The notes under the pieces: model-generated | The model's input: the letters and a program-made list of their open reading frames with translations, nothing else | What the model was told of the DNA's origin: nothing | Databases searched by the model: none | Shown here: positions 1-64,000 of the stretch, one piece after another | Numbering within the stretch: position 1 is the first letter of the stretch | Layout: each line of letters starts with the position of its first letter | Position numbers and translations under genes: made by a program | Virus record (IMG/VR): IMGVR_UViG_3300009151_000034 | Location: 32,001-96,000 of that record | Origin: a virus | Length of the DNA stretch: 64,000 nucleotides | Reading direction: 5' to 3' (one strand)

Positions 1-200
1 AGAATCCAACTCATAAACTGGTCGTTGTAATAACGATTGGATATGGTATCGGCTCTTTCCCCTGAATTTACATCATATTGATAATAAAGATATGGATTTT
101 GATATATTGTGTTTAAAATACCAACTCGTTTTGTGATATCCACTACCTGATGACCGTTGTAAGTTATTGTAGGAAACTTTTCAAAATATCTTTCAACCAT
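1..200 (-). CDS. gp53: Baseplate wedge subunit (3' part outside window)
   Basis: Manual translation MVERYFEKFPTITY...VDITKR...ERADTISNRYYNDQFMSWIL matches the gp53 N-terminus; follows gp48. Confidence 0.85.
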   Translation of the reverse strand, partial: MVERYFEKFPTITYNGHQVVDITKRVGILNTIYQNPYLYYQYDVNSGERADTISNRYYNDQFMSWI

Positions 201-201
201 A

Positions 202-1230
202 TTATTGAACTCCTACAGGCGTTGGTGGTTTAGAAGGTGCTGCTGGATAATATCCTGGATTATTTGGCATATTAGAATTTGGTCCAGTGTAATTAGAAGC
301 ATTGAAATCTTTTTGTGACCAGATTTCGATTTCCATCAAAGTCATACTTAATCTTACAGCAGTTGGTGCATTAAGAGATTTGAAGAACGAAGGAGCAACA
401 CCAGGAGCATAATCAATTGAGATATTTGTAATAACACATGGCTTCATATCAAAAAGAAATTCACTAGGATTTAATGTCACATAAGCAATATCAGGATAAT
501 TAAAGAAAATTCCTCCACCGGCCTGCATTGAAGTATCAAGTCCTGGTAAACTATGGAATTTGAATTGCTGAACTATCTTACGCAAATCTTGAGATTCTTT
601 TTGGTTTTTTGGTGTCAATATCCAATCAAAATTATGTTCTTTAAAGTTTACGTTTTCGAACATGGCAGTTAAAAATGGATTAAGCGCAAGTCCTGTAAGA
701 GAACTTGCCGCACCATACGCAGTATTATAACCTCTAAGAACATCACCGGCAGCACCCGCAGCTATATTACCCACAGTCATAGCACCACCAATGACTTTAT
801 TTTTTAAATTTTCTATGCTACTAGTTTTAATATCATTAAATCCTTTTTTAATATTATCCGCTGACATACCAGTTAATGCTTCTGATCCAGCACCAAAAAG
901 ACCGCCAAGACCTTGATGCCCGTAATGAATATTCATTTGGTCACGAAGGTTTTTTGGCAAGGGCAGACGTATTGTTCCTGTAGATGCTGGTGCAGAAGAA
1001 TTATTAATAGCACTTTGTTTTCCTAGTGATCTTCTTTGATATTTTACAAAACGAAAAGTAATATAAAAATTTCTATTAGAGGCAGCCGAAATTAAATCAT
1101 TAGGAAATATATAATTTCCTTGATAATTATTTGTGTTGTTGTTTGTAAGAGCATTAACCCCAGATACTGCAAAATCTGCTGCACCTACTAAAGCTGTTCC
1201 TGCTTTGACAACATCAGGTATTGATGACAT
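202..1230 (-). CDS. gp48: Baseplate tail tube cap
   Basis: LPLPKNL..NPFLTAMFENVNFKEHNFDW..YPD..KPCVITNISIDY motifs; T4-like synteny. Confidence 0.8.
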   Translation of the reverse strand: MSSIPDVVKAGTALVGAADFAVSGVNALTNNNTNNYQGNYIFPNDLISAASNRNFYITFRFVKYQRRSLGKQSAINNSSAPASTGTIRLPLPKNLRDQMNIHYGHQGLGGLFGAGSEALTGMSADNIKKGFNDIKTSSIENLKNKVIGGAMTVGNIAAGAAGDVLRGYNTAYGAASSLTGLALNPFLTAMFENVNFKEHNFDWILTPKNQKESQDLRKIVQQFKFHSLPGLDTSMQAGGGIFFNYPDIAYVTLNPSEFLFDMKPCVITNISIDYAPGVAPSFFKSLNAPTAVRLSMTLMEIEIWSQKDFNASNYTGPNSNMPNNPGYYPAAPSKPPTPVGVQ

Positions 1231-1241
1231 CGATATTCCCT

Positions 1242-1271
1242 TATAAATACTCTGGTTCTCTTTTATTTATA
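1242..1271. promoter_or_regulatory. Divergent pair of T4-type late promoters
   Basis: TATAAATA at 1242-1249 (+) and 1264-1271 (-) between gp48 and gp4. Confidence 0.8.
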
Positions 1272-1284
1272 ATGAATGTAAAAT

Positions 1285-1734
1285 ATGGCAAGAAAATATC
1301 TACAAGGCACTTTTAAACCAAGAAGCCCAAATAAATACAAAGGCGATCCTAGCAAAATTATTTATCGTTCTTCATGGGAATTAAAACTCATGATGAGACT
1401 TGATGAACATCCTAATGTTATTTGGTGGAAATCTGAGGAACTTGCAATACCTTATCGATCTCCCGTTGACGGAAAACTGCATCGATACTTTCCTGATTTT
1501 ATTGTAAATATTAAAAACAAACAAGGAGTTATTGAGACTTTGATGATCGAGGTTAAGCCTTCCAAAGAAACAAAAGAACCTAAAAAACAAACAACTGTCA
1601 CCAAAAGTTATATTCGAGAAGTATTTACTTGGGGTATAAATAGTGAGAAATGGCGTATGGCAGAAGAATATTGTAAAGATCGCGGATGGAAGTTTTGTAT
1701 CTTCACCGAAAAAGAATTAAACATAAGGTTATAA
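1285..1734 (+). CDS. gp4: Head completion nuclease
   Basis: KYKGDP..YRSSWE..HRYFPDF..IEVKP motifs (T4 gp4 family). Confidence 0.92.
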   Translation: MARKYLQGTFKPRSPNKYKGDPSKIIYRSSWELKLMMRLDEHPNVIWWKSEELAIPYRSPVDGKLHRYFPDFIVNIKNKQGVIETLMIEVKPSKETKEPKKQTTVTKSYIREVFTWGINSEKWRMAEEYCKDRGWKFCIFTEKELNIRL

Positions 1735-2337
1735 ATGACATCATATATTTTTCAGCAACTGGCTAACAAGGGTAGGGCAGAAGGGATCGATGAGACCATT
1801 CGCCAAAAAGATACTCGCACATGGTTTAGACAGGCTGCCCAAGATATAAGAACGGTCAACAAGAACCGCATGATGAACGACAAAAACAACATCCAACCAA
1901 TTTTAAATATTAAAAGTATTGGTAGAATGTATATGTTTTTCTATGACCCAAAACATAAAGCCACGTTGCCTTATTATGATACTTTTCCATTGATTTTTCC
2001 TCTCAAATTTTATGACGATGGATTTCTTGGTATAAATCTCCATTACCTTCCGCCAGTGCTTCGTGCAAAATTAATGGATGCTTTATATAAGACTAGCAAC
2101 AATCAAAAATATGATGAAACAACCAAACTAAAAATTTCTTATGATATTCTTGATTCGGCGTCAAAATTTAAGTGGTTTGAGCCATGTGTGAAACGTTATT
2201 TGTGGGATCATGTTCGCAGTAAATATCTAAATATAGAACCTAGAATGTGGGATGCTGCTTTATTTCTACCCACGGAAAGATTCAAAAAAGCAACAAAACA
2301 GACGGTCTGGAAAGATTCACGAGGAATGATAAAGTAA
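1735..2337 (+). CDS. gp2: DNA end protector protein
   Basis: GRMYMFFYDPK..LPYYDTFPL..GINLHYL..PCVKRYL. Confidence 0.93.
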   Translation: MTSYIFQQLANKGRAEGIDETIRQKDTRTWFRQAAQDIRTVNKNRMMNDKNNIQPILNIKSIGRMYMFFYDPKHKATLPYYDTFPLIFPLKFYDDGFLGINLHYLPPVLRAKLMDALYKTSNNQKYDETTKLKISYDILDSASKFKWFEPCVKRYLWDHVRSKYLNIEPRMWDAALFLPTERFKKATKQTVWKDSRGMIK

Positions 2338-2987
2338 TGGCATTCGATATAGCAAGTTTTTCATCACATATTGGTGCTACGGGAACGTTACGAAATAACA
2401 GATTTTATGTCTCGATGGTTCCTCCAAAATCATTACCTTTTAGTATAACACTAAGTCGTCTCTTTTCGTATCGTGCAGAAAGTATTCACTTGCCTGGAGC
2501 TATTCTTGATATGATAGGCAATCGAGTTTATGGTCTTGGCGTTGAAAAGAAATTTGCTGATGATATTCGTTTCACCGATAACACCATAACATTCTTAGAA
2601 GATGGTGGAAATTCCATATATAAATTTTTCTATGCATGGATGAATACCATCATTGATTTCACTGGGTCTACATCACAACTTACGTATGCAGGGCAACCAT
2701 CATACCGAGTAGAATATAAAGACAATATCATTACTGACATATACATTTATGTTCTTGATGCTTCAGGATTTTTAATTTCGACTGTAGTTCTTCGTGAGGC
2801 TTTTCCGTCTTCCGTAAATGATATAAATTTGGATTGGAATGCAAAAAGTGATTTGATGAAAGTTGTCGTAAATTTCACGTATAGCAGTTGGTATATTCAG
2901 AATTTGAATGTTCCAATTCCATTCTCACCACCTGTTAGTTCATCACCACAGGCCTTTGAAACGTTCAATCAGGCCATATCCAACTGA
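2337..2987 (+). CDS. gp54: Baseplate tail tube initiator (tail-tube fold)
   Basis: Start MAFDI overlaps gp2 stop (TAATG); NRFYV..LPG..FYAWM..EAFP..VNFTY. Confidence 0.75.
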   Translation: MAFDIASFSSHIGATGTLRNNRFYVSMVPPKSLPFSITLSRLFSYRAESIHLPGAILDMIGNRVYGLGVEKKFADDIRFTDNTITFLEDGGNSIYKFFYAWMNTIIDFTGSTSQLTYAGQPSYRVEYKDNIITDIYIYVLDASGFLISTVVLREAFPSSVNDINLDWNAKSDLMKVVVNFTYSSWYIQNLNVPIPFSPPVSSSPQAFETFNQAISN

Positions 2988-3051
2988 GTCTGTTACTTTT
3001 AAACTACCATCTTTAATTTCACCTGCCAATTAGTATTAAAGGATTTATATT

Positions 3052-3762
3052 ATGGCTTTACCGAAAATAAAATTTCCAACCTATGAATTGACGATTCCTT
3101 CTACCAAGAAAAAAGAAACATTTCGTCCGTTTCTTGTTCGTGAAGAAAAAATTCTACTCATGGCAAAACAATCTGAAGACCCAACAGAAATGTTTCGGGC
3201 TATCAAACAAGTCGTAAACAACTGCGCTATCGATACCAATTTTGATGTTGATAAGTTAACCATTTTTGATATGGAATATATTTTCCTTCGTATCAGAGCA
3301 TTTTCGGTTAACAACATCGTTAAGGTTTCGTATCGGGATAATGAAGATCAACAAATTTATGAATTCGAAATTGATCTAAACAAAGTTGATGTTAAGTTTC
3401 CAGAAAACGTTAACAATATTATTAAGATAACCGAAGAAACTGGTCTGAGAATGAAATATCCTTCTGCCATTCTTTTCAATGATACCGAATTTTTCCAGAG
3501 TGGCGATGATTCTTTTTATGAACTTATTATTCGTTGCATTGATACAATCTTTGATGGTGATGATTTATACAACCCCGCCGACTATACCAAAGAAGATATC
3601 GAAGAATTTTTGAATCAGGTTGGTGTTAATACGTATCAAGAAATTGTTAAATTTATGGAAAACACTCCAAAACTCAATCATACACTAGAATATACAAATT
3701 CTAGTGGAACACCGAGAACTATCGAACTCACCACGCTAACCGATTTTTTTACCTTGGGCTGA
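3052..3762 (+). CDS. gp26: Baseplate hub assembly protein
   Basis: MALPKI..FRPFLVREEKILLMA..FDMEYIFLRIRA. Confidence 0.9.
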   Translation: MALPKIKFPTYELTIPSTKKKETFRPFLVREEKILLMAKQSEDPTEMFRAIKQVVNNCAIDTNFDVDKLTIFDMEYIFLRIRAFSVNNIVKVSYRDNEDQQIYEFEIDLNKVDVKFPENVNNIIKITEETGLRMKYPSAILFNDTEFFQSGDDSFYELIIRCIDTIFDGDDLYNPADYTKEDIEEFLNQVGVNTYQEIVKFMENTPKLNHTLEYTNSSGTPRTIELTTLTDFFTLG

Positions 3763-3935
3763 GTCATAACACCTTAGAGAATTATTATATTTCTATGTTC
3801 TCTTTGATTCAGCACCATAAATATAGCATAACCGAAATCGAGGACTTAATACCTTTTGAGCGTGATCTTTTTGTTGAAATGTTGTTATCATATTTGAAAG
3901 AACTCGAAGAACATAGGAACAACGCTAATGGCTAA
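3744..3935 (+). CDS. gp51: Baseplate hub assembly catalyst (likely reached by -1 frameshift from gp26; first in-frame ATG at 3795)
   Basis: -1 frame reads FFYLGLSHNTLENYYISMFSLIQHHKYSITEIEDLIPFERDLF; missing from ORF track. Confidence 0.8.
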   Translation, partial: FFYLGLSHNTLENYYISMFSLIQHHKYSITEIEDLIPFERDLFVEMLLSYLKELEEHRNNANG

Positions 3936-4509
3936 ATTTGCTGTAAAAGACCTAAATGATGATGATACCCCAATAAAGCCATCACATGATGAAGTGCTGG
4001 CGATGAATGGTATTCCGCCTGAACCCCCCATTCGGCCAATTCCCCAAATTACACAGCCTATGGTATCAGTTCCTACACCGCAACCAATTCCTGTTGTTAC
4101 AGTTGGTGATACTGGTTTGGGGGCATCAATAATAGCACAGCAAACCGTTCAGGCACAATCCATTCAGGCCACAGCACAAGCACAGGCTCAGGTTGGTGTT
4201 GCCCAGGCTGCTATTGATAATAAAATTGTTGACGAGCAGATTAAAAAAGAAGAAGAACATTGGGTAAAATCTTATTGGCGTCCTGCAATGGGTTGGCTGT
4301 ATATGGTAATTTGTTTTATGGATTTTATTGGATTTCCATTCATTTCTATGTTTTTACCTATAATATTCAAACATGACGGCATTGTATCAAATTATGTTGC
4401 TTGGCAAAGTTTGTCTTTAAGCAATGGTGGTCTTATTCATCTTGCATTCGGAGCAATTCTTGGTGTTTCTGCCTGGACACGCGGACAAGAAAAAATAGCT
4501 AAAATATAA
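3928..4509 (+). CDS. Holin-like membrane protein (3TM/GTA holin-like)
   Basis: WRPAMGWLY..GLIHLAFGAILG..RGQEK with hydrophobic helices. Confidence 0.6.
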   Translation: MAKFAVKDLNDDDTPIKPSHDEVLAMNGIPPEPPIRPIPQITQPMVSVPTPQPIPVVTVGDTGLGASIIAQQTVQAQSIQATAQAQAQVGVAQAAIDNKIVDEQIKKEEEHWVKSYWRPAMGWLYMVICFMDFIGFPFISMFLPIIFKHDGIVSNYVAWQSLSLSNGGLIHLAFGAILGVSAWTRGQEKIAKI

Positions 4510-7157
4510 TGGCAATGAAGAAAAATCTTCCAAAAAAATCAAAAAGTGGTGACGGAAAAAACATATTCAAAGCTGGTGCTAATACTTTTGATAAAATGTT
4601 TCCTGCTTTTGCATCAAAAAACAAATATAAAAGTAAAGAAGATTCAGATCAGAAAGAAGAAAGAAATTCTTTTGAGACTCGCAGAACTATGGGCGAAGCT
4701 GCTGCAAATGTTGTCGAAAAATTAAAAGAAACTTCATCACTAGTTAAACTTTCTCTTTACGAAACAACCAAGCATAACGAATTACTACAAAAAATTATCG
4801 ACGCTTATCATGATGATTCTGGTTTTGATTTTCCTGATCTTCCAAGATTGAAATTGAAAGGACGTAGAGCAATAAGAAGCGCCGCAGAACGCAAAGCTGA
4901 AAGGGCTAGACGTAAAGCTGAAGAAAAAGCAAAAAAAGCAGAAGAGGCTAGACGTAAAGCAGAAAGCGAAAGAAAGGCAGCAGAAGAAGCTAGACGTAAA
5001 GCAGAAAACGAAAGAATTGAAGCGGAAAAAAGATTAAAAGATGCTCAAAATAAAGCAGAAAGCGAAAGAATAGAAGCTGAAAAAAGATTAAAAGATGCCG
5101 AAAAAAGAGCAATAGAAGCTGAAAAAAGAGCAATAGAAGCTGAAAAAAGCTTAAAAAATGCTCAAAATATAGCAAACAAAGAACCAATACCTACAGAACT
5201 AAAACCATTAGAACAAGTAAAACCAGTAGAACGAGAATCTGTTACTCGTGACGGCAGACCATCTAATATTCCTGATGAAATATACGTATTAAACGGTAAA
5301 CGTTATGGTAAATTTAAAAACGGTGGTTGGGCAGTGGAAACTTCATTAGGTAAATGGGGCATTTCACCCGGCGGTGAAACATTAAACCAATTAAAAAAGA
5401 TGAGAGAACAAGTTATTTCTGGTAAGAAACCGTCAACTATTACAACAACACCTAACAAAAATTTAACAACTGAAATGAAAACTGCCCTGGCCATGGGGAA
5501 AAGTGCAATTATCAGTAGTGGCACTAGGTTTGGTGCCGATCTGCGTGGTGCGACTAATATTGCTGGCGGTGCTATTATTTTAGGTTTAATTATCCGTGAT
5601 ATAGCACATGGTGATATTAAAGGGGCTTTGGAAACTGGAAAAATTACCGCTGCTGGAATTTTAATATCACCAGCGGCAGGATTTATACTTCGGGGCGCAG
5701 CAAAAAGTGCTATGATGCCAATACTTGCGACTGCTGCTGCTAAACTTATTCCTGGCGTTGGTTTACTTGCTACTTTTTATTCTATGGCAGTAAGATTATT
5801 TTATGATCCGAAAAATCCTGATTGGGTTGGCGCGGGGCTTGATTTGGTATCAGGGATTGCAATTTATTTTGGTCCTATTGGTGCGGCAATTTCGATAGGC
5901 ATAACTGTTGCGTCTCTTGCAAGAGATATTTACGCTATTGTATATGGTGTTCAAATTGAACAAGATACCTATTTTAATGAAAAACTTGCTCTTCTAGAAA
6001 TTTATGTAAAAGAAGCATTGGTCGAAGTAATTCAGCATTTTGCAGATATTAGAAAAGAAATTACACAATCGGCTATTATTTCTCCTAGTAACATGCCAAC
6101 TTTTGATATGGAAGCTTTTCCGAAGGGAATTATCACTGAAAAAGATGCTGAAAAATATGCCATGAGTTATGGTTTAATTCCAAACACCAAATTATATAAT
6201 GATTGGATGGAAAATTGGAAAAACCAAAAAAAATCAGGAGTGTCACCAATTGGATTTTTTACATCAAATATGGGAGCCGATAATTTAGAATTAAAGTCTC
6301 TCACCTTTGATGCCACTAAAATCACCATAGATGCAGAAGAATTTTTGATGACCAACAATAATCTTGGTTATGGTGGTGGTGCTGTTAGTCCTGGAATGAA
6401 AAATTTTGGCGCTGGTAGTGGTTTCCAAAATGCATCATATTCTCCACCAATGAACAATTTTGCAGCGCCTTCTGCTGCTGGTCGTGTTGATGCTCCTAGT
6501 ATTACTTCTACTCCTGGAATTGGTTTAGGAAGAACTGATACGGGACCAAATCTTCCTGCGAAAGACATAATTGATTTTTTCGTTTCGCAAGGATGGACAC
6601 CAGAACAAGCTGCTGGTATTGCTGGTAATCTTCAGCAAGAAAGTAGTCTCGATCATACACAATCTACTGTGCAAGAAAATAATGGTGTAGAATATTACGG
6701 TCTTGCCCAATGGTCCCCAGAAAGACAAGCAAATTTTAAAAAACTTTACGGAAAAGACATAAGACAATCAACTGCTCTTGAACAACTACAATTTATACAA
6801 GATGAATTGTCAGGCAAATATAAAAGAGTTGCTGAAGCATTGCGCCAAGAAACAACACCAGAAGGCGCTGCAAAATTATTTAATGAAAAATACGAAGTCG
6901 GATCAGAAGTTGAAAAAAGAATGGGATACGGAAAAGATTTCTTTTCGCAATATTCAAATCAAGGGTCTAATTTAAATAATCTATCAAGAAACCAAGCAGC
7001 ACAACAGCAACGAAACAGGAATATAGAAGTTCCTGGCCAACAACAAAACAACAATCAAAACGGAATGGGAAATATGTCTCCACCACCAAATCCTGGTAAT
7101 AGTCGTTCATATGGCGAGTCCGCAGCTAATCGAATTATAGAACTAACGGGTGCATAA
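4509..7157 (+). CDS. Tape-measure-like virion protein with C-terminal phage tail lysozyme domain
   Basis: Coiled-coil repeats, hydrophobic mid region, AAGIAGNLQQESS..GLAQW..EQLQFI; follows gp26/51. Confidence 0.7.
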   Translation: MAMKKNLPKKSKSGDGKNIFKAGANTFDKMFPAFASKNKYKSKEDSDQKEERNSFETRRTMGEAAANVVEKLKETSSLVKLSLYETTKHNELLQKIIDAYHDDSGFDFPDLPRLKLKGRRAIRSAAERKAERARRKAEEKAKKAEEARRKAESERKAAEEARRKAENERIEAEKRLKDAQNKAESERIEAEKRLKDAEKRAIEAEKRAIEAEKSLKNAQNIANKEPIPTELKPLEQVKPVERESVTRDGRPSNIPDEIYVLNGKRYGKFKNGGWAVETSLGKWGISPGGETLNQLKKMREQVISGKKPSTITTTPNKNLTTEMKTALAMGKSAIISSGTRFGADLRGATNIAGGAIILGLIIRDIAHGDIKGALETGKITAAGILISPAAGFILRGAAKSAMMPILATAAAKLIPGVGLLATFYSMAVRLFYDPKNPDWVGAGLDLVSGIAIYFGPIGAAISIGITVASLARDIYAIVYGVQIEQDTYFNEKLALLEIYVKEALVEVIQHFADIRKEITQSAIISPSNMPTFDMEAFPKGIITEKDAEKYAMSYGLIPNTKLYNDWMENWKNQKKSGVSPIGFFTSNMGADNLELKSLTFDATKITIDAEEFLMTNNNLGYGGGAVSPGMKNFGAGSGFQNASYSPPMNNFAAPSAAGRVDAPSITSTPGIGLGRTDTGPNLPAKDIIDFFVSQGWTPEQAAGIAGNLQQESSLDHTQSTVQENNGVEYYGLAQWSPERQANFKKLYGKDIRQSTALEQLQFIQDELSGKYKRVAEALRQETTPEGAAKLFNEKYEVGSEVEKRMGYGKDFFSQYSNQGSNLNNLSRNQAAQQQRNRNIEVPGQQQNNNQNGMGNMSPPPNPGNSRSYGESAANRIIELTGA

Positions 7158-7160
7158 AAA

Positions 7161-9050
7161 ATGGCAAATAAAGATAGACCGTCAGGAGCGCCATCATCAG
7201 AGGAAATAGCCAATTACCAAAATCTTTTAAAGAGACTGGCAAAAGAAAATCCTCCTTCTGATAAAATTGAAGAAACAAAAGAAATTGCGCCTGATGATAG
7301 CATCGTCGTCACTAATATTTCTGGTGAAAAAAAGAAAGTTAAACTTAAAAACGTTTCTGATTTCAACATCAAAGAGGCAGCCAAAAAGAAAGGAAACAAT
7401 CCTCTTATTAAAGCTGGTGTTGGTCTTTTTGATAAAATGTTTCCAGGACTTAGTAAAATTATTGATCAGTTTTCCAAAGGCGAAAAAAAAGCCCGCGATG
7501 AAAATAAACAAACCGCAACTTCCACAACTATTGCTTTTAATGGTATTGCAGAACAAATAGGAAATAGCAACAAACTACTTTCTAGTTCGCTGGAAGAACA
7601 AACCAAAACCACAGATTTACTTGAAAAACTTTTAAAAAAAGTTTCTGGTGATAGCATTGTTCCTATACCAAAAGGGTTTCCTAGTTTGTTGATGGGGATA
7701 TGGAGTAAGGCACCATCAAAATTAAAATGGGGTTTGGCTGCTGCTGGGCTTGCATTGACTGCATTAGGTCTTAGTCGTTTTTTTGCATCTGGTGAAAATG
7801 AAAAATCTGAAGAAGAACAAGATCAAGATCAACTAGAAGAAGATGATAGAGAAAGTTCAAGATTGGGCAGAGGAGATGATGATAATATAACATTACCTCC
7901 ACCACCACCGCCAGAACCAGTAACACCAAATCAAATTAGCCCAGCACCAGTAATTGCCGAATCTTCACCTATGATTTCACAGGCGGGACCAGGACAAAGA
8001 GATGAACCAGGACAAGTAAATACCCCACCATCAGCAATACCACAACCATCAAGTCAAGGTTCTTCGGGAAGTGGTATTATGCCACAACCCCCCGTAAATA
8101 GTAATCAAAGTGGTTTAAATTCGGGTTCTAAATTTAATAATGTTGGTGGTGGAGGTGGAATCGAAACCGCATCATATAAACCCCCAAATATAAGTGGTAG
8201 TGCATTTACACCATCATTGAACCCAAGTAACAAAACTAGCAACGATAATGATAAGATCGTTATCAAAGCAGATGAAATTACATTTTCTGCAAGTAAATTT
8301 ATTTTGAATAAAAGAAATAATGAAGCACCAATACCAGGATTTGGTGGCGGCGATGGTGGTGGAGGTGGAGGTGGTGGCGGTGGTGGTGGAGGTGGTGGCG
8401 GTGGTGGAAAAAAACCTGATGTTGACAGAGTTGATTCTAATGTCCTGCAAATGGTCGATTCACTAAAACAAACTTTGGGTAAAGACTTGGTGATTAGCAG
8501 TGGTTTTAGAGCAGAACCAACTCCTGGCATTGAGGGCAATCCACATGACACAGAAAAAGCAGTAGATATATCCGTCAGTCAAAGCAAATTAAGCGATGAT
8601 GATGTTCGGGCATTAACCAAAGCAGCGTTAAGTGCCGGATTTACTGGTATTGGCGTGGAAGGCAATCACGTCCATCTTGATACTTCTCATAGTCAAAAAA
8701 CTCTATGGGGAAAAGATGGTCATTTTGGTTCTGCACCTGATTGGGCCAAACAATTAACCAATTGGAATAATGCAGTTGGTGGTAGTTCTGGTGGAGGGTC
8801 TATGGCTTCAATTATGCCAAAAGATACTCATGGACCTGCTTTGAGTAATGCTTCTGCACAATATTCTGCCGCACAAAATGCTCCGCCAAAATTTACAATT
8901 ACGCCACCGTCAAACACACAAACATCTCAGCCTATTAATAATCCAGGCATTTCAATAGTTCAGCCTTCTGTTGATAAAAATGAACCAGGAAATTTAGAAC
9001 CGCCTGATTGGGCAACTCGTTATCCACGTTATTTTTCTTTTGCTGCATAA
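7161..9050 (+). CDS. Tape-measure/hub-like virion protein with peptidase M15-like domain
   Basis: ISSGFR..NPHDTEKAVDI..HVHLD zinc-peptidase motif; Pro/Gly-rich linkers. Confidence 0.65.
   Translation: MANKDRPSGAPSSEEIANYQNLLKRLAKENPPSDKIEETKEIAPDDSIVVTNISGEKKKVKLKNVSDFNIKEAAKKKGNNPLIKAGVGLFDKMFPGLSKIIDQFSKGEKKARDENKQTATSTTIAFNGIAEQIGNSNKLLSSSLEEQTKTTDLLEKLLKKVSGDSIVPIPKGFPSLLMGIWSKAPSKLKWGLAAAGLALTALGLSRFFASGENEKSEEEQDQDQLEEDDRESSRLGRGDDDNITLPPPPPPEPVTPNQISPAPVIAESSPMISQAGPGQRDEPGQVNTPPSAIPQPSSQGSSGSGIMPQPPVNSNQSGLNSGSKFNNVGGGGGIETASYKPPNISGSAFTPSLNPSNKTSNDNDKIVIKADEITFSASKFILNKRNNEAPIPGFGGGDGGGGGGGGGGGGGGGGGGKKPDVDRVDSNVLQMVDSLKQTLGKDLVISSGFRAEPTPGIEGNPHDTEKAVDISVSQSKLSDDDVRALTKAALSAGFTGIGVEGNHVHLDTSHSQKTLWGKDGHFGSAPDWAKQLTNWNNAVGGSSGGGSMASIMPKDTHGPALSNASAQYSAAQNAPPKFTITPPSNTQTSQPINNPGISIVQPSVDKNEPGNLEPPDWATRYPRYFSFAA
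8342..8408 (+). repeat. GGN trinucleotide tract encoding poly-Gly
   Basis: ggtggcggcgatggtggtggaggtgga... seen directly. Confidence 0.9.
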
Positions 9051-9084
9051 AAAAAGGTGTTGTAATCAAATACAACACCTTTTT
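9049..9084. terminator. Bidirectional intrinsic terminator
   Basis: A-tract-GGTGTTGTA-loop-TACAACACC-T-tract between convergent genes. Confidence 0.85.
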
Positions 9085-9096
9085 AAAGTTTAAAAC

Positions 9097-10020
9097 TTAT
9101 TTTTCAGCAAGCTTCTTGAAGAACTCCATATCCTCGTCATCATCATCGGTATTGACTACAGGAAGTGTGGCCTTTGCCTTTGGTGTATCGTGCCAAGGAA
9201 CTTCATCATCAATTTCACTCTTCTTGGAATGAACGGCAGCACGCCTTGCAGCAGGAGCCTCTGTATTACCAAGAACCAAGTCAAGACGCTTCTTAAGATC
9301 AACATAAGGCTTGAAGTTAGACTCAGAAATAAATGCCTGAACCGAATGTTCTTGCTTCCAGATCGTCTCTAGTTCACCATCATCATCCGAAAGTGGTGAT
9401 GTGTCAGCAAAACCAGACTGATCATAGTTGCGTTGCTTGTCAACCGTGCGAATCTTAATCTTGAAATTAGCACCAGCCCAAAGATCGAACGGATTAAACT
9501 TCTGTTCGTCTTCAAACGCAGGGTTCATCGCAGAATTGATCTTATCGAAAATCTTCTTGCCAAACTTAAACAAAAACACCTTGCCGTTATTCTCTGGGTT
9601 TAGCTTGTCTTCAATGACAAAAATATTGCAGATAAAACGAAGATTACGCTTTTGAGCACGAGCCTGTTTACGAGTAGGTGAATCGTCATCAGTAGAAACA
9701 TTCCATAGCTTGCTGTTTACTTCTGCGACCGGATCGGCATTACCTGAACCTAGCGTGGTGCGAGAATTTTCGATATACCACTGACCAGTCGGACCCTTGA
9801 AGCTATGTTCCCAGAGACGAACGAAAGGTGTTGATTCATCCCCTGGTGCTGGTAGGAAACGAATAACAGCAAACCCATTACCTGCCTTATCAATGTTTGG
9901 ATACCAGAATCGATTATCTTGCCAACTTTCTGCTGGTGTAGACAACTTAGCTAGATCACCTGAAAGCTTATCGAGTGAAGCCTTACCTGAATTAGCTCGT
10001 AGTTTAGTAAAATCTGACAT
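9097..10020 (-). CDS. gp32: Single-stranded DNA-binding protein
   Basis: DKAGNGFAVIRFLP..WYIENS..FKFGKKIFDKI..NPFD..GANF; acidic tail ending FFKKLA. Confidence 0.97.
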   Translation of the reverse strand: MSDFTKLRANSGKASLDKLSGDLAKLSTPAESWQDNRFWYPNIDKAGNGFAVIRFLPAPGDESTPFVRLWEHSFKGPTGQWYIENSRTTLGSGNADPVAEVNSKLWNVSTDDDSPTRKQARAQKRNLRFICNIFVIEDKLNPENNGKVFLFKFGKKIFDKINSAMNPAFEDEQKFNPFDLWAGANFKIKIRTVDKQRNYDQSGFADTSPLSDDDGELETIWKQEHSVQAFISESNFKPYVDLKKRLDLVLGNTEAPAARRAAVHSKKSEIDDEVPWHDTPKAKATLPVVNTDDDDEDMEFFKKLAEK

Positions 10021-10090
10021 TATATTCTCCGTATTTGCTTGTATGTTTTATATATTTTGTATGATGAGAAAGACCATCTCTCACATCATT
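10021..10090 (-). promoter_or_regulatory. Putative gp32 autogenous translational operator
   Basis: Hairpin followed by a long unstructured A-rich tract before the RBS, resembling the T4 gene 32 leader. Confidence 0.4.
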
Positions 10091-10103
10091 ATTTAGTATA
10101 ACT

Positions 10104-10682
10104 CTATGGCGTAAACTTGTCAATGATGATTTTACGAATTCGTTCCTTATCATAATTAAGAAACGGAGTGTATTTTCGTATCTTTAGTGACAAGCTTTGC
10201 CATACAGGATCATTAGCAAGTTTCTTATTCCACATGGATAGGCAGCTAACAAGATCAATAAGAACCACGACCGTTTCCAATGTAATATCTTTACCTAGAT
10301 ATAATTTTAGTAATTTCGGATGTTGGTTATCATTGACCTTGAAATTCTCATCGAATTTTTCATCAAGTTTTGATAAATCATTTTGGATAATATAGGTGAG
10401 TGATTGAATTTTCTTTTGCCAATCTTCATAAATTCTTTTGGCCGATTCAGTATAGGCAATTTCTCTAACCCATATGTTTTCATTAGACACAAAATTTGCT
10501 AGTAAAAATTGCTTTGGGTCTTCATGCTTTGCTAGTTTCTCAAAAAAGAATTTATCTTTTCGTTTATTGAAAGAATCTGCTGTAGCACGAACTTTCCATT
10601 TAAATTTTATAGCATCATATTTTTGTGTTGTAAAATGCTGTTTGATAGCAAGATAAGATTGGTAAGCTTCAAACGGTGTCAT
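10104..10682 (-). CDS. gp59: Helicase loader
   Basis: YLAIKQHF..YD..SFNKRKDKFFFEKL..HPKLLKLYLG..ITLET..KYTPFL. Confidence 0.92.
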   Translation of the reverse strand: MTPFEAYQSYLAIKQHFTTQKYDAIKFKWKVRATADSFNKRKDKFFFEKLAKHEDPKQFLLANFVSNENIWVREIAYTESAKRIYEDWQKKIQSLTYIIQNDLSKLDEKFDENFKVNDNQHPKLLKLYLGKDITLETVVVLIDLVSCLSMWNKKLANDPVWQSLSLKIRKYTPFLNYDKERIRKIIIDKFTP

Positions 10683-10685
10683 ATC

Positions 10686-10910
10686 TTAGGCAGGCAGACT
10701 TTCGGTTTTTTTAATGATGTTCAAAAATTCTGCTTCGCTCTGAATTTTAGATTTCATCACCGAATCTTTCTTAATAAGGGATGCTGCGTATTCAACATCC
10801 AAACCTTTCTCTTCACACCAATACACGATAGCATCAATGTAATCAAGCCTTTTCTCTACGCAAATCTTTTCAATATCATTTACGAAGTTGATGTTATGCT
10901 TTGGGATCAC
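10686..10910 (-). CDS. gp33: Late transcription co-activator
   Basis: YIDAIVYWCEE..KIQSEAEFLN; next to gp59. Confidence 0.88.
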   Translation of the reverse strand: MIPKHNINFVNDIEKICVEKRLDYIDAIVYWCEEKGLDVEYAASLIKKDSVMKSKIQSEAEFLNIIKKTESLPA

Positions 10911-11088
10911 GACTTACGTTCCATTTTGTTAAAGCCTTTTTGTTAAGATAATCATGAAGACGAAATCCAATAAAAACAATTAAAAAATCAATTGCACTAT
11001 CAGGAAAGTATTTTGTCATAATAAAAGCAATTACAACAAGGCCCATAATAAACCAAACCAACCCATTAGTCAAGTGAGAAAAAGTCAT
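10894..11088 (-). CDS. Small hypothetical membrane protein
   Basis: Two hydrophobic segments, in operon. Confidence 0.55.
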   Translation of the reverse strand: MTFSHLTNGLVWFIMGLVVIAFIMTKYFPDSAIDFLIVFIGFRLHDYLNKKALTKWNVSRDPKA

Positions 11089-11090
11089 TT

Positions 11091-11696
11091 TCAACTCCAT
11101 AAATTCTGATAATATTTTCCAAACAACCTGTAGCCATTCTGCATTCGTTCAGAGTGTTTGTCAATACCTTCACGATCTACTTCAATGTTTTTATAATTAA
11201 ATTCTTCTTCGGGGTTGTTATTTTTATAAAATTCTGTTTCCCAATCTTTGCCTGCTTGTTCGAAAGCCCAGATCATTTCATCCAGAACATAATCCCATCT
11301 ATCAAACCAAAACTCATCAAGAGAATCTTTTTCATGATCTTCTACTGGTTTCGCTGAAGTAGATTTTATATTTTCTAGAACATCATTATCATCAACCAAT
11401 GGACCACCCTTTTTGTCTTTTTTAAGAGCAACAAGAACAGGATGAATAATCAATGCAAGGGTATCGTCGGCGTTCCAAATATCATAAGTATCAATTTTAA
11501 TTTTAACTTTTCGTTCGCGCATACTAAAAACCAAAAGACAAAGCGAAGAAAATCCTGGGATTTTATTTAAAAAATTGCTAAATTTAACAATTGCATCATA
11601 TCCTTCATCATCATCACGGTCTTTCCAAAATAGAATCTTCTCAGCAATTTGATGAGACCCAAACCAATTTGGATTTTTACCAATGTAAATCTTCAT
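11091..11696 (-). CDS. Conserved phage hypothetical protein
   Basis: IDTYDIWNAD.TLA.II.P..WDYVLDEMIWAF..GYRLFGKYYQNLW motif set typical of large phages. Confidence 0.75.
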   Translation of the reverse strand: MKIYIGKNPNWFGSHQIAEKILFWKDRDDDEGYDAIVKFSNFLNKIPGFSSLCLLVFSMRERKVKIKIDTYDIWNADDTLALIIHPVLVALKKDKKGGPLVDDNDVLENIKSTSAKPVEDHEKDSLDEFWFDRWDYVLDEMIWAFEQAGKDWETEFYKNNNPEEEFNYKNIEVDREGIDKHSERMQNGYRLFGKYYQNLWS

Positions 11697-11701
11697 TATT
11701 T

Positions 11702-11977
11702 TTAGTCCTCTTTTTTAACCCATTCTTCTGGATTTGGTTCGTATACACAAATAAACGATTCAGGATATGTTTCATCACCGTATACAAAAACATATGGCCC
11801 ATCACTGCCCTGTTCCGTTACAAACACATGATGAAAGATAAGATCAGATGGTTTATCCATATCACCAAAATTGCGCTTGATATCATCGACTACAAAAGAA
11901 TTATATAAATCAATATCTTCCTGCTGTGTATCTTTCCATATAAGTTTAATATCTTTTTCAAACCAATGATTTTCCAT
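11702..11977 (-). CDS. Hypothetical protein
   Basis: ORF with AAGGA RBS. Confidence 0.65.
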   Translation of the reverse strand: MENHWFEKDIKLIWKDTQQEDIDLYNSFVVDDIKRNFGDMDKPSDLIFHHVFVTEQGSDGPYVFVYGDETYPESFICVYEPNPEEWVKKED

Positions 11978-12083
11978 TTTATATTTTCCTTTAAATTATT
12001 TCCACCGCGATCTCTGCCGCGATCCGTGGAATCTATGTGAGACATCTACAGAGCACACAGCATAATATTCTCCTAAGTGTTTT

Positions 12084-12179
12084 TGGTAGTCCCTGACGGA
12101 TTCGAACCGCCAACCGCGCACCTATCTAGTGCATACGAAAGGTATAAGCTTTCCGCTCTACCGATTGAGCTAAGGGACC
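12084..12179 (-). tRNA. tRNA-Ile(TAT) with long variable arm
   Basis: Acceptor GGTCCCT/AGGGACT-ACCA, anticodon arm GAAAG-CTTATAC-CTTTC, ~25-nt variable region, T-loop TTCGAAT. Confidence 0.8.
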
Positions 12180-12361
12180 ATAAAATTTTAGTCTCGTCGT
12201 AAATTCCAAATATCACCGTAAAGGTTTTTAAGAATGGATTGCGCTTCAAAATAGTTATCATTTTCTGTGGTGATATAAACTGTCCTTTGTGAAGAAACGC
12301 CACGCCCTTCATCAACCGCAGTCCAGGCTTTCCATCGATACATAATAATCTCCAAAAAAGT

Positions 12362-12447
12362 TGGTGGGAAAGGTAGGATTCGAACCTACTCACCTATAAG
12401 GAACGAATTTACAGTCCGCCACCGCTCTCCAACTCAGCCGCTTTCCC
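12362..12447 (-). tRNA. tRNA-Tyr(GTA)
   Basis: GGGAAAG/CTTTCCC-ACCA, loop CTGTAAA, class II variable arm. Confidence 0.92.
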
Positions 12448-12493
12448 ATTAAACGTATTATAGACCATTCCTCAAACTATGTCAAGGATAATT

Positions 12494-12570
12494 TGGCGAT
12501 CTCTACTGGACTCGAACCAGTGACCCACAGCTTAGAAGGCTGTTGCTCTATCCATCTGAGCTAAGAGACC
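12494..12570 (-). tRNA. tRNA-Arg(TCT)
   Basis: GGTCTCT/AGAGATC-GCCA, ACAGC-CTTCTAA-GCTGT. Confidence 0.95.
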
Positions 12571-12579
12571 ATTAGCTCT

Positions 12580-12786
12580 TTAACCTACTCGGAATGTAGA
12601 GAATCGAACGCCTGGGTTGCCTTTAGGGCGATTCACAGTTGCATACTTAACTCTTACACCACTAAAATCTGGCATTCCAACTACCATACAACTTTCTTCT
12701 AATTTCCAAGGTGTCATGATTTGTTCACGAACACCAATTGGAGCACCTGATTCTTCATCAACATATCCAAAATACTTATAATCCAT
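12580..12786 (-). CDS. Hypothetical protein (3' end tRNA-like)
   Basis: ORF directly after 12788..13912. Confidence 0.4.
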   Translation of the reverse strand: MDYKYFGYVDEESGAPIGVREQIMTPWKLEESCMVVGMPDFSGVRVKYATVNRPKGNPGVRFSTFRVG

Positions 12787-12787
12787 A

Positions 12788-13912
12788 TCACACTACCTTC
12801 AGAAGAATTGTATCTTCATTAATACGCTGTTGAATATTATCTGTCTTTTTTAACTCTGTCAAGAGTTTTGTTGCTGCTCTTTTTCCGCCATTTAGGACGG
12901 TAGCAATGTGATCAGCTACCTTACGGCCACCACGAACTGTCATGCTCTTATCTTCGTCATATTTAGTGATGGCAGTGCGATAAACATCCAAGCCACCACG
13001 ATCCAGAGCATAAAAGACTGTCAGTGTCTTATATTTAGTATTTAAGACCCAAAGCTCTTGTGCTCCAATAATCTTCTCGGGTTTGATCGAGGCTACCTTG
13101 AATTCCTTGCTTTCAGTAGCAGGGATAAGAAATTTTAGCTTCTTGTCAACACTAACCGTCTTAGGCTTCCTAGGTTCGCGCATCTTCTTCGTATTAGACG
13201 CAAACCGTTCACAATCAGTCAAAATACTCACATAGAATTTAGCGCGGGCCTTTTTGTTATCATTAGAAAGATTTGCATAACCTTCTACGAGTTGAGCATC
13301 ACAAGACCGTGAAAGAACTTCGGCAGCTTCGTTTGCAATGGGCTGATAAAATGCAGCAATCTTAGAAACCAGAAGAGGCGGAATTTCCTTAGTCTGAAGC
13401 CATTCATACATAGACAAGGTATAACCATTCGCATCGATGGCTTCTTCAAATTCACCAATGAAATCAGAAGCCTTATCACGAATACGATCTTGGATATTAA
13501 CCGCCTTGTCTTCTAGGGCAGCCACATCTTTCCGAAAAGTCAAAGCCTCTGTAACTTTTTCGTTTGCGAAAACCATGCTGCTAGGACCAAGATTAGCACC
13601 ACGGGAAATCATACGAAATATCCAAGCAGCCTGATCAGGAACTCGATTATCTGGAACACTCTTCATCTGTTTCGCCTCTGTGGTTCGGCCTGTATTTGTC
13701 AGATATGTTTCTAGATAATCACGAGCATTTTCGGTATTGCACATATAGCTATACCAAGTCATATTTTTCATACGAGTTAGATTGTCAATAGGATCGTAGG
13801 TGAAAGTCGGTTCATCTCCCATATACTTCTGGTTGATCAGTTGTTGTTCAGTCTTTGTGGGACGAACCTTCTTAACTTTTTTAGCAGTAGCAATTAAGAG
13901 ACGATTGGCCAT
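12788..13912 (-). CDS. Conserved T4-like hypothetical protein
   Basis: YMGDEP..L.EGY..SIKPEKIIGAQELWVLNTKYK..RINEDTILLKV. Confidence 0.8.
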   Translation of the reverse strand: MANRLLIATAKKVKKVRPTKTEQQLINQKYMGDEPTFTYDPIDNLTRMKNMTWYSYMCNTENARDYLETYLTNTGRTTEAKQMKSVPDNRVPDQAAWIFRMISRGANLGPSSMVFANEKVTEALTFRKDVAALEDKAVNIQDRIRDKASDFIGEFEEAIDANGYTLSMYEWLQTKEIPPLLVSKIAAFYQPIANEAAEVLSRSCDAQLVEGYANLSNDNKKARAKFYVSILTDCERFASNTKKMREPRKPKTVSVDKKLKFLIPATESKEFKVASIKPEKIIGAQELWVLNTKYKTLTVFYALDRGGLDVYRTAITKYDEDKSMTVRGGRKVADHIATVLNGGKRAATKLLTELKKTDNIQQRINEDTILLKVV

Positions 13913-13917
13913 TTTAA

Positions 13918-14190
13918 TCAGTCCTTATTGTGTGGTCGAAAATCTAGCAGGGTGAAATCTCGGATGGCTTCTTCTTCGTCGGTATCCATCCTCGATTTAG
14001 AATCTACCACATCAAGGCATTGTCCGTCAAGCACAAACCCCATGTTGGTCAGAAAAATTTCAATTTTTTCTAGGACCGTGGTAAGACCTGCTTCATCTTC
14101 ATCATAAATGAATGTGATACATGTGCTTTCCTGGAAATCCATTTCAGTGTATCCAAATCGTTCAAATTCTAATTTAACTTTTGTTTTCAT
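13918..14190 (-). CDS. Hypothetical protein
   Basis: ORF, start moved to MKTKVK. Confidence 0.6.
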   Translation of the reverse strand: MKTKVKLEFERFGYTEMDFQESTCITFIYDEDEAGLTTVLEKIEIFLTNMGFVLDGQCLDVVDSKSRMDTDEEEAIRDFTLLDFRPHNKD

Positions 14191-14191
14191 A

Positions 14192-14767
14192 TTATGCTGC
14201 TTCCATGTCCATATAGTCATCTAAAGTTATTGTTTTTTTAGTTATAAGATTTATGGGTTTGCATACCTCATAAACATCCGAGACCCTATAAGCTTCTAAA
14301 CCTTTGGTGTATGTATCAGGTTTTATACTATAATTAAAATCGAGTTGGTCAGCAATCCTAGAACAGGAGTTTGATAATTGCATATGGTGATCAGGCGGAA
14401 TTAAAAAGAAATCAAGTCTATCGTGGCAGGGATTAAACATGGCAATTCGAAGATGCCCGGTTTTTAATTGAAGACCTTTAAAAGTCCCCTTAAAAGATTT
14501 TTGTTTACTATTAAAACGTAAAGTGATAATTTTAGCATCACTCCCATCTTCAAAATCAGCACCAGTTGCGTGTGCTTTAAGACATTTTGTATTAGCAAGT
14601 TCTTCAATGATAATTTCCCAAAGAGGTTCCATTCTAAACCTATCTTTGGCCAGTTTTTCCATAACATCATATTCTTTATTGGTGTAATTTTCACAGACTT
14701 GACGAGCAAGATTTATGATAGCCAATTGACATCTGATTGAATTTGAATGTTCTTTGTCCTCTGTCAT
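14192..14767 (-). CDS. Hypothetical protein, possible PD-(D/E)xK nuclease
   Basis: GADFEDGSDAK motif. Confidence 0.45.
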   Translation of the reverse strand: MTEDKEHSNSIRCQLAIINLARQVCENYTNKEYDVMEKLAKDRFRMEPLWEIIIEELANTKCLKAHATGADFEDGSDAKIITLRFNSKQKSFKGTFKGLQLKTGHLRIAMFNPCHDRLDFFLIPPDHHMQLSNSCSRIADQLDFNYSIKPDTYTKGLEAYRVSDVYEVCKPINLITKKTITLDDYMDMEAA

Positions 14768-15057
14768 ACTCGGGATTCGCCATAAAAATTCTGATATTCT
14801 TCGTCTGTCATAAGAGATTCACATACCGCAAAAAGATCACCATCCTGATACAAAGTCCATACATTATTATTGGCATCAACATGACGGGCGTTGTTCAGAA
14901 TATTATCCCAGGCTTCCCAATACCACTCTTCATCAGGACCATTACCACAAACCTTAGCATCTTCCGTGTCAATGTTCGCCCAATCAAACATGTCAACAAA
15001 ATCTCTCGGGATATAAACACCACGGGAATCGTTCAGTAGAATTTCAATGCCGCTCAT
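14764..15057 (-). CDS. Hypothetical protein
   Basis: AGGAG RBS; DSRGVYIP..LYQDGDLFA. Confidence 0.7.
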   Translation of the reverse strand: MSGIEILLNDSRGVYIPRDFVDMFDWANIDTEDAKVCGNGPDEEWYWEAWDNILNNARHVDANNNVWTLYQDGDLFAVCESLMTDEEYQNFYGESRV

Positions 15058-15195
15058 TTTAAACTCCTATATGGTTGTGGTGGGTAGCAGGGACCAACCG
15101 TAAAGTCAATCCCTGCTATTGTAATATTTTGTTAGTAAAGTGTATGTGTCCATATTGAAAGCGTCAATTATATAAATACATAAAAGGAGAAAAAC

Positions 15196-15816
15196 ATGAC
15201 ATACACATATCTAATAGGCTGGTCATTATATGATAAATGGTATTATGGGGTTAGGTTTGCAAAAAAATGCGATCCGAAAGAATTATGGCAAACATATTTC
15301 ACATCATCTAAACATGTTAAAGCTTTTCGTAAGTCTTATGGAGAGCCTGATGTTATTGAGATAAGAAAAATATTCTCTTGTCAAGATAAAGCAATTTTGT
15401 GGGAAAATAAAGTTCTTAAAAGATTAGATGTTATACACAAAGATAAGTGGTTGAATAAAACAGATAACATTGCAATACGGTCTACTGAACCTAGAGTGTA
15501 TGGGGCACCATGGAATAAAGGAAAATCAACCGCAAGAACTAAAGAATCTATAGAAAAACAAAAAATCACTATAACAGGAAAAAAACGTGGGCCTTATAAT
15601 ATCTTGGAAACTGATGAAAGATTAGCCTTAAGAGCCAACATTTCAAAATCATTAAAAAATAACCAACGCGCCAAGGGTGTAAAATTTTCCGAGGAAGAAA
15701 AAATAAAACGTAGCGTGGCAAACATTGGTTGTTTCTGGTGGACAAATGGATTAATACAAGTAAAAAGCAAAATTTGTCCACCAGGGTTTGTAAGAGGTAA
15801 ACTTAAGAAACGTTAG
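15196..15816 (+). mobile_element. Free-standing GIY-YIG (Seg-like) homing endonuclease gene
   Basis: YTYLIGW..WYYGVR..YFTSS..WLNK plus NUMOD-like PWNKG; inverted orientation, own TATAAATA at 15171. Confidence 0.8.
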
Positions 15817-16759
15817 CCATTTTAAGTGCTAGATCAAGGGCTTCAATTTTCACATTCCGATTGGTGCCATACCACGCAGAGGTGAGGCGGTTGTCTGCGC
15901 TGCGACCCATAAGATGGTCGGTGGTAAACGTCACTGCGTTGACCGCATTCCACCAGCTACCAGGGGCCATATCCGCACCGGGCTGAGTGTCAAGCACTCC
16001 AAGGGCGATGTTGGCGGTCTTGGATAGTTCCTTCTTCGCCTTATCACCGCCAGCAACCGGAAAGATGCGCTTCATGAAATCAACCACATTCTCGCCAGTG
16101 TATTGCTTTGTGCTGAGAAAAGAAGCCATTTCCTTATACTGTGCGAGTTTGTCAGCAGCAACGCCAAGCATCGATTTTACGTTGTCACCATTGAATTCAC
16201 GGCGATGGCTGATCTTGACAAACCGTTCGACCTTAGAGTTAAGACTGAGAGTCAGAGTGTTGTTACAAACCACGCGGATAGGAGTGAAGCGAACGTCGGT
16301 TGAGAAGCCATACTTATGAAAGTTGGTGAAGTGAAGATAGGATTCGATCTCATCACTGCCGTTGATCGTAAAGCCATCTTTAATCTTCGCCAAGGCCCAT
16401 ACGATCTGACCATCCTTCAGACTACCGGCGGTATGCATTTCCATGTCACCTTCGGCAATAAAATCGTTAAAGAACTCGAAAGCCTCGCTATTCTGAACCG
16501 GATTCCAATCATCAGAAACCACATCAAGAATGCGGTTATCGCTTTGACGAACCAGAGCAGATTGGCCGATGCTGACATTCTTACCGCCAACCTTAGCAAA
16601 AGCAGGAACCTTCTCGACACTCCAATCCAAGCCAGCAGCCTCAAGCATTTGATCGGGAGTAAGATCAGCAGGAACTCGGACACCAAGACCGTGCCAAGGG
16701 GTTTCCCCAACATAAGCCATCTGAGCCTTACCGTTGATCATTTCGATTTCGTGAGCCAT
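15803..16759 (-). CDS. DUF932-family phage/plasmid protein
   Basis: ETPWHGLG..AGLDW..PVQN..TAGSL.DG..TPIRVVCNNT. Confidence 0.88.
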   Translation of the reverse strand: MAHEIEMINGKAQMAYVGETPWHGLGVRVPADLTPDQMLEAAGLDWSVEKVPAFAKVGGKNVSIGQSALVRQSDNRILDVVSDDWNPVQNSEAFEFFNDFIAEGDMEMHTAGSLKDGQIVWALAKIKDGFTINGSDEIESYLHFTNFHKYGFSTDVRFTPIRVVCNNTLTLSLNSKVERFVKISHRREFNGDNVKSMLGVAADKLAQYKEMASFLSTKQYTGENVVDFMKRIFPVAGGDKAKKELSKTANIALGVLDTQPGADMAPGSWWNAVNAVTFTTDHLMGRSADNRLTSAWYGTNRNVKIEALDLALKMANVS

Positions 16760-16863
16760 TGTTTTAGTATCCTTCACTGTGTTTCGATAAACATGTTATA
16801 GACTGGTTGGAGCAGGAAGTCAACAGGTTTTTTTAGTCTTCGAGATATTTTTTTAAAACTCAC

Positions 16864-17241
16864 TCACTTCTTATATTCTGTTATGGAGCCATCGAGGCGA
16901 AAGACACGGCAGAACACACCGTCTTTTTTTGTAAAGCGACCGCCGTATTCTCTTGGATGGTAGCCATAGATGTCGGGCTGATCTGACCCATCTTCCCAAG
17001 CCCTGAGCCACCTATTACCACAGCAATCACAATCCCATCCGGCTTGAACCCCATCAAAATAGATGCCGACACTTTGAGCACGACGGTCTGCATCAATCTT
17101 ATCACGCGCTTCGATTATCACATAATGACAGACATATTCGTCTACATCAAAACGCCCACCCGAATTGTTTTGATGATATGCCCAGTAAAGAGAAGGCGTT
17201 TCATGGCTAATCTTGGGTGAGATGTGTGTTTCAGTCACCAT
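16864..17241 (-). CDS. Hypothetical phage protein
   Basis: QNNSGG..IIEA..GIYFDGV..DCDCCG.RW. Confidence 0.75.
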   Translation of the reverse strand: MVTETHISPKISHETPSLYWAYHQNNSGGRFDVDEYVCHYVIIEARDKIDADRRAQSVGIYFDGVQAGWDCDCCGNRWLRAWEDGSDQPDIYGYHPREYGGRFTKKDGVFCRVFRLDGSITEYKK

Positions 17242-17255
17242 TTTAAAATTCCTTA

Positions 17256-17468
17256 TTATGCTTCACGGCGAGGATCATACCAGACCTGCATGGTGGTGGG
17301 TTTCTTCCAGGCACCACGGTTGACGTAGGCAGTAGCACGGTCGGCGGCGATGCTCCAATACTTGCGAAGGATCGAGAAGGGGATCACATCATCGCCGTTA
17401 CCGTGGATCATGTTTTGGAAATGGTAGGAACGCGCACCGATGAAGGCGAGGCGGGATTTCTGGTCCAT
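17256..17468 (-). CDS. Hypothetical early protein
   Basis: AGGAG RBS, GC-richer codons. Confidence 0.65.
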   Translation of the reverse strand: MDQKSRLAFIGARSYHFQNMIHGNGDDVIPFSILRKYWSIAADRATAYVNRGAWKKPTTMQVWYDPRREA

Positions 17469-17512
17469 GGTCTCTATCTCCTGTCCAATCTCTTTTGTGA
17501 TATATGTTAAAA

Positions 17513-17857
17513 TTAAGACGCTTTAGCAGCCATCTTAGCTTGGGCTTCTTCGTTGAGTTGCGCCCAATATTTCACGATACGCATAACACCGTTGACGTTC
17601 CGAGTCAACCACTGTTCAACCTGCCAGTCTTGCAGTGTGCCGTGTTTAATGAACGTCTTAGCAGTCAAACATCCCTCGCGGGCATCCCCTTTAGTGAACC
17701 CACGGTTGTTCACCATCTTCGCATCATTCTCGGCCTTCTCAGCCTCAGTCTGGCGGCGGAAAAGGGCAAGGCAGGCACGCCCCACGATCTGCATTTTCTT
17801 TTCTTCATTGGCTTCAAGGATCATGCGCTCAAGTGTGTGTTTGGTGATGATCGTCAT
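17513..17857 (-). CDS. Hypothetical early protein
   Basis: RBS plus promoter; RQT..E..NNRGF...DA. Confidence 0.72.
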   Translation of the reverse strand: MTIITKHTLERMILEANEEKKMQIVGRACLALFRRQTEAEKAENDAKMVNNRGFTKGDAREGCLTAKTFIKHGTLQDWQVEQWLTRNVNGVMRIVKYWAQLNEEAQAKMAAKAS

Positions 17858-17906
17858 GTGCTATCTCCTGTCTATGAAAAGAATATAGCCCATCCGCCAA
17901 CCAAAG

Positions 17907-18539
17907 TCAACCGGAAATATCGTAGTCTTCAATCATTTTTTGTGATGCTTCATTGCCAGACACAAGGGCATCACCAGACACCCAGGCATTATCAGACACA
18001 CGGGAATTACCACACACACGGGCATCACCAAACACACAGGCGTCACCAGACACAATGGCATCACCAGACACCCAGGCATCACCATACACACAGGCATCAC
18101 CAGACACCCAGGCAGTATCAGATACACAGGCATCACAATACACACAGGCATAGCCAGACACACAGGCATTACCATACACCCACGCATTATCAGACACAAT
18201 GGCATCACCAAACACACGGGCATCGTCATAGACACGGGCATAGCCATACACACGGGCATTGCCATACACACGGGCATTATCAGACACACAGGCATTGCCA
18301 GACACACGGGCATCGTCATAGACACGGGCATTGCCATACACCATGGCACTACCAGACACACAGGCATTGCCAGACACACGGGCATCGTCATAGACACGGG
18401 CATAGCCATACACACGGGCATCCGTATCGACAAACGCAGAGGCAGAAACATCTGTCGTGTCAGCAACCCATCCACCGCCATTTGAGTGCTGATGGGCGGG
18501 AACAGGGCCATTGCCGTCATTGAAATCATAAGTGGTCAT
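17907..18539 (-). CDS. Hexapeptide-repeat (left-handed beta-helix) protein
   Basis: NGGGWVA then ~28 (A-R/W/C-V-S/Y-G/D-N/D) repeats; 18-bp DNA repeat. Confidence 0.85.
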   Translation of the reverse strand: MTTYDFNDGNGPVPAHQHSNGGGWVADTTDVSASAFVDTDARVYGYARVYDDARVSGNACVSGSAMVYGNARVYDDARVSGNACVSDNARVYGNARVYGYARVYDDARVFGDAIVSDNAWVYGNACVSGYACVYCDACVSDTAWVSGDACVYGDAWVSGDAIVSGDACVFGDARVCGNSRVSDNAWVSGDALVSGNEASQKMIEDYDISG

Positions 18540-18590
18540 TGTAGTCTCCTTGCTCTCTATAGCCACATAATAGCATATCTACGCCAGATG

Positions 18591-18770
18591 TCAACCGGAA
18601 ATGTAACGTGCCGGGTCAATTTCCTCCGGGCCAATCTCAATATCGTTCTCAGACATCAGATTGGTGATCTTGGCCAAGCGGTCTTGGAGGTAGGCCAGTT
18701 CAGTCACCAACTGACTACGTGTCTTGATGTCAAAGAAAAGATCAAACACGTAGGGAAGATCGTTTGTCAT
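18591..18770 (-). CDS. Small early protein (59 aa, MTNDLPYVF...ISG)
   Basis: Manual translation; AGGAG RBS; own promoter. Confidence 0.65.
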   Translation of the reverse strand: MTNDLPYVFDLFFDIKTRSQLVTELAYLQDRLAKITNLMSENDIEIGPEEIDPARYISG

Positions 18771-18837
18771 GCTGTAGGCTCCTGTGTTGATGAGGGCAGT
18801 ATAGCGGATTTTTTCAGATAGTCAAGCAGTTATTTTG

Positions 18838-18972
18838 TCAAATCATAAAAAAAATTGGAAGAAGAAGCGCAAAAATACCAGCCGTCGCAACCGTGGCCAT
18901 AAGTGAGAACCATTCTTGCGCGCCGGTTTCCATGTCCTGATCTGTCAAGCCGTCCTGCGAAATCGTCATCAT
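18838..18972 (-). CDS. Small membrane peptide (44 aa)
   Basis: Manual translation; GAGG RBS; hydrophobic C-terminus. Confidence 0.5.
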   Translation of the reverse strand: MMTISQDGLTDQDMETGAQEWFSLMATVATAGIFALLLPIFFMI

Positions 18973-18990
18973 ATTTACTTCCTCTTAAAA

Positions 18991-19236
18991 TTAAAGAAGC
19001 TTCGCGGTAATTACATTGATACTATCATTATTGAACACACTAATCATCGTGGTGTGTCCAGTTTCGAGATGGCTGATCATGATCACATCGCCAACCTTGA
19101 CCATATCTTTCATGCCATTAAAAAACCCGGCAGATGTAACCTCATCATACGTTGCACCCTTGGCGTTATAATACCATGTCGTGAAACCCATGCAGTAGTT
19201 TGCCACGCCCATGTCCCGAATTTTAAAGCTGCTCAT
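18991..19236 (-). CDS. Hypothetical early protein
   Basis: GFTTWYY..GFFN..DMVKVGDVI; promoter plus RBS. Confidence 0.7.
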   Translation of the reverse strand: MSSFKIRDMGVANYCMGFTTWYYNAKGATYDEVTSAGFFNGMKDMVKVGDVIMISHLETGHTTMISVFNNDSINVITAKLL

Positions 19237-19313
19237 TGTCTCTGTATCCTCTGTTGATAACAGCATCTTATCAGGTTTCAGCCAAAAGTCAATTGGTTTT
19301 TGGTTTTTATTTG

Positions 19314-19484
19314 TTAATCCATGTCATCGAAAAAATCATAGCCAGCCGTCTCACAGAATTTCCAAGCCGCATCGAAAGCCTCAGACCGATTGCCGATCCA
19401 ACCACGGGTTTCGATCAATTTGCAGTCGGCTTCATCCGCCAGAGTCAGACAATTTCCGAGATAGAATCCGAAGAAGTGTTCCAT
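19314..19484 (-). CDS. Small early protein (56 aa, MEHFFGFY...)
   Basis: Manual translation; promoter plus RBS. Confidence 0.6.
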   Translation of the reverse strand: MEHFFGFYLGNCLTLADEADCKLIETRGWIGNRSEAFDAAWKFCETAGYDFFDDMD

Positions 19485-19544
19485 GTCTCTGTATCCCTTG
19501 TTGATAGAAGCATCTTATAGGGTTATGCCGATCATGTCAAGCAT

Positions 19545-19712
19545 TTATTTTGCACTTTTAAGTCCAGAGATTGCACTGAATTCTCCAAGAATAGTTCCCT
19601 TTTCCGTCATGAGAACAGAATCAAACCCTGCGCGGATCATGTGGGCAACCGCCTTTTCCATCGTGATAAAGGATTTGGTGTAGGCAAAGTTCGTAAATTG
19701 CACCAGAAACAT
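19545..19712 (-). CDS. Small early protein (55 aa, MFLVQFTNF...)
   Basis: Manual translation; GGGAG RBS plus promoter. Confidence 0.6.
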   Translation of the reverse strand: MFLVQFTNFAYTKSFITMEKAVAHMIRAGFDSVLMTEKGTILGEFSAISGLKSAK

Positions 19713-19770
19713 CAGGTAGTCTCCCTTGTCGGTAAAAGCATATTATCAGAATCAACAGGATAGTCAAGTC

Positions 19771-20037
19771 TTATTTTGCCATAAATTTCGTAATAATGTC
19801 GAGCATTTCGGGAGAGATTTCAACCACGACACTCTGTTCGTTTCCGTTTTTGAAGGCAATCGTAAGCGCACCGTCATATTTTGAAATGTAGTTGGGGGTC
19901 AAATAGGTCGCCTTGGTGTAGCCTTCGTTGAGCGCCTCGGGATAGAACCGAGCATGTTCGCGGTGTTCAGTTACATTAGCGAACACCTGCAAGTCTTTGA
20001 CAAAGGTGTTTTCGATAACGCGGATGTTGCTGGTCAT
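19771..20037 (-). CDS. Hypothetical early protein
   Basis: Start at MTSNIRV after RBS. Confidence 0.65.
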   Translation of the reverse strand: MTSNIRVIENTFVKDLQVFANVTEHREHARFYPEALNEGYTKATYLTPNYISKYDGALTIAFKNGNEQSVVVEISPEMLDIITKFMAK

Positions 20038-20106
20038 GGTGTGGTATCCCTTGGTTGATGAAGGTATCATATATGAGGTCGAGAATGGAGTCAATCCCTT
20101 ATTTTA

Positions 20107-20319
20107 TTATTTTCGCGCCAACCATTCGGGCATCGTGATATTGGCGTCCTGAACAGTGATAAGGCGTTTCGTCCCTTCATTAACGATCTCATATTCATCA
20201 TCGAGATATTCCACAGTGCAGAGGCTTTTGGGACGAAACTCACCACCCAAAATGCAAAAAGCTTTTGCAGTCTCACGTGAAGGCACAAGGATGGTTTGGA
20301 AGGTCACGGTCTTGGTCAT
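20107..20319 (-). CDS. Hypothetical early protein
   Basis: ETAKAF..PKS..MPEWLA motif. Confidence 0.65.
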   Translation of the reverse strand: MTKTVTFQTILVPSRETAKAFCILGGEFRPKSLCTVEYLDDEYEIVNEGTKRLITVQDANITMPEWLARK

Positions 20320-20468
20320 ATGGCTATCTCCTGTCTATGAAAAGAATATACAGGGCATCTTGATCCTCGTCAACACTTTTTTTAAAACTTTTTCGATAAA
20401 AAGTTCTTGACCACCTATAAGAATATAGCTATAAGAGCCTCCAACGACAGTTTATATGGAGTTTTGAT

Positions 20469-21371
20469 ATGCCTCGTGGTGTTCCGTCTGCTGGTTTCCG
20501 TCTTACTAAGAGGCGTGCTGAAGGCAATTTTGTCGCAAAGCCTACCAACAAGCCTGTCATGAATAAGATCATGCATGTGGTTCAAATGCCTGTTGTGCAT
20601 GAGACCGACGCGCAAATTGAAGCTAAACTGAATGACCGTTTTGACATTCTCACTTCGATGACCAACGCAGCCATTCGTGGTGATGTGCGTTCTCTGATTG
20701 TTTCCGGTCCTGCGGGGTTGGGAAAAAGCTTTACGGTAGAACAGGCCCTTACTAAGTGGGATCATCGTGGGCTTAACCATACGATTATCAAAGGCTATGT
20801 CCGCACTACTGGTCTTTACCGTCTTCTTTATCAAAATCGTCATCGTGGTCAGGTTTTGGTGTTCGATGACGCTGATGATGTTTTTACAGATGATAAATCG
20901 ATTGGTCTGCTTAAGGCGGTTTGTGATAGCACAAAGAAACGGGTTGTTAGCTATTTGACTGAAGGTGTTCTTATCGATGAAGATAGTGCAACAGCGATTC
21001 CTAAAAAATTCGAATTTGAAGGCACGATCATTTTCATTACCAACTACGATTTTGATGTTATGATTGATCGTGGACATAAGCTTACACCACATTTTCAGGC
21101 TCTTGTTTCCCGTAGTCATTATATTGATCTGGCCATGAAGACTAAGCGTGATTATCTTGTTCGTATTAAACAAGTTATGCGTCTTGGTCTTCTGCGTAAT
21201 CAGGGTCTTGATCAACAAGCAGAATATGATGTGTTAAATTTTATCAACCAAAATATTGAAAGGCTTCGTGAATTGTCTCTGCGAATGGCTATTAAGCTTG
21301 GAACCATCCGCAAGACAACAGGCCATGATTGGGAAAAAACTGCCCTAGTTACTTGCTGCAAAAATTCATGA
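20469..21371 (+). CDS. AAA-family ATPase
   Basis: Walker A GPAGLGKS, Walker B VLVFDD, IIFITN. Confidence 0.9.
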   Translation: MPRGVPSAGFRLTKRRAEGNFVAKPTNKPVMNKIMHVVQMPVVHETDAQIEAKLNDRFDILTSMTNAAIRGDVRSLIVSGPAGLGKSFTVEQALTKWDHRGLNHTIIKGYVRTTGLYRLLYQNRHRGQVLVFDDADDVFTDDKSIGLLKAVCDSTKKRVVSYLTEGVLIDEDSATAIPKKFEFEGTIIFITNYDFDVMIDRGHKLTPHFQALVSRSHYIDLAMKTKRDYLVRIKQVMRLGLLRNQGLDQQAEYDVLNFINQNIERLRELSLRMAIKLGTIRKTTGHDWEKTALVTCCKNS

Positions 21372-21375
21372 AACG

Positions 21376-21408
21376 AAAAAGGGGAGCCATAAAAAGCTCC
21401 CCTTTTTT
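21376..21408. terminator. Bidirectional intrinsic terminator
   Basis: A-tract-GGGGAGC-loop-GCTCCCC-T-tract. Confidence 0.85.
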
Positions 21409-22160
21409 TAAGTCAAAACACCAAGACGATCTTTTTCAATAATATATTCTTTTACTAAGTCCGACCTAAGAATATCATCTTTGGTAAACTCTACAAACTG
21501 AAAAGATTTAATATTTTTGATGATCCGCATGAAGTCTTTGATGCCATTTTTATCACGATCATAAATGAAATCTGATTGGCTAAAATCTCCCGCAAAAATG
21601 ATCTTGCAGTTCTTACCAACTCGGGTGATAACAGAATCAAGTTCGTGTGATGTGGCATTCTGGCATTCGTCTGTAATGACAATACAATCATTCAAAGTAA
21701 TGCCACGAATGAATGAAGTTGAAATAAACTCAACTAAACCGCGTGTTTTTAAATATTCGTATGCGTCTGATCTATGAAAAAGTTCTGTGCAAATTGCATA
21801 GTATGGTGCTTCATAAACCTTAGTTTTTTCTTTATTTGTTCCTGGCAAGAAACCCATATCTCTTGTTGGAACTACTGATCTTACGATATAGATTTTTTTA
21901 TATTGTGAGTCTGTTTGCAATAGTTCTTCAAGAGCCAAATAAAGAGAAATGAATGTTTTACCTGTTCCTGCAATACCATGAAGCATCAGATGTTTGCCTT
22001 CATTATAGGCTTTAAATGTGATCTTCTGGTTTTGTGTCAATGGTCGAATTTCATCTAATGTAAAATTCAACGTCTGTGTGGGCGGTTTCCCTTCATTGGT
22101 TTTTTGTTTTCTTTTTTCTTTTCTTGAAGTTCGCCGTGTTCTTGCTGGTGAAGATTCCAT
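21408..22160 (-). CDS. phoH: PhoH-family ATPase
   Basis: GIAGTGKT, GFLPG, RGIT, DECQN, TRVG, GD..QSD, RS. Confidence 0.95.
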   Translation of the reverse strand: MESSPARTRRTSRKEKRKQKTNEGKPPTQTLNFTLDEIRPLTQNQKITFKAYNEGKHLMLHGIAGTGKTFISLYLALEELLQTDSQYKKIYIVRSVVPTRDMGFLPGTNKEKTKVYEAPYYAICTELFHRSDAYEYLKTRGLVEFISTSFIRGITLNDCIVITDECQNATSHELDSVITRVGKNCKIIFAGDFSQSDFIYDRDKNGIKDFMRIIKNIKSFQFVEFTKDDILRSDLVKEYIIEKDRLGVLT

Positions 22161-22171
22161 TTTTTATCTCT

Positions 22172-22420
22172 TTAAAAAGTGTTTATTGTCGATCTAGTAA
22201 ATCCCTTCGAGTGTGTTTTCTTTATCTCCTTTAATCTGTCTCTGAATGCTGAATCTGGCTTTTTCAATCCTAACCGAATCGAATCACCGATAGCAGGCGC
22301 TGAAAGAGTTTGTGTAATATGAGGATTTTTCTTGAGAAATATATCTAGCTCTTTAATTGATAACATATCCTCAAATGTTTCCTGAGTTTCATTATTCAAA
22401 AATTGGTATGTGGGCATCAA
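22172..22420 (-). CDS. FmdB-like small regulatory protein
   Basis: MPTYQF.N..T.E..NPHI..KPD..F; usual neighbour of phoH. Confidence 0.65.
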   Translation of the reverse strand: MMPTYQFLNNETQETFEDMLSIKELDIFLKKNPHITQTLSAPAIGDSIRLGLKKPDSAFRDRLKEIKKTHSKGFTRSTINTF

Positions 22421-22596
22421 TCGTATTCCTCATCTTCTTCCATTTCTAGTAACCCTGCAATATTCTTTGATCTAAGAACATTAACAAGACGCTTATTTTT
22501 GCGCTTTTCTTTGTCTTGTAGTTTATTATGATAGTTAGTTTCTTCATCTACATAATCACGTTCGATTTTGCGGACATTAATTTTAGACTTGCTCAT
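22417..22596 (-). CDS. Small hypothetical protein (59 aa)
   Basis: Manual translation MSKSKINVRK...; ATGA/TGATG overlaps at both ends. Confidence 0.6.
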   Translation of the reverse strand: MSKSKINVRKIERDYVDEETNYHNKLQDKEKRKNKRLVNVLRSKNIAGLLEMEEDEEYD

Positions 22597-23009
22597 GCTG
22601 GTAGTAATCCTGGAAACCCCTTGTTGATAAGTTCGCGTGTAATATTCGGATAAGGTAATTTTTTATCTTTAACAGCCAAAAGAAGTTTTGCATCGGCTTC
22701 AGAAACAGTTTCAAGTAATTCCACGAAAAGTGCTTCACGGCGAAGTTGTTTTAATGTTTGATGACCGTTTTGCACAAAAAGATATAATTTACGAGTTTGA
22801 GTGTATAATGATCCTTCCTGATCCACAAGAGTATTTGGTTTATATGGTGGCGAACCTTCTGGTAAGAGCCAAACTATATTTGGATCAAATGCACCACGGA
22901 TCATTGATTCTAGTGGCGCGCTAAAATTTTGTTTCAAAACCATAATACGTTCATCATCTGTCTGCATCTTCGAAGCTTTTTCAAAGATTTCCGCCAACCC
23001 TAATTTCAT
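22593..23009 (-). CDS. Conserved T4-like protein (DUF6433-like)
   Basis: FDPNIVWLLPEGSPPY..RREALF..LLE..DAKLL..KDK. Confidence 0.75.
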   Translation of the reverse strand: MKLGLAEIFEKASKMQTDDERIMVLKQNFSAPLESMIRGAFDPNIVWLLPEGSPPYKPNTLVDQEGSLYTQTRKLYLFVQNGHQTLKQLRREALFVELLETVSEADAKLLLAVKDKKLPYPNITRELINKGFPGLLPA

Positions 23010-23395
23010 TATACGAAGTCTCCAATACTTTCGGTTAAATTCTTAAGTTTATGATCCATAAAATACGTCAACAAATTCTTGGCTTTTTTGCCTTCTTGTT
23101 CCGTATAACTATTTACTACTTCATTATATATGTTTTCAGGAATGTTAGCAAGATCAATTAGCTGTTCATTTCTTTTGTAATTTCGCAACATGGTTTCATT
23201 ACAAAACAATTTAGGTTCAGAATGTTTGAGCCACTCCTCTAGTTTTTTCTTGAAAAGTGGTTTTTGTCTTTCTCCAATAACTAAACAATTATCGTTTGAT
23301 AAAATATTAGGAATGCCATCGCTAGTATCACCAGATATGATATGCTCAATCCGATATTTTTCAATTTCTTCTCGTGTCATATATTTTTTTATCAT
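23009..23395 (-). CDS. rnh: RNase H/5' nuclease, C-terminal half of split gene
   Basis: EHIISGDTSDGIPNILS..RN..LIDL..IP. Confidence 0.85.
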   Translation of the reverse strand: MIKKYMTREEIEKYRIEHIISGDTSDGIPNILSNDNCLVIGERQKPLFKKKLEEWLKHSEPKLFCNETMLRNYKRNEQLIDLANIPENIYNEVVNSYTEQEGKKAKNLLTYFMDHKLKNLTESIGDFV

Positions 23396-23480
23396 AATTT
23401 GTTAAAAATCCTTGTCGCTTTATATAAATAAAAGAAGTAACGTCAAAAGAAAGTATTTTAGTTATGGCATATATTTATGG

Positions 23481-23981
23481 TCAATCTTTCCTTTGGATTA
23501 AAACATCCTTTACTGGTTGATATATTGCAACATTATCATAGGCCAGTAATTGTATAAAATCGTGATCCCCAGAAAGTATAAGAATTTTTTCCTTGGAAGA
23601 ATACTCCATTACCAATGACGCAATAACATCATCTGCCTCTGCATGTTCAATATCAATAACTGGATATGGAAAATTGACCATGAGTTCATTACGAAGTTTA
23701 TTGAAACATTCGAAAATCATTTTCCAATCTAGTTCAGAGGCTTCTCGGTTCTTTTTACGATTTGCCTTATAATACGGAAAAACTTCTTTACGCCAGTATC
23801 GTTTGCCATCACATGCAATAACAAGCTCACCATATTCTTTTTTAAATTTTGAACGATATGAACGAATCGAATTCAAAACCATATGGCGAATCATATTTTC
23901 TTCAACCTTGGCGTTTTTATGATTGCCAAGTTGAACCATAAGATTTGATAACATAACTTGTGATAAGTCCACAATGATCAT
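23481..23981 (-). CDS. rnh: RNase H/5' nuclease, N-terminal half of split gene
   Basis: MIIVD..YWRK..FPYYKANR..EADD..SGDHDFIQL. Confidence 0.88.
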   Translation of the reverse strand: MIIVDLSQVMLSNLMVQLGNHKNAKVEENMIRHMVLNSIRSYRSKFKKEYGELVIACDGKRYWRKEVFPYYKANRKKNREASELDWKMIFECFNKLRNELMVNFPYPVIDIEHAEADDVIASLVMEYSSKEKILILSGDHDFIQLLAYDNVAIYQPVKDVLIQRKD

Positions 23982-24000
23982 ATTTTAAAAGAGCCTAAGC

Positions 24001-24372
24001 TCATCCTCCGTTTTCTGATGTTACGACAATTTTTACTAAATCTGATAAAGTTAATATACCTTCATCATCTTCTTCAAATATATTTTTACACATTTCTTGA
24101 AATGGATGGTGTATTCCATAACTTTTTAATAATAAAGACCTCAAAGCTTCGATTACAAATGCACCATCTTTAATATCTCCATCATCTTCGGCAGGCTCAA
24201 ATCCTGCTATGGAAAGTTGATCAAAAAACTTAGGCATAATCGTTTCGATAGTTTCTTGAATATGGAACTGTTTGACTAGTTCCATATTATCTTCAATTTC
24301 TTCTATCGTTTGAGGACTTTGTGGCTTTGGGTGTTTTTTAGGAAAACTAACTACATTATTAGAGTATGCCAT
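24001..24372 (-). CDS. Conserved T4-like hypothetical protein
   Basis: NNVVSFP..HPFQ motif. Confidence 0.7.
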   Translation of the reverse strand: MAYSNNVVSFPKKHPKPQSPQTIEEIEDNMELVKQFHIQETIETIMPKFFDQLSIAGFEPAEDDGDIKDGAFVIEALRSLLLKSYGIHHPFQEMCKNIFEEDDEGILTLSDLVKIVVTSENGG

Positions 24373-24396
24373 ATTTGGGTGTTCCTGTCAATAGAG

Positions 24397-25404
24397 TTAT
24401 TTGTCAAAATAGATAATTTCACTGCCAGTTCCCACAAAATTAAAATCATAAATTTTACAACTTGGAGATTTTTTAAGGATGTTTTGAGCAAGTTTTTCTC
24501 TGTCTGAAACTGGAACATAAAAGATAAAAAACCCACCACCACCTGCGCCCAAAAGTTTACCACCAATAGCACCAGACATTATTGCCGTTTCGTAAATGCC
24601 ATCAAAATAATCATTACTAATTTCTTTGGTAACACGTTTTTTATCGTGCCATGCCATATCTAGTAAATTTCCAAAACTATCCACATCACCACGTTCGATA
24701 AAGTCAACAGCCTTTATTGCTTTGTCTCTACCATTAGCAACTAAATTAAACTTATCTTCTTGTAACATGGCTGCCTTTTGATTTTTGAGAATTTCATTAG
24801 CAGATCGGCCAACACCACTATAAACAAGTAAAAGATTTTCGTTAAGCTTTTGAATTGTCTCGGAAGTTATTTTTGGTTTGATAACAGTCACAGATTCATC
24901 GGAATGAAATTTTAAATAATTGAAACCCCCATAAGCAGCAGCATATTGGTCTTGTTTACCGATAGGATATTGGCAACGGTCAATTTCAATTTTACATGCA
25001 GCAGAAGCTAAAATTTCAGAATATTTTATTGGAGTTTTTTTACGATTTTCATTTTCATAAATCATCGTATTAATAAGACCAACGGTGAATGCAGAAGATG
25101 ATCCTAAACCAGTTCCTCTAGCAAGAACATCTGAAATTGAAGCCGTAGTGTATTTTTCACTTGTAACATATTCTTTAAATGTTTCACGAGTAATATCATG
25201 ACGCATTTTATCAATTTCGTCAACAATTTCTATGCTGTCATAAATGTTCCTGAAACCAGAATGCGGAACATTATGAGTCATTACATAAATGTATTTATCA
25301 ATCGTGGCAGAAAAAGCGGCGCCAGAAGACTTCTGATAAAAAGAAGACATATCACTACCACCACTAAAAAAACTTATCCTCAAAGGGGTCTTAGAAATAA
25401 TCAT
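24397..25404 (-). CDS. hddA: GHMP kinase, D-glycero-alpha-D-manno-heptose-7-phosphate kinase-like
   Basis: TPLRISF.GGSD..GTGLGSSS..GKQDQYAAAYGG..GGKLLGAGGGG. Confidence 0.85.
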   Translation of the reverse strand: MIISKTPLRISFFSGGSDMSSFYQKSSGAAFSATIDKYIYVMTHNVPHSGFRNIYDSIEIVDEIDKMRHDITRETFKEYVTSEKYTTASISDVLARGTGLGSSSAFTVGLINTMIYENENRKKTPIKYSEILASAACKIEIDRCQYPIGKQDQYAAAYGGFNYLKFHSDESVTVIKPKITSETIQKLNENLLLVYSGVGRSANEILKNQKAAMLQEDKFNLVANGRDKAIKAVDFIERGDVDSFGNLLDMAWHDKKRVTKEISNDYFDGIYETAIMSGAIGGKLLGAGGGGFFIFYVPVSDREKLAQNILKKSPSCKIYDFNFVGTGSEIIYFDK

Positions 25405-26414
25405 TACAAAGTCCTGTATATAAAAGTTTCGGTTTGTTTTTTACGACTTTCTAGTGTTGGATATTGTGCCAAAAGTTGTTTAAGCATCATTTCCCATTGA
25501 TTTTTAATACGATTTATATTATAACGAGAATCGACAAAAATTTTATTGAAATCAATCATATTTTTGTGAAGATTATTTTTATACATTTGAATTGCTGCAT
25601 CCAAGTGGTTTGTAAAAATATTTACATGAACATTATTATTTTGGCTACCATTATACATCATATTAAGACCACCTGATGTTTCTGGCAACGCACCAAAGTT
25701 TGGATGCACACAAATCAAACCAGCAGACATAGCTTCAAGCATAGCGCGACAGGAAGTTTCTAGCCAAATCGAAGGATATGCAAAAATATGAGATTTATTT
25801 AAATGTGTTTTTAAATCGATATTTGGAACAAATCCGTAATATGTAATTTGTGGATGGTTTTTACAACGATCAAAAAGTTTTTCGAATGGAGCATCAGCAG
25901 TATTCCATCCATAAATTTTGAAACTTGAAAACACATCAAGATGAATTTCTGGATGCTTCTTTGCTAATGCTTCAAAAGCAGGAACAAGAATTTCCAAACC
26001 ACGTTGAGGGGTTGATGTGTAAACTAAACGAATTTTACCATCTCCTTCAGTATACCGCAAAAATGGATCAGCGGGTTCGATACCAGATTCTAAAATGATT
26101 GATTTTTCATCATAAGGAAGCCCGTGAATGAGTTGATATCGACCATATTGCCAATTAGAAACAAATACAAATTTATGAATATCTTTAAGAAATGATGGGT
26201 CTTTGAATTTATTGGATTCTGGGTCTTCGGCCAAATCATGTGCCCAAAAAATTCTAATCTTGTCTTGTTCTAATGTTCTTGGTCTAGAACAAATAATTTG
26301 AAAGTTATCAAGTAGTTCTGGGTCCAGCATTGTTGTTAGTTTGCGTTTTGCAATTTCAGTCCCACCGAATGCATTTTGAGAAATTTCGTTCTCTTCAAAA
26401 CCTGCCATAATCAA
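25404..26414 (-). CDS. Glycosyltransferase (GT-B, family 4-like)
   Basis: GGTE..YTSTPQRGL..YPSIWLETSC..EAMSAG. Confidence 0.88.
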   Translation of the reverse strand: MIMAGFEENEISQNAFGGTEIAKRKLTTMLDPELLDNFQIICSRPRTLEQDKIRIFWAHDLAEDPESNKFKDPSFLKDIHKFVFVSNWQYGRYQLIHGLPYDEKSIILESGIEPADPFLRYTEGDGKIRLVYTSTPQRGLEILVPAFEALAKKHPEIHLDVFSSFKIYGWNTADAPFEKLFDRCKNHPQITYYGFVPNIDLKTHLNKSHIFAYPSIWLETSCRAMLEAMSAGLICVHPNFGALPETSGGLNMMYNGSQNNNVHVNIFTNHLDAAIQMYKNNLHKNMIDFNKIFVDSRYNINRIKNQWEMMLKQLLAQYPTLESRKKQTETFIYRTL

Positions 26415-26422
26415 AACAATCC

Positions 26423-27145
26423 TTATAGAGTATAATTTGATTTTTGTGCATCATTAAAGAACATGCACACAGTTTCATAAGAATAATCATAAAGAGGCTT
26501 TCCGATTATAGAAAGTTTCTTGATGATATCTGGGGTCATCGTAATAATATCACATCCCACATTTTGAGCCTGAACAAAATTATATACTTCTCTGGTTGAA
26601 GCCCAAAGAAATTCTACATTTTTATCAGCGGGAGTTTTCGTATTAATACAATATTTAACTGAATATTCTGGATCAACACCAGCATCAGCAATTCGACCAG
26701 CAAAAATTGAGATAATAGAAGGTGTATTTGTATCAAGATGATCTAGAATCGAAGAAGTTTGAAGTGCAGTAAAAACAGCAGTAACATTGCAACGAATTCC
26801 TTTTTTGCTGATTTTATTAATCAAATCATATGTAGGAACTCGCTTAGTATTCATCACAGGAATTTTAACATAAATTGGATAACCAAATCTTGTTTCCAAA
26901 CCAGCAAGAATTTCAGCCTGTCGAATGATTTCATCATCTTCATCAGCGAATACTTCAAGACTGATGTTTGTATCAGGCCGAATTTCTTTTAGCTTTGGAA
27001 TAATTCTTTCGCAAAAATCCATGTAATTTGTAATACCAGCCGATCTCATAAGAGAAGGATTGGTGGTAAATCCTTTCACTATCGGATTGGCTGCTGCATT
27101 TAAAATTCCATCATAATCTGCACCATCAGCAAAAATTTTAGTCAT
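26423..27145 (-). CDS. tal: Transaldolase
   Basis: GFTTNPS..YVKIP..NVTAVF..SIFAGRIAD..LWASTRE. Confidence 0.9.
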   Translation of the reverse strand: MTKIFADGADYDGILNAAANPIVKGFTTNPSLMRSAGITNYMDFCERIIPKLKEIRPDTNISLEVFADEDDEIIRQAEILAGLETRFGYPIYVKIPVMNTKRVPTYDLINKISKKGIRCNVTAVFTALQTSSILDHLDTNTPSIISIFAGRIADAGVDPEYSVKYCINTKTPADKNVEFLWASTREVYNFVQAQNVGCDIITMTPDIIKKLSIIGKPLYDYSYETVCMFFNDAQKSNYTL

Positions 27146-27671
27146 TATTTAATTCCTTTATTAGATTCACGGCAGTTAAAATATCTTGCGCGAAAAATGT
27201 TGGTTGAACGTGTTTATATTCATCTGGAGAATAATATTCTTTGCCAATGAAAATAGTGGAAAGATTACTTTTGGCACCACAAACTATATCTTTCCATCTA
27301 TCGCCAATCATATAACTTACACTTGGATGTATATCATAATCTTCAATTAAAGTCAATACCATTCCGTTATTTGGTTTGTAGTTAAAAGATTTTCGATCTA
27401 ATGCACAAATGATATCATCTACGCCCATATCTAAAATTATCTTAGTCATAATTTCGAGCGTTTCATAATTCATTTTTCCATCAAGATGATCTGGTTGATT
27501 GGTAACTACAAATACCATATACCCCATTTTCTTTAGGGTGTCAATCGATTCTTCAGCGTAAGGAAGAATTTCAAATTCTTCAAGAGACCAGGGTGCTGTA
27601 GAAATTCCGGTTTTTCTTGGGACTAACTTATTTATAACACCGTCACGATCAAGAAAAACTGCTTTTACCAT
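27138..27671 (-). CDS. gmhB: Heptose-1,7-bisphosphate phosphatase (HAD IIIA)
   Basis: FLDRDGVIN..VTNQ..KP..GM..MIGDR..D. Confidence 0.82.
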   Translation of the reverse strand: MVKAVFLDRDGVINKLVPRKTGISTAPWSLEEFEILPYAEESIDTLKKMGYMVFVVTNQPDHLDGKMNYETLEIMTKIILDMGVDDIICALDRKSFNYKPNNGMVLTLIEDYDIHPSVSYMIGDRWKDIVCGAKSNLSTIFIGKEYYSPDEYKHVQPTFFAQDILTAVNLIKELNND

Positions 27672-28249
27672 TTTGTCTTCATAATTTGAAGATCAGGATG
27701 AGAAACCACACAATGCCAAACTACTGCTTGGAATGCTTCACTATGTGGTGTAACTCGGGAAGAATTTGGCATAGGGACGACAATAGCAACATCACTGTTT
27801 TGTGCCGCATAACCATCAAATTTTCCTACGATGGATAGAATAGCAGAACCCATTTCTTTAGCATGTTCTATGGCCTTAATCAAATTTACAGAAACATTTT
27901 TTTCTTTGTTCCCACCACCAACCGAAAGAATAATGATGGTATCTTCAACTTCTAGTTTTGATACTTTAAGCCATTCAACAAATATAGATTCAAAACCATC
28001 ATCGTTCGCTCTAGCCGTAAGTTCCGAAACATTATCCGTTGGAGCATAAGTTTCTATACCGCATAACTTACGAAGATCATTGACCATATGACTAGCATTT
28101 GCAGCAGAGCCACCAATACCAAGAACGAAAACTCGGTTGCCATTTTTTTGAGCCACGCGAAGATAATTAACAAATTCTTGGATATCATTTTTGTTAATTT
28201 GTTTAGCGATTTCAATTACTTCTTCTAAGTATGTTGAGATGTGTTGCAT
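27665..28249 (-). CDS. gmhA: Phosphoheptose isomerase (SIS domain)
   Basis: GIGGSAANASH..LTARAND..E..Q..H. Confidence 0.85.
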   Translation of the reverse strand: MQHISTYLEEVIEIAKQINKNDIQEFVNYLRVAQKNGNRVFVLGIGGSAANASHMVNDLRKLCGIETYAPTDNVSELTARANDDGFESIFVEWLKVSKLEVEDTIIILSVGGGNKEKNVSVNLIKAIEHAKEMGSAILSIVGKFDGYAAQNSDVAIVVPMPNSSRVTPHSEAFQAVVWHCVVSHPDLQIMKTKW

Positions 28250-28647
28250 AATCTATTCCTTAATTCAGTGCTGCTATATGAATGCAGACGGTCAATATAA
28301 ATGATTTTGATACCAAGTTCTTGGCAAATATCTTCACCAGTTACTTGCGTTCCTTTATATTCACTGCCCAAGTAACGAGTATCAATTTTTGTTGTAGCTA
28401 AAATATTTTCCAAATCACGTTCAGTGTCATATGGAATGATTCGGTCAATGTAATGACATGCATTCAACTGAACATAACGTTCGAATGTAGTTTGCATTGG
28501 TTTGTTTTTTGTTTCGGGGCGGTCAATCGTTGGATCAGTGTGAAGACCTGTAATCAAATAATCACAGGTCTGTTTGCACCTTTGCAACAAAATAACATGC
28601 CCAGGATGAAATAAATCAAAAGCCCCGCATGTAAATCCAATAATCAT
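28225..28647 (-). CDS. HIGH-motif nucleotidyltransferase (TagD/HldC-like)
   Basis: GAFDLFHPGH..ER..R.H.YSST. Confidence 0.85.
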   Translation of the reverse strand: MIIGFTCGAFDLFHPGHVILLQRCKQTCDYLITGLHTDPTIDRPETKNKPMQTTFERYVQLNACHYIDRIIPYDTERDLENILATTKIDTRYLGSEYKGTQVTGEDICQELGIKIIYIDRLHSYSSTELRNRLCNTSQHT

Positions 28648-28664
28648 TTATTATCTCAATACGT

Positions 28665-29054
28665 TCATGTTTCTGGAACCTCTAAAGTTGCCTGACGCGG
28701 AATGAACGCTTGCCGAATTGTCTTAGGACCAAAATATTGTGCCACCAGATGTTCAACAACAGCAGGATTAAATGGCTTGCATGAAAATACGTCAAGATAC
28801 ATTTGATCCAATTCGTTTACGAAATGGCAGCAAATATTGCTAGTCTCGATAAGTTGAACAAGCGTATAACCTGCCTTATTACCATCACCAAAATTAACAA
28901 TCTGTGGCTCACCATACGCAACCATGTCAATGTCTTTAACTAGTTGCTTAGCAAAGTTGTAGATATTATCATAATCTGTGATTGAATTATGATTACATCC
29001 AGCACAATCCATGATGCTATGGTATCCCCAATATTCAGTTTGTTCATCATTCAT
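28665..29054 (-). CDS. speD: Pyruvoyl-dependent S-adenosylmethionine decarboxylase-like protein
   Basis: GYH..D..GYT..LIETSN..H..YLDVFSCK. Confidence 0.78.
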   Translation of the reverse strand: MNDEQTEYWGYHSIMDCAGCNHNSITDYDNIYNFAKQLVKDIDMVAYGEPQIVNFGDGNKAGYTLVQLIETSNICCHFVNELDQMYLDVFSCKPFNPAVVEHLVAQYFGPKTIRQAFIPRQATLEVPET

Positions 29055-29069
29055 ATCATATTCTCCTTT

Positions 29070-29738
29070 TTATTCTGGAATAAAAACTGTGTCAAGTCGA
29101 GTTATTTGTTTGTAACTTTTATAACCAATTGATTTCATTAGTTCTTTAACTTCTTTAACTTTTTTGTAGTCACATTCTAATATAATCATTGGCTTATGTT
29201 TTTCGATGGTTTTTACTGCTCCTTTAATTGCTTTTGGTTCATATCCCTCAAGATCAAATTGAATAAGTTTGACATTTTGGAATGAAAAACTATCCAAAGG
29301 AACAACCGGGATAGTCTGTTCAAAAACATCACCCTCAAAAATTTCAATTTGATTCATGCCACAATTTCCAGGAACTATTGCATTGATTGTTCCTATATTA
29401 TGGGTTTCTCCAAGACCACAATTAAATTTGATGATTCCTGGAATTTGACAATTATTTACCAAACAAAAAAAACTAAGAGGGTCTGGTTCAAAAGTATATA
29501 CATTTTTAAAAAAACTAGTATATAAAAGTGGATACATACCACAATTACCACCAGCCTGAATTACTACTCCATCTTTAATAGGAAATTCTTCACGTAAAAA
29601 TGGTTCGATTTGATGTAACCAATCTGAAGCAATGATACCAAATGTATCAGTATCATCCTTTGGCCACACCCAATGTGTAATATTATGAATTGGTGCATTT
29701 AATATTACACATTGATTGGATAAATTATTGATATTCAT
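29070..29738 (-). CDS. FkbM-family methyltransferase
   Basis: IQAGGNCG..FEPD..LD..DLEGYE..GA..I..KP.I.LE. Confidence 0.85.
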   Translation of the reverse strand: MNINNLSNQCVILNAPIHNITHWVWPKDDTDTFGIIASDWLHQIEPFLREEFPIKDGVVIQAGGNCGMYPLLYTSFFKNVYTFEPDPLSFFCLVNNCQIPGIIKFNCGLGETHNIGTINAIVPGNCGMNQIEIFEGDVFEQTIPVVPLDSFSFQNVKLIQFDLEGYEPKAIKGAVKTIEKHKPMIILECDYKKVKEVKELMKSIGYKSYKQITRLDTVFIPE

Positions 29739-30013
29739 CAGTATCTATCCGTCACATCTTCGCAATATTCAACTAACTTAATATCAAATGACAACCATTT
29801 GTTATTAGTGATATCCCAACAACGAACCGTGTCTGGATTTTGTTGGTGAAACGCCATTTCTCCTGCACGTTCTTCCATGTATTTTACAGGAAGAAGATTT
29901 GGTTTCATAGTTAGGCGAAATGTTTGTGGTTGATTATTATCATCTCGAAGAGTCATCGACATAACATATTTTCGCAAGTCTTCAAGAATTTGATCTCTTT
30001 TATAAAGCATCAA
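29738..30013 (-). CDS. WYL_2/DUF2693-like SH3 protein
   Basis: R.T..P..WD....W.SF. Confidence 0.55.
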   Translation of the reverse strand: MMLYKRDQILEDLRKYVMSMTLRDDNNQPQTFRLTMKPNLLPVKYMEERAGEMAFHQQNPDTVRCWDITNNKWLSFDIKLVEYCEDVTDRY

Positions 30014-30283
30014 TTAATTTCCTTCGACAAGAAGTTTTTGAGACGTTTGTAGTTGCTCATTAAGTGCAACAGCATTCGCAAATTCAGTATATCCGCCAAT
30101 CATGAATCCGTCAACTACTACTACAGGATAAGTCAAAGCAGTTGGAAATTTTTCTTTGAGACCTTCCCGAGTGAAATCCTCGTTTAAACGATTTTCGGTA
30201 TAAGAAAGTTTCTTGCGTTCTAAAAATTCTTTTAGATTCGTGCAAAAATCGCAATTGGTTTTGGTATAAATTTCGATATGCAT
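30014..30283 (-). CDS. nrdC: Glutaredoxin
   Basis: CDFC, TYP, IGGYTE. Confidence 0.9.
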   Translation of the reverse strand: MHIEIYTKTNCDFCTNLKEFLERKKLSYTENRLNEDFTREGLKEKFPTALTYPVVVVDGFMIGGYTEFANAVALNEQLQTSQKLLVEGN

Positions 30284-30900
30284 TAAACGATTGCCTCGGA
30301 AACGACCATACCAACAACTACATACATGGATTCGGCAGTATTAAGGCTCGAAAAATAACTACGATATTTATTCATCGCCTCATCAGTATTATTTGCCCAG
30401 ACAATACGAGTTTGTTGTGCAGTTACTGGTTGAATATTTGGGCGCAAAGGAACAAAATTTACTGTCCCATCAATTAGAAAAATATTTTGCTCTGGACGTT
30501 GTTGGGGTTGCTGCATATTTCCAGAAACAACTGCACCGAATCCATTTGCCTGATGTTCTGCAAGCAAACGTTGTGCTTCGGCAGCAATTTTTGCTTGAAT
30601 ATACCCAGGCTTTGGACCCTTGCGTTTAAGTTCTTGCTGTTCCTGTTGTGGTTGTTGTGGTTGGGTTGATGCACCAATATTTCTTAGGGGTGCGTTTAGT
30701 TCGTGGCGAATCAGTGCATCAGATTGTTCTGCAAGCGCAGTAAGGTCAAAGCCCTCATAAACGGGACCATTTTTTGTTTCACTCATTTTATTTCTCCATT
30801 TTGTGTATAATTTTGCAGGCTTCTTCCACCACTTTTCTGCTAATGGTGGCGGTGGAATCGGCTCTGGTTTAGGTTCGTCCGGTTGTCCTAGCCAACCCAT
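30283..30900 (-). CDS. Hypothetical Gln/Pro-rich protein (possible internal start at 30786)
   Basis: ORF with RBS at both starts. Confidence 0.55.
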   Translation of the reverse strand: MGWLGQPDEPKPEPIPPPPLAEKWWKKPAKLYTKWRNKMSETKNGPVYEGFDLTALAEQSDALIRHELNAPLRNIGASTQPQQPQQEQQELKRKGPKPGYIQAKIAAEAQRLLAEHQANGFGAVVSGNMQQPQQRPEQNIFLIDGTVNFVPLRPNIQPVTAQQTRIVWANNTDEAMNKYRSYFSSLNTAESMYVVVGMVVSEAIV

Positions 30901-30909
30901 ATGCCTCTC

Positions 30910-31293
30910 CTATTTTAAAATTTCAACTTTCAGTTTTGTTACGCCCGTAGTATACATGCCTAGACGATGAGCGCAACCCAAAGTTACATCTAATCCTCTA
31001 CCACGTATAAATGGCCCTCTATCATTGACAGTCACAATGATCGATTTTTTTGTTTCTAAATTGGTAAGACGCAGTTTAGTGCCAAAAGGAAGTGTTCTAT
31101 GGGCAACCGTTAATCCCCAAGGATTAAAACGTTCGCCATTGGCCGTTACCTTACCGTGCTTATACCATGATGCTATCGTGTTGTATGTTTTGATAACAGT
31201 GTGGTATTCGTGAACCTCCGTAGAATGAGCATTGTTAGCCATGAAAAAAATCAAAATACTCAAACTGAGAAGGGCGAATATACGCTTTCTCAA
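30910..31293 (-). CDS. RlpA-like lytic transglycosylase (double-psi beta barrel)
   Basis: Signal peptide; ASWY..TANGE..AHRTLPFGT..NDRGPF. Confidence 0.88.
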   Translation of the reverse strand: MRKRIFALLSLSILIFFMANNAHSTEVHEYHTVIKTYNTIASWYKHGKVTANGERFNPWGLTVAHRTLPFGTKLRLTNLETKKSIIVTVNDRGPFIRGRGLDVTLGCAHRLGMYTTGVTKLKVEILK

Positions 31294-31324
31294 ATTTGAT
31301 ACTCCTGTTTTGTGGATATAATTT

Positions 31325-31792
31325 TTACGCTGCCATCAATTCCTTAAGCCGATCAGCACATACTGAGGCGGCAAAAGCATAAGGTTTAACAATCGGGTCT
31401 TTATCACAAGTTCCTCTTATATATCCTATTGCTTGTTGTATGATGCAGGAAGAACCATACTTCTCTTGAGGATTAATGTCAAGATGAATTTCGCAATGCC
31501 GGTTCCCAATTATATCAGCAATTTTACTATATAGCCCTTGCGCCTTATAAACTTCATTCATAAGACGAATTGCTGGTTTTCCAACTTTTTGGTCATAATC
31601 TCTTTCTCTGGTAATTTCACCAAAGATTTTACAGCCATTGTTGCCGTTAATATGGACCACAACAACAACAGCATAATCTGCATACCAAAGACCGTTTTTC
31701 TTTAATCGTTCTGAATCTGAACCGATATAAATTTTAGAATCTTCTGATGTAGTATTTATATATGTTGTAAGATCGTTGAGGTCCATATTCAT
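31325..31792 (-). CDS. RNase H-like YkuK-family protein
   Basis: YIGSDS..RLMNE..EIHLDIN..S..KP..AAS..AD. Confidence 0.8.
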   Translation of the reverse strand: MNMDLNDLTTYINTTSEDSKIYIGSDSERLKKNGLWYADYAVVVVVHINGNNGCKIFGEITRERDYDQKVGKPAIRLMNEVYKAQGLYSKIADIIGNRHCEIHLDINPQEKYGSSCIIQQAIGYIRGTCDKDPIVKPYAFAASVCADRLKELMAA

Positions 31793-31839
31793 GTTATTTT
31801 TTCCTATTATTTTTCGCTTTGCGTTTTGCGCTACCGATC

Positions 31840-32292
31840 TTACGCCGCCCTTTTCGTGGACGATTTTTTGCTGGCCAGGGCATTAGATTTCTCCTTTATG
31901 TTGCAATGTGATCTATGGACTTTTACCATGATCCATTCATTATAAAAATCATCACGTTCTAGCACTTTTTCTGTAAATTGTAATCTAGCTTCGTGATAAT
32001 TACACAAGCCCTTCGATTTGCAAAGGACGATTATTTCTCTACGAAAATTATGTTCTCCTAAAGACAACACATCTTCGTTGAGAATTTTATTAGAACCGAA
32101 ATAAGTTTTCCAGTCCGATTCAACAAGAAATTTCTTTTTCTTGCCTTTGATTTGTTTGGTCTTTGATTTTTTGAGTAGCTTCTTACCAATGTATTTTTTA
32201 TCATTGGTTAAATTCGTTATCAAGTATACAAAGCCAATATACTCCGAAATACCATCCTCGTCAAGAGGAGTTTCATTATATAACCATGTCAT
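31840..32292 (-). CDS. GIY-YIG endonuclease
   Basis: GFVYLITN..YIGKK..DWKTYFGS..FYN. Confidence 0.85.
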   Translation of the reverse strand: MTWLYNETPLDEDGISEYIGFVYLITNLTNDKKYIGKKLLKKSKTKQIKGKKKKFLVESDWKTYFGSNKILNEDVLSLGEHNFRREIIVLCKSKGLCNYHEARLQFTEKVLERDDFYNEWIMVKVHRSHCNIKEKSNALASKKSSTKRAA

Positions 32293-32339
32293 AGTGAGGA
32301 ATCTCCTTCAATATCCTCACTACTTAGGCATCTAAAATA

Positions 32340-32606
32340 TTAATGATCCTCCCGATCACCAAAATCTAACGCATCGTCATCGTCTTCGTCTTCGTTTTCT
32401 AAGACCCAACCAGATTCCTTTAAAATTTTATCCAAAACTGGATCAATACCAAAACATTCACGATCAGGCGAATCGATATTGTATTCTTCAAAAATTTCAA
32501 TAAATTGTTCGTAAAGTCTTTCACGAACGCTATCATCTGACACAGTTTCATATACTGCATTGGCCATATCAATAAAAACTTTTAAACCAGATTTCCAGGT
32601 AGCCAT
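32340..32606 (-). CDS. Hypothetical acidic protein
   Basis: ORF with RBS. Confidence 0.65.
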   Translation of the reverse strand: MATWKSGLKVFIDMANAVYETVSDDSVRERLYEQFIEIFEEYNIDSPDRECFGIDPVLDKILKESGWVLENEDEDDDDALDFGDREDH

Positions 32607-32692
32607 ATTATGTATTCCTTTTAGAGTTGCTGATGGATATGAGCGTGCCAGATTCCGGTAGTCTTTTTATGGACTAACGGAATACATTTATT

Positions 32693-34582
32693 TTAAATTT
32701 CACATCCTCCTGCAACACATGCTAGTTCTTGTGTTCCTGTTGTCTTATCCTCATGTTCATTTACATTATACAAGTCGAAATCAACTTCTGGGAATGTCTT
32801 GATCATTTCATCATATGCTTCTTTAGTCATTGGCTGATATGGTGCTTGTTGATAAATGGTGTCGTTGTAAGGTAAGAACGAAACGCCATTGATTTGATCA
32901 AAGTGTTTATAGACCCAGGCACCAACTTCAAGCCATTCATGTTCACGCACATAGACAGTGATTGAAGGATTGTGTTCTACGTAATGCTCACCAACAATCA
33001 AGTAATGCTCTAGCTGATCGATAGCGGTCATTTCAGAAGCAATACGGCAATGTTCTGGTGACTTCATTGGGAAAGAAAATACCCAATTACTATCTTTCAT
33101 TACGTCAGTTTCATGAGGAACGCCCTGAGAAATCAAGAAATCAGATAGTGGGTCTTTCTTATCATTACGAACTGTTCTGATGTAGTATCGAGACATACGT
33201 GGATGAATACCAGATGACGAATCAACTAATTGTGAAACTGTCCCAGAGGGTTTCACGGTGGTAATTGATGCAGATGCAGGAATACCAAGTTTTTCTGCCC
33301 ATTCCTTGTTGACTTTTACGGCATGTTCACGAAGAGTAATAAACCAGTTCTTTGCTTCTTCTGTGGGATAACCAATAACAGGATGATCCATAATACCAGT
33401 TAATGAAACACCAAGTAAACGTTCTTCTTCAACATTCTTTTTCCAAACAGAACGAAGATAACGGAAGTCAGTTAGTGTGGATTGGAATGTTCCCATAATT
33501 GTTGCAAATTTAATTTTTGCAAGTAGAGTCTCTAAGGTATCTTGCTCACGGACAACAACCTCAGTCAAGTTACAAAATTCGTTTGGACGTAGAATAATTT
33601 CACCGCAAGGGTTTGTTCCGAAATCATAATTCGACTTACGGCGATCACCAAGACTCTTAACTTTCTTGATAGCAGCCACACGATTAACAATACCACGTTC
33701 ACCTGACTTAGAATCATAAAGAGATAGCCATTCTTTCATGAACGCACCAATATCAGGTTTTTCGGTATAAGCAGCAGAATTGTTAGCAAGCGCACGGTGA
33801 GCATCATCAACCCACCACTGACCATTCTTTGCACCACGCATACGATCATCAGAAAGATTTGACAATGAAATCAATGCACTACGACGAACACCACCAACTA
33901 CAACAACGTCGGCAATTTTGCACACAATATCATGGCATTCGATACTTGTTAGTTTTCTACCAGCAGCCTTACGGAAAATATTAATAGTAAATTTGAAAAG
34001 ATCATTGAGTGGAGCAGGTCCAGAAGAGCGACCACCAAATGTCTTAAGTGGAGCGCCAGCAGGACGTAGGGCAGTCAAATCCCATTGAGGCACCTGTCCA
34101 GCATAAAGAAGATTGATCAATTCACGATAAGAAGAAGCCCAGCCGATCTTTGAATCACGAACTTTAATTGTGGTTTCTGTTGGATGAAATTCTTCTGAGA
34201 CTACTGGTAGCTTGCTGACGAATTGGCGCTCAACAGAGAAGCCTAGGCCCGTGCCACACATTAAAATATACAAAGCCTCATCGAAACAACGAGGGTCATC
34301 TACGGCGATATATGAGCAATTATAACCCGCAACATTATCACGATCTAGAGCCTTACCAGCAGTCATAAGAGCACGCATGGAAGGCATAACTTCTAGGTTT
34401 ACGATAGAATTATAAATTTCATTCTTTGGAAAGGAATTGTCTCGTTCATAGAAATAATCGCAATATCTCTGAACAGTTTCTTCCCATGATTCGCGGCGAG
34501 TCTTTTCAGGAAGGAAACGGGCATATCTCGAAAGTGAAATATAGCGTTGATACGGATTAAGTCTTTGATTTTTAATACTCAT
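32693..34582 (-). CDS. nrdJ: Class II (adenosylcobalamin-dependent) ribonucleotide reductase
   Basis: YNCSY..GGVRRSA..TNPCGEI..KPSGT..C-terminal ACVAGGCE; no nrdB in window. Confidence 0.9.
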   Translation of the reverse strand: MSIKNQRLNPYQRYISLSRYARFLPEKTRRESWEETVQRYCDYFYERDNSFPKNEIYNSIVNLEVMPSMRALMTAGKALDRDNVAGYNCSYIAVDDPRCFDEALYILMCGTGLGFSVERQFVSKLPVVSEEFHPTETTIKVRDSKIGWASSYRELINLLYAGQVPQWDLTALRPAGAPLKTFGGRSSGPAPLNDLFKFTINIFRKAAGRKLTSIECHDIVCKIADVVVVGGVRRSALISLSNLSDDRMRGAKNGQWWVDDAHRALANNSAAYTEKPDIGAFMKEWLSLYDSKSGERGIVNRVAAIKKVKSLGDRRKSNYDFGTNPCGEIILRPNEFCNLTEVVVREQDTLETLLAKIKFATIMGTFQSTLTDFRYLRSVWKKNVEEERLLGVSLTGIMDHPVIGYPTEEAKNWFITLREHAVKVNKEWAEKLGIPASASITTVKPSGTVSQLVDSSSGIHPRMSRYYIRTVRNDKKDPLSDFLISQGVPHETDVMKDSNWVFSFPMKSPEHCRIASEMTAIDQLEHYLIVGEHYVEHNPSITVYVREHEWLEVGAWVYKHFDQINGVSFLPYNDTIYQQAPYQPMTKEAYDEMIKTFPEVDFDLYNVNEHEDKTTGTQELACVAGGCEI

Positions 34583-34598
34583 TTATTTCAGTTCCTGA

Positions 34599-35294
34599 TT
34601 AATTGTTAATTGAATTCCGCAAAACGGACATAAAGGGAAAATATGGTAGGAGTTCATTATAGGCGCATTCGGCAATTTCCATATGTTCTTTTTGTGTCCC
34701 ATGTTTTGTTCGGACCATTATATATGTAATCCAAGAACGCACCGATCCTGAGACATAAAGGCGTGAAAGCGTGAGACCTTCGGGTAAAATTGCTCTAGCC
34801 TGTTCTTTTGCAACACCATTTTCAATAGCCCAGCGATATGTTTCATTGGCCATTTGAATAATTGCTTGCTGACGATCTTCCCATTCTTTAATTAAATTTA
34901 CGTCATCTGTCTCAATACTATTTTGGCGGTTCTTTTTATCCTGTAGCCGAGCCTCTCTGGTAACAAACCCAAGGTCTTTTGTTGGGTCGGCATAACGCTG
35001 TGAAAATTCTTGGAAGGAATAAGAACGATGGCGAAGAAGTTGACGACCAATATCGCGTGTTGTTTCTACTGCCATTACAACATTGACTTGCTCAAACACA
35101 GACCAGTGCTGATTTTTCATGCAGTATTGTAGAAGTTTCTCGGACGTTGCATTATTCATTTGGTTCCCAGGATTTGATACCCGTGCAGTATATGCAAGAA
35201 ATTCCTGGGGTGTTAGGCGATTGTTAGTATTTGGGTCGATCACTATAGATTGTGTCATAGCGATGATTTTAGCTGTGTTTGTTTCAGTGATCAT
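34599..35294 (-). CDS. thyX: FAD-dependent thymidylate synthase
   Basis: HWSVFE..RHRSYSFQEFSQRY..EQAR..Q.EH. Confidence 0.93.
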   Translation of the reverse strand: MITETNTAKIIAMTQSIVIDPNTNNRLTPQEFLAYTARVSNPGNQMNNATSEKLLQYCMKNQHWSVFEQVNVVMAVETTRDIGRQLLRHRSYSFQEFSQRYADPTKDLGFVTREARLQDKKNRQNSIETDDVNLIKEWEDRQQAIIQMANETYRWAIENGVAKEQARAILPEGLTLSRLYVSGSVRSWITYIMVRTKHGTQKEHMEIAECAYNELLPYFPFMSVLRNSINN

Positions 35295-35314
35295 TTCATA
35301 TACTCATAACATAT

Positions 35315-35485
35315 TCAACCACAAACGGAGCATTTATAAAGTTCATCTTCCCATACCCCATTCACATTTTCGGGGGCTGGGCACTTTTTACCACCATTTT
35401 CAAAATATAAACATTCAAATGGCCTTTCTGGTTTACGGACATCGCGGACTAAAAAGTTATCTTTTTTAATAATTTTTAATTTCAT
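35315..35485 (-). CDS. Small Cys-containing protein (56 aa)
   Basis: Manual translation MKLKIIKK...CSVCG; AAGGA RBS. Confidence 0.5.
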   Translation of the reverse strand: MKLKIIKKDNFLVRDVRKPERPFECLYFENGGKKCPAPENVNGVWEDELYKCSVCG

Positions 35486-35515
35486 TTTATATTTTCCTTT
35501 TGTTTTATGCGGGTA

Positions 35516-35773
35516 TCAATTCACATTAAGCTTTGCAGGCTCAACAAAATAATAGCCCTGTTCTCTCAGATAGTCAAGTTGTTTTTCAGTTGCTTTGATG
35601 GCAGGATAAACACTGGATCGTTCATAACTAGGATTGAAAGCCCATAGTTGATATATTTCTACACCACACTTAAGAGCATGATACGTGAAATGACCTAGTG
35701 ATGCCTTTGAAAGATTTGGTATTTTTCCTTCTCTCTCAGAAATATGATATGCTTTTTTCGTATCTACCTTCAT
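35516..35773 (-). CDS. Hypothetical protein
   Basis: ORF in operon. Confidence 0.55.
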   Translation of the reverse strand: MKVDTKKAYHISEREGKIPNLSKASLGHFTYHALKCGVEIYQLWAFNPSYERSSVYPAIKATEKQLDYLREQGYYFVEPAKLNVN

Positions 35774-35966
35774 ACTCTCTTAAATTCTCATTAACTTGCC
35801 AAAATGAAAAGTGGTTAGCTTGTTCAGTTATAGAATATTCTTTATTATAAGGAATCCAAATTCGTTCCCTTATTTTTTCATTCTGTGTGTTTCTTGTCAT
35901 TTTCCATAACGTATCTTTTATATCATCATGTATTTTATATGCAAAAATACTTTTCTTACGCATCAT
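35736..35966 (-). CDS. Hypothetical protein, possibly a diverged member of the QV array
   Basis: Same overlapping junction type; QVNENLRE near the end. Confidence 0.5.
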   Translation of the reverse strand: MMRKKSIFAYKIHDDIKDTLWKMTRNTQNEKIRERIWIPYNKEYSITEQANHFSFWQVNENLREYEGRYEKSISYF

Positions 35967-36156
35967 TTAAATCTTCCCTGACTTGATCCCAGATTTGATA
36001 GCTGACTTGATCTCCGACTTGATCTCCGACTTGATCGTGGACTTGACACCTGACTTGAATACCGACTTGATAGCTGACTTGATCCTCGGCTTGTTCACAG
36101 ACTTGATACCAGACTTGCCCGCTGACTTGTTTATTAATTTGTTTTTTAACAGTCAT
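35956..36156 (-). CDS. QVxx tetrapeptide-repeat micro-protein, unit 4
   Basis: MTVKK-(QVxx)n-REDL. Confidence 0.7.
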   Translation of the reverse strand: MTVKKQINKQVSGQVWYQVCEQAEDQVSYQVGIQVRCQVHDQVGDQVGDQVSYQIWDQVREDLNDA

Positions 36157-36346
36157 CTAAATCTTCCCTGACTTGACTACTGACTTGACTCCTGACTTGA
36201 CTACTGACTTGACTCCTGACTTGAATACCAACTTGATTCCAGACTTGATCCTGGATTTGATCCCAGACTTGATAGCTGACTTGATCCCAGACTTGATCCC
36301 TGACTTGATAGCTGACTTGATCCCAGATTTGTTTTTTAACGGTCAT
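36146..36346 (-). CDS. QVxx repeat micro-protein, unit 3
   Basis: MTVKK-(QVxx)n-REDLDD. Confidence 0.7.
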   Translation of the reverse strand: MTVKKQIWDQVSYQVRDQVWDQVSYQVWDQIQDQVWNQVGIQVRSQVSSQVRSQVSSQVREDLDDC

Positions 36347-36512
36347 CTAAATCTTCCCTGACTTGACTATTGACTTGATCCCCGGCTTGATCCCCGACAT
36401 GATCCCAGACTTGTTCACAGACTTGATACCAGACTTGATGCAAGACTTGATGCAAGACTTGATCCCCGGCTTGTTCACAGACTTGTTTACTAATTTGTTT
36501 TTTAACGGTCAT
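36336..36512 (-). CDS. QVxx repeat micro-protein, unit 2 (58 aa, not in ORF track)
   Basis: MTVKKQISKQVCEQAGDQVLHQVLHQVWYQVCEQVWDHVGDQAGDQVNSQVREDLDDR. Confidence 0.7.
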   Translation of the reverse strand: MTVKKQISKQVCEQAGDQVLHQVLHQVWYQVCEQVWDHVGDQAGDQVNSQVREDLDDR

Positions 36513-36702
36513 CTAAATCTTCCCTGACTTGATCCCAGACTTGATCCCAGACTTGATTTGTGATTTGAACCCTGACTTGATCCCCGACTTGATCCCTGAC
36601 TTGACCACAGACTTGATGCCTGACTTGATTACCGACTTGATACCTGACTTGTTCCCAGGCTTGATCCCAGATTTGATACCTGACTTGTTTTTTAACGGTC
36701 AT
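36502..36702 (-). CDS. QVxx repeat micro-protein, unit 1
   Basis: MTVKK-(QVxx)n-REDLDDR. Confidence 0.7.
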   Translation of the reverse strand: MTVKKQVRYQIWDQAWEQVRYQVGNQVRHQVCGQVRDQVGDQVRVQITNQVWDQVWDQVREDLDDR

Positions 36703-36886
36703 CTAAATCTTCCAAATTTTCCAATAATTGATTTTTAGCATATATTTTATTAATAACTACCATCGAAGAAAGAACCATATGCCTAGTATAAACAATAGTC
36801 TGTATTTGTCGATTTACACATATTGGTTCTTGCATATGCTTAAGAACATCATTATAAATTATTTTTTTGATTTTAGATAATACCAT
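36692..36886 (-). CDS. Hypothetical protein ending EDLDDR (head of the array)
   Basis: Shares its C-terminal junction with the repeat units. Confidence 0.5.
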   Translation of the reverse strand: MVLSKIKKIIYNDVLKHMQEPICVNRQIQTIVYTRHMVLSSMVVINKIYAKNQLLENLEDLDDR

Positions 36887-36968
36887 GATATATGAAAGAC
36901 CTTTATACGACAGGAATAAAAATGGGGAGCAGTTTATTTTTTGCTCCCCATTGATACAACCAGTTATT

Positions 36969-37850
36969 TTAGGTTCGGAACTCCAAATCCCGTAGTTCGT
37001 TTTCCTCAAACCCATATGTCCATGCGTTGGCTTGCAGGGCAGTTTTCATTTCAGGTGGCACAGGAATTGCGAATGACCTTCCAGTCCCACAAAGAACTTG
37101 CAAGAACTTTTCGGTGCCAATGTCGGGGATATCAACCTCTAGAAGTGTTCCGATCATTGGGTCTTCGTCAACATCGATAACCTTAGAATTCAATTCCTTA
37201 AGAATATGAACCCAACCAAGAATTTCACAAGCAACGCGGCGAAGTTCTAGATTATCTTGCTTCAATGCCTCTTTAGCTGTTAGAGACTTCTTATCAGCAA
37301 TCCAGTGCCAACGCTTACGATCAAGACGAACACCATGCCAAGCATATACTTTAGTGTCATCCATATATTCGATAGCAGGTCCATCTTCGCAATGTAGACG
37401 ATTCTGATCATCGAACTTGATAAGCATTGGGCGTTCCTGAATAATAGCCTCATCCTCATCAACCCAGGCCCAACCACCTTCCTTGGCATATTCAACTAGA
37501 CCGTTAATGATGCTGAGATCGATACCACAAACATCATTAAAATAAGAATAAAAGCTAATCCAAGAACTGTCCTGAGAACCGAAAATGTTTCCATTCATAA
37601 AGGAATTTACATCACCTTCGGGACGAATTGACTTGTAAATCTTATAGGCATCGTGTGGACCCTTAGCGTAATACATTTTGCTAGGTGCCTTAAGATTTTG
37701 CGTAGTATAACAAAGTGCAAGGGCCTTCTTAGCCTTAGCAAAATCAATAACATCGGTATTAAGACCAATCTTCAACCACTTGGCAAGATGCATAGGAATC
37801 ATTGCTTCTTGTTCTGGGGTTAGCTTATCGATCTTATTTGTAGCGGCCAT
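36969..37850 (-). CDS. DUF6745-like protein
   Basis: KLTPEQEA..GSQDSSW..RLHCEDGPAI..YAWHGV..N.E.RRV..VPP. Confidence 0.78.
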   Translation of the reverse strand: MAATNKIDKLTPEQEAMIPMHLAKWLKIGLNTDVIDFAKAKKALALCYTTQNLKAPSKMYYAKGPHDAYKIYKSIRPEGDVNSFMNGNIFGSQDSSWISFYSYFNDVCGIDLSIINGLVEYAKEGGWAWVDEDEAIIQERPMLIKFDDQNRLHCEDGPAIEYMDDTKVYAWHGVRLDRKRWHWIADKKSLTAKEALKQDNLELRRVACEILGWVHILKELNSKVIDVDEDPMIGTLLEVDIPDIGTEKFLQVLCGTGRSFAIPVPPEMKTALQANAWTYGFEENELRDLEFRT

Positions 37851-37877
37851 AATATAATTTCCTTTATGTTTCAGATA

Positions 37878-38240
37878 TTAGTCAGCAGCCTTACGAAAAC
37901 CTTCTGGTGTATACTCTCGCTGGCGACGAATCATATACTTTCCAGGAGGAACTAGAATGCTTTCGTGTGTATCATGTGATCGTAGATGATCGATTTTAGT
38001 ATCTTCTTTTACTAGAAGAAACATTTTATACAAATCAATGTTCTGTGTATTGCTTTTGTTAGTCACAGGTTCGAAAGCCTCAACATATTCAGCTTCCATT
38101 ACGTGATTATGCATAGTTTCAGAATGAGCAACCACGATATGACCATTCTCTGCATTTACAGGAACGATATTTTCTGGGAACTCGTTGATACGCACAATGA
38201 TAAAATCACCTTGCGCTGCCATATTTTTAAGAATCTTCAT
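37878..38240 (-). CDS. Conserved His-rich partner protein (QGD...RQREY)
   Basis: QGD..HSETMHNH..H..H..PPGKY..RRQREY..AD. Confidence 0.75.
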   Translation of the reverse strand: MKILKNMAAQGDFIIVRINEFPENIVPVNAENGHIVVAHSETMHNHVMEAEYVEAFEPVTNKSNTQNIDLYKMFLLVKEDTKIDHLRSHDTHESILVPPGKYMIRRQREYTPEGFRKAAD

Positions 38241-38358
38241 TTCAATCTCCTTTTGTTGTTCCTCATTTATACATCACAGTGAGGTGGCTGTCAATAAGTT
38301 TTTTCAAATATTTAGAAAGTTTTTGGCCTGATATTACTTATCCCACTTTAAAATTTCT

Positions 38359-38571
38359 TTATCTGTAGATAATAGGTTTTTGTCTACCCATTGTAATGTT
38401 GGTTTGTGCTTTGATTTCGTTATTCGGCCATGTCCAACACTCAGAGTTATTGTCTTGAAAACACACCCAAAATAAATTGTGTTCTGGTCCATAGTCAATG
38501 ATAATATGAGCCAATGCGGAACCGTGGGGTGTTATAACAGGCAATGGTGGATTAAGTTGCAGCGTCATCAT
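38359..38571 (-). CDS. Conserved hypothetical protein
   Basis: QLNPPLPV.TP.G..IDYG.EH. Confidence 0.7.
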   Translation of the reverse strand: MMTLQLNPPLPVITPHGSALAHIIIDYGPEHNLFWVCFQDNNSECWTWPNNEIKAQTNITMGRQKPIIYR

Positions 38572-38686
38572 TCATCGTCCCCTGATGCGGGCTTCTTGGT
38601 GAAAGTTTGCACCACTACCCAGATAGTCAGTGATTCTATCAATAACAGGTGTGATTAGCTTGGTTGTTTTTATCATGCAAATCCTC

Positions 38687-38944
38687 TTATGGTAGTTTCA
38701 TCAAATCTTGGAACAGGTGGTTCAAGTGTCCAAACAAAAATGCGATTGCCATGGTCGGAGCCAACAATGCCCACACATACCAAGGTTCGGCAGGACCGGT
38801 TTTGTTTCCAATATTCCGTATGAACCAAGCTATGTCAATCCCAATCCACACCAACAGGCCCCAACCCACCCAGGGCGAGGTGCACGCTCCGAGAAAGTAG
38901 CAAACAGTGCCGATGAGAGATAGGGTTACAATCAATGCTGTCAC
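38687..38944 (-). CDS. Hypothetical membrane protein
   Basis: Three hydrophobic segments; GTGA overlap. Confidence 0.55.
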   Translation of the reverse strand: MTALIVTLSLIGTVCYFLGACTSPWVGWGLLVWIGIDIAWFIRNIGNKTGPAEPWYVWALLAPTMAIAFLFGHLNHLFQDLMKLP

Positions 38945-39123
38945 TGTTTGATTCCTGCCAATTCGCTCATCCTGCGAACCTCGGGGTTGTTTTTCAAAAT
39001 CTTGCGAATCTTGCGGCGATGTCGCCAAGCACTATATCTCTCGACCATTTCATAGAAAGCCCACGTGCTCCACAGTAGAGGAACCATCCAAATCCAGTGA
39101 TAGCCAAATTTTGGGTCTCTCAT
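38941..39123 (-). CDS. Small membrane protein
   Basis: TM segment then basic tail. Confidence 0.55.
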   Translation of the reverse strand: MRDPKFGYHWIWMVPLLWSTWAFYEMVERYSAWRHRRKIRKILKNNPEVRRMSELAGIKQ

Positions 39124-39260
39124 TCTTCACCTTGATCAACCAAAACTGCATACACGATTGGAACTACCTTATCCCATGACATAGGGTCAGGTTCAACAAA
39201 ACGAATATGATATTCATTATATCCATCATCGCTGCTATAACAAAGCCATGCTAGTTTCAT
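39120..39260 (-). CDS. Small hypothetical protein (46 aa)
   Basis: Manual translation MKLAWLCYSS...; ATGA overlaps on both sides. Confidence 0.5.
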   Translation of the reverse strand: MKLAWLCYSSDDGYNEYHIRFVEPDPMSWDKVVPIVYAVLVDQGEE

Positions 39261-39694
39261 CGCTCTAGTTCTCCTACATTAACAAGGCCATCAGGGGTTG
39301 GTTTGAATTCTGCGGTAACAAAGGGCTTATTACCAATAAGCCTAGTATACTCCCTACCACCGTCAATTGCAAGCCCATTCTTCTCACAAAAATGATGAAG
39401 ATTGTGAGAATAAATCCATTCATCTTCACCAACATTTAACGCTGTAACATTATGTTTAGCGGTATCGGTGGCCGATGTAACCATAAGTTTACTATCATCA
39501 GAGTAATACAAAGCAAACCAGTTATCATAATCATTCGGAGGATTGTCTTGCCAAAAAACAGCACCGACAATATTAGTCCAACAACTTTTACCCATTAGAT
39601 GAGTTTGGTAGACATACTTGGCTTTATAATGTTCTTCTATGATCTTGAGATTTTCTGCACTGAAAATTGTGCATTCGCTGTTAATTTTAGTCAC
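39257..39694 (-). CDS. Conserved hypothetical protein
   Basis: YS..H.F..AIDGGREY.R. Confidence 0.65.
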   Translation of the reverse strand: MTKINSECTIFSAENLKIIEEHYKAKYVYQTHLMGKSCWTNIVGAVFWQDNPPNDYDNWFALYYSDDSKLMVTSATDTAKHNVTALNVGEDEWIYSHNLHHFCEKNGLAIDGGREYTRLIGNKPFVTAEFKPTPDGLVNVGELER

Positions 39695-39923
39695 TTTTGT
39701 TTTCCTTCTCTGGATATTGGTATAATCGATAAGCCTTAACCCAAGTCCTATGAAGTTCATCTTCCATTACAATTTTCTCAGCAATTTCATAAGAAAAAGT
39801 CGTGGCCACCACACACTTAAAACAGTCTGGATTTTTTGAACCGCTCCAAAATTCTAGGATACAATATTCCACTGAGTAGTATCCATCTTTCGGAGGATCA
39901 TAATAACCTGTCAATTCTGTCAT
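39687..39923 (-). CDS. Hypothetical protein
   Basis: GGAG RBS, upstream TTGACT promoter. Confidence 0.6.
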   Translation of the reverse strand: MTELTGYYDPPKDGYYSVEYCILEFWSGSKNPDCFKCVVATTFSYEIAEKIVMEDELHRTWVKAYRLYQYPEKENKSD

Positions 39924-39999
39924 ACTTTACTCCACATATTAATATATCATAACTTAGCATGGGTTATTTTGGAAGTCAAGTGATATTTTGTATCAATAT

Positions 40000-41025
40000 T
40001 TAAACTCTCTTCCACTGGTTTAATGCAATCATAGCATTAAGATCGCTGTAAGTATGTTGATCAATAATATATTGTATAAATTCTGGACTCAAACCTCCTA
40101 AAATAGCATCATTGATATCTTTAAATGTAAAGTTTTCAGGAAAAATACAAATCTTATACCCATTCATAATTGCCTTAGACATTTTTGCTACAGTTTCTTT
40201 TGACCTTGGTTCGCAATCATAAACGACCACCATATTTTTCTTCGGCAAATCTTTAATAGTTGAAACCAGATCACCACCGGCTGTTGCGATGCTATTGGGA
40301 ACAAAAATTGCATCCAATACACCTTCAAACACATAAGTTTTTTTATTAAAATCCACCACATCCAAACCATATATTTTTGGTGTGGTTTCATCATTAACTA
40401 ACGTAATATAACGAGTCTTAGCATCACCGCTCAATGCTCTGCCCTGAAAAGCGTGCATGTTCTTATCCTTATTGATAAACGGAATAAGAACTCGTCCTTC
40501 ATCATATTTCAAAGCACTTTCACTAAACTTATCAGGAATTATATCATTTGTCCAGGAAAAAAACTTAGGACACCAGAAAATCTTGGAATGAAATGGATTG
40601 GGGATTAAACGTTCCGATATGAAAACTTTTGCTGGATGATCTGGTGATAATTGACTGATCTTCTTAAGACCTTTTAATGGCCCAGCAGACATGAATACAG
40701 GCTTCTTCATTTTATCAACAAAAGCATGTAATTCTTCTTGCTCAGGGGTCTTACGATCCTTAAGTTTTTCTAAAAGATAATCTGCATGTAATTGAAAATC
40801 TACAGTCTTCAGGAAATTATCAAACCCCATCGTCACTGAACAATTATGGCAGTGATACAATGTCTTTCCCGATTTGCTGTATATATAACCTCTGGATTTC
40901 TTCTTATCAGTCTCAGAGTCTCCACAAAGAGGACATGAGAAGTTTAAAGTATTACCAGACTTACGTTTATAATTCCTTAACCTAATGGAAAGGATATTAA
41001 GATACTTAGACTCAAGATAATCCAT
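40000..41025 (-). CDS. gp61: DNA primase
   Basis: CPLCGDS..RG..CHNC zinc finger; FQGR; EG..D; KDIND. Confidence 0.95.
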   Translation of the reverse strand: MDYLESKYLNILSIRLRNYKRKSGNTLNFSCPLCGDSETDKKKSRGYIYSKSGKTLYHCHNCSVTMGFDNFLKTVDFQLHADYLLEKLKDRKTPEQEELHAFVDKMKKPVFMSAGPLKGLKKISQLSPDHPAKVFISERLIPNPFHSKIFWCPKFFSWTNDIIPDKFSESALKYDEGRVLIPFINKDKNMHAFQGRALSGDAKTRYITLVNDETTPKIYGLDVVDFNKKTYVFEGVLDAIFVPNSIATAGGDLVSTIKDLPKKNMVVVYDCEPRSKETVAKMSKAIMNGYKICIFPENFTFKDINDAILGGLSPEFIQYIIDQHTYSDLNAMIALNQWKRV

Positions 41026-41095
41026 AACAATTTCCTATACATCATAATCACAGGAATGATTATACGAGGATCATCATAGGTTGTCAAGAGAAATT

Positions 41096-41494
41096 TTAGT
41101 GGGATGCCTTAACATAGGTAATGGCCAAAGATATGATATATCCGATCATAGCACCACCACCACACGCCATCCATATCATTTTTTCGATACTAGCAATTTT
41201 TTCATTTAAATTTTTATGTTGGGTGGTAGAATCTTCGCGGGATTTTTTGATTTCTGCTAAAACGAGATTATCTTCGTTTCGCATCGTTGTGTATACGCTA
41301 TCAATTTTATCTTCGTATTCAACTCTTCGTTTCTCTACCATATCCAAAACGTTATCAGAAATTTTTTCTTGCTGGGTTAATCTTTGTTCGTGGACTGCAA
41401 GCATTTTTGAAAGATCAGCAGCAACAACAGCAAGTCTTTGAATTGCATCATCTATTTTATTAAAACGATTTTCGTTGTCTGGTGATAATGCCAT
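41096..41494 (-). CDS. Coiled-coil protein with C-terminal TM
   Basis: MLAVHEQRL..IEK..W..GG. Confidence 0.65.
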   Translation of the reverse strand: MALSPDNENRFNKIDDAIQRLAVVAADLSKMLAVHEQRLTQQEKISDNVLDMVEKRRVEYEDKIDSVYTTMRNEDNLVLAEIKKSREDSTTQHKNLNEKIASIEKMIWMACGGGAMIGYIISLAITYVKASH

Positions 41495-41497
41495 GTC

Positions 41498-41692
41498 TTA
41501 CTGTCCTTCTATATTTTTTAGTGGGGTCCGAGTAAACATGGTGCGAAGTTTTTTCTTTCCAGAAACACTATGATTTTGTAACATAGGATCAAATGTAGCA
41601 ATAGGACTACTTGCGTTACCAGAACTAGATGCGCCCATAGCATTTACTGGACCTGCGGATTCTGTTTCGTTTATGTTTTTATGCATTGACAA
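41498..41692 (-). CDS. Small virion-associated hypothetical protein
   Basis: INE..PVN..IA.FDPM. Confidence 0.55.
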   Translation of the reverse strand: MSMHKNINETESAGPVNAMGASSSGNASSPIATFDPMLQNHSVSGKKKLRTMFTRTPLKNIEGQ

Positions 41693-42074
41693 TCAACCTT
41701 AGTGCTTTTATGATACCAGAATCCATAACAATCGCATCTGTGTATACGACATTTTCGTCCTTGACATTTTTTATGACGGTAGGAAATGCGTTTAACAATA
41801 TTAAAAACGGTTTGACTAACGAAAATTGTGGTTTCAACTTCAAATATAATATTTTTGCAAGTTTTTCACCAAACACATTATGCAACGTAATTATATGATT
41901 TAAAATAAGCCTATCTTTTAACTCACCAGTTTCCATATACCTCGTTAAGAGTTTCTTGATATATTTAATTCTTTCTAAATCTTCAAGAAACTCTTCCGTA
42001 GAATGCATGTAGGTATTATCATAATATTTTGCACAAAATAATAAAAAGTTGTCGTCCGTCAATAACTCATCCAT
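41679..42074 (-). CDS. Conserved T4-like protein (DUF7207-like)
   Basis: NFLLF..YDN..EF.EDL.RIKYIK.L..RLILNHII..NVFG. Confidence 0.78.
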   Translation of the reverse strand: MDELLTDDNFLLFCAKYYDNTYMHSTEEFLEDLERIKYIKKLLTRYMETGELKDRLILNHIITLHNVFGEKLAKILYLKLKPQFSLVKPFLILLNAFPTVIKNVKDENVVYTDAIVMDSGIIKALRLIVNA

Positions 42075-42084
42075 TATTTTATGT

Positions 42085-43071
42085 TTAATATCCTATCGCA
42101 ATAAAATAAACGTTACTTCCAGTTCCCGTAGATGATGATTTAAGCGCAACATTAGATATGGGACTTCCTGTTGTTGGTGCTGCGCTTAAATAAGCATAAA
42201 AAGCACCTACAACGCTTGTGGCCGTAAATGATAATACCGCTATTGGGAATGCTTTAGCAAAACTAGCATTTCCCGATGTTGCAGTATTTGCAGAAAACCA
42301 GCCCCAGTTCATTAACAGACCGTTTGGAAGATATGTAAATCCATTAGCAGATGTTGTCGATGAACCAGTTCCAAGAATCAACCCTGTATTGGTAGTAACC
42401 GTAACGTTGGAAGCACGAGTATCCCCGTTTACATCAAGTTTATATGTAGGAGTTGTTGTTCCGATACCAACATTTCCTGTGCTTGTGATACGCATTCTTT
42501 CGTTAGTAGAAAGAGTTCCACCAGTGAAGAAATTCATGTAGGGAGAAGCCCCAGCAGTCCCTATAGAAAGATTTGTTCCACCAGAATAAATATAAGCATC
42601 AGATGGGCCATTAATTGTCCAGGAAGATTGTAAGAATCCACTTCCATTTATACCAACATCGATATAATTTGGATTGCTTGATACTGGACCAGTGGTATCA
42701 TTTACGATAAAGTCGGCTGATGCATTATTGCCTGTATTAGCGTTCCATAAAACAGCCTCAACGAAATTGTTTTGACTTGAACTTAATTCTGCTATCGAAA
42801 GATCAACAGGATTCCATTGAATTTGAGCATTTGATGATGAGTTGCCTACCATAATAGATGTGGCATTTGCTAAAAATCCGTTAGCAGACCCAATCGTTCC
42901 TATAGCAACCGAAGTTGTAGTTACGGCAGGCATGTTCTGAAAAAGATTTGAAACGGTAATAGTTTGAACATTCGCAGTTGTAGTGGCATTGTAAAGGACT
43001 ACTACCCTGTCCGTTGAAGCCAGGGTAGTAGCTACGGTTAAATCACTAATTTTTTTAGCGTCATTTGCCAT
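42085..43071 (-). CDS. Fiber-like virion protein
   Basis: KKISDL..ERMRITSTGNVGIGT..LPNGLLMNWG..F..AFP..IAIGY. Confidence 0.72.
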   Translation of the reverse strand: MANDAKKISDLTVATTLASTDRVVVLYNATTTANVQTITVSNLFQNMPAVTTTSVAIGTIGSANGFLANATSIMVGNSSSNAQIQWNPVDLSIAELSSSQNNFVEAVLWNANTGNNASADFIVNDTTGPVSSNPNYIDVGINGSGFLQSSWTINGPSDAYIYSGGTNLSIGTAGASPYMNFFTGGTLSTNERMRITSTGNVGIGTTTPTYKLDVNGDTRASNVTVTTNTGLILGTGSSTTSANGFTYLPNGLLMNWGWFSANTATSGNASFAKAFPIAVLSFTATSVVGAFYAYLSAAPTTGSPISNVALKSSSTGTGSNVYFIAIGY

Positions 43072-43087
43072 GATTATAAATTACCTA

Positions 43088-44092
43088 TTAAGCGCCAGGA
43101 AGAATTGTTGCATCAGAAGCATCAGTAGTTGTAGCGGCTGTTCCATGAGCGGCAAGGGTAGAACCGAGAGTTCCCATAGCTACCAATGTTTCGTATTGAA
43201 CACGACCAGCACGACCACCAGTTCCTTCGGTGCGAAGAACCCAGCCAGCATGTGCAAGACCAGTATATTCTGATGCAGAAGAAGTCAATACACCTGTTGC
43301 AGTATCACCACGAATTGTATGACCAGTTTCTGCTGTTGCAGTCGTTCTTACATCGGTAATGTCAATATTTGATCCACCAGGAGTTGCTGATAACACAATG
43401 CCTGTTGTATTAGCAAAAGAAACATAATAATAAGCATTTCCTGTTAATGGGGTTAGTGGTGTATTAGCTGTTGTAACCAAATAATACAAGCGATCTCCTG
43501 CTTGCCAAAACGAATTGGCTGTCGTAACTTTTATAAAATCTGTTGCAGCAACAACACCATTTGTGTTGGCCTGAATTGTGATTGCGGCAGGAGCAGCAAT
43601 TACTGGCAATGGTGGTGCTTGATACCCAGAACCGATGGTCTGGATATTAAGTGCAGTAATACGACCTGCGCTTGAAGAACCTGCCGTTGTGTTAGCAAAA
43701 GCATTAGCAACGCCAGATGTTCCACCGTTAATAAGAGTTAATGAAACGGTAGCATTGGCCTGATAACCAGAACCACCAAATGTTACTTGACTTGTTGCTA
43801 GAGAGTTTGTAGTATTTTGTGCTTCGGTTGCTGATACACCAAATACACCCACGGCTCTTCCTGAAGTGAAGACTCCGATTGTTGTGTTATTAAACATTGC
43901 AACATCGATTGATGCCTTAGACCCTGCTGATGTATTGCCAAAATCAGCATTTGGTGACGATACAGGAGTTATAGACCCGCCTCGCCCGCCTTTTACTAGA
44001 GCGTAAGTTCCGATTGGTGCTCCATTGGAAGTTTCAGTGGTTGTTGATCCTGTAGCCGTAACAGCCTTATCATTTCTGCCCCATAGTGCCAT
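43088..44092 (-). CDS. Virion structural protein (MALWG...HAGWV family)
   Basis: MALWG..AHAGWV..GRAGRVQYETLVAM; late promoter at 44122. Confidence 0.72.
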   Translation of the reverse strand: MALWGRNDKAVTATGSTTTETSNGAPIGTYALVKGGRGGSITPVSSPNADFGNTSAGSKASIDVAMFNNTTIGVFTSGRAVGVFGVSATEAQNTTNSLATSQVTFGGSGYQANATVSLTLINGGTSGVANAFANTTAGSSSAGRITALNIQTIGSGYQAPPLPVIAAPAAITIQANTNGVVAATDFIKVTTANSFWQAGDRLYYLVTTANTPLTPLTGNAYYYVSFANTTGIVLSATPGGSNIDITDVRTTATAETGHTIRGDTATGVLTSSASEYTGLAHAGWVLRTEGTGGRAGRVQYETLVAMGTLGSTLAAHGTAATTTDASDATILPGA

Positions 44093-44153
44093 AGTTTTTT
44101 ACTCCTTAAACTTGTTTCTCTTATTTATATTATTTGCTGTTCAGGATATATTT

Positions 44154-45581
44154 TTATGACTTTCCGCCTTTTGCATAAATTTGATTTTCGCTTTTTTTAT
44201 TGACAATAGTAGGAAATCTATCAGTTTCTTGTTTGTTAATTTTAATACGCTTTCCTGTTATAAAATCTTGTTTTTCATCAGAAATATTATAAGAAGCATT
44301 ATTATTTTTGACTCCTTCACCGTCAGTATTATTTTGATTACCAATTAAAGGAGCCATAGGAACTTTACTCTCTGAATTAAAAGACGCAGAGATTCTTTCA
44401 AGGCGATCTAGTTCTGCTGACGAAAGAGTATCTTCTTTCATAGAGCTACAATTACATTTGCCGTTTTTTCCGCAACGATTACATTTACCATTACTATTAC
44501 GAAGAGCAGTGAAATCTGCTTTTGTTAGTTCACCATAAGGTGGTGCTTTATCTAGGTTTTTTTGTTTACCAATCAGACCTTCTTGCATACGTTCTAGTTT
44601 TTTAACTTTTTTGGTTTCGGCTTTTTCATCGTCATCTTCATCTTCACCATCAACATCTTTGTTTTTGTCTTTGCCGTGTGATTTTGGTGCATGACGAGCA
44701 TCAACTTCTAACTTGCGGACTTTTTTGGTTTCGGCTTTTTCTTCTTTTTCGTTGTCTTCTTCGCCATCAACATCTTTGTTCTTATCTGATTCTGAAAAAT
44801 TAATACCTTCTTCCATATTACCAGACTTTAAACGAACAATTTGTCTCTGATGGAATTTCATACGATTAATTAAATTAGGATCAGGAGTTTTGCCTTTTTT
44901 TCTGGCTGCTTCAATTTGCTGATGATATTGGCGGGCAGCAACAGCATGAGCACCAATAACACTTCTTGGTGCTTCATCCAAATCTTCTTCTTTAATATCT
45001 GTATTAATTTGTGGATGAACATCAACTTTAGTTTTTCCTCCAACCATTTTTTTAACATCAGATAATTTAGTATCTTCTGTGGGTTGATTTTTCTTTTCCA
45101 TTACACTACGAGCAGCACTAATCAATGCCGCCGATAGACCGAAATTTTTTGAAAACATTGTTGGCTCCTCTATAATTTTTGTGTTGATTTCTGATGTTCT
45201 TGCAAGTTTAGATTTTGAATTTGTTGGTTTTTCGTTGTCTGGACGTGAAACATTTATAACTTTTTCGCGTTCTTTGGTGTTATGATCTGGATCAGCAGCT
45301 TCGGCATGAACCATTCCGCTGTGTGAACGTTTTTTGGCATCATGTTGACGTTTGATAGTTTCTTTTTCTGCGGTTTCTTTTGCTTTTTCTGAATCTTGTT
45401 CGGCATTTCTTTCTTGTCCTGCAACTCGACTCATAGCAGTTGAATGCCCGCCCCCAAATGAAGAATAGGCCGCCCTACTTGATTTACCAGCATCATGACC
45501 AGTTATTCTACCACCAGCATTAGCACCGTTCATTTCGGCAATAACTCGTGCCAGTGACTTGTATTTGCTCTTATCGTCCAT
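44154..45581 (-). CDS. Charged low-complexity protein, probable internal head protein
   Basis: Many (I/M/L)xE sites; internal duplication DKNKDVDGE..KAETKKV.KLE. Confidence 0.55.
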   Translation of the reverse strand: MDDKSKYKSLARVIAEMNGANAGGRITGHDAGKSSRAAYSSFGGGHSTAMSRVAGQERNAEQDSEKAKETAEKETIKRQHDAKKRSHSGMVHAEAADPDHNTKEREKVINVSRPDNEKPTNSKSKLARTSEINTKIIEEPTMFSKNFGLSAALISAARSVMEKKNQPTEDTKLSDVKKMVGGKTKVDVHPQINTDIKEEDLDEAPRSVIGAHAVAARQYHQQIEAARKKGKTPDPNLINRMKFHQRQIVRLKSGNMEEGINFSESDKNKDVDGEEDNEKEEKAETKKVRKLEVDARHAPKSHGKDKNKDVDGEDEDDDEKAETKKVKKLERMQEGLIGKQKNLDKAPPYGELTKADFTALRNSNGKCNRCGKNGKCNCSSMKEDTLSSAELDRLERISASFNSESKVPMAPLIGNQNNTDGEGVKNNNASYNISDEKQDFITGKRIKINKQETDRFPTIVNKKSENQIYAKGGKS

Positions 45582-45582
45582 T

Positions 45583-46023
45583 TTATTGACCTTTTAAAAT
45601 GGATTTTAGCATCCACCCATGTTTGAAATGTATATCAATACGGTCTTGTAAGAAATTTGAAAGACCAACACAACTTTCTTTTTCTGCCATCTTTTGAGCT
45701 TTAGTTAGTTCGCTTATCAAGGTTGTATTATCCGATTCTAATTCTTTGATCATTTTTATTGCTGATGGAATATTTAGTTGATCTTGAATTGAACTAAGAG
45801 TTTGAAATCTTGTAAAACTTCCTGGTGCATAAGCTTCTAGTGTGCGAATATGTTCAGCAATAGAATCGACTGCTTCCCAAACTTCATTGTATAGACCATC
45901 AAGAAATGAATGATATTGAGGAAAATTTGGTCCCTCGATATTCCAGTGAAAATTATGAGATTTCAAATAAAATGCAAAATTGGTGGCAAGCACCTTTTTC
46001 ATTTGTTCAATTAATTCTTTCAT
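45583..46023 (-). CDS. dps: Dps-family ferritin-like protein
   Basis: HNFHWNIEG..H..D.IAEHIR..H.K..WML. Confidence 0.92.
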   Translation of the reverse strand: MKELIEQMKKVLATNFAFYLKSHNFHWNIEGPNFPQYHSFLDGLYNEVWEAVDSIAEHIRTLEAYAPGSFTRFQTLSSIQDQLNIPSAIKMIKELESDNTTLISELTKAQKMAEKESCVGLSNFLQDRIDIHFKHGWMLKSILKGQ

Positions 46024-46032
46024 ATTCGTTTC

Positions 46033-46677
46033 CTATTTTATTCTTCTTATATGGACTGCACTACCACCAATTTTTTTTATTTTTTTGACTTCGTAATTAT
46101 CGCCCGCAATTCCCTTAACGTAATCATGAAGTTCATTACCATCAAAACCTTTTTGGTATACTTTTTGCACACCATTTTTAGTCTTACGATGCACCAATAT
46201 AGAGTTTGGTTCACCTCCTGGTTCAGAATTTTTAGCTGCATTCACGTCACCAGCCCATCCTCTTGTTACGATAATGGCATGACCCCCAGGTTTAAGAAGA
46301 CTGAGAATATGTTTTGTTACATGATGACGAAGTTCTGGATGCAAAACATTTAAGACGTTATGTGAGACAACACCATCATACTGATCTTTAATTTCTTCTG
46401 GTTTTGTGAAGTTTGGCTTGTGTGTGCTTCTTTCTGGTGCAGGCTCATACCCATGCACTTCAACATGCCCACCATCATTATGAAACGATTGACGCATAGC
46501 ATGGGTGCCTCCACCAAGACCAGCACCATAATCAAGAACTTTTGAATGGGGTTTAAGATGATGTTTAAGTAATTCTGCACTTTTTTTGTATGTTCCAGTT
46601 GTAGTAGCAACCTGAGTCGTTGCTGACCCAGGTTGATGCTCTAATGTTTCGTTTATAAATTTAGAAAATCTTATCAT
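46033..46677 (-). CDS. Class I SAM-dependent methyltransferase with capsid-targeting-like N-terminus
   Basis: LDYGAGLG..YD..NVLNV..LKPGG; N-term MIRFSKFINE. Confidence 0.8.
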   Translation of the reverse strand: MIRFSKFINETLEHQPGSATTQVATTTGTYKKSAELLKHHLKPHSKVLDYGAGLGGGTHAMRQSFHNDGGHVEVHGYEPAPERSTHKPNFTKPEEIKDQYDGVVSHNVLNVLHPELRHHVTKHILSLLKPGGHAIIVTRGWAGDVNAAKNSEPGGEPNSILVHRKTKNGVQKVYQKGFDGNELHDYVKGIAGDNYEVKKIKKIGGSAVHIRRIK

Positions 46678-46873
46678 GATTTGTTCTTTTTTTATGTTCG
46701 GCTATGTATTTATGCACTTCGGTTCTTAACTCTTCTTTAGACATAGTATGGTGGACTTCAATCGCAGTATTAGAAAATGTTTTAATTACGTCATCGGATG
46801 ATTTTTCTATGTTTTCAATTACGTCAAAACAAAATAATTTTTTAATTCGCTGAACAATTGATTTCATTCTCAT
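46661..46873 (-). CDS. Hypothetical protein
   Basis: ORF in operon. Confidence 0.45.
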   Translation of the reverse strand: MRMKSIVQRIKKLFCFDVIENIEKSSDDVIKTFSNTAIEVHHTMSKEELRTEVHKYIAEHKKRTNHDKIF

Positions 46874-46903
46874 CCACCCATTAAACTATATTATTTTTTG
46901 TAT

Positions 46904-49135
46904 TTAATGTGTTCCCATTTGGCAATGCCATTTTTTTAACGAAAGTGCCTTGCGTGTTGGACGATTATGCTTATCTTTCATGGGTCCAGGCACCCCACTC
47001 ATTCTTGCACAAAAAGATTTTCTACGGTTATATTCCTTACTACCCTGTTTTATTTCACTTGGTTCTGTTGTAACAGCGGTCTGAAGATGCGAACCTGGAT
47101 GTTCTTTTTTATAACTATTAACACCTTTTTGATTTAAACCACCTTTAGGATTTTTACCTTCTTTTCTTTGCCATGCCGCTGATTCAGAAATAACTCTTTT
47201 AATAGTATCTAGCGTGGTATGTTCTTCTTTTTTTTGTGAATTTCTGATTGCCTCGGCTGTTGGAGCGCCCGGTTCTCCTGGATTACGCATACGTTTACCA
47301 GCCTCTCTTCTTTTACGAATATTATACCAAAGACCTCTGTTAGATTCATCAACAGATTCTTGAACAGTTTTAATATGCGCCATAATCTGTCGGATTACCC
47401 CAGGAGAAATATCTTTATGGCGGGGAACTGCGATTGTATGCGGGGAATTTGGATGTTTATATACTTCATGATCACCACGGTCACGATGAAGAACGTAACC
47501 TATTTGTTTCATGTGGTTGGTTACGTCTCGGTGTGATCTACCAATATCAAAAGGATTAATCTTTTCGTATAGTGATTGTGTAAAATTAAACGATTCGTTC
47601 ATTGTCTTTTTTTCTCCTAATTTATCAAGCATTTTTTCTGCTGCTATACGAACATATTCATCTTCATCATTTAATGCTTTATCAAGATGTTCTTTAGTTG
47701 CATTTGGATGTGATGCTGCTGCCATACGAACATTCCAGTTTTTATCATCTAATGCTTTATTTAAGTTTTCTTTTGTTGCCTTTTCATGTTTTGTTGCTGC
47801 CATACGAACATTCCAGTTTTTATCATCTAATGCTTTATTAATATGTTCATTTGTGACATTTTGATTTCTTATTGCTGCCGCACGAACATGACGATCACTA
47901 TCATCAAGTGCTTTATTGATATTATTTTCATTAGCATTAGGATTTTTTGCTGCTGCTATACGGACATCAGATTCGCCGTCATTTAATGCTTTATCGATAT
48001 GTTCATTCGTTGCTTTTGGATGTTCTGCTGCTGCTCCACGAACAAAATCATCTTTATCATCAAGTGCTTTATTGATATTTTTTTCAGATGCGTTTGGGTG
48101 TTTGGTAGCGGCCAATCTAACATTATCATCTTTATCATCAAGTGCTTTATTGATATGATTTTCATTAGCATTAGGATTTTTTGCTGCTGCTTCACGAACA
48201 TAATGATCTTTATCATCAAGTGCTTTATTGATATTTTCACTTGTTGCATTTGGATGTCCTGCCGTTGCTTCACGAACTTCTGGATTTTTATCGTCTAACG
48301 CTTTATTTAAATCGTCTTTAGTTGCATTTGGATGAAGCATAATGGATTTGCCATTATCATTATATACTCCTGGGTGTTTAGTATAAAGCAAACTCCCACC
48401 TTTATGTTCACCAGAAAGTCTCTTAGCTAAATCTTCTGCATGTTTTTTAAATCCTTCGTGGTCAAGACCATAGTATGAATCAACGGCATATGCTGTATGG
48501 CCTTCGTTGTTTATATGAGGTTGTAATGTTGCTCTTGCAATTTCTTCGCCTTTGTGATTATGAAGATATGCAACAACAGTGCCATGTTTTGTTTCTTGTT
48601 GTAGATAATGCCTATTGATACCCGTATGGACATTTTTACAAGAACTATTTTCCCACGACTGTTCGGGGGCAGTCTGATTACGAATACCCGCCCCCGATCT
48701 TGTAATTCTAACACTTAAACCTGTTTGTTTCTTGCCTTGTCTGGTGCTGTCATTTGCAAATCCATTAATAAGTTGACTTGGCGCTTTTGATTTTGTAAGA
48801 ATTCCGCCAATTTTTACTTTTCTTCCATATTTGTCTGTTGTTTGACCTGCCCTATAATCGTCGGATTCAATATTTTGGCCGATGTGACGCTCTACTGCTT
48901 TATGTATTTCAGACTTATCGACAGTCCCAGAAAGAGGTTCTGATATTTCATCATTACCTTTGCCGAAAAAATGATCCGTGGCTGCTACTGCTTTTGGGTC
49001 ACGTTCCCATGTAGAAGCTTCTTTTTCTTCGGCTGGTGTAAGTTTCTCAAGAAGAGGCACAGTATTTACCGTAGAACTTGCCAATTGTTTTTGTTGGTTA
49101 GAAATAAACAGTGTCGCAAGTTCTACGGTATTCAT
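46904..49135 (-). CDS. Multidomain protein: HEAT-like 26-aa repeats, HicA-like domain, C-terminal DUF6321-like domain
   Basis: ~9 x LDDK..VR.AA..HPNA; RGDHEVYKHP..VPRH..G..I; KNP.GGL..RRKSFCARM. Confidence 0.72.
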   Translation of the reverse strand: MNTVELATLFISNQQKQLASSTVNTVPLLEKLTPAEEKEASTWERDPKAVAATDHFFGKGNDEISEPLSGTVDKSEIHKAVERHIGQNIESDDYRAGQTTDKYGRKVKIGGILTKSKAPSQLINGFANDSTRQGKKQTGLSVRITRSGAGIRNQTAPEQSWENSSCKNVHTGINRHYLQQETKHGTVVAYLHNHKGEEIARATLQPHINNEGHTAYAVDSYYGLDHEGFKKHAEDLAKRLSGEHKGGSLLYTKHPGVYNDNGKSIMLHPNATKDDLNKALDDKNPEVREATAGHPNATSENINKALDDKDHYVREAAAKNPNANENHINKALDDKDDNVRLAATKHPNASEKNINKALDDKDDFVRGAAAEHPKATNEHIDKALNDGESDVRIAAAKNPNANENNINKALDDSDRHVRAAAIRNQNVTNEHINKALDDKNWNVRMAATKHEKATKENLNKALDDKNWNVRMAAASHPNATKEHLDKALNDEDEYVRIAAEKMLDKLGEKKTMNESFNFTQSLYEKINPFDIGRSHRDVTNHMKQIGYVLHRDRGDHEVYKHPNSPHTIAVPRHKDISPGVIRQIMAHIKTVQESVDESNRGLWYNIRKRREAGKRMRNPGEPGAPTAEAIRNSQKKEEHTTLDTIKRVISESAAWQRKEGKNPKGGLNQKGVNSYKKEHPGSHLQTAVTTEPSEIKQGSKEYNRRKSFCARMSGVPGPMKDKHNRPTRKALSLKKWHCQMGTH

Positions 49136-49249
49136 TTATTGATCCTTCTAAAATAGTAAAATGTTTATTTTATTTATCTTTTTTCATAAACAGACGCAAT
49201 AAAGTTTGGTGTCCATCCGTTAGAGGTTTACCTGTATTTATAATAAATT

Positions 49250-50245
49250 TTATTTTGAATTCCCGGTGAGTTGTGTGTCACTTTTAATTGTTTTAAGAAT
49301 GCCAGCAGCACCTTCAGTTTTTGCTCTAAGAGAAAGGATGATTTTTCCTTTATGTCTAAAATTTACTGAATTATCTTCATGGGTTACATCAAGATTATTA
49401 TGATCGTTCAAATAATGATCATAATCAATATGTGGATTAATTAAACTAGTATGATAGTTTCCGTTAATGCCACTTGATACAACCCTAATATGATCTTGTC
49501 CGGTATTATTTGCGTGCAATAAATTTCTTAAATGACGTGCCAATTCTGGTTTGGGTAATTGTGAATAAGCTTTATGCCATCTGCTTGCAATTGCAGGTAA
49601 TAATTTTTTTCGTTCTGCTGCTTCATCGGCTTTTAGTTGTGGGTTTTTAGGAACGATTTTCTTTAATTCTGCTCGTGATTTTCCTTTAATTTCATCTCCG
49701 TATTTGTCTTCAAGTTTTTTTCTTGATGTATCTATCATATTCTGAGATGACTGTTTAAACCCCAAACTATTTTCAATAGCACCTAACCCAGGTGCCTTAA
49801 TATGTGCTGGTTTGCCTTTTTCCTTATGTGCTTTTAAACTGATTCCTAAATGTTTACCATTTTTTTTGGTAATGTAAATATCAGACGAATCTTCATTTTG
49901 TGTTTTTTCAACACCAGTAATTTTTTTAACGTCACCAGATTTTGCAGACCGTTGAACATGACCAATATTTTCTCTGCCACCAACATGTTTAAATATGGCA
50001 TCAGCAGCAAGTTTTGCTCTTTGAAAATGATCATCATAATCTTGAGGAGTCATTGTTTTTTTGATTCTATCGTGTGCTTCTTCTGGCGTTTCTTTTTTTG
50101 AATTTGGAGGATTTTCCATATGTTTTCCCCCAAGCAAATGATAACCAGTCAATAATTCGTGCATATCTCCATTTGTTTGGACATCTGTTTTTTTGTTATC
50201 ATCTTCATAGAGATATAAAGATAAAAATTCTTTGAAACGTATCAT
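49250..50245 (-). CDS. Putative PD-(D/E)xK nuclease with capsid-targeting-like N-terminus
   Basis: G..HE..SDIYI..GISLK; N-term MIRFKEFL..LYE; late promoter 50279-50286. Confidence 0.55.
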   Translation of the reverse strand: MIRFKEFLSLYLYEDDNKKTDVQTNGDMHELLTGYHLLGGKHMENPPNSKKETPEEAHDRIKKTMTPQDYDDHFQRAKLAADAIFKHVGGRENIGHVQRSAKSGDVKKITGVEKTQNEDSSDIYITKKNGKHLGISLKAHKEKGKPAHIKAPGLGAIENSLGFKQSSQNMIDTSRKKLEDKYGDEIKGKSRAELKKIVPKNPQLKADEAAERKKLLPAIASRWHKAYSQLPKPELARHLRNLLHANNTGQDHIRVVSSGINGNYHTSLINPHIDYDHYLNDHNNLDVTHEDNSVNFRHKGKIILSLRAKTEGAAGILKTIKSDTQLTGNSK

Positions 50246-50287
50246 GGGTATATATAACCTTTTTATTAAAGACTAATATATTTATAT

Positions 50288-50318
50288 AAAAAAAGGGTAG
50301 ACCTTTCGATCTACCCTT
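50288..50318 (-). terminator. Intrinsic terminator
   Basis: AAGGGTAGA-TCGAAAGG-TCTACCCTT plus T-tract. Confidence 0.85.
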
Positions 50319-50430
50319 CTCCCAAACAACATGACTGAGAGGAACCCCACCTTGATCTCAGTTATTCCTGTGCTTATATTCACTATGCCACTTATACGTA
50401 ATCAAAACGTATTGCAAGTTGTCTGTCGTA
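50288..50430 (-). ncRNA. Candidate late-promoter-driven structured sRNA
   Basis: TATAAATA (50435-50442), multi-stem fold, terminator (50288-50318), no ORF. Confidence 0.55.
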
Positions 50431-50448
50431 AGTTTATTTATATAAAAC

Positions 50449-50649
50449 TTAATGCATACTTTTGCATACTCCTTCTGCAATGAAAGCAGGGGTCCATCCG
50501 TTAAACCCAACCTTATTTTTATTTAAATTGTTACAATATGTCTGGGCTTTTACTGCCTGATCGAAATGCATCACATATTGTTCTGTTGTGATTTCGTATA
50601 TTGACCAAATATTAATTCCACTTTTTTCAACTCGATATTTCTTAATCAT
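50449..50649 (-). CDS. Hypothetical protein
   Basis: GF.GWTP.F motif; overlaps gp41 stop. Confidence 0.65.
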   Translation of the reverse strand: MIKKYRVEKSGINIWSIYEITTEQYVMHFDQAVKAQTYCNNLNKNKVGFNGWTPAFIAEGVCKSMH

Positions 50650-51851
50650 TATTTAAAATCCTTAAAATTATTCTTGTTAAATTTAGGTTTGCTACTGTAA
50701 AATTCATCATTATCACGAGTTCCAAATGAAGTTTTGTCCATCAAAGGTCGATCATCAACAATATCACTCTGTGCAATATCTTCAACATCATACAATTTCA
50801 TCTTGCTCTTGTCAACTCCAATCACAAAACGTTTGTGCAGAGAAATATCATTATATCTGTTCTTCAATTGCTTCACCATAATTTGATTCATCGCTGCAAG
50901 TTCTTCGGTGCTGATAAGGGCAATCATCAAATCAGCAGTAGCAGGAAGTCCAAAGCTTTCTGATGTATCTTCAAGACCAACATCAGAATTATTAAAACCA
51001 CCACGAGTTGTTTGTGTGGCTGTAACAATTGGAACATTAAATTCCACGGCCAAACCACGAAGTTCCTCTGCGATAGCCTTGACATATGTATAGCTGTTAA
51101 TATTAGCTGTATATTTTATTCGAGAACTAGAACAAATGTTTAGATAGTCAATATAAATAATATCAGGCTTGAAATTCTTTTTTAACTTCAACTCATTAAG
51201 AAGATAACGAAAGTTTGATGAACCAGCAGAGGAAGTTGGGTATTCTTTGATGATTATCTTGCCCATAGTTTTACTTTTGATACGGTCAATCTTGCGCTGA
51301 TAGGTTTCCTTTGGCATCATAGATAGTTCTTTGATTGGAGTATCAAGTAAGTTGGCATCGATACGTTCTGCGATTCGTTCTTCTGCCATTTCCATTGTGA
51401 TGTAAAGAACATTCTTACCAGCCATAAGATTAGCAGCAGCACAATGACACATGAAAAGAGATTTACCAACACCAGTATTGTGTGATGATACACCATTTGT
51501 ATAATATCTGTGGTTTTCGTGATCAACTTGAATATCAACGATTGGTATTTTATTATTTATTTTTTTAACAATTCCACGAACGTAACCACAATCAGTAAAA
51601 AACATCTGATAATCGTTAGTTAAATCTTTTGCATATTCCCACCCATTTTTAGTTTCAAATAAATGATTCTCATTTACTCGGACAATTCGGTTATCATCAG
51701 TCTCTAAACGATATTCGTCCCATTCTCCCTTATCAACAAACGTAGATACCGGAACAAATCCATCAGGTGAAGTAACTTCTATTTCATAACCATCAGAAAT
51801 ATATTTTGCAATTTCGCCAATTTTTATTTCTTTTTCTTGCCATTCGGTCAT
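50649..51851 (-). CDS. gp41: Replicative helicase C-part preceded by C-intein fragment
   Basis: ...VDIQV..YYTNGVSSHN|TGVGKSLFMC..EMAEERI..DYLNI..ATQT.R..SESFGLPATAD. Confidence 0.92.
   Translation of the reverse strand: MTEWQEKEIKIGEIAKYISDGYEIEVTSPDGFVPVSTFVDKGEWDEYRLETDDNRIVRVNENHLFETKNGWEYAKDLTNDYQMFFTDCGYVRGIVKKINNKIPIVDIQVDHENHRYYTNGVSSHNTGVGKSLFMCHCAAANLMAGKNVLYITMEMAEERIAERIDANLLDTPIKELSMMPKETYQRKIDRIKSKTMGKIIIKEYPTSSAGSSNFRYLLNELKLKKNFKPDIIYIDYLNICSSSRIKYTANINSYTYVKAIAEELRGLAVEFNVPIVTATQTTRGGFNNSDVGLEDTSESFGLPATADLMIALISTEELAAMNQIMVKQLKNRYNDISLHKRFVIGVDKSKMKLYDVEDIAQSDIVDDRPLMDKTSFGTRDNDEFYSSKPKFNKNNFKDFK
51477..51851 (-). mobile_element. Split intein, large C-fragment (~125 aa)
   Basis: Block B-like NENH, block F VDIQV, terminal SHN followed by Thr. 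Confidence 0.88.
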
Positions 51852-51903
51852 AAGTTTTTCTTTCATTTTATATAAATAAAGTTAACAGGAACGGGAGGTA
51901 TTA

Positions 51904-52533
51904 TTGATGTTTAACATGATATACAATAATTTATGTCGTAGCAGAAGTCAACTAAAAAATTTATGGGTTAAAGGATCAAATATTCATCGTCATCACATTA
52001 TACCAAAACATCAAGGTGGATTAGACGAAGAAACAAATTACACTTATCTTTCGGTGAGAGAACACATTATAGCCCATTATCTATTATGGAAAATTCATAA
52101 GAAACCAAACGATTTACGCGCTATGCATATGTTAGGTTGTAATTTAACTAGTGAACAAAGAAAAACGATTGGTATTTGGTGTAAAGATAATAATATAGGA
52201 ATATTTGACCCAACTAAAAATTTTAAATCAGAATGGTCAAAGCGTGGGGCTAAAACTCAAATGGATAAAAAGATCGGAATACATAATCCAGATAATTTCA
52301 AAAAAAATGCTTCTTTTGGAGGTAAAGCAGGAGCAAAAATTCAAATGGATAAAAAGATCGGAATACATAATCCAGATAATTTCAAAAAGAATTCCTCTCT
52401 TGGGGGTAAAGCACTTAAGAATATGGTTTGTGTAACAAATGGAAAACACAGGACAAGAATTCATCCTGAAAGATTAGAGGAATTCTTGTCAAATGGTTAT
52501 ATCAAAGGGTTTGTTCTTTTTACCGATATCTAA
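51904..52533 (+). mobile_element. Free-standing HNH homing endonuclease gene
   Basis: HRHHIIPKHQGG..N...L..REH..AH.LL; duplicated GAK.QMDKKIGIHNPDNFKKN; TATAAATA at 51871. Confidence 0.88.
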
Positions 52534-53146
52534 TTTTAATTAACGTATCAGGATGAACACAGCCTGCAAGAATAACATTGAGTGTCTTGTTTGGTAATCC
52601 ATCATCAGTGATTTTGTTTAGATAAGATAGATCGAAAGCAACACGAACTTCTTTACGGTGATAAAAATCATAGCGAGAATCACTATCATCTATCCAGTTA
52701 TGCCCAATATTACTATCAAAACTAACCGCAAGCGCATCAGACAAAATCTGTGGAATAGAACCCTTAGATAATGTTTTTTCTGAGCTTCCATCTATGATTT
52801 GAATAGACTGCCGAATACCATTATAGATTGCTTTTTCTTGACAAAACTTTTCAGTCTGATCTACAAGCCATTCAATACTCGTATCAGGTTCAAAGTCTAA
52901 TTGGCTAATCGACTGCGATGCACTAGTAAAAACATTTTGGTCAACATGTTCTTTGTTGGAAAGTTCAATATTAAGCGCCTCTTGTGTAGGAAAATTATTA
53001 TATTTTTGAACATAGTTATTAATTAATTCAAATATAATTCTATCACCGCCATTTTCGAAATATTCTTGTTTTAGGAATGGAATAACCTTCCTGCCATACT
53101 CTTCGCGTAGAATCAGATTTCCGAAAATAACTTGTTCAAAACTCAT
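52520..53146 (-). CDS. gp41: Replicative helicase N-part ending in 13-aa N-intein
   Basis: EKFCQEKAIY..ALAVSFD..GH..LPNKTLNVILAG|CVHPDTLIKIRYR*. Confidence 0.92.
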   Translation of the reverse strand: MSFEQVIFGNLILREEYGRKVIPFLKQEYFENGGDRIIFELINNYVQKYNNFPTQEALNIELSNKEHVDQNVFTSASQSISQLDFEPDTSIEWLVDQTEKFCQEKAIYNGIRQSIQIIDGSSEKTLSKGSIPQILSDALAVSFDSNIGHNWIDDSDSRYDFYHRKEVRVAFDLSYLNKITDDGLPNKTLNVILAGCVHPDTLIKIRYR

Positions 53147-53155
53147 AAAAAACTC

Positions 53156-53371
53156 CTATAAAAACTTATTTTCGACTTTAAATATTCCTGCACAATAATT
53201 CTCTGCCATATCATGTGCATAGTGCATGTTATGATCTTTACATTCTTGTAAATCTAACATGATATCATCTTTATAGAATTCTATAAAGATGGTCATGCCA
53301 ATAACAGAGATGGCAGATTTTAGTCTGCCATCCTTGCTATAATATACTTCATTATGACTCGGTAGACTCAT
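53156..53371 (-). CDS. Hypothetical protein
   Basis: H..YA.D.AENY motif; between uvsX and gp41. Confidence 0.6.
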   Translation of the reverse strand: MSLPSHNEVYYSKDGRLKSAISVIGMTIFIEFYKDDIMLDLQECKDHNMHYAHDMAENYCAGIFKVENKFL

Positions 53372-54395
53372 TCTCCATCATCTCCCCTTGTGCCATAGTA
53401 TACTTGTTCTTAATCCATGATGCGAAGTCTGTTGTCTTAAGAACATCTTTCCAAAACTCGGAATTATTATCGATCTCAGATGCACGATAATTCTTGCTGA
53501 GTTCACCAGTTTCCTTATCAACCTTGGCATACCATCCGTTCTTTGGCTTTACAATATAGCCTGCTTCAACTGCCAAGTCAAGTAGTCCTGACCATTTATT
53601 GATGCCACCGTCATAAGAAACCGTAATAGGAATTTTTGACTTTTCTTTGACGTAACGAGACTTTTCGACATTAATGATAAAGTGATAACCTTTGATTTCT
53701 TTATCATCCTTATCTTGCTGGCGACCAAGAATCCAAATATTATCAGCACCATAATATGAACCAGTGCCACCACCTACAATATCTTTCGGATATAGACCGA
53801 TTTCTTTGTAAGTATGATTAATCACAACCATAGGAATATCCTTAAGTGTTAACTTGGCTGTCACAATGCGGAAGAAAGACTTGAGAGCTTTTGCTCGTGT
53901 CATATCAGCAACAGTCTTACCTTCGATTGCGTCTTCGGTTTCTTTCTTGGATGCAAGATTTCCAATCGAATCAATAACAATAAAAATTTTATCCTCTCGA
54001 CTTAGTTCTTTCAATTGAACCGAAAGATCATGCTTTAGTTCTTCCACATCGGTAACGGGTGAGTGAATGACCGAATCGTGCGGAATATTGAAAGTATCAA
54101 AATATCCTTGAGGCGTTCCAAATTCTGAATCATAAAACAAAATAAGACCATCCTTATACTTACGAAGGAAAGCAGAAGCCAAAAGTAAAGCAAACCCGGT
54201 CTTAAAATGTTTTGATGGTCCTGCAAGCATTGTTACACCTGGGGTAATTCCACCATCAAGTGAACCAGAAAGTGCCACATTGATCATTGGAATTGGTGTA
54301 GGAATCATATCTTTTTTAGAATAAATTTTACTCTCACTAAGCATAGAAGTATGTTCGAGTGTAGAGTTCTTGATTAGCTTATCACGTAGAGACAT
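53352..54395 (-). CDS. uvsX: RecA-like recombinase
   Basis: NVALSG..AGPSKHFKT..YDSEFG..DSIGNLAS..ADMTRAK..EKSRYVKEKS. Confidence 0.96.
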   Translation of the reverse strand: MSLRDKLIKNSTLEHTSMLSESKIYSKKDMIPTPIPMINVALSGSLDGGITPGVTMLAGPSKHFKTGFALLLASAFLRKYKDGLILFYDSEFGTPQGYFDTFNIPHDSVIHSPVTDVEELKHDLSVQLKELSREDKIFIVIDSIGNLASKKETEDAIEGKTVADMTRAKALKSFFRIVTAKLTLKDIPMVVINHTYKEIGLYPKDIVGGGTGSYYGADNIWILGRQQDKDDKEIKGYHFIINVEKSRYVKEKSKIPITVSYDGGINKWSGLLDLAVEAGYIVKPKNGWYAKVDKETGELSKNYRASEIDNNSEFWKDVLKTTDFASWIKNKYTMAQGEMMENESTES

Positions 54396-54574
54396 TTTAT
54401 TTTCCTTTTGTATGCTTATATTTCGTTTTGAAAGTATTTTACGGGCTTCTCTGAATGCTTCTTTAACTGCATCATATCCCTTTTCATGACCACTTGATCT
54501 ATACCACTCACAATCTGGCGGGCATTCTTTTTCTAGTCCACATCCACAGCCGCCACCATGATCATATTTTGCCA

Positions 54575-55682
54575 TTACATATAGTCCTCCAATGTAAGTT
54601 GTCTTTCTGCTTGCCAACCAATAACATCAAGAATTGAAGTAATTGGATCAAGGAAAGTCTTCTGGAACTGCATATCATAATCCACATACTTCTGCAAGTC
54701 AAATTCATCTGGTAGACTTTCAGGGACCGAAATAACCGTATCCTCAATGATATTAGGCATTCTGAGATAAGCAAACTTAATCTTATCATTTTCACCAATC
54801 AACGGATATTTGTTGCTCAGTTCTTCGTTATTTTTAATAAGATTGTTATATAACAGAGCGCCCTTCACATGGATTGGAGTCCCTTTGATGTATACTTCTC
54901 CGTCTACTTTGGAGGCATACTTATCAAGTCCCTTCACCCCACGAGGAAAAGCAATATCCTCGAAAGGAAGATTTCTGAAATTATCTTTGAATTCAGCAAT
55001 AAATGCTTGGGTAGTTTTTTCATCCTTATTCATAATAATTTCGAGTGCCTTCTTGATATTGACACGGGAAGCCTTTGGAGTTGAAGAACGAACCGATTCG
55101 ATACCAGAAACTTTTACTTGTGGTTCAGAAAACTGCACGCCTTCAATATTCCAGGCATTCAAAATATACATCTTCTTTCCTCGCCAAATACCTTTACTGG
55201 CAATCGTTTCGCGTTTCATAAACATCTTTTGCTTATATGCATTCATGTAAGACGCAAGTTCTTCATATGACTTGTTAATCATAGGTTGAATTTTTTGTTC
55301 ACAGAATTCATCAAGCATCTTGACAATTTGTAGTTCGTCAGTGATGCCAACCTTGTTCACTAGACCTTCCATATCAACATAGATCGAGTCCGTATCAGAT
55401 GCAATAAGGTAATCGAAATTTTTGGTCTTGAGAATTCGGTTAAGATATTCATTCATTTTATTTCCGATCCAACGAACGGAAAGTTGTCCTGACATTGTAA
55501 TGGCTTCAGCAAGATTGAAGTCAAACCAGCGGAACCAGACGTTACCAAGAGCACCATATGCTGAGTTAAAGTTGCACCTTTTTGGCTAGTTGCAAATTAT
55601 GATACTTTGAAACATCCCTTTCTACCTTTTTCTTGAGTTCAATCAATTCGCTGTCACTTAATTTGCTGTAATCGTCTAACAA
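54575..55682 (-). CDS. gp43: DNA polymerase B, C-terminal subunit (needs a +1 frameshift at 55571-55565)
   Basis: TTG start after GGAG RBS; MLDDYSK..QLAKKVQL* then +1 frame NSAYGALGN..AEAITMSGQ..SDTDS..KRE..KK.Y. Confidence 0.85.
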
Positions 55683-55744
55683 AACTTATTCTCCAAATAA
55701 CAAAGGTTTGATGTTTTCATCTATAAATAAAATTCCATATTTTT

Positions 55745-57223
55745 TTAGCTTTTAGAAATACCTCTTTTGTTTAGTTCATCATCAATCTTTTGAAGTTTTT
55801 TCTTGGCCTCTGTCATCTTCTCCTTATATTCTACACGGTCGTTATACATCTTTTCCATAAGAGCAGGCAAGAACCCTTGCTTATCCTTACGATACATTGT
55901 GCCGTTGGCAGCATAAGCATATTCGTCTTGAAGATTACCAAGACTACCTTCTAGCAATTCATCAAGACTAGGCCAACCATCTTCGGCTTTCTCAATAAAT
56001 GTTTCGGGTGAAATATTATATTGCATAATCAAATGTGGGTATAGGCTGTTCAAGTCAAACGAGACAACCCACTTGCTAAGGCCCAACCTGGGCTCCTTGA
56101 CATAACCACCAATAAGTTCTTGGTCGAAAGTATTGATCTTCATTCTTGGAACAACAATGCATCGATCCATCAGGTAATTGTGAATGATAATATCCCAAGG
56201 TCGAACCGTAGTAAAAGTGTCAGCATAGTTTACCTTGGCGTCATATGCGAAGGCGATGACCTGTTCGATAAACTTTAACTTTTCTTCAAGTAGATCAATG
56301 AGCGTAACGTCATGCACGTTGTAGTCAATGAACATTTCGAAGTTGCGCTGATACATATCATCAAGTGAAACATATCCTTCGGTTTTGTAATCAAGCTTTT
56401 TCTGACCTAAGACCTTCTCGGCAATATGATCTAGCTTATAGCTTTCTTCGTTACCAAAAGAAAACTTCTTATATAATGCATAATAATCAAGCACATTGAT
56501 ACCGGCAGGAACATACACAGTCATTTCCTTGCCGTGGATTTCAATTTTACGCTCGTTCAAAAATCCCCAAGGCGAAAGAAGATTTGCTTCTTTGTTACCA
56601 AGTATACGTTTGATACGATTTACTATATACGGAATATCAAAAAATTCTATGTTCCAACCAGTGATAATATCAGGAAGAAATCGACCTGACTGCCATACAC
56701 GGAGAAATTTGGTTAATAAATCATGTTCGTCTTTGCAATGAAGATATGTTACTTTATCTGACTTAGACTTGTATGGTTTAAGACCCAATACTACCTTTTC
56801 ACCACGACGACTAACCGTGATTGCCGTGATTTCTTTATCTGCCGTTTCGATATTAGGAAACCCACCAGAGGAATCTGTTTCGATATCGATGCTGATAATA
56901 TTGATCTTACCAACATCATAATGAATATCACCATGAAAATTATCATAGATATAAAGATACGCAAAGTTTTCAAGACCATAGATAGGCTTGCCTGAAACAT
57001 TATCAAAAATCTTAAGATGATCTTTGGCTTCTTTAATAGTATTGAATGGCATCTTGATCAGCGGAGTTCCATCCAAAAGACGAAATTCTGTCTGAGCATT
57101 CTTTGGTGCTAATTCGAAAAGATAGGGAGAATATGGGATTTTTTCAGCTACACGTTCGCCATTCTTATAACCACGAACATAAACCTTGTCACCTCTAGCA
57201 AAAACATTAGTATAAAAATCCAC
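55745..57223 (-). CDS. gp43: DNA polymerase B, N-terminal subunit (exonuclease plus motif A)
   Basis: DIET..GWN..FD..YKLD..YN..D..SFDLNSLYPH. Confidence 0.95.
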   Translation of the reverse strand: MDFYTNVFARGDKVYVRGYKNGERVAEKIPYSPYLFELAPKNAQTEFRLLDGTPLIKMPFNTIKEAKDHLKIFDNVSGKPIYGLENFAYLYIYDNFHGDIHYDVGKINIISIDIETDSSGGFPNIETADKEITAITVSRRGEKVVLGLKPYKSKSDKVTYLHCKDEHDLLTKFLRVWQSGRFLPDIITGWNIEFFDIPYIVNRIKRILGNKEANLLSPWGFLNERKIEIHGKEMTVYVPAGINVLDYYALYKKFSFGNEESYKLDHIAEKVLGQKKLDYKTEGYVSLDDMYQRNFEMFIDYNVHDVTLIDLLEEKLKFIEQVIAFAYDAKVNYADTFTTVRPWDIIIHNYLMDRCIVVPRMKINTFDQELIGGYVKEPRLGLSKWVVSFDLNSLYPHLIMQYNISPETFIEKAEDGWPSLDELLEGSLGNLQDEYAYAANGTMYRKDKQGFLPALMEKMYNDRVEYKEKMTEAKKKLQKIDDELNKRGISKS

Positions 57224-57279
57224 ATTATTCTCCTATCTCATTCAATGTTCAGCAGTATACTATGAGACGGCTGTGGATG

Positions 57280-57894
57280 TCAAGAGAAAAGTTCTAGTGC
57301 TTCCTTGTAGATTTCTTCACGTTCTTGAAGTCCGATTGTTCCACCATTAATACGTTTTGTTGCGCCCAAACAATCTTGACGATCAGCAAACCCATTCAGA
57401 CCATGTTTGTTCCAAAACCAGCCAGCAGACATACATGCACCTTCTGGTGTTTGCATATAGTCAACAGCCTCATCAATGCTCATTCCATTATCTGTTGCAA
57501 ATCCGTGATAATTATCATGTCCTGTGATTTGAATAAATCCACGGCCCCGAAACTTATAGCCATCACCAGATGCTTCGCTACCATTTCCCATACGATTGCT
57601 ATAGACGCGGTTAGCAATTTTTTCTGGTTGATGTGCATATTCTGAAGTATTTACGTTATGAAAATACTTTGGAAAAACTACTGCTAGACGTTCTCCACGA
57701 TAATTCAAACTTTCTTCGGTAATTGTAAGACCACCAGATTCATGACCAACTTGAGCCAAGAACATAGCAATACGTTCTGGGGTATTGATTTCATATTTTT
57801 CAAGCGTTTCATTAAGTGCATCAATATATTTTTTTAGAACAACCGCTTTTGTTGATTCAAAAAGTGATTGAAGTTGATTGAGTGTTACTACCAT
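57280..57894 (-). CDS. Endolysin, glycoside hydrolase family 19
   Basis: FLAQVGHES..E.LNY..DG.KFRGRG.IQITG..NY..INGG. Confidence 0.92.
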   Translation of the reverse strand: MVVTLNQLQSLFESTKAVVLKKYIDALNETLEKYEINTPERIAMFLAQVGHESGGLTITEESLNYRGERLAVVFPKYFHNVNTSEYAHQPEKIANRVYSNRMGNGSEASGDGYKFRGRGFIQITGHDNYHGFATDNGMSIDEAVDYMQTPEGACMSAGWFWNKHGLNGFADRQDCLGATKRINGGTIGLQEREEIYKEALELFS

Positions 57895-57907
57895 GTTTAT
57901 TCTCCAT

Positions 57908-57938
57908 AAAAAAAGGGAGCCATAAAAAGCTCCCCTTT
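57908..57938 (-). terminator. Intrinsic terminator
   Basis: GGGAGC-loop-GCTCCC with T-tract. Confidence 0.8.
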
Positions 57939-57940
57939 AT

Positions 57941-58105
57941 TTATCTATCGTAATAGCCTTTTCCGATTGCATGGATATCATATTTGGTGATGCCCATGTC
58001 TTTTAGTTCGCGCTCATCTAAGTTTGATAAACTAATTAACATACTTTGATGCTTGAAATGGTTTTTCACCCAACTAGTGAATTGGGCGATTGCGTTTTTA
58101 AACAT
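57941..58105 (-). CDS. DUF1127 small protein
   Basis: LSNLDERELKDMGITK.DI. Confidence 0.8.
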   Translation of the reverse strand: MFKNAIAQFTSWVKNHFKHQSMLISLSNLDERELKDMGITKYDIHAIGKGYYDR

Positions 58106-58112
58106 TTTTTTA

Positions 58113-58610
58113 TTACTCCTGAAGGAATTTTTTGTTTTTACCAGCCTTAGAATCTTCACTAGCATCATTGATATTAATTTTCTTTGGCTTCTTTGATTCG
58201 GGGATGATGTGTTCTAGCCAGACCTTAAGCATACCGTTAAGTAATTCGGCATTCTGAATTTCTACATTGTCGGCTAGGGTGAATTTGCGGGTAAAAGCAC
58301 GATCTGCAATGCCTTTATATACATAAGCCGTGCTGTCTTCTGCTGCTGTATTTACAGCTAGATTTCCTTTGATTAGTAAAGTATTTTCCTCAAGAGTAAG
58401 TTCAATGTCTTGCTTTGAAAAACCAGCAACTGCCATTTCGATAACATATTTGTTATCTTCAACTTTTTTGATATTATATGGGGGGAATGTGCCAGTCATT
58501 GCGGTATTTGCAAGTTCGGCTAATCTTTTTGCCATATGATCGGCTCCTACGAAGTAACGATCAATATTGGACGTATTAATATTATAAATTTTCCAAAAGT
58601 CTGTTGTCAT
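58113..58610 (-). CDS. Small heat-shock protein Hsp20 (IbpA-like)
   Basis: PPYNI..AVAGF..GIA.RAF.R.F.LA..NGML..IPE. Confidence 0.93.
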   Translation of the reverse strand: MTTDFWKIYNINTSNIDRYFVGADHMAKRLAELANTAMTGTFPPYNIKKVEDNKYVIEMAVAGFSKQDIELTLEENTLLIKGNLAVNTAAEDSTAYVYKGIADRAFTRKFTLADNVEIQNAELLNGMLKVWLEHIIPESKKPKKININDASEDSKAGKNKKFLQE

Positions 58611-58616
58611 TTAAGA

Positions 58617-58633
58617 CCTCCTATTAAGCGAGG
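58617..58633 (-). promoter_or_regulatory. ROSE-like RNA thermometer
   Basis: CCUCGCU-UAAU-AGGAGG hairpin with bulged G over the SD. Confidence 0.6.
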
Positions 58634-58709
58634 GTTGTTGTAGTATTCCATGTGACCTCGAAAGCATCACATAAACTTATTTAGTGCTGGGAAACGAATT
58701 TTCAAGCCT

Positions 58710-58913
58710 TCAGTGATAATTATTTTCCATTTTTTCTTTGGTAGTTATATAAAGCTCACTTGTGTCTTCGTCGTATATAAATACGGGAGTGAGATTTGCC
58801 ATTTTGAATTCTATTGATGCATGTAATAATGTATTAAATGCATTATCCAAATCTTCGCTATCTAAATCTGTGGCAGAATTTTTTATAACATGTTCAGGAA
58901 TTTCATATAGCAT
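58710..58913 (-). CDS. Hypothetical protein
   Basis: Start at MLYEIPE. Confidence 0.55.
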   Translation of the reverse strand: MLYEIPEHVIKNSATDLDSEDLDNAFNTLLHASIEFKMANLTPVFIYDEDTSELYITTKEKMENNYH

Positions 58914-58938
58914 ATTGTTATAACCCCAGGAGTATCTT

Positions 58939-59292
58939 ATGAATCGAATAGCGATATATTTATTTATTGGAATGTTTGTGTTCGGAACTATTGGCACCGC
59001 ATATTACCAATGGAAAAAAAACATTGAGCACGAAGCCTTGTTAGAATTTAATCAAAAGCAAATGGAAAAGAATATAAAAGACCAACAAGAGTTTTCCAAA
59101 AAGCAACAAGAAATTGCCCAGCAGCAACAAGAAGCTTCAGCAATGCTTATCCAACAAAATGCCCAGCTAACATCAAAAATTAAATCGATTGACGGGTATT
59201 TAAGTTCTGATGCAGCCAAGAAAGGCGATAGACCAAGCTCAGATGTTATCAAAAAAACTATCGATATGATCCAACAAGGAAACGTAAAATGA
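58939..59292 (+). CDS. Inner-membrane spanin (Rz-like)
   Basis: N-terminal TM plus coiled coil; followed by overlapping lipoprotein. Confidence 0.7.
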   Translation: MNRIAIYLFIGMFVFGTIGTAYYQWKKNIEHEALLEFNQKQMEKNIKDQQEFSKKQQEIAQQQQEASAMLIQQNAQLTSKIKSIDGYLSSDAAKKGDRPSSDVIKKTIDMIQQGNVK

Positions 59293-59582
59293 AATATTTG
59301 TTATTAACCGGATTGTGTGCTCTGGTTGCATGTTCTGACCCTACACCAGAAATCATAACAAGCACAAAACATCTTGTTGTCATGCCAGATTCATCAATGT
59401 TTGAGTGTCCGTTGATTTCTACTTTTCCTAATACTAAAACTCTTACAGACATTCAGGTTGCTAGTCTAGTTAAAGAATTATATCGAAATAACAAACAATG
59501 TTACACTAATATTAATGCTGTTAAAGAATTCTTAGAACATGCCAAGAAAACCGCTGATACTAAGGAAGAAATAACTAAGTAA
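59289..59582 (+). CDS. Outer-membrane spanin lipoprotein (Rz1-like)
   Basis: Lipobox LVAC; Pro/Cys pattern; ATGA overlap. Confidence 0.7.
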   Translation: MKYLLLTGLCALVACSDPTPEIITSTKHLVVMPDSSMFECPLISTFPNTKTLTDIQVASLVKELYRNNKQCYTNINAVKEFLEHAKKTADTKEEITK

Positions 59583-59671
59583 TAATAGCACGGAACCCGT
59601 TTTCGCACTTTCCGGGGTTTGCTGATATTGAAGGAGAAGTGGTTGGCAGATATCAGACGTGCTTTATAAAA

Positions 59672-59742
59672 AGTTCCGTGCCGGAATCGAACCAGCCTAG
59701 AAGGATTTGCAGTCCTTCACATAACCAATCTGCCAACGGAAC
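59672..59742 (-). tRNA. tRNA-Cys(GCA), CCA not encoded
   Basis: GTTCCGT/ACGGAAC-T, AAGGA-CTGCAAA-TCCTT. Confidence 0.88.
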
Positions 59743-59747
59743 ATATT

Positions 59748-59822
59748 TGGTAGGGACGGATGGATTTGAACCACCGGCATCAAGTGTCAGAGACTTGCGT
59801 TCTACCGCTGAACTACATCCCT
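59748..59822 (-). tRNA. tRNA-Gln(CTG)
   Basis: AGGGATG/CGTCCCT-ACCA, CAAGT-CTCTGAC-ACTTG. Confidence 0.85.
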
Positions 59823-59835
59823 ATATTATAATATT

Positions 59836-59909
59836 TGGTAGCGATTGAAGGAATCGAACCCACATTAGCGGAGTCAAAGGCCGCCGTCCTACCGTTGAAC
59901 GAAATCGCC
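59836..59909 (-). tRNA. tRNA-Gln(TTG)
   Basis: GGCGATT/AATCGCT-ACCA, loop CTTTGAC; two stem mismatches. Confidence 0.8.
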
Positions 59910-59919
59910 ATTAATTTTT

Positions 59920-60123
59920 TTATGCGTAAAAGTCTGTTTTAATACTAGGGGCAACAGAAACTACTAGCTGCCCATCATCATTAAAAACTTTAGCATGACC
60001 ATCATTTGTTTCTGCTTCTTTTAAGGCTTCTTCAAATGTTCCGAATCGTTTTTCTTCTACATCTAAGCCACCACCAAACCAACGGTGTGTGATAACTCTA
60101 TATATTTTTTGAAATAAATTCAA
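59920..60123 (-). CDS. Hypothetical protein
   Basis: ORF downstream of the glycosyltransferase. Confidence 0.55.
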   Translation of the reverse strand: MNLFQKIYRVITHRWFGGGLDVEEKRFGTFEEALKEAETNDGHAKVFNDDGQLVVSVAPSIKTDFYA

Positions 60124-60124
60124 T

Positions 60125-61180
60125 TTACGATTCCTTACAATATTTAAGCCAAATCTTTCCGGTTTTGTTCGTGTATCGTGTTAAAGAAAATTGATTCGCC
60201 AAAACATTCAACTGAGGATATTTATAAGAATATTCAAGTTTCTTTACGATATCCTTAGTGCTAGTTGGAACAGCAGTTGTTCCCCAGGCTGCCCAAGGTA
60301 ATTCGTTAGATGAAACAACAGGAACCCCTTGGCTAATCATATCTGCCGAAACGATATTAAAAGTTTCGCTAAAACTAACTTGCAGGCCCATATCCATTTG
60401 ACCACAACATTTAAGAAACTCTTCATGAGGCAACCACCCATAATCAAACATTCTATGTCCTCGATTGTATAGATGTTGGAATAATCCACGAAGATTATGT
60501 AATATAGGTTCACCTTTCATTTCAATTCGGCCTGTATTGACATAAAAATGTAGTTTCTTATCAATATTTTCTGCGAATTGAATAGCTGCATGAGCCTGAA
60601 TCAAATGATTTTTTAAAGGTCTTACTGCACCAAAACATCCAATGTCAATATATTCTTTATCTCGATTGAATGATTTACTTTTAAAATATTGTGGATAATA
60701 ATTCGGAAGATAAATTACCCGCTCAGAAGTTTTTGCATCTGTCCAGTAATTCTTTCGTTTCAAAAAAGAAGCAATTTCTTCATAGAACCTTGGAGAATTA
60801 CATGCAATAACAATATTTTTGAAACCAGAATAATCTCCAATCCAATCCATTGCCATACCTTCACCCGCCATAAAAGGCATTTCGCTATGGAGTCGAATAA
60901 TCCATGTGACTTTAGGATGAAGTTTTTCTAGGACTGCAAATTTTGAAGGAACTACCCACAAAGCTTCAATAATAACATGAGTGGGGTTAAATTTTGTGAC
61001 TTCTCTATCGATATCGTTATTATCAACCACCACAACCAATTTACTTAATACGCCATTTTCTATAAGGTTTCTGTGGACGAATGACGCAGAATTATAAAGA
61101 CCCGTGCTGAGACCAATATGAGAGTGGACAACAGCATTATAGTCTTCGCGGCGTTTTAAAATAAACAAGACTTTTTTCAT
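60125..61180 (-). CDS. Glycosyltransferase (GT-B)
   Basis: FGAVRPLKN..SFSETFNIV.AD..GVPVV. Confidence 0.8.
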   Translation of the reverse strand: MKKVLFILKRREDYNAVVHSHIGLSTGLYNSASFVHRNLIENGVLSKLVVVVDNNDIDREVTKFNPTHVIIEALWVVPSKFAVLEKLHPKVTWIIRLHSEMPFMAGEGMAMDWIGDYSGFKNIVIACNSPRFYEEIASFLKRKNYWTDAKTSERVIYLPNYYPQYFKSKSFNRDKEYIDIGCFGAVRPLKNHLIQAHAAIQFAENIDKKLHFYVNTGRIEMKGEPILHNLRGLFQHLYNRGHRMFDYGWLPHEEFLKCCGQMDMGLQVSFSETFNIVSADMISQGVPVVSSNELPWAAWGTTAVPTSTKDIVKKLEYSYKYPQLNVLANQFSLTRYTNKTGKIWLKYCKES

Positions 61181-61343
61181 AATATACTCATGAGATGATA
61201 GGATGTGAACAGAGGAACATTCTTATTTATCATCAAGTATATTGAATTAGTGTGACAACAGAATTAAATTTAATTATCTTTACAGACAAAGAATTTTTAT
61301 AAATATACCACTTATAGAAATATCACTAAAAGGTGCCAGCGAG

Positions 61344-62168
61344 ATGAAAAATATCTTAGTTGCTTTAGGTTTGGTTGTTGTTTTATTATTTAATTGTTCT
61401 GCTTTAGGTCAAGTAACCCCACCAGAAATAGCAGAAATTAAAAAATCAGGTCAGCTTGTGGTAGGTATGACTAGTTTCGATAATCTTCCGTTTTATGCAA
61501 AATACGGCGATGATGTTATTGGACTAGATGCTGATATTGCTCGAAAAGTTGCACAAATACTTAACGTTAAAGTTGTTTTTCGTAGAGATGCATCAACGTT
61601 TCAAGATGTTGTTGAGCAAGTAAAACGCGGCGAATCAAATATAGCCATTTCAAAACTTAGCATAACTCCACCAAGATTGATAGCCGTAAGATTTTCAGAC
61701 CCATATGTTAAACTTCACCAGGGGTTGTTGGTCAATCGATTATGGTTGAGCGGGGCTGAAAATGGAAGGTCGTTACCAAAAGTAATGAGAAATTTTGATG
61801 GTGGGATTGCATTTATTCAAAACACTGCATATGACACATTTGCAAGAAGCAATTTTCCCAAAGCAACCTTTATGCCAAAAGAAAATTGGGAACAAGTTTT
61901 GGAGGCGGTTATCAATGGAAATGCAGCATTAGCTTATCGTGATGAATTCGAAATCAAAAGAATTTCGATTGAACGTCCAGAAAGTAATATAACAACAAAG
62001 GCCATTACATTAACCGATAGCACAGATTATATTGCAGCAGTTGTTGATTTTCGCCACACGCAATTACTAGAAATTGTTAATTTTGTGATCAAAAACGATT
62101 TTAATGATATCGATGTGCGTAAATTGATTACGATGTATCAGGCCATGCAGAAAAAGTTAAGCAAATGA
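61344..62168 (+). CDS. Amino-acid substrate-binding protein (SBP family 3)
   Basis: Signal peptide; G.LVVG..PF..GLD.DIA..SITP.R..FSDPY; TATAAATA at 61298. Confidence 0.85.
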   Translation: MKNILVALGLVVVLLFNCSALGQVTPPEIAEIKKSGQLVVGMTSFDNLPFYAKYGDDVIGLDADIARKVAQILNVKVVFRRDASTFQDVVEQVKRGESNIAISKLSITPPRLIAVRFSDPYVKLHQGLLVNRLWLSGAENGRSLPKVMRNFDGGIAFIQNTAYDTFARSNFPKATFMPKENWEQVLEAVINGNAALAYRDEFEIKRISIERPESNITTKAITLTDSTDYIAAVVDFRHTQLLEIVNFVIKNDFNDIDVRKLITMYQAMQKKLSK

Positions 62169-63427
62169 TCAAAAAAACACTGACAAGTCCATTCACCATA
62201 TTATTAAGTATTACCATAGGGGTATTGGCTGGTGTCTGGTATCCTGCCGAAAGCCAATTATTTGAAGGTGTTGGTGGTATATATCTTAGTCTGTTAAAAG
62301 TCGTTGTGCTACCATTCTTGTTAGCCACGATATTAGTTGGTATCGTAAGCCTTCTTCAACGAGAAGGTGCCAGCAACATGATCAAAAAAATAATGATTGG
62401 GTTTATGCTTAGTATGGTCTTATCTGGTGCTATTGGTATTGCGGCAGTAAAATTAACATCAGGTGAAATGACTAACGAAAAGAAAATCATGCTGGGCAAT
62501 TTAGTCAATAGCAAAGATAATGGCACCAATAGTTTTGAAATGACTTTACAGGTAACAAACACCCCCGAAGAAAAAACAAATCCATTCGAAATCTTTAATA
62601 AATTCATTCCAGAAAATATCTTCCAGGCACTTAACCTAGGAGAAAGTCTAAAGGTTGTCGTATTTTGTCTTATCTTTGGTATAAGTCTTGGTAATATCAA
62701 GAGTGCCGGTCAGCAAGCAATTCTTGATATTTTAAAAACAATTCAGCAGGCATCAATTTCAATTTTCAAATTTCTCAATTATTTGTTGCCATTCGCTCTA
62801 CTTGCAATGATTTCAAGTCAAGTGGGCAAAGTAGGAATATCAATTTTTGAAATGATGTTCGAATTCATATACCAACAAGCACTAGGCGGATTGTTGATAA
62901 TTATTGTCGGAACATTAGTTATCTGGATGCGTAGTAAAGTTAGTATTTTAAAAGTAATATCAGAAGTCAAACAAACTTTAATTATTGCGGTTAGTTCAAG
63001 AAGTGCGCTTGCCTGTATCCCATATGCCCAGGATGCACTTACCAAATTAAAATTTGAAACAAATAATGTAGAATTATTGGTTCCTCTTGGCTTCACTGTC
63101 AATCGAATAGGCAGCATTTGTTATTATGCCATTGCCACGATTTTCATTGCGAACATATATGGAGTTGATCTCGGTGTATCGGGTTTGATTATAGTTTTAT
63201 TTGGAAGTATGTTAGCGGGTCTTGCATCAGCGGGAACTACAGGTGTATTGACGGTAGCAACGGTGGCGATTGTTTGTGACCTATTAAAACTACCACATGA
63301 AGCCGCTATCGTTCTTCTTATCGCAGTCGATCCGATAATGGATATGATTCGCACAGCCAGTCACGTATATGGAAACGTTGCAGTATCAAGTTTTGTTTGT
63401 TCAAAGGAATTAATTATCAAGGAGTAA
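62165..63427 (+). CDS. Dicarboxylate/amino acid:cation symporter (DAACS/GltP family)
   Basis: IPENIF..SSRS.A.IP..PLG.TVN..D...DM.RT..V.G. Confidence 0.88.
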   Translation: MIKKTLTSPFTILLSITIGVLAGVWYPAESQLFEGVGGIYLSLLKVVVLPFLLATILVGIVSLLQREGASNMIKKIMIGFMLSMVLSGAIGIAAVKLTSGEMTNEKKIMLGNLVNSKDNGTNSFEMTLQVTNTPEEKTNPFEIFNKFIPENIFQALNLGESLKVVVFCLIFGISLGNIKSAGQQAILDILKTIQQASISIFKFLNYLLPFALLAMISSQVGKVGISIFEMMFEFIYQQALGGLLIIIVGTLVIWMRSKVSILKVISEVKQTLIIAVSSRSALACIPYAQDALTKLKFETNNVELLVPLGFTVNRIGSICYYAIATIFIANIYGVDLGVSGLIIVLFGSMLAGLASAGTTGVLTVATVAIVCDLLKLPHEAAIVLLIAVDPIMDMIRTASHVYGNVAVSSFVCSKELIIKE

Positions 63428-63433
63428 TCAACT

Positions 63434-64000
63434 ATGGATTTTAAAGACACATTCTTCAAAACTTTAGAATGGGTCGGACATAATCCACTCCGTCTAGTTA
63501 TATTATTAGTCATAGGTGTATTCGGAATGGGTGCATGGTTCGTCTACACTGAAAAAGATGCATTTATGGCTTCTTATAGAGCACAGCAAGCCTTACCACG
63601 TATGAATGGCAAATATGAAGAAGCTGTAGGATTTGTTTTAAAAGAAGGCAATGCCGACATGGTTGCCATATTTGAAGTAAATCCGCTTCTTAATACAAGA
63701 AAATTGGTGTATCTTGTAATGAAAGATACAGGCAGAGTCAAATCTTACGATGGCACTGAGGTAGGTCTATTCACAAAAGACTTAGATAATAATAGAGATG
63801 TTATTGCTTTGATGAGTGGCCAAATGCCATGTAGTGATTATAAAAAACCACAAAGTTATATGGGTTTTGTTTATGTCAGAGCAGGAATAACTCATATGTG
63901 CAGAGTCAGCGTTCCACCCGATCCTAGCAAATTCATTGGACAGATATCTGTGGGTTGGAAAGTCAAACCAGAAGACGACGACGCTATGCGGACTGTAATA
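63434..64000 (+). CDS. Membrane-anchored protein with periplasmic GAF-like domain, T-holin-like (3' part outside window)
   Basis: Manual translation: N-terminal TM, ...C..C..VPP..FIGQISVGW. Confidence 0.45.
   Translation, partial: MDFKDTFFKTLEWVGHNPLRLVILLVIGVFGMGAWFVYTEKDAFMASYRAQQALPRMNGKYEEAVGFVLKEGNADMVAIFEVNPLLNTRKLVYLVMKDTGRVKSYDGTEVGLFTKDLDNNRDVIALMSGQMPCSDYKKPQSYMGFVYVRAGITHMCRVSVPPDPSKFIGQISVGWKVKPEDDDAMRTVI

Follow-up and report, generated by a model that had tools for sequence, protein, structure and literature searches.

The HddA/HddC-type heptose route begins with three enzyme families, a SIS isomerase, a GHMP 1-kinase and a HAD-IIIA 7-phosphatase, which we found together in a gene cassette of a lytic T4-like phage, and the enzymes of this route are the closest solved structures to those of the cassette. 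The phage differs from it in that its genome contains no HddC guanylyltransferase, an enzyme of the HxGH fold being present instead, and in that the cassette includes a transaldolase. NDP-heptose tailoring enzymes occur in the capsule loci of Campylobacter jejuni and likewise in variant phage cassettes. HldC and domain II of HldE share their fold and the HxGH motif with the phage nucleotidyltransferase (NT); however, the phage kinase belongs to the GHMP type (alpha series) and not to the PfkB type of the HldE route, and the NT has R-x-H-x-[YWFM]-S-S-[ST] in place of the (F/L)xxGRSTT motif of HldC. The heptosyltransferases of family GT9 are inverting, whereas the phage glycosyltransferase (GT) is of the retaining GT4 type.

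Phage heptose genes as such have been annotated before. Work on HldC/HldE reports virus-encoded heptose biosynthetic enzymes, and heptose or glycan clusters were annotated in Cr30, SynMITS9220M01 and pelagimyophages and treated, without experiments, as LPS-related auxiliary genes (PMC7378029, PMC7029224). Our literature search found no description of a six-gene form with a transaldolase. Other phage clusters hypermodify DNA. Phage genes for a HAD/APH kinase, cytidylyltransferase and GT-B enzyme give mono- and di-heptosyl-5hmC in E. coli, where the cytidylyltransferase-family enzyme is required for the heptose adduct and the clusters have the composition MT+TET+GT (bioRxiv 10.1101/2023.12.21.572611), and a further cluster makes arabinosyl-5-hydroxycytosine (PMC13326640). 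These clusters share with our cassette the logic of a phage-made activated rare sugar (isomerase, kinase, HAD phosphatase, nucleotidyltransferase) and its transfer by a GT-B enzyme. In mycobacteriophages and giant viruses, virus-encoded sugar pathways glycosylate proteins.

Six coupled genes in a freshwater T4-like phage

The window (the whole 64,000-nucleotide stretch analysed) falls inside the complete 149-kb genome of an uncultured freshwater T4-like phage. At 24397-28647 it carries six coupled minus-strand ORFs in the order HxGH nucleotidyltransferase, GmhA, GmhB, transaldolase, GT4 and HddA-type kinase, whose junctions are overlaps of 25, 7, 8 and 1 nt and a single 8-nt gap. Families were assigned with Pfam and NCBIfam profiles, and the closest solved structures were also searched. 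The locus comprises the following features:

30014..30283, minus strand: glutaredoxin (nrdC-like); Glutaredoxin, E 5.7e-11
29070..29738, minus strand: FkbM-family methyltransferase, 222 aa; Methyltransf_21 / TIGR01444
28665..29054, minus strand: AdoMet-decarboxylase-like protein (SpeD/SpeH), 129 aa; AdoMet_dc, E 1e-19
28225..28647, minus strand: NT of the HxGH cytidylyltransferase fold, predicted heptose-1-phosphate nucleotidyltransferase, 140 aa; CTP_transf_like, E 5.8e-13
27665..28249, minus strand: GmhA-like sedoheptulose-7-phosphate isomerase, 194 aa; Pfam SIS_2 (SIS), best NCBIfam models four gmhA models
27138..27671, minus strand: GmhB-like HAD-IIIA heptose-1,7-bisphosphate 7-phosphatase, 177 aa; NCBIfam PRK06769, PRK08942 and GmhB
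26423..27145, minus strand: transaldolase of the Staphylococcus type, predicted supplier of sedoheptulose-7-phosphate, 240 aa; TAL_FSA, E 1.5e-34
25404..26414, minus strand: retaining-type GT-B (GT4) glycosyltransferase, 336 aa, TTG start; Glycos_transf_1
24397..25404, minus strand: HddA/WcbL-type GHMP sugar-1-kinase, 335 aa; GHMP N and C domains
24001..24372, minus strand: conserved acidic ORF between kinase and rnh, 123 aa; in nearly all relatives
23009..23981, minus strand: rnh (T4-type RNase H) in two ORFs, downstream boundary of the locus; 5_3_exonuc_N and RNaseH_C

The identical six-gene order was present in 36 of 70 related IMG/VR loci (amino-acid identity 45-72%), many of the loci that do not have all six genes being cut by contig ends, and the cassette is very common among related environmental phages. 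The tightly coupled gene set noted in the preliminary description is thus borne out by ORFs at these coordinates, by their family matches and by the order kept in the 36 loci. The same description had placed the cassette immediately upstream of rnh, which does not hold: the 123-aa ORF intervenes. This ORF matched no family in Pfam or NCBIfam and weakly resembles gp313 of phiM12, which occupies the same position. The rnh gene itself is split into an N-terminal (23481-23981) and a C-terminal part (23009-23395) by an 85-nt spacer carrying stop codons, whereas in relatives such as L056 it is a single ORF of 281 aa.

On the upstream side, the AdoMet-decarboxylase-like gene is a conserved neighbour that lies directly upstream of the NT gene or within ∼2 kb of it in most relatives. 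A homologue of the FkbM enzyme was found in none of the 70 related loci, so that, of the relatives compared, only this genome has it; some viral proteins structurally similar to the GT are fusions of GT and FkbM domains, and the enzyme could possibly O-methylate the sugar. The NT, GT and kinase remain together even in reduced variant cassettes, and variants add NDP-sugar tailoring genes (epimerase/dehydratase, SDR, GFO oxidoreductase, methyltransferases). Metagenome clusters numbered >1000 for the NT and >5400 for the GT, and all 120 listed sit on contigs of ≤170 kb. The dN/dS was ∼0.10 for the kinase and for the GT, each compared with the nearest relative (L001).

Predicted enzymes of heptose phosphate metabolism

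All 13 of the best solved structures for GmhA were phosphoheptose isomerases (GmhA and its paralogue DiaA only), with C. jejuni GmhA at the top. Residues corresponding to H61, Q172 and H180 of the E. coli enzyme are retained in the phage protein; however, the catalytic E65 (E. coli numbering) is replaced by Asp in 11 of 11 aligned phage sequences, which we count against the predicted pathway. GmhB matched only GmhB structures and keeps the motifs DRDGxxN, TNQ, KP and GDxxxD, but lacks the Zn loop present in the E. coli enzyme. The transaldolase reached 253 bits against TIGR02134 (cut-off 282), the other pathway proteins being far under the curated NCBIfam equivalog cut-offs, and its position between gmhB and the GT gene is constant in the 36 six-gene relatives. 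[quoted passage not shown] Homology, conserved catalytic motifs and strong gene co-conservation support the pathway logic of transaldolase, GmhA, HddA-type kinase and GmhB proposed in the preliminary description.

A nucleotidyltransferase of a third subfamily

HddC was said to be missing from the window, and this extends to the complete genome: neither contains an HddC-type enzyme or NTP_transferase. PfkB kinase, GT2 and SDR epimerase genes are also absent from the complete genome. The enzyme had been proposed to be TagD/HldC-like and to substitute for HddC; the role fits the pathway, but the protein is far under the curated cut-offs for both families. Its best NCBIfam model was rfaE_dom_II (76 bits, cut-off 181.5), it scored 59.5 bits against TagD (cut-off 165.4), and its best solved structures were ECT, TagD and HldC, of which ECT and TagD were nearer than HldC in a pairwise search. 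The family carries the motifs HPGH and R-x-H-x-[YWFM]-S-S-[ST]-x-L-R and, by sequence, is a third, uncharacterised subfamily, neither HldC nor TagD. The NT gene is the first of the cassette in relatives with all six genes. To our knowledge, no cytidylyltransferase-fold enzyme uses an alpha-sugar-1-phosphate.

Could the NT instead be a TagD-like cytidylyltransferase of glycerol-3-phosphate or another alcohol phosphate? In that case the six genes would not add up to a single linear route to NDP-heptose: the product could be heptose-1-phosphate or a glycan bearing glycerol-phosphate, or activation could be left to a host enzyme. Automatic annotations label the family TagD or glycerol-3-phosphate cytidylyltransferase, in line with the pairwise structure matches, and the bacterial relatives that are ∼50% identical are encoded in polysaccharide loci where the surrounding 8 kb contains no heptose genes. 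Nevertheless, the TagD model gives the family only 49-75 bits (cut-off 165), with rfaE_dom_II scoring higher in phage members; the linkage of NT, GT and kinase persists in the reduced cassettes; NDP-sugar dehydratase/epimerase genes directly follow the NT gene in cyanophage S-B43 and in Empedobacter; and the whole genome contains no other sugar-1-phosphate nucleotidyltransferase. We therefore regard a TagD-like activity as improbable.

A conserved glycosyltransferase and its acceptor

The GT is the sole clear glycosyltransferase that genome-wide searches found. Its E-x7-E motif (E218...E226) is invariant across 32 relatives, and its AlphaFold2 model (pLDDT 90.5) gave Z 27-28 against HepE, sucrose-phosphate synthase, PimA, MshA and BshA. 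The retaining GT-B fold and the E-x7-E motif fit the alpha-anomer kinase, and both agree with an NDP-alpha-heptose donor. New here are syntenic GT orthologues at the same nrdC-rnh position, with the glutaredoxin gene as upstream landmark, in the cultured phages Cr30, phiM12 and DLP6. Cr30 has an orthologous GT (42% identity), an HddA-type kinase (36% identity), the NT subfamily (46% identity) and GmhA in this neighbourhood, but has no gmhB or transaldolase and has an epimerase. In contrast, the GT gene is all that phiM12 and DLP6 have of the cassette, and they carry no heptose genes; therefore the donor of the GT family is not fixed.

Virion proteins and the host surface are both possible heptose acceptors, while DNA, which the preliminary description had listed first, is the least supported. 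If DNA were the acceptor, the GT would place heptose on a hydroxylated base, and the heptosyl-hydroxymethylpyrimidine would block restriction or other nucleases. The heptosyl-5hmC cluster is a precedent (bioRxiv 10.1101/2023.12.21.572611), the arabinosyl-cytosine pathway shares its logic (PMC13326640), and the cassette is embedded among replication and nucleotide-metabolism genes. In addition, Tet_JBP proteins of ∼440 aa are encoded by three of five large relatives and by Cr30 and DLP6, and a divergent ThyA-like gene is present in one of the complete relatives. DNA-hypermodification clusters, however, depend on an enzyme that generates the acceptor base (either a ThyA homologue or MT together with TET). 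In the complete genome, genes for ThyA-like, Tet/JBP, C5-methylase, 2OG-oxygenase and TGT proteins are all missing, as are homologues of the relatives' Tet/JBP and ThyA-like proteins; neither a ThyA-like hydroxymethylase nor an hddC gene was found outside the window. A C5-methylase was not found in the relatives either. Because relatives keep the GT both with and without Tet/JBP (phiM12 is without, Cr30 and DLP6 are with), the GT does not depend on it, and here the GT is under purifying selection in a genome without Tet. The GT-B enzymes of DNA-hypermodification clusters are T4 beta-GT-like with a charged DNA groove, whereas this GT family is acidic (pI 5.7-6.7; N-terminal domain of the GT, pI 5.0), and neither the alpha- nor the beta-glucosyltransferase of T4 is among its listed PDB or viral structural matches. 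A further point against DNA is that both Cr30 and phiM12 carry out generalised transduction. Taken together, the acceptor in this phage is most probably not DNA, and we give DNA hypermodification only a small chance.

Alternatively, the GT may O-heptosylate a protein, either one of the phage (capsid, tail or fibre) or a conserved one of the host. Phages of alpha- and gammaproteobacteria and freshwater phages have the GT in common, together with motifs in its N-terminal (acceptor) domain, which speaks for an acceptor carried along by the phage itself. The enzyme is acidic and soluble, its structural neighbours include the protein O-glycosyltransferases GtfA and SdgB, the closest 120 GT clusters listed sit on phage-sized contigs only, and virion glycosylation has precedents in the literature. 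On the other hand, the structural neighbours equally include enzymes with small-molecule and lipid acceptors, the cassette lies in the replication region and not next to genes for structural proteins, it has no T4-type late promoter in front of it (the sole TATAAATA falls within gmhB), and no candidate acceptor protein was found. Protein as the acceptor is a rather doubtful, though real, candidate. Our best single guess, held tentatively and short of an even chance, is a glycoconjugate in the envelope of the infected cell, such as LPS core, capsule or an S-layer glycan, with a phage or host protein ranking next, although conservation of the GT and of motifs in its N-terminal domain across phages of very different hosts fits an envelope acceptor poorly.

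A proposed donor-plus-transferase module

From gene content, motifs, fold, conservation and genome absences we infer the enzymatic steps as follows, along with the anomer, the use of a nucleotide and the kind of acceptor. [quoted passage not shown] The HddA/WcbL-type GHMP kinase would then phosphorylate C1 of the heptose as the alpha anomer, and GmhB would take off the 7-phosphate. The small HxGH NT would replace the missing HddC, coupling heptose-1-phosphate to a nucleotide, and the retaining GT4 would add one alpha-linked heptose to the acceptor, a sugar that the adjoining FkbM enzyme may O-methylate. As a whole, we lean slightly towards reading the six genes as a self-contained donor-plus-transferase module that would transfer heptose from NDP-heptose onto a probably non-DNA acceptor. 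In this reading the GT gene is ancient and has been conserved along this T4-like branch, and it is the gene around which the heptose genes may have been assembled as an accessory donor supply.

A predicted heptose cassette in a complete T4-like genome

The source record (149,097 bp) has direct terminal repeats and is rated 100% complete, and the window corresponds to its bases 32001-96000. The genome is that of a T4-like phage, with gp32, gp59, UvsX, a DnaB-like helicase, a split family-B-type polymerase, PhoH, a T4-type RNase H and tRNAs; its nucleotide-metabolism genes include ribonucleotide reductase, ThyX and glutaredoxin. The cassette of six minus-strand ORFs at 24397-28647 was recovered exactly where the preliminary description had placed it:

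Genes of the cassette (ORF calls)
28225-28647, minus strand: HxGH nucleotidyltransferase (NT)
27665-28249, minus strand: GmhA
27138-27671, minus strand: GmhB
26423-27145, minus strand: transaldolase
25404-26414, minus strand: glycosyltransferase (GT)
24397-25404, minus strand: kinase

Adjacent ORFs overlap by 25, 7, 8 and 1 nt, and the single gap is 8 nt. Late-promoter-like sites TATAAATA occurred 17 times in the whole window (6.3 expected), with several copies just upstream of ORFs (e.g. at 1242, 15171, 44122, 49235 and 61298); both the enrichment and the positions fit T4-type late promoters. The sole copy in the cassette falls inside gmhB and scans for sigma-70 promoters and terminators remained at chance level, so these signals do not indicate when the cassette is expressed. 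No RNA run was listed among public sequencing runs as containing the stretch, and the only three runs with at least half of it were all freshwater metagenome DNA, two of them perhaps the source of the sequence.

Several neighbouring features were also recorded. The T4-type RNase H gene rnh (23009-23981, minus strand) is present as two ORFs, an N-terminal one of 166 aa and a C-terminal one of 128 aa, between which lie 85 nt rich in stop codons. The corresponding spacer in L001, a relative with 97% identity, measures ~700 nt (L001:1990-3700), and in the more distant locus L056 and in phiM12 rnh is one 281-aa ORF; the split resembles a scar left behind by a mobile insertion. An AdoMet-decarboxylase-like gene (28665-29054, minus strand) lies upstream of NT, directly or within ~2 kb, in most relatives, and second copies were seen elsewhere in loci L002, L048, L064 and L065. 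A 374-aa protein (12788-13912, minus strand; phrog_11903), with no Pfam family and no Atlas match, adjoins the GT/heptose module in phiM12 (gp314), Cr30 and locus L048. Here it is found ~10 kb from the cassette, near the tRNAs, gp59 and gp32, and we rejected it as a cassette partner because the association is probably just replication-region synteny.

Conservation of the cassette

In a blastn search of 50,697 phage records the cassette had no match, and only protein-level searches worked. With the kinase and GT as queries we found 70 loci in IMG/VR, 36 of which carry all six genes in the same order at 45-72% identity; many of the others are cut by contig ends. One flank of these 36 cassettes consists of an SpeD-like gene and glutaredoxin, the other of a small ORF and rnh. 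Compared with the closest relative, L001, dN/dS was about 0.1 both for the kinase (0.0127/0.1275) and for the C-terminal part of GT (0.070/0.728). Synonymous divergence from L001 is 0.13 in the kinase but 0.73 in GT next to it (24397-26414 versus L001:3-1597), a jump suggesting that a recombination breakpoint lies at the GT/kinase junction and that phages have exchanged GT alleles.

Metagenome clusters related to NT numbered >1000 (E <= 1e-5) and those related to GT >5400 (E <= 1e-10); among the matches listed, all 120 GT clusters were on contigs of 170 kb or less. Phage-like contigs have been binned into various MAGs, which we did not consider reliable evidence of the host. On a 144-kb phage contig (L059:4223-9522) an HddA-like kinase (40% identity) occurs together with a PEP-mutase/cytidylyltransferase fusion, methyltransferases and an epimerase, in what looks like a phosphonate-decorated glycan cluster.

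Predicted enzymes supplying heptose-1-phosphate

The cassette proteins were identified with Pfam and NCBIfam models and by PDB sequence searches, which agree. The kinase has GHMP N and C domains and the features of a GHMP-family D-glycero-D-manno-heptose-7-P 1-kinase (HddA/WcbL): its best NCBIfam model is HddA (E 5e-45, 154 bits against an equivalog cut-off of 600) and its closest structures, at E 1e-34 to 1e-37, are the heptokinases WcbL (4usm, E 3.5e-37) and HddA (4n3o). No PfkB kinase (PF00294, the type of HldA and HldE domain I) was found in the genome. For GmhA, the best 13 structure matches were all GmhA, followed by two entries of its paralogue DiaA, and no other family matched; the model score was 55.6 bits (cut-off 209). 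The equivalents of E. coli H61, Q172 and H180 are kept, but the catalytic E65 is Asp in all 11 phage sequences aligned, so that the active-site set is kept only in part. GmhB contains the 7-phosphatase motif set, as its HAD-IIIA motifs DRDGxxN, TNQ, KP and GDxxxD align with those of E. coli GmhB. It lacks the Zn loop, and its PDB matches were GmhB structures only. The transaldolase, a Staphylococcus-type enzyme, narrowly missed its equivalog cut-off (253 bits versus 282), and GT is a Glycos_transf_1 protein. All cassette proteins except the transaldolase score far below the curated equivalog cut-offs, and are thus divergent members of their families rather than orthologues by the NCBI standard.

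The activation step

The absence of hddC, noted in the preliminary description for the window, extends to the complete 149-kb genome, where the HddC-type NTP_transferase fold (PF00483) had no match; the control search found this family in all 14 reference genomes. The 140-aa HxGH protein is the sole candidate in the genome for the activation step. To this extent the earlier proposal that a TagD/HldC-like enzyme substitutes for HddC holds, but the protein equals neither of the two. Its best model, rfaE_dom_II, gave 76 bits against a cut-off of 181.5, and TagD (TIGR01518) gave 59.5 bits against 165.4, so that neither TagD nor HldC/HldE domain II is reached at equivalog level. Ten other members of the clade behaved similarly (60-81 bits for rfaE_dom_II, 49-75 for TagD), and a profile of 28 phage NTs gave 55 bits on TagD and 45 bits on B. 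pseudomallei HldC.

TagD and HldC share one fold. In the alignment, the NT clade has the C-terminal signature R-x-H-x-[YWFM]-S-S-[ST]-x-L-R, where TagD has RTEGISTT and E. coli HldE FEDGCSTT. The present protein reads R-L-H-S-Y-S-S-T, and position 5 is aromatic in nearly all family members aligned. The clade lacks the Arg at position 5 of the STTR5 class motif (F/L)xxGRSTT, a residue linked to broad NTP use in heptose nucleotidyltransferases (PMC11573728). The low scores and the distinct motif place NT outside both HldC and TagD, and as judged from sequence it is a third subfamily.

Among bacteria, members of the clade with ~50% identity are encoded by Sphingobacterium (in tandem pairs), Empedobacter, Tenacibaculum and Patescibacteria. 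They lie in polysaccharide loci (ManC, Gmd, Rml genes, Wzm/Wzt, UDP-glucose dehydrogenase), where no heptose gene occurs within 8 kb, and the bacterial role of the subfamily appears uncharacterised. In Sphingobacterium (L107:7977-8921 and about 30 other loci) the two tandem paralogues stand beside ManC, Gmd and a GT2 gene. In Empedobacter and cyanophage S-B43 the NT gene is directly followed by NDP-sugar dehydratase/epimerase genes, and variant phage cassettes have an inserted epimerase/dehydratase, SDR, GFO oxidoreductase or methyltransferases. Taken together, the model scores, the clade signature, the bacterial loci and the NDP-sugar gene neighbours indicate that NT is quite probably a sugar-1-phosphate nucleotidyltransferase; by context only, it is the predicted heptose-activating enzyme of the present phage.

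The glycosyltransferase and its predicted product

GT (PF00534 and PF13692) has the two-Rossmann GT-B fold and the features of a retaining GT4 enzyme, including an E-x7-E motif whose E218 and E226 do not vary among 32 sequences. A phmmer search of PDB sequences with GT gave no match; the structural relatives came from a fold search with the predicted model (pLDDT 90.5), which aligns at Z 27-28 over about 290 residues with HepE, PimA, MshA and BshA, and also with sucrose-phosphate synthase. T4 alpha- and beta-glucosyltransferases were not among the PDB or viral matches listed. The family is acidic (pI 5.7-6.7; N-terminal domain pI 5.0). Both points bear only indirectly on whether GT acts on DNA.

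A retaining GT using an alpha-linked donor would form an alpha-heptoside. GHMP sugar-1-kinases of the HddA/WcbL type yield the alpha-1-phosphate (PMC10680097), making the kinase and the GT fold mutually consistent. The HxGH enzyme between them would have to act on an alpha-sugar-1-phosphate. We know of no enzyme of this cytidylyltransferase fold described as doing so.

No GT2, no other clear GT and no SDR epimerase were found in the genome, so that one D-glycero-D-manno-heptose residue is the probable product. A 351-aa ORF (60125-61180, minus strand) had a 13.7-bit Glycos_transf_1/GT1-like match, below the cut-off, and no Pfam family at E <= 0.001; conceivably it encodes a second, highly divergent glycosyltransferase. 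An FkbM gene (29070-29738), unique to the present genome among the loci compared, may encode an enzyme that O-methylates the heptose.

The transferase in cultured phages

GT orthologues with 37-44% identity and >90% coverage are encoded by Cr30 (Caulobacter), DLP6 (Stenotrophomonas), the Sinorhizobium phages phiM12, M7, M19 and N3, and phages of Rhizobium and Ochrobactrum. The GT slot beside glutaredoxin is common to Cr30, phiM12 and DLP6, and in Cr30 and phiM12 it spans glutaredoxin to rnh, as in the present genome. While Cr30 has epimerase-GT-HddA-x-GmhA in the slot and an NT of the same subfamily 2 kb beyond rnh, phiM12 and DLP6 keep GT and lack the heptose genes. Cr30 and DLP6 have Tet_JBP and phiM12 lacks it; thus GT is retained whether or not a phage has Tet/JBP, and whether or not it has heptose genes. 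GT is an old gene of the Cr30/phiM12/DLP6 branch of T4-like phages, and the heptose genes would be donor-supply accessories around it.

DNA as a possible acceptor

The preliminary description proposed that the phage may heptosylate its DNA, its virion proteins or the host surface. A phage gene cluster that includes a cytidylyltransferase heptosylates 5hmC in a reconstitution system, where a methylase and TET are required to create the acceptor (bioRxiv 10.1101/2023.12.21.572611). Arabinosylation of hydroxycytosine requires a ThyA homologue (PMC13326640), and the paper on pentoses in Shewanella phage Thanatos mentions no heptose, isomerase, cytidylyltransferase, hydroxymethylase or kinase. The complete genome of the present phage contains no ThyA-like protein (PF00303), Tet_JBP (PF12851), C5-methylase (PF00145), member of two 2OG-oxygenase families (PF13640, PF13759) or TGT/DpdA. 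No candidate for a hydroxymethylase outside the window was found either, nor any enzyme for the hydroxylated acceptor base that phage DNA glycosyl-hypermodification systems require. The dTMP route of this phage is ThyX.

Relatives differ in this respect. Three of five large IMG/VR relatives carrying the cassette have a Tet_JBP protein (434-462 aa) beside a MazG-like gene, one complete 167-kb relative has a divergent ThyA-like gene, and none of the five has a C5-methylase. A tblastn search of the present genome with these Tet and ThyA-like proteins found nothing, though a flanking gene is present.

Tet_JBP proteins of ~440 aa with an adjoining MazG-like pyrophosphohydrolase
L156:1276-2664
L157:1261-2589
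L158:868-2172

Cr30 (L167) and DLP6 (L168) have a Tet_JBP protein of the same size and domain; the ~440-aa protein is absent from the present genome, phiM12 and the complete 167-kb relative. The IMG/VR relatives have no C5-methylase alongside it, so their Tet_JBP may target thymine or a substrate other than DNA. The genes beside Tet/JBP in the relatives show no similarity to GTs or to each other. Cr30 and phiM12 are generalised transducing phages.

With no acceptor-base enzyme in the complete genome, an acidic GT, and GT kept in phiM12 without Tet/JBP, we consider DNA an improbable acceptor in the present phage. A fuller version would have GT as a DNA glycosyltransferase that, in relatives with Tet/JBP (Cr30, DLP6 and several freshwater contigs), builds a base-J-like heptosyl-hydroxymethylpyrimidine from NDP-alpha-heptose made by the HxGH-fold enzyme, an unrecognised hydroxylase supplying the acceptor in the present Tet-less phage; this, too, is a long shot, and we found no literature report of NDP-alpha-heptose made by such an enzyme.

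Other possible acceptors

Across phages of very different hosts GT is 30-40% identical in the region of the N-terminal motifs and 45-51% in the donor domain. The conservation of the N-terminal motifs argues for an acceptor that is itself conserved, for example a protein of the phage or a conserved structure of the envelope or core. We tentatively, and by a small margin, put forward an envelope glycoconjugate. Such genes in cyanophages and pelagiphages have been treated, without tests, as LPS-related auxiliary genes (PMC7378029, PMC7029224). A protein acceptor is possible, if somewhat unlikely, and another small or soluble molecule would account for the remainder.

Implications

Phage heptose genes and viral heptose nucleotidyltransferases are already in the literature. 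We found no paper on the six-gene form with transaldolase, on a third NT subfamily paired with an alpha-series kinase, or recognising GT as a conserved gene of the Cr30/phiM12/DLP6 branch. Freshwater and other metagenomes contain thousands of close relatives of GT and NT, so the module is widespread among abundant T4-like phages. If confirmed, the pairing of a cytidylyltransferase-fold enzyme with an alpha-series GHMP kinase would define a new nucleotide-heptose and open a new branch of heptose biochemistry. The transaldolase in cyanophages is usually read only as a pentose-phosphate booster; the cassette would, again if confirmed, give this gene a concrete sink. The conservation of GT in the Cr30/phiM12/DLP6 branch makes the acceptor question directly testable in cultured phage-host pairs. 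Should the sugar go onto the cell surface, infected cells would look different to other phages; should it go onto the virion or the DNA, this would be a new kind of phage self-decoration.

What the first reader, a model, noticed from the sequence alone, without database searches (positions are those of the whole stretch)
35736..38240. Array of hypervariable QVxx micro-proteins co-transcribed with a repeat-less DUF6745-like gene
Seen in sequence: four translationally coupled ORFs (58-66 aa) share fixed ends (MTVKK...REDL) and contain 12-nt repeats in which Gln-Val is nearly invariant and the other two residues vary widely (WD, RD, SY, CE, GI, LH, RS). All four frames are intact, and two diverged ORFs flank them. 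From recall, DUF6745-like proteins often carry QVWDQV-type repeats internally; the one here has none. Inference: the variable module is supplied in trans as a recombination-diversified peptide set acting with DUF6745 and the His-rich QGD/RQREY protein, possibly as an adaptor, decoy or anti-defence system.
Basis: partly seen in the sequence, partly recalled or inferred. Interest (0 to 1): 0.75.

Follow-up and report, generated by a model that had tools for sequence, protein, structure and literature searches.

The report
Detached QV-repeat mini-genes beside repeat-less DUF6745
An uncultured T4-like phage encodes, as a row of tiny separate genes, the fast-changing four-amino-acid repeat that related phages build into one unstudied protein (DUF6745); modelling predicts that these mini-proteins clip back onto the repeat-less DUF6745, which would give one core many interchangeable surfaces.

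Summary
Four overlapping minus-strand ORFs (58-66 aa, 35956-36702) consist almost wholly of 12-nt xxQV units. They lie downstream of a repeat-less DUF6745 gene and a His-rich 120-aa gene.

Comparison with other phages supports the split-module reading:
- About a third of DUF6745 relatives carry a tetrapeptide tract (xxQV, xxQL, xxSV and others) at one fixed internal site. The window protein has about 20-30 non-repeat residues there.
- Among 118 DUF6745 loci, none of 17 with an internal tract has stand-alone QV genes. 79 of 101 repeat-less ones do, on the same strand.
- Longer proteins that match a QV mini-protein are almost all DUF6745.
- A folded complex passes its controls (0.79 against 0.23) and places both ends of the mini-protein at the vacant insertion loop.
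- The His-rich gene is a near-constant neighbour of DUF6745.

The genome has a second array 39 kb away, and the two arrays share mosaic blocks. The Q and V codons are almost always CAA GTC, against the local codon usage.

Function is unknown. The nearest studied analogue, not a homologue, is mycobacteriophage Tweety gp54, whose tetrapeptide repeat number tunes counter-defence.

This scan reached the same reading earlier on three other phage genomes (e1-5653957, e1-5653966, e1-5706530). Translation, binding and function are all untested.

The parts
37878..38240 (-). His-rich 120-aa protein (QGD ... HSETxHNH ... RRQREY), the conserved partner of DUF6745
   Evidence: ORF. phrog_27831 at E 3.6e-9. 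No match in Pfam, NCBIfam, PDB sequences or PADLOC. A homologue lies beside DUF6745 in 92 of 101 repeat-less and 10 of 17 repeat-bearing loci, including Ma-LMM01 gp175 and prophiGD102-1 gp37.
36969..37850 (-). Repeat-less DUF6745 protein (293 aa), the proposed scaffold
   Evidence: Pfam PF20530 at 101 bits. AlphaFold2 model with pLDDT 90. No known fold: best Foldseek E 0.16 and best VIA Z 4.4. Alignments A1 and A3 show about 20-30 non-repeat residues (about 76-93) where relatives carry the tract.
36692..36886 (-). 64-aa non-repeat ORF that ends in the array junction (..LEDLDDR). The longest open frame runs up to 37015.
   Evidence: The orthologue is called as a 64-aa gene in L016 and L017.
36502..36702 (-). 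QV mini-gene 4 (66 aa)
36336..36512 (-). QV mini-gene 3 (58 aa)
36146..36346 (-). QV mini-gene 2 (66 aa), the one modelled in complex with DUF6745
   Evidence: It shares a 33-nt block, with a rare CAAGTT variant, with two genes of array 2.
35956..36156 (-). QV mini-gene 1 (66 aa)
35736..35966 (-). 76-aa non-repeat ORF whose start sits in the last array junction
   Evidence: No homologue was found in the related loci.
35977..36687 (.). 12-nt tandem repeat tract (about 60 units) with the constant hexamer CAAGTC on the coding (minus) strand
   Evidence: Tandem Repeats Finder, position weight table, codon test.

Best explanation
This is the split form of a conserved phage module with three parts: a small His-rich protein, DUF6745, and a tetrapeptide-repeat tract.

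In many phages the tract is inserted in a loop of the N-terminal helical part of DUF6745. It runs from 4 to more than 60 units of xxQV, xxQL, xxSV and similar. AlphaFold2 draws it, at low confidence, as a long helical hairpin.

In this T4-like phage the loop is short and has no repeats. The tract is instead encoded as separate proteins of 58-66 aa, about 12-14 units each, with short fixed ends. There are four next to DUF6745 and at least five more in a second array 39 kb away.

Inferred: each mini-protein folds as a hairpin and docks with both ends at the vacant insertion loop. One scaffold could then carry any of several hairpins, each showing a different pattern of W, R, G, S, Y or E at the two variable positions.

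The arrays change in three ways: in-frame 12-nt slippage, gain and loss of cassettes at the roughly 30-nt junction, and conversion between arrays. The junction encodes the EDL tail, an SD-like GGGAAGA, the stop and the next ATG all at once.

The cellular role is unknown. My best guess, about one in three, is a tunable interaction with host or defence proteins, as shown for the non-homologous Tweety gp54.
For: Anatomy (shown):
- The junction is conserved in both arrays.
- Relatives carry the tract at one fixed site. 49 of 150 cluster representatives have a period-4 tract of 22-235 aa, most often xxQV.

Exclusivity:
- 0 of 17 loci with an internal tract have stand-alone QV ORFs, against 79 of 101 repeat-less loci (49 of 61 after removing duplicates). 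Fisher p is about 1e-9, not corrected for phylogeny.
- In the subset found by protein alone the counts are 0 of 4 against 62 of 84. That gives p of about 0.006 by my own hypergeometric arithmetic on the table.
- Two of five records scored as having neither form do carry arrays farther along the contig.
- A quick tree needs at least 4 switches between the fused and split states on well-supported branches.

Specificity:
- 56 longer proteins match a QV mini-protein. At least 41 carry PF20530, and several unannotated ones are visibly the same family.

Protein-level constraint:
- 279 distinct stand-alone QV ORFs have a median of 65 aa (IQR 60-74), while internal tracts range widely.
- In the fused forms the QV frame must be read to join the two halves of DUF6745.

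Modelled complex of DUF6745 with QV mini-gene 2:
- Score 0.79, best of 3 controls 0.23. This mark was reached by 58 of 80 solved complexes and 2 of 110 mismatched pairs; those counts hold only roughly here because my own alignments were used.
- The runs agree in at least 95% of contacts, and the partner's pLDDT is at least 84.
- Mini-protein residues 4-8 touch DUF6745 residues 87-89, and residues 51-58 touch 90 and 93. Both ends therefore sit at the canonical insertion loop.

Rapid turnover:
- A relative whose DUF6745 is 96% identical has a different set of cassettes.
- Identical blocks of 33-65 nt are shared between ORFs and between the two arrays.

Analogy:
- In Tweety gp54 the repeat number tunes counter-defence. 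Its 12-bp units likewise keep third codon positions fixed and vary at first and second positions (PMC2884959, PMC9262239).
Against: - There is no expression, proteomic or binding data. Read-level checks were not possible.
- The complex model may simply rebuild what the network learned from fused homologues, so it is not independent of the comparative evidence.
- The helical hairpin in the fused form has low confidence (pLDDT 42-70).
- Most split forms lie in one large clade, so the co-occurrence rests on few independent events.
- DUF6745 plus the His-rich gene also occur with no tract at all (Ma-LMM01) or with no array within 8 kb.
- Array 2 of this genome is 39 kb from DUF6745.
- The near-total lack of synonymous change in CAA GTC, against the local codon usage, also fits a constraint at the DNA level.
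- The counter-defence role is pure analogy. Tweety gp54 is not a homologue.
Confidence: 0.58

Rival explanations
1. The QV mini-genes are translated, but they act on their own, for example as small early host-takeover or decoy proteins. They lie beside DUF6745 only because they arose from its excised tract or from spill-over of the same repeat DNA.
For: - Array 2 lies 39 kb from DUF6745, next to RNA ligase and a kinase.
- Some records have QV ORFs and no full DUF6745.
- A few proteins carry QV tracts in other contexts: P0171 with a weak macro-domain match, and P0168.
- DUF6745 and the His-rich gene persist without nearby arrays.
Against: - Fused and split forms are mutually exclusive, with several switches between the two states.
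- The modelled complex passes and docks the mini-protein at the insertion loop.
- Nearly all longer matches to a QV mini-protein are DUF6745.
- G023, which has no full DUF6745, still has an ORF resembling the N-terminal half near its QV genes.
Confidence: 0.2
2. The element acts as DNA or RNA. An array of ATCAAGTC sites spaced 12 nt apart would serve as binding sites for a phage or host protein, iteron-like sites or a recombination hot spot. The ORFs would be by-products of a stop-free repeat.
For: - Q is CAA in 95 of 96 units and V is GTC in 86 of 96. Neighbouring genes use CAA 17: CAG 11 and GTC in only 6 of 71 Val codons. The same bias appears in most loci found by protein search, even where the background uses CAG.
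- Third positions of the second variable codon are also fixed, and 42 of 118 units contain GATC.
- Antisense and other frames are open too.
- DUF6745 genes sit in replication or nucleotide-metabolism regions.
Against: - The fused tracts must be translated in the QV frame.
- Other lineages keep the period and the residue pattern with different DNA: CAGGTC, CAAGTA, CAGCTG for QL, and SSL or SV tracts.
- Every cassette has an ATG, an SD-like motif and a stop at regular intervals.
- ORF length is tightly distributed.
- The arrays always lie on the strand of DUF6745.
- The same codon pattern in Tweety gp54 goes with a protein-level phenotype (PMC2884959, PMC9262239).
Confidence: 0.12
3. The array is non-functional debris or an assembly artefact of a low-complexity repeat.
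For: Short-read assemblers can mis-build tandem repeats, and no reads could be laid on this record.
Against: - Two independent assemblies carry identical QV genes (L016 and L017).
- The same architecture with intact ORFs appears in more than 60 loci from many samples.
- All 9 QV ORFs in this genome are intact.
Confidence: 0.04

Closest known systems
DUF6745 (Pfam PF20530, phrog_31813) proteins with an internal tetrapeptide tract, such as Mycobacterium prophage prophiGD102-1 gp38 (xxQL, about 50 units), Caudoviricetes sp. MW202476 UOF77368 (xSSL) and the IMG/VR protein at L152 (xxQV, about 37 units)
   Same: - Homologous N-terminal helical part and C-terminal DUF6745 domain.
- The same His-rich neighbour.
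- The same period-4 unit, often the same QV residues and the same CAAGTC hexamer.
   Different: In those proteins the tract is one in-frame insertion in the protein. In the window the insertion site is empty, and the tract is cut into separate genes of about 60-66 aa, each with its own start, stop and SD-like motif. None of these proteins has a known function, and no paper in the searched library mentions DUF6745.
Mycobacteriophage Tweety gp54 (with Che8 gp57 and PMC gp51)
   Same: - A phage early-region protein with unique N- and C-terminal parts around 15-48 in-frame 12-bp tetrapeptide units.
- Two fixed and two variable residues per unit. The variable ones include G and W.
- Third codon positions are invariant.
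- Changes in repeat number tune a counter-defence activity against Phrann gp29/gp30 (PMC2884959, PMC9262239).
   Different: It is not homologous. It has no DUF6745 domain and its unit is AAxx. The repeat is always internal, and no stand-alone mini-genes are described.
Central conserved region of type IC HsdS (EcoR124I versus EcoR124II), where 2 or 3 copies of a 12-bp TAEL repeat in a helical spacer set the spacing of the DNA target (from my own knowledge, not checked in a paper here)
   Same: An in-frame 12-bp tetrapeptide repeat in a helical spacer acts as a length ruler. The repeat region of the fused L152 protein gives a weak match to a PADLOC HsdS model (E 1.4e-4).
   Different: There are no target-recognition domains and no restriction-modification context. 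The match covers only the repeat and is probably compositional.
Arrays of variant cassettes that serve one machine, such as prochlorosin precursor peptides or the modular shuffling of small early genes in T4-type phages (from my own knowledge)
   Same: Many small, co-oriented, fast-changing genes with fixed ends lie next to, or work with, one conserved protein. Cassettes come and go at conserved junctions.
   Different: The fused forms show that the repeat is a structural part of DUF6745, not a substrate. The junction here is a translational-coupling unit, not a promoter stem-loop.

Membership tests
Pfam DUF6745 (PF20530) | Match to the roughly 200-residue C-terminal domain above the gathering score | tested here: met
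   101.1 bits against a cut-off of 27, residues 87-286. There is one copy in the genome.
Pfam DUF6745 (PF20530) | N-terminal helical part shared with homologues (LTxEQ ... W..GL.T ... SP) | tested here: met
   Alignments A1, A2 and A3.
DUF6745 with an internal tetrapeptide tract | Period-4 tract at the canonical site between the SP..A helix and the YG..D..W..FY motif | tested here: not met
   The window protein has non-repeat residues there and scores 0 internal units.
DUF6745 module | Adjacent His-rich partner of about 115-130 aa (phrog_27831) | tested here: met
   phrog_27831 at E 3.6e-9. Present beside DUF6745 in 102 of 118 loci.
Tweety gp54-like counter-defence proteins | Sequence homology to the gp54 N- and C-terminal parts | tested here: not met
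   gp54 has no Pfam family and no DUF6745. tblastn with a repeat-bearing DUF6745 finds no mycobacteriophage of the Tweety group.
Tweety gp54-like counter-defence proteins | In-frame 12-bp units with fixed third positions and variable first and second positions | tested here: met
   compared with PMC2884959.
Tweety gp54-like counter-defence proteins | A change in repeat number changes escape from a defence system | not testable with these tools
   This needs phage genetics.
Diversity-generating retroelement | Reverse transcriptase plus a template/variable repeat pair with adenine-specific changes | tested here: not met
   No RVT_1 in the complete genome, while the control genomes do match. The variable positions are not adenine-specific.
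Pentapeptide-repeat proteins | Period-5 A(D/N)LXX units and a Pfam Pentapeptide match | tested here: not met
   The period is 12 nt, or 4 aa. There is no such Pfam match. The tract is modelled as helix.
Type I HsdS | Two target-recognition domains around the helical spacer | tested here: not met
   There is only a weak PADLOC match confined to the repeat region of L152, and no Methylase_S in Pfam.

The most novel reading that the evidence does not exclude
A plug-in library. One DUF6745 scaffold, with its His-rich partner, is loaded in trans with any of about a dozen interchangeable repeat hairpins, each encoded as its own mini-gene. The mini-genes are shuffled by slippage and by cassette exchange between two arrays. 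A single phage would then express a whole repertoire of recognition surfaces at once, for example against variable host defence or takeover targets. This would be a way of generating diversity unlike DGRs, shufflons or single tunable repeat proteins.
Probability: 0.3. Interest if true: 0.85.

Novelty: new variant of a known kind. Interest (0 to 1): 0.72.

Why it matters
DUF6745 is a very large, wholly unstudied phage family: 8,512 clusters at 50% identity match at E up to 0.001. Its defining oddity is a hypervariable tetrapeptide tract. The split form seen here is a natural experiment. It separates the variable tract from the scaffold, gives testable binding partners, and shows that a phage may keep many variants at once rather than one. 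If the analogy with Tweety gp54 holds, this would be a widespread tunable counter-defence module in environmental T4-like phages. It would also be a clear case of functional micro-proteins that standard annotation tends to miss.

Tried and rejected
- Fold of DUF6745: the best Foldseek match against the PDB had E 0.16. VIA-align against 48,161 chains gave a best Z of 4.4, over residues 212-285 only. No usable match.
- His-rich protein: nothing in Pfam, NCBIfam, PADLOC or PDB sequences, either alone or as a 17-member alignment. Only DUF4399 appeared, in 3 members at E 0.0016. The Atlas returned only viral hypothetical clusters.
- Single-protein scan of viral contigs found nothing. The alignment scan worked.
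- DGR: rejected.
- Beta-helix like the pentapeptide repeats: considered because the pattern 'small, polar, hydrophobic, variable' looks similar. Dropped because the second position is mostly Asp and the model is helical.
- Reading the four ORFs as one polyprotein by +1 frameshifting at CGT-TAA-AAAAA: the P-site tRNA would re-pair poorly, and each cassette has its own ATG and SD-like motif. Judged unlikely, but not testable here.
- Origin iterons inside a gene linker, as in lambda O: kept only as part of the DNA-level rival.
- G027, a complete genome with the DNA pattern but no DUF6745: its repeat is a different QVQG low-complexity tract, so it is not a true exception.
- Promoter and terminator scan: no more sites than in shuffled sequence.
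- Searching the paper library for 'DUF6745' returned nothing.
Full report
**What is in the window.** On the minus strand, from upstream to downstream, lie these ORFs:
- a 120-aa His-rich ORF (37878-38240);
- a 293-aa ORF (36969-37850);
- a 64-aa non-repeat ORF (36692-36886; the open frame extends to 37015);
- four ORFs of 66, 58, 66 and 66 aa (36502-36702, 36336-36512, 36146-36346, 35956-36156);
- a 76-aa non-repeat ORF (35736-35966).

From the 64-aa ORF onward each gene overlaps the next by 11 nt. The four small ORFs begin MTVKKQ and end QVREDL(D/N)D. Between those ends they are made of four-residue units. Tandem Repeats Finder reports a single 12-nt tract of about 60 copies at 35977-36687. 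The 293-aa protein is a clear DUF6745 (PF20530, 101 bits against a cut-off of 27) with no repeat.

**The genome.** The window is part of a complete IMG/VR virus record of 149,097 bp with terminal repeats. It is T4-like. Its primase is about 42% identical to those of Methylophilales phage Melnitz and other T4-type phages. The genome has one DUF6745 gene. A second QV array lies at genome 107446-109477, outside the window. It holds at least five QV genes plus diverged 60-61-aa genes that use the same junction, and it sits next to an RNA ligase and a kinase.

**The repeat unit.** Across 118 units the coding-strand 12-mer reads N-G-G/N-G/A-A-T-C-A-A-G-T-C. The first codon is mostly TGG, AGG, GGG, AGC or AGT. 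The second is mostly GAT, TAT, AAT or GAA.
- Gln is CAA in 95 of 96 QV units and Val is GTC in 86 of 96. In neighbouring genes the counts are CAA 17: CAG 11, and GTC in only 6 of 71 Val codons.
- The same CAAGTC bias holds in nearly all related loci that were found by protein similarity, even where the background uses only CAG. A few lineages have switched to CAGGTC or CAAGTA.
- So variation is concentrated in first and second codon positions of two residues, while synonymous sites are almost frozen.

**The junction.** Every cassette boundary in both arrays reads about ...caagtcaGGGAAGAtttagATGACcGTTAAAAAACAA. It encodes the EDL tail, an SD-like motif, the stop and the next start. Non-repeat ORFs plug into the same junction.

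**Relatives with the tract inside the protein.** tblastn against deposited phages found longer homologues.
- A Manatee Spring phage protein of 425 aa has about 30 xSSL units.
- M. abscessus prophage prophiGD102-1 gp38 (481 aa) has about 50 xxQL units.
- Ma-LMM01 gp174 has none.
- A DNA-pattern scan of IMG/VR for four spaced CAAGTC hexamers gave many phage contigs in which the tract is inside a DUF6745 ORF. Examples are L152 (423 aa), L104, L163, L116, L136, L175 (60 or more units) and L124 (7 units).
- Alignments A1 and A3 place all tracts at one site, after the SP..A helix and before YG..D..W..FY. The window protein has about 20-30 non-repeat residues there, about 76-93.
- An exhaustive profile-free search found 8,512 clusters at 50% identity at E up to 0.001. 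Of the best 150, 49 have a period-4 tract of 22-235 aa. The motif is most often xxQV, but also xxQL, xxSV, xxAT and others. Some have long non-repeat inserts at the same place.

**Relatives with the tract outside the protein.** The closest relatives (51-96% identity) are all about 283-305 aa and have no repeat. Their neighbourhoods show the same trio with changes in order.
- L016 (96% identical): DUF6745, the 64-aa ORF, two QV genes, four non-repeat genes with EDL-like tails, one QV gene, then ThyX.
- L020: His-rich gene, DUF6745, then at least three QV genes.
- L018: three QV genes, DUF6745, one QV gene, then the His-rich gene.
- An alignment scan of IMG/VR gave 80 more loci.

**Counts across 118 loci with a DUF6745 ORF.**
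- 17 have 4 or more internal units. None of these has a stand-alone QV ORF in its flanks.
- 101 are repeat-less. 79 of these have between 1 and 18 stand-alone QV ORFs on the same strand.
- Fisher p is about 1e-9, or 8e-10 after removing duplicates. This is not corrected for phylogeny.
- In the subset ascertained by protein only, the counts are 0 of 4 against 62 of 84. That gives p of about 0.006 by my own hypergeometric arithmetic.
- Two of five records scored as having neither form carry arrays farther along the contig.
- A quick maximum-likelihood tree of the C-terminal domain puts fused forms on the deep branches and most split forms in one large clade. It also nests split L101 and L129 among fused forms, and fused L099 and L100 among split forms. 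At least four state changes are forced by well-supported branches. The long branches make this provisional.

**Specificity of the link.** I searched a QV mini-protein against longer proteins and got 56 hits. At least 41 carry PF20530, and several unannotated ones are visibly DUF6745. Exceptions exist: P0171 has a weak macro-domain match plus a QV tract, and P0168 has other flanking sequence. Of the records reached through the DNA pattern, 5 of 6 that are at least 90% complete have DUF6745. The sixth, G027, carries a different QVQG repeat. G023 lacks a full DUF6745 but has a 193-aa ORF matching the N-terminal half near its QV genes.

**The His-rich partner.** A homologue lies beside DUF6745 in 92 of 101 repeat-less and 10 of 17 fused loci, on either side of it. 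This includes Ma-LMM01 gp175 and prophiGD102-1 gp37. It has invariant His, Gly, Arg and Asp positions and the motifs QGD, (H/G)xE.TGH.H and QREY. It belongs to no described family.

**Structure.**
- The window DUF6745 folds with confidence (pLDDT 90) into an N-terminal helical part and a beta-rich C-terminal part. No solved structure resembles it.
- In the fused L152 protein the tract is drawn as two long antiparallel helices, 65-138 and 145-198, that leave and re-enter the helical part. Confidence there is low (pLDDT 42-70).
- A complex of the window DUF6745 with QV mini-gene 2 passes the tool's test. The score is 0.79 and the best of 3 controls is 0.23. That mark was reached by 58 of 80 solved complexes and 2 of 110 mismatched pairs, though the counts hold only roughly with my own alignments. 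The runs agree in at least 95% of contacts and the partner's pLDDT is at least 84.
- In that model, mini-protein residues 4-8 touch DUF6745 residues 47, 87-89, 118 and 130. Residues 51-58 touch 90, 93, 144, 160 and 168. Both ends meet at the vacant insertion loop, as expected for a detached hairpin.
- The network may be rebuilding the arrangement it knows from fused homologues. I therefore treat this result as showing consistency, not as independent proof.

**Evidence that the mini-genes are read as protein.**
- The fused forms require the QV frame.
- The arrays always share the strand of DUF6745.
- Every cassette has an ATG, an SD-like motif and a stop.
- 279 distinct stand-alone QV ORFs have a narrow size range, with a median of 65 aa, an IQR of 60-74 and about 12 units. 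Internal tracts range from 4 to more than 60 units.
- Other frames are open too, as expected for a stop-free repeat, so open frames alone prove nothing.

**How the arrays evolve.**
- A relative with 96% identical DUF6745 has a different cassette set.
- QV genes are only 47-65% identical to one another.
- Identical 33-65-nt blocks are shared between ORFs and between the two arrays, including a block marked by a rare CAAGTT variant.
- This fits in-frame slippage, unequal exchange at the junction and conversion between arrays. No reverse transcriptase is present, and the variable positions are not adenine-specific, so this is not a DGR.

**Comparison with what is known.**
- No paper in the library mentions DUF6745.
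- The nearest studied case is mycobacteriophage Tweety gp54. It has unique ends around 40-48 AAxx units and 12-bp repeats, with fixed third positions and variable first and second positions. [quoted passage not shown]
- gp54 is not a DUF6745 protein, so this is an analogy of design and not membership of one family.
- A second analogy, from my own knowledge, is the TAEL repeat ruler in the helical spacer of type IC HsdS. The fused tract gives only a weak, probably compositional, match to an HsdS model.

**Verdict.** The split-module reading is well supported by comparative genomics and is consistent with modelling. The function is unknown, and a tunable host or defence interaction is my best guess at about one in three. 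The DNA-level rival keeps some weight because of the frozen CAAGTC hexamer. The same reading was reached earlier in this scan on three other phage genomes. I arrived at it here before I saw those notes.

Noticed in passing
outside the window: genome G000 107446-109477, minus strand (would be window 75446-77477): A second QV array. It has QV genes of 100, 58, 58, 71 (or 64) and 58 aa, three diverged 60-61-aa genes on the same junction, and a 53-aa and a 119-aa non-repeat gene embedded in it. It lies next to an RNA ligase (392 aa) and a P-loop kinase (165 aa). The 119-aa gene has no Pfam match.
   Followed up: partly
window 17907-18566, minus strand (repeat at 17956-18422): A 219-aa ORF built from about 26 copies of an 18-nt unit. 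The hexapeptide reads roughly V-(S/Y)-G-(N/D)-A-(R/C/W), which resembles left-handed beta-helix hexapeptide repeats. Again one position varies among R, C and W. The plus-strand ORF 17953-18153 (PDTQAS units) is its antisense image.
   Followed up: partly
L058:7770-8855 (IMG/VR 3300008120_000681): The first 75 or so residues of the His-rich protein are fused in frame to DUF6745 in one 361-aa ORF. The near-identical L062 keeps the two genes separate. This is probably a deletion, or an assembly difference.
   Followed up: no
protein P0171 (435 aa, JGI): A protein with a weak macro-domain match (19.9 bits, below the cut-off; named O-acetyl-ADP-ribose deacetylase by its source). The macro part is followed by about 24 xxQV units and a short tail that resembles the start of the DUF6745 post-tract motif.
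   Followed up: partly
G023 (IMG/VR record holding L158) 4883-5460: A 193-aa ORF that matches only the N-terminal helical half of DUF6745. It lies near stand-alone xSQV genes in a 58-kb record with terminal repeats. It may be a further-reduced scaffold.
   Followed up: no
window 35977-36687 and array 2: 42 of 118 units contain GATC (GAT CAA), so the arrays are dense runs of potential Dam sites spaced 12 nt apart.
   Followed up: no
whole genome G000: There are 13 tRNA genes. They include Gln-UUG, Gln-CUG, Trp-CCA, Arg-UCU, Asn-GUU and Gly-UCC, which read the commonest codons of the QV genes (CAA, TGG, AGG, AAT, GGG). No Val or Asp tRNA is present.
   Followed up: no
L016:3623-7026 compared with window 32693-34582: The relative with 96% identical DUF6745 has, next to ThyX, a class I ribonucleotide reductase large subunit split by an intein. 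This genome has a single 629-aa reductase there.
   Followed up: no

Follow-up and report, generated by a model that had tools for sequence, protein, structure and literature searches.

Organization of the gp43 locus

The window, i.e., the whole stretch of 64,000 nucleotides analyzed here, corresponds to bases 32001-96000 of an IMG/VR virus record of 149,097 bp, which has direct terminal repeats and is estimated to be a complete genome. The phage is T4-like and has a G+C content of 37%. The complete 149-kb genome has one polB locus only, and the C-terminal part of the polymerase encoded there shares at most ~56% identity with gp43 of cultured cyanophages. This gp43 gene lies on the minus strand and is split into two cistrons, 43A (492 aa) and 43B, whose features are collected in Table 1. 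The product of 43A carries a C-terminal extension that reads ...QKIDDELNKRGISKS*, and the equivalent 43A gene of relatives is matched by the Pfam families DNA_pol_B_exo1 and DNA_pol_B. The GGAG sequence in the spacer is located 8 nt ahead of TTG 55682, the start of 43B.

The second cistron does not form a single open frame, and its two parts, ORF1 and ORF2, were analyzed separately. ORF1 includes the segment DVSKYHNLQLAKKVQL, which is the second fingers helix, in which the catalytic Lys of motif B is found, and it ends ...YHNLQLAKKVQL, where a TAA is followed by a C residue. The +1 frame reads NSAYGALGNVWFRWF... from position 55567 and is closed by a stop at 54575. Every factual statement of a first-pass annotation holds: it had described a 43B cistron that starts at TTG 55682 and ends AAG GTG CAA CTT TAA C, with the polymerase continuing in the +1 frame, and this layout was confirmed on the minus strand. 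The same holds for its statement that the +1 frame has a TAG six codons ahead of the Asn codon and no start before NSAYG: ATG, GTG and TTG are absent from this interval, and the first Met of the frame is found 22 codons beyond the Asn codon, at 55495. When T55568 is omitted the two frames join as KKVQLNSAYG, and unsplit relatives have KKIQLNSAYG at this place, in keeping with the proposal that a slip like that of prfB restores motif B. The second K of KKVQL is aligned to K560 of RB69 gp43 (R-K560-LLINSLYG). Two further in-frame CTTT sequences are present in 43B. In the window 43A and the C-part lie in a shared frame, a coincidence that does not recur in L004.

Table 1. Features of the split gp43 locus of the window and of the related loci (Lnnn, contigs of relatives; WIN, the window)
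Feature	Position or contigs	Strand	Content or extent
gp43A cistron, 492 aa, ends ...NKRGISKS*	55745..57223	-	N-terminal, exonuclease, palm motif A, first fingers helix
Inter-cistronic spacer, 62 nt	55683..55744	-	holds GGAG Shine-Dalgarno of 43B
43B ORF1, 0 frame, TTG start, 38 codons + TAA	55566..55682	-	N-terminal extension and second fingers helix
43B ORF2, +1 frame, 330 codons + stop	54575..55567	-	NSAYGALGN (rest of motif B), palm motif C (DTDS), thumb
SD-like AAGGTG	55575..55580	-	3 nt upstream of the putative shift codon
Putative shift site CTT-T-AA-C	55565..55571	-	CUU 55571..55569, extra base T55568, UAA 55568..55566, 3' C 55565
Mobile cassette, ~250 nt	55550..55800	-	43A C-terminal extension, spacer, 43B N-terminal extension, diverged fingers/motif-B copy (HomR-like), frameshift site
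Six frameshift lineages	WIN/L085/L090; L083 (=L004); L082/L084/L093; L089/L095; L123; L154/L166/L167
4-nt insert, GCG CTG GGT TAG YAA	L164:2488-2530; L165, L168, L169, L183-L187		at least 6 lineages
6-nt in-frame insert, GCN CTT TAG CTN GGN AAY	L170:2423-2470; L177, L178, L179/L180/L182, L181		at least 4 lineages
Vsr/DUF559-like endonuclease, 263-267 aa	L004, L089
HNH endonuclease, 269-273 aa	L123, L154
SegE-like GIY-YIG endonuclease, 229-231 aa	L163, L165, L168-L170

Signals at the frame break

The frameshift elements of prfB are a CUU_U shift site, an adjacent stop that is followed by C, an internal Shine-Dalgarno (SD) sequence and a short ORF1 (PMC5009743, PMC10885494). At the window's site a CUU codon is found directly 5' of the in-frame stop (CUU_U), and a C directly 3' of it (TAA-C). 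The SD-like AAGGTG noticed in the first pass was confirmed 3 nt upstream of CTT, with a pairing register that differs from that of prfB. AGGUG is fully complementary to the 16S sequence CACCU, and AAGGUG has one mismatch, although this 16S sequence may not be that of the host. The string AGGTG-CAA-CTT is present and invariant and is built with minor codons (both GTG and AAG are minor in this phage genome); its pairing with the rRNA is putative. The GGTG within it arises via an Ile-to-Val change (ATT to GTG), which is confined to the lineages with the frameshift. The stop is not UGA but UAA, with CAA in its place in the L082 group, and the product is a DNA polymerase rather than release factor 2 (RF2).

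The usage of these elements elsewhere in the genome was also considered. Among the 137 ORF ends of the genome, TAA-C is the rarest TAA context (4 of 137), and CTT is the last sense codon in one case only, though it is the commonest Leu codon in the genome. An SD core is found at 58% of crude starts in the phage vs 10% at random, and it is of the AAGGA/AGGAG type. This codon, stop-context and SD usage fits selection for a shifty stop plus an SD. When an RNA stimulator structure was sought, the minimum free energy at the site was no better than that of shuffled sequences (z -0.17), the consensus fold was weak, and covariation was not found. Among the 13 tRNAs encoded by the phage none reads CUU. 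These tRNAs, which lie at window positions 12084-12570 and 59672-59909 and in the rest of the genome, include Gln(CTG), Gln(TTG), Asn(GTT), Leu(CAA) and Ile(TAT). The tRNA-Asn would read AAC, the first +1-frame codon after a shift, and any relevance of this is speculative.

Conservation of the site among relatives

Relatives were sought in IMG/VR and in JGI/ENA metagenomes with a protein query and with degenerate DNA patterns, and truncated polymerase proteins of 301-325 aa were also looked up. The invariant 15-nt string AAAAAGGTGCAACTT plus one extra base was recovered from more than 15 independent contigs (JGI, ENA and Logan), which represent six diverged lineages. All six lineages have the codons AAA, AAG, GTG, CAA and CTT, then one extra base, and then AAC TC, so that the alignment of gp43 from close relatives, suggested in the first pass as a check on the CTT-stop-C and the SD, gave an invariant CTT and an invariant AAGGTG. 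The extra base is a T except in the L082 group, in which this T is changed to C. The C-parts of these lineages share 47-74% amino acid identity, and 49-65% of the codons for identical amino acids differ among them. When columns with the same degenerate residue in the six lineages were compared, the codon was invariant in 5 of 5 columns within the cassette vs 8 of 96 other columns (Fisher p=1.6e-5). Nearby codons vary, e.g., GCC/GCA for Ala, CTA/TTG/TTA/ATA at a Leu codon, TCA/TCT/TCG for Ser and GGT/GGG/GGC/GGA for Gly. Unsplit relatives have AAR AAR ATY CAR YTN at the same codons, with five different Leu codons and without GGTG, and none of the 71 unsplit loci has a frame break at the site. 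The recurrence of the same extra base in six lineages and in independent assemblies is far beyond what chance or error would give. The nucleotide invariance could partly stem from a constraint at the DNA level (nuclease target or immunity), and not from translation signals.

The residues on either side of the site are conserved, each in its own frame and with synonymous variation. This conservation at the protein level on the two sides means that both frames are translated, and hence that the transition between them must fall within the invariant 16 nt. To judge from the codons in this interval, only a shift after CUU would keep the K560 equivalent, the Gln and the Leu. In WIN, L083, L123 and L154 the +1 frame has no start codon from its TAG to NSAYG.

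The L082 group (L082, L084 and L093, three contigs) has CTT CAA C and therefore no stop at the site; its 0 frame extends for 13 more codons (L082:7424-7574), and its +1 frame has an ATG 17 codons upstream. Of the CTT-TRA-C pattern that the first pass had suggested checking, the CTT and the 3' C held in the six lineages, but the stop is replaced by CAA in this group. Either the stop is dispensable, or the L082 lineage works otherwise. Re-pairing from CUU to UUC would be one Watson-Crick pair stronger than re-pairing to UUU, which may compensate for the lost stop. A hungry-codon account of the CAA variant was discarded, since CAA is the major Gln codon in the L082 lineage.

The frame break lies within a mobile cassette

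The frameshift was found only in split polymerase genes. In relatives that have an ORF between 43A and 43B, this ORF encodes a homing endonuclease of one of three unrelated kinds (Table 1), as judged by PHROGs matches; the Pfam matches of these proteins were below threshold, save SegE_GIY-YIG for L170. The spacer of the window is ~88% identical in DNA to the 3'-terminal 60 nt of the gene for the 263-aa endonuclease of L004, and it contains a stub of 21 residues that corresponds to the last ~20 codons of the Vsr/DUF559-like ORF (KKYGILFIDENIKPLLFGE; KKYGILFI[DN]ENIKPLLFGE). When the L004 endonuclease was compared with the whole genome by tblastn, matches were obtained at this 21-aa remnant alone. 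As the stub is its sole trace in the genome, the window carries an endonuclease-deleted derivative of the element. Downstream of the spacer, 43B starts with the extension LLDDYSKLSDSELIELKKKVER, which is followed by the fingers helix segment, with ~75% DNA identity to the parental sequence, and by the extra T that creates the TAA.

The limits of the element were given by a filled and an empty site: in L085 (with cassette) and L003 (unsplit) the flanks are ~99-100% identical, and positions 660-909 of L085 replace ~123 nt of L003. WIN and L085 are 97-100% identical from ~55810 to 55545 and 70-80% identical elsewhere. The opposite pattern was observed with L163, which is 90-100% identical to WIN in the flanks and 60-75% identical across the cassette, i.e., WIN is a mosaic, with a backbone that is 93% identical. 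In both comparisons the right edge of the cassette falls at window positions 55550-55542, ~20 nt past the extra T, so that all the frameshift signals travel within the cassette. Furthermore, the sequences with the frameshift are scattered on the tree of the C-part, and supported branches force at least five changes. These sequence comparisons indicate that the ~250-nt cassette has moved between polymerase backbones. The feature is real, conserved and portable. That the site is shared with relatives, tied to the 43A/43B split and carried inside a mobile cassette is context that was absent from the first-pass annotation.

Splits and inserts do not always occur together. In L163 (L163:2309-3200) the endonuclease is a GIY-YIG protein of 229 aa and 43B, at 366 aa, is unshifted, with no frameshift; its motif B carries an unusually heavy load of substitutions (KKTQLNGAYGSLANVHNRWF), which, in place of an insert, may make the target site immune. 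L173 likewise has a split and an endonuclease and no insert. As both relatives do without recoding, the insert is not obligatory for such elements. In L171 and in the cyanophages S-N03, S-CREM2 and ACG-2014f there is a split with neither endonuclease nor insert.

Two further observations concern gene breaks in this module. In L172 (L172:1-3601) an unshifted 366-aa 43B stands beside RNase H and small ORFs, apart from 43A, and the two cistrons are apparently unlinked. In the window, a 209-aa ORF on the plus strand (51904-52533) carries HNH-like motifs (HRHHIIPK...REHIIAHYLL) and has no Pfam match; it lies beside the gp41 helicase region, so that this replication module contains a second gene break associated with an endonuclease.

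Other candidate recoding sites in motif B

Two other types of insert were found in relatives, both within 12 codons of the window's site. The 4-nt insert makes a second frame break 8 codons beyond the window's site, at which YGALG* closes the 0 frame and (V)SNEYF is read in the +1 frame. This site is always accompanied by a GIY-YIG endonuclease or its remnant, and a GTG of the +1 frame is conserved four codons ahead of the stop. Judging from the reading frames, the +1 frame could be entered here by a +1 shift or by a coupled restart. The 6-nt insert is in frame and occurs in polymerases split by GIY-YIG elements, in which the sequence ...YGAL-TAG-L-GN places matched Leu codons around the stop; variation is seen at the third base of CTN but not in CTT or TAG. 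Synthetic stop-hops share the CTT-stop-CTN arrangement, and a natural case is not known (PMC5009743). From its sequence, the 6-nt site is a candidate natural stop-hop, in which 9 nt would be read as one Leu.

Comparison with known systems

All the CUU-stop +1 cases in RECODE are prfB (PMC10885494). The window's site resembles prfB in its CUU before an in-frame stop that is followed by C, in the internal SD-like sequence 3 nt upstream, in a short ORF1 (38 codons here vs ~25) with the functional protein in the +1 frame, and in the maintenance of the signals across lineages. It differs in that the stop is UAA here vs UGA, with CAA in one lineage, in that the SD is AGGUG vs AGGGGG/GGAGG and in another register, and in that the product is not a release factor, so that there is no autoregulatory loop.

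The closest analogue of the window's cassette is the T4 mobA/gene 60 system. The mobA element split T4 gene 39/60, according to Bonocora et al. 2011 as cited in PMC5009743, and the 50-nt bypass insert of T4 blocks MobA nicking of its carrier (PMC5009743; bioRxiv 10.1101/2022.08.31.505936). In both systems a free-standing homing endonuclease, here seen through the relatives and the remnant, splits an essential replication gene, and the order of elements is alike, namely a homing endonuclease gene, an N-terminal extension of ~20 aa, a diverged homologous region of ~15 aa and then a recoding insert (Manning & Atkins, bioRxiv 10.1101/2022.08.31.505936). In both, the downstream cistron is interrupted after ~40-46 codons by a stop-containing insert that calls for recoding, an SD-like element plays a part, the endonuclease has often disappeared from carriers that keep the split and the insert, and the whole unit moves horizontally. 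The differences are that the gene encodes a DNA polymerase here vs a topoisomerase, that a 1-nt insert with a putative +1 slip stands here vs a 50-nt hop between matched GGA codons with a hairpin and a nascent-peptide signal, that no hairpin is evident and no long bypass is found here, and that three unrelated endonuclease families occupy the site.

Split gp43 genes have been described in Aeromonas phages 25 and 44RR, in which the cut is in the fingers and the cistrons are separated either by a short spacer that is not translated or by a gene for a seg-like endonuclease (PMC2988022). The window shares with them a family-B polymerase in two adjacent cistrons cut in the fingers domain, but in phages 25 and 44RR and in the cyanophages S-N03, S-CREM2 and ACG-2014f 43B is a single open frame, with no frame break in motif B. 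No match to the locus or to the cassette was obtained among GenBank phages with megablast and blastn, and tblastn with the 38-aa ORF1 matched only unshifted split cyanophage polymerases. Literature searches turned up no account of frameshifting in the family-B polymerase of a phage.

Proposed mechanism and alternatives

We consider it quite probable that the site directs a programmed +1 ribosomal frameshift, which on the sequence evidence is its best reading. Translation would begin at TTG 55682, and 38 codons would be read before peptidyl-tRNA-Leu is placed on CUU in the P site, with a poorly terminating UAA-C in the A site. A fraction of the ribosomes would then slip +1, from CUU to UUU, a step that may be aided if the 16S anti-SD pairs with the AGGUG located 3 nt upstream. 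The shifted ribosomes would read AAC-UCA-GCA..., giving a 366-aa gp43B with an intact motif B (KKVQL-NSAYG) and with the junction peptide VQLNSAYGALGNVWFR, whereas the unshifted ribosomes would release a 38-aa peptide. The comparison of the frames strongly supports a +1 shift as the sole route to a product with an intact motif B.

The main rival to frameshifting is an independent restart, and this we regard as unlikely. ORF1 would be released as a 38-aa fingers peptide, the C-part would be started on its own, by termination-reinitiation or at a non-canonical start served by AAGGUG 7 nt upstream of AAC, and a three-piece polymerase would assemble. Family-B polymerases do tolerate splits at the fingers tip, as 43A/43B shows (PMC2988022), and an engineered Pfu polymerase was split by termination-reinitiation (PMC3061061). 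The distance from the SD-like element to AAC suits initiation, the relatives with the 4-nt insert have their in-frame GTG 4 codons ahead of the stop, and the L082 and L089 groups have upstream ATGs in the +1 frame. However, in the four lineages that have no start in this interval (those of WIN, L083, L123 and L154), ATT and CTG are absent as well as ATG, GTG and TTG, and a first start 22 codons downstream would delete the conserved NSAYGALGN...AEAIT, which is under amino acid selection. Furthermore, a split between the KxxxL and NSxYG parts of motif B would run through a single helix.

Frameshifting as such could also serve to sense release factors, with the output of the B subunit rising when termination is slow. 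The site is of the same type as prfB, any shifty stop is in principle sensitive to release-factor activity, and the first-pass annotation had suggested that the availability of release factors may gate the synthesis of the polymerase. Both RF1 and RF2 recognize UAA, whereas UGA is specific to RF2. A UAA site therefore allows no RF2-specific loop; moreover, the L082 lineage has no stop, the site is accessory, cassette-borne and horizontally acquired, and it is absent in the 71 unsplit relatives and in other split relatives, which replicate without it. The gating proposal is not supported, and we give a sensing role even less credence than an independent restart.

A correction at the RNA level (transcriptional slippage or editing) would make a ribosomal shift unnecessary, and the site, which has a T3 run and is preceded by an A5 run 6 nt upstream, might invite it. 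It is very improbable: known slippage tracts are much longer than these runs, the site of the L082 group is limited to TT, and the loss of one A would give AKRCNFNS, with the K560 equivalent destroyed. Finally, one surplus T in a run of T is typical of sequencing errors, but an assembly indel or an inactivated gene is effectively refuted by the same base in all those contigs and diverged lineages and by two frames that stay open and conserved over 330 codons in the only polB of a complete genome, so that artefact or decay is scarcely credible.

Origin and implications of the extra base

By analogy with T4 mobA/gene 60, the extra base would have come with the endonuclease cassette, or would have been selected in it. 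It would most likely break a nuclease target in the highly conserved motif-B DNA, and thus possibly confers immunity to the nuclease; frameshifting would then be the cost of immunity, and not a way to sense release factors. As the extra base is part of an endonuclease-derived mobile cassette, the frameshift looks compensatory, and on this analogy it is probably corrective, i.e., it makes up for a cassette-borne indel. The three types of stop-containing insert and the one substitution cluster all lie inside ~40 nt of motif-B DNA, and this clustering, together with the substituted motif B of L163, is as expected if motif-B DNA is the endonuclease target. A broader reading would take the motif-B inserts as one family of endonuclease cassettes with three recodings (a 1-nt insert with a prfB-like +1 shift, a 4-nt insert with GGT-TAG-Y and a 6-nt insert with a CTT-TAG-CTN stop-hop), in which the inserts provide self-immunity; we put this forward tentatively, as an idea with somewhat less than even chances.

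Gene callers truncate such polymerases to 301-325 aa, so that phage annotation and polymerase-based diversity surveys miscount them. If the ribosome shifts at this site, it would be the first CUU-stop +1 frameshift outside RF2 genes, and the first programmed frameshift needed for the catalytic core of a phage replicase. T4 gene 60 has long been regarded as a one-off. The window's cassette would be a second independent case of a selfish nuclease cassette that forces recoding on an essential gene, and it would come with natural variants to compare, namely a stop or a sense codon at the site, inserts of 1, 4 and 6 nt, and three nuclease families. Should the broader, cassette-family reading also be true, the example of T4 gene 60 would become a recurring evolutionary strategy, and the 6-nt site would be the first natural in-frame stop-hop.
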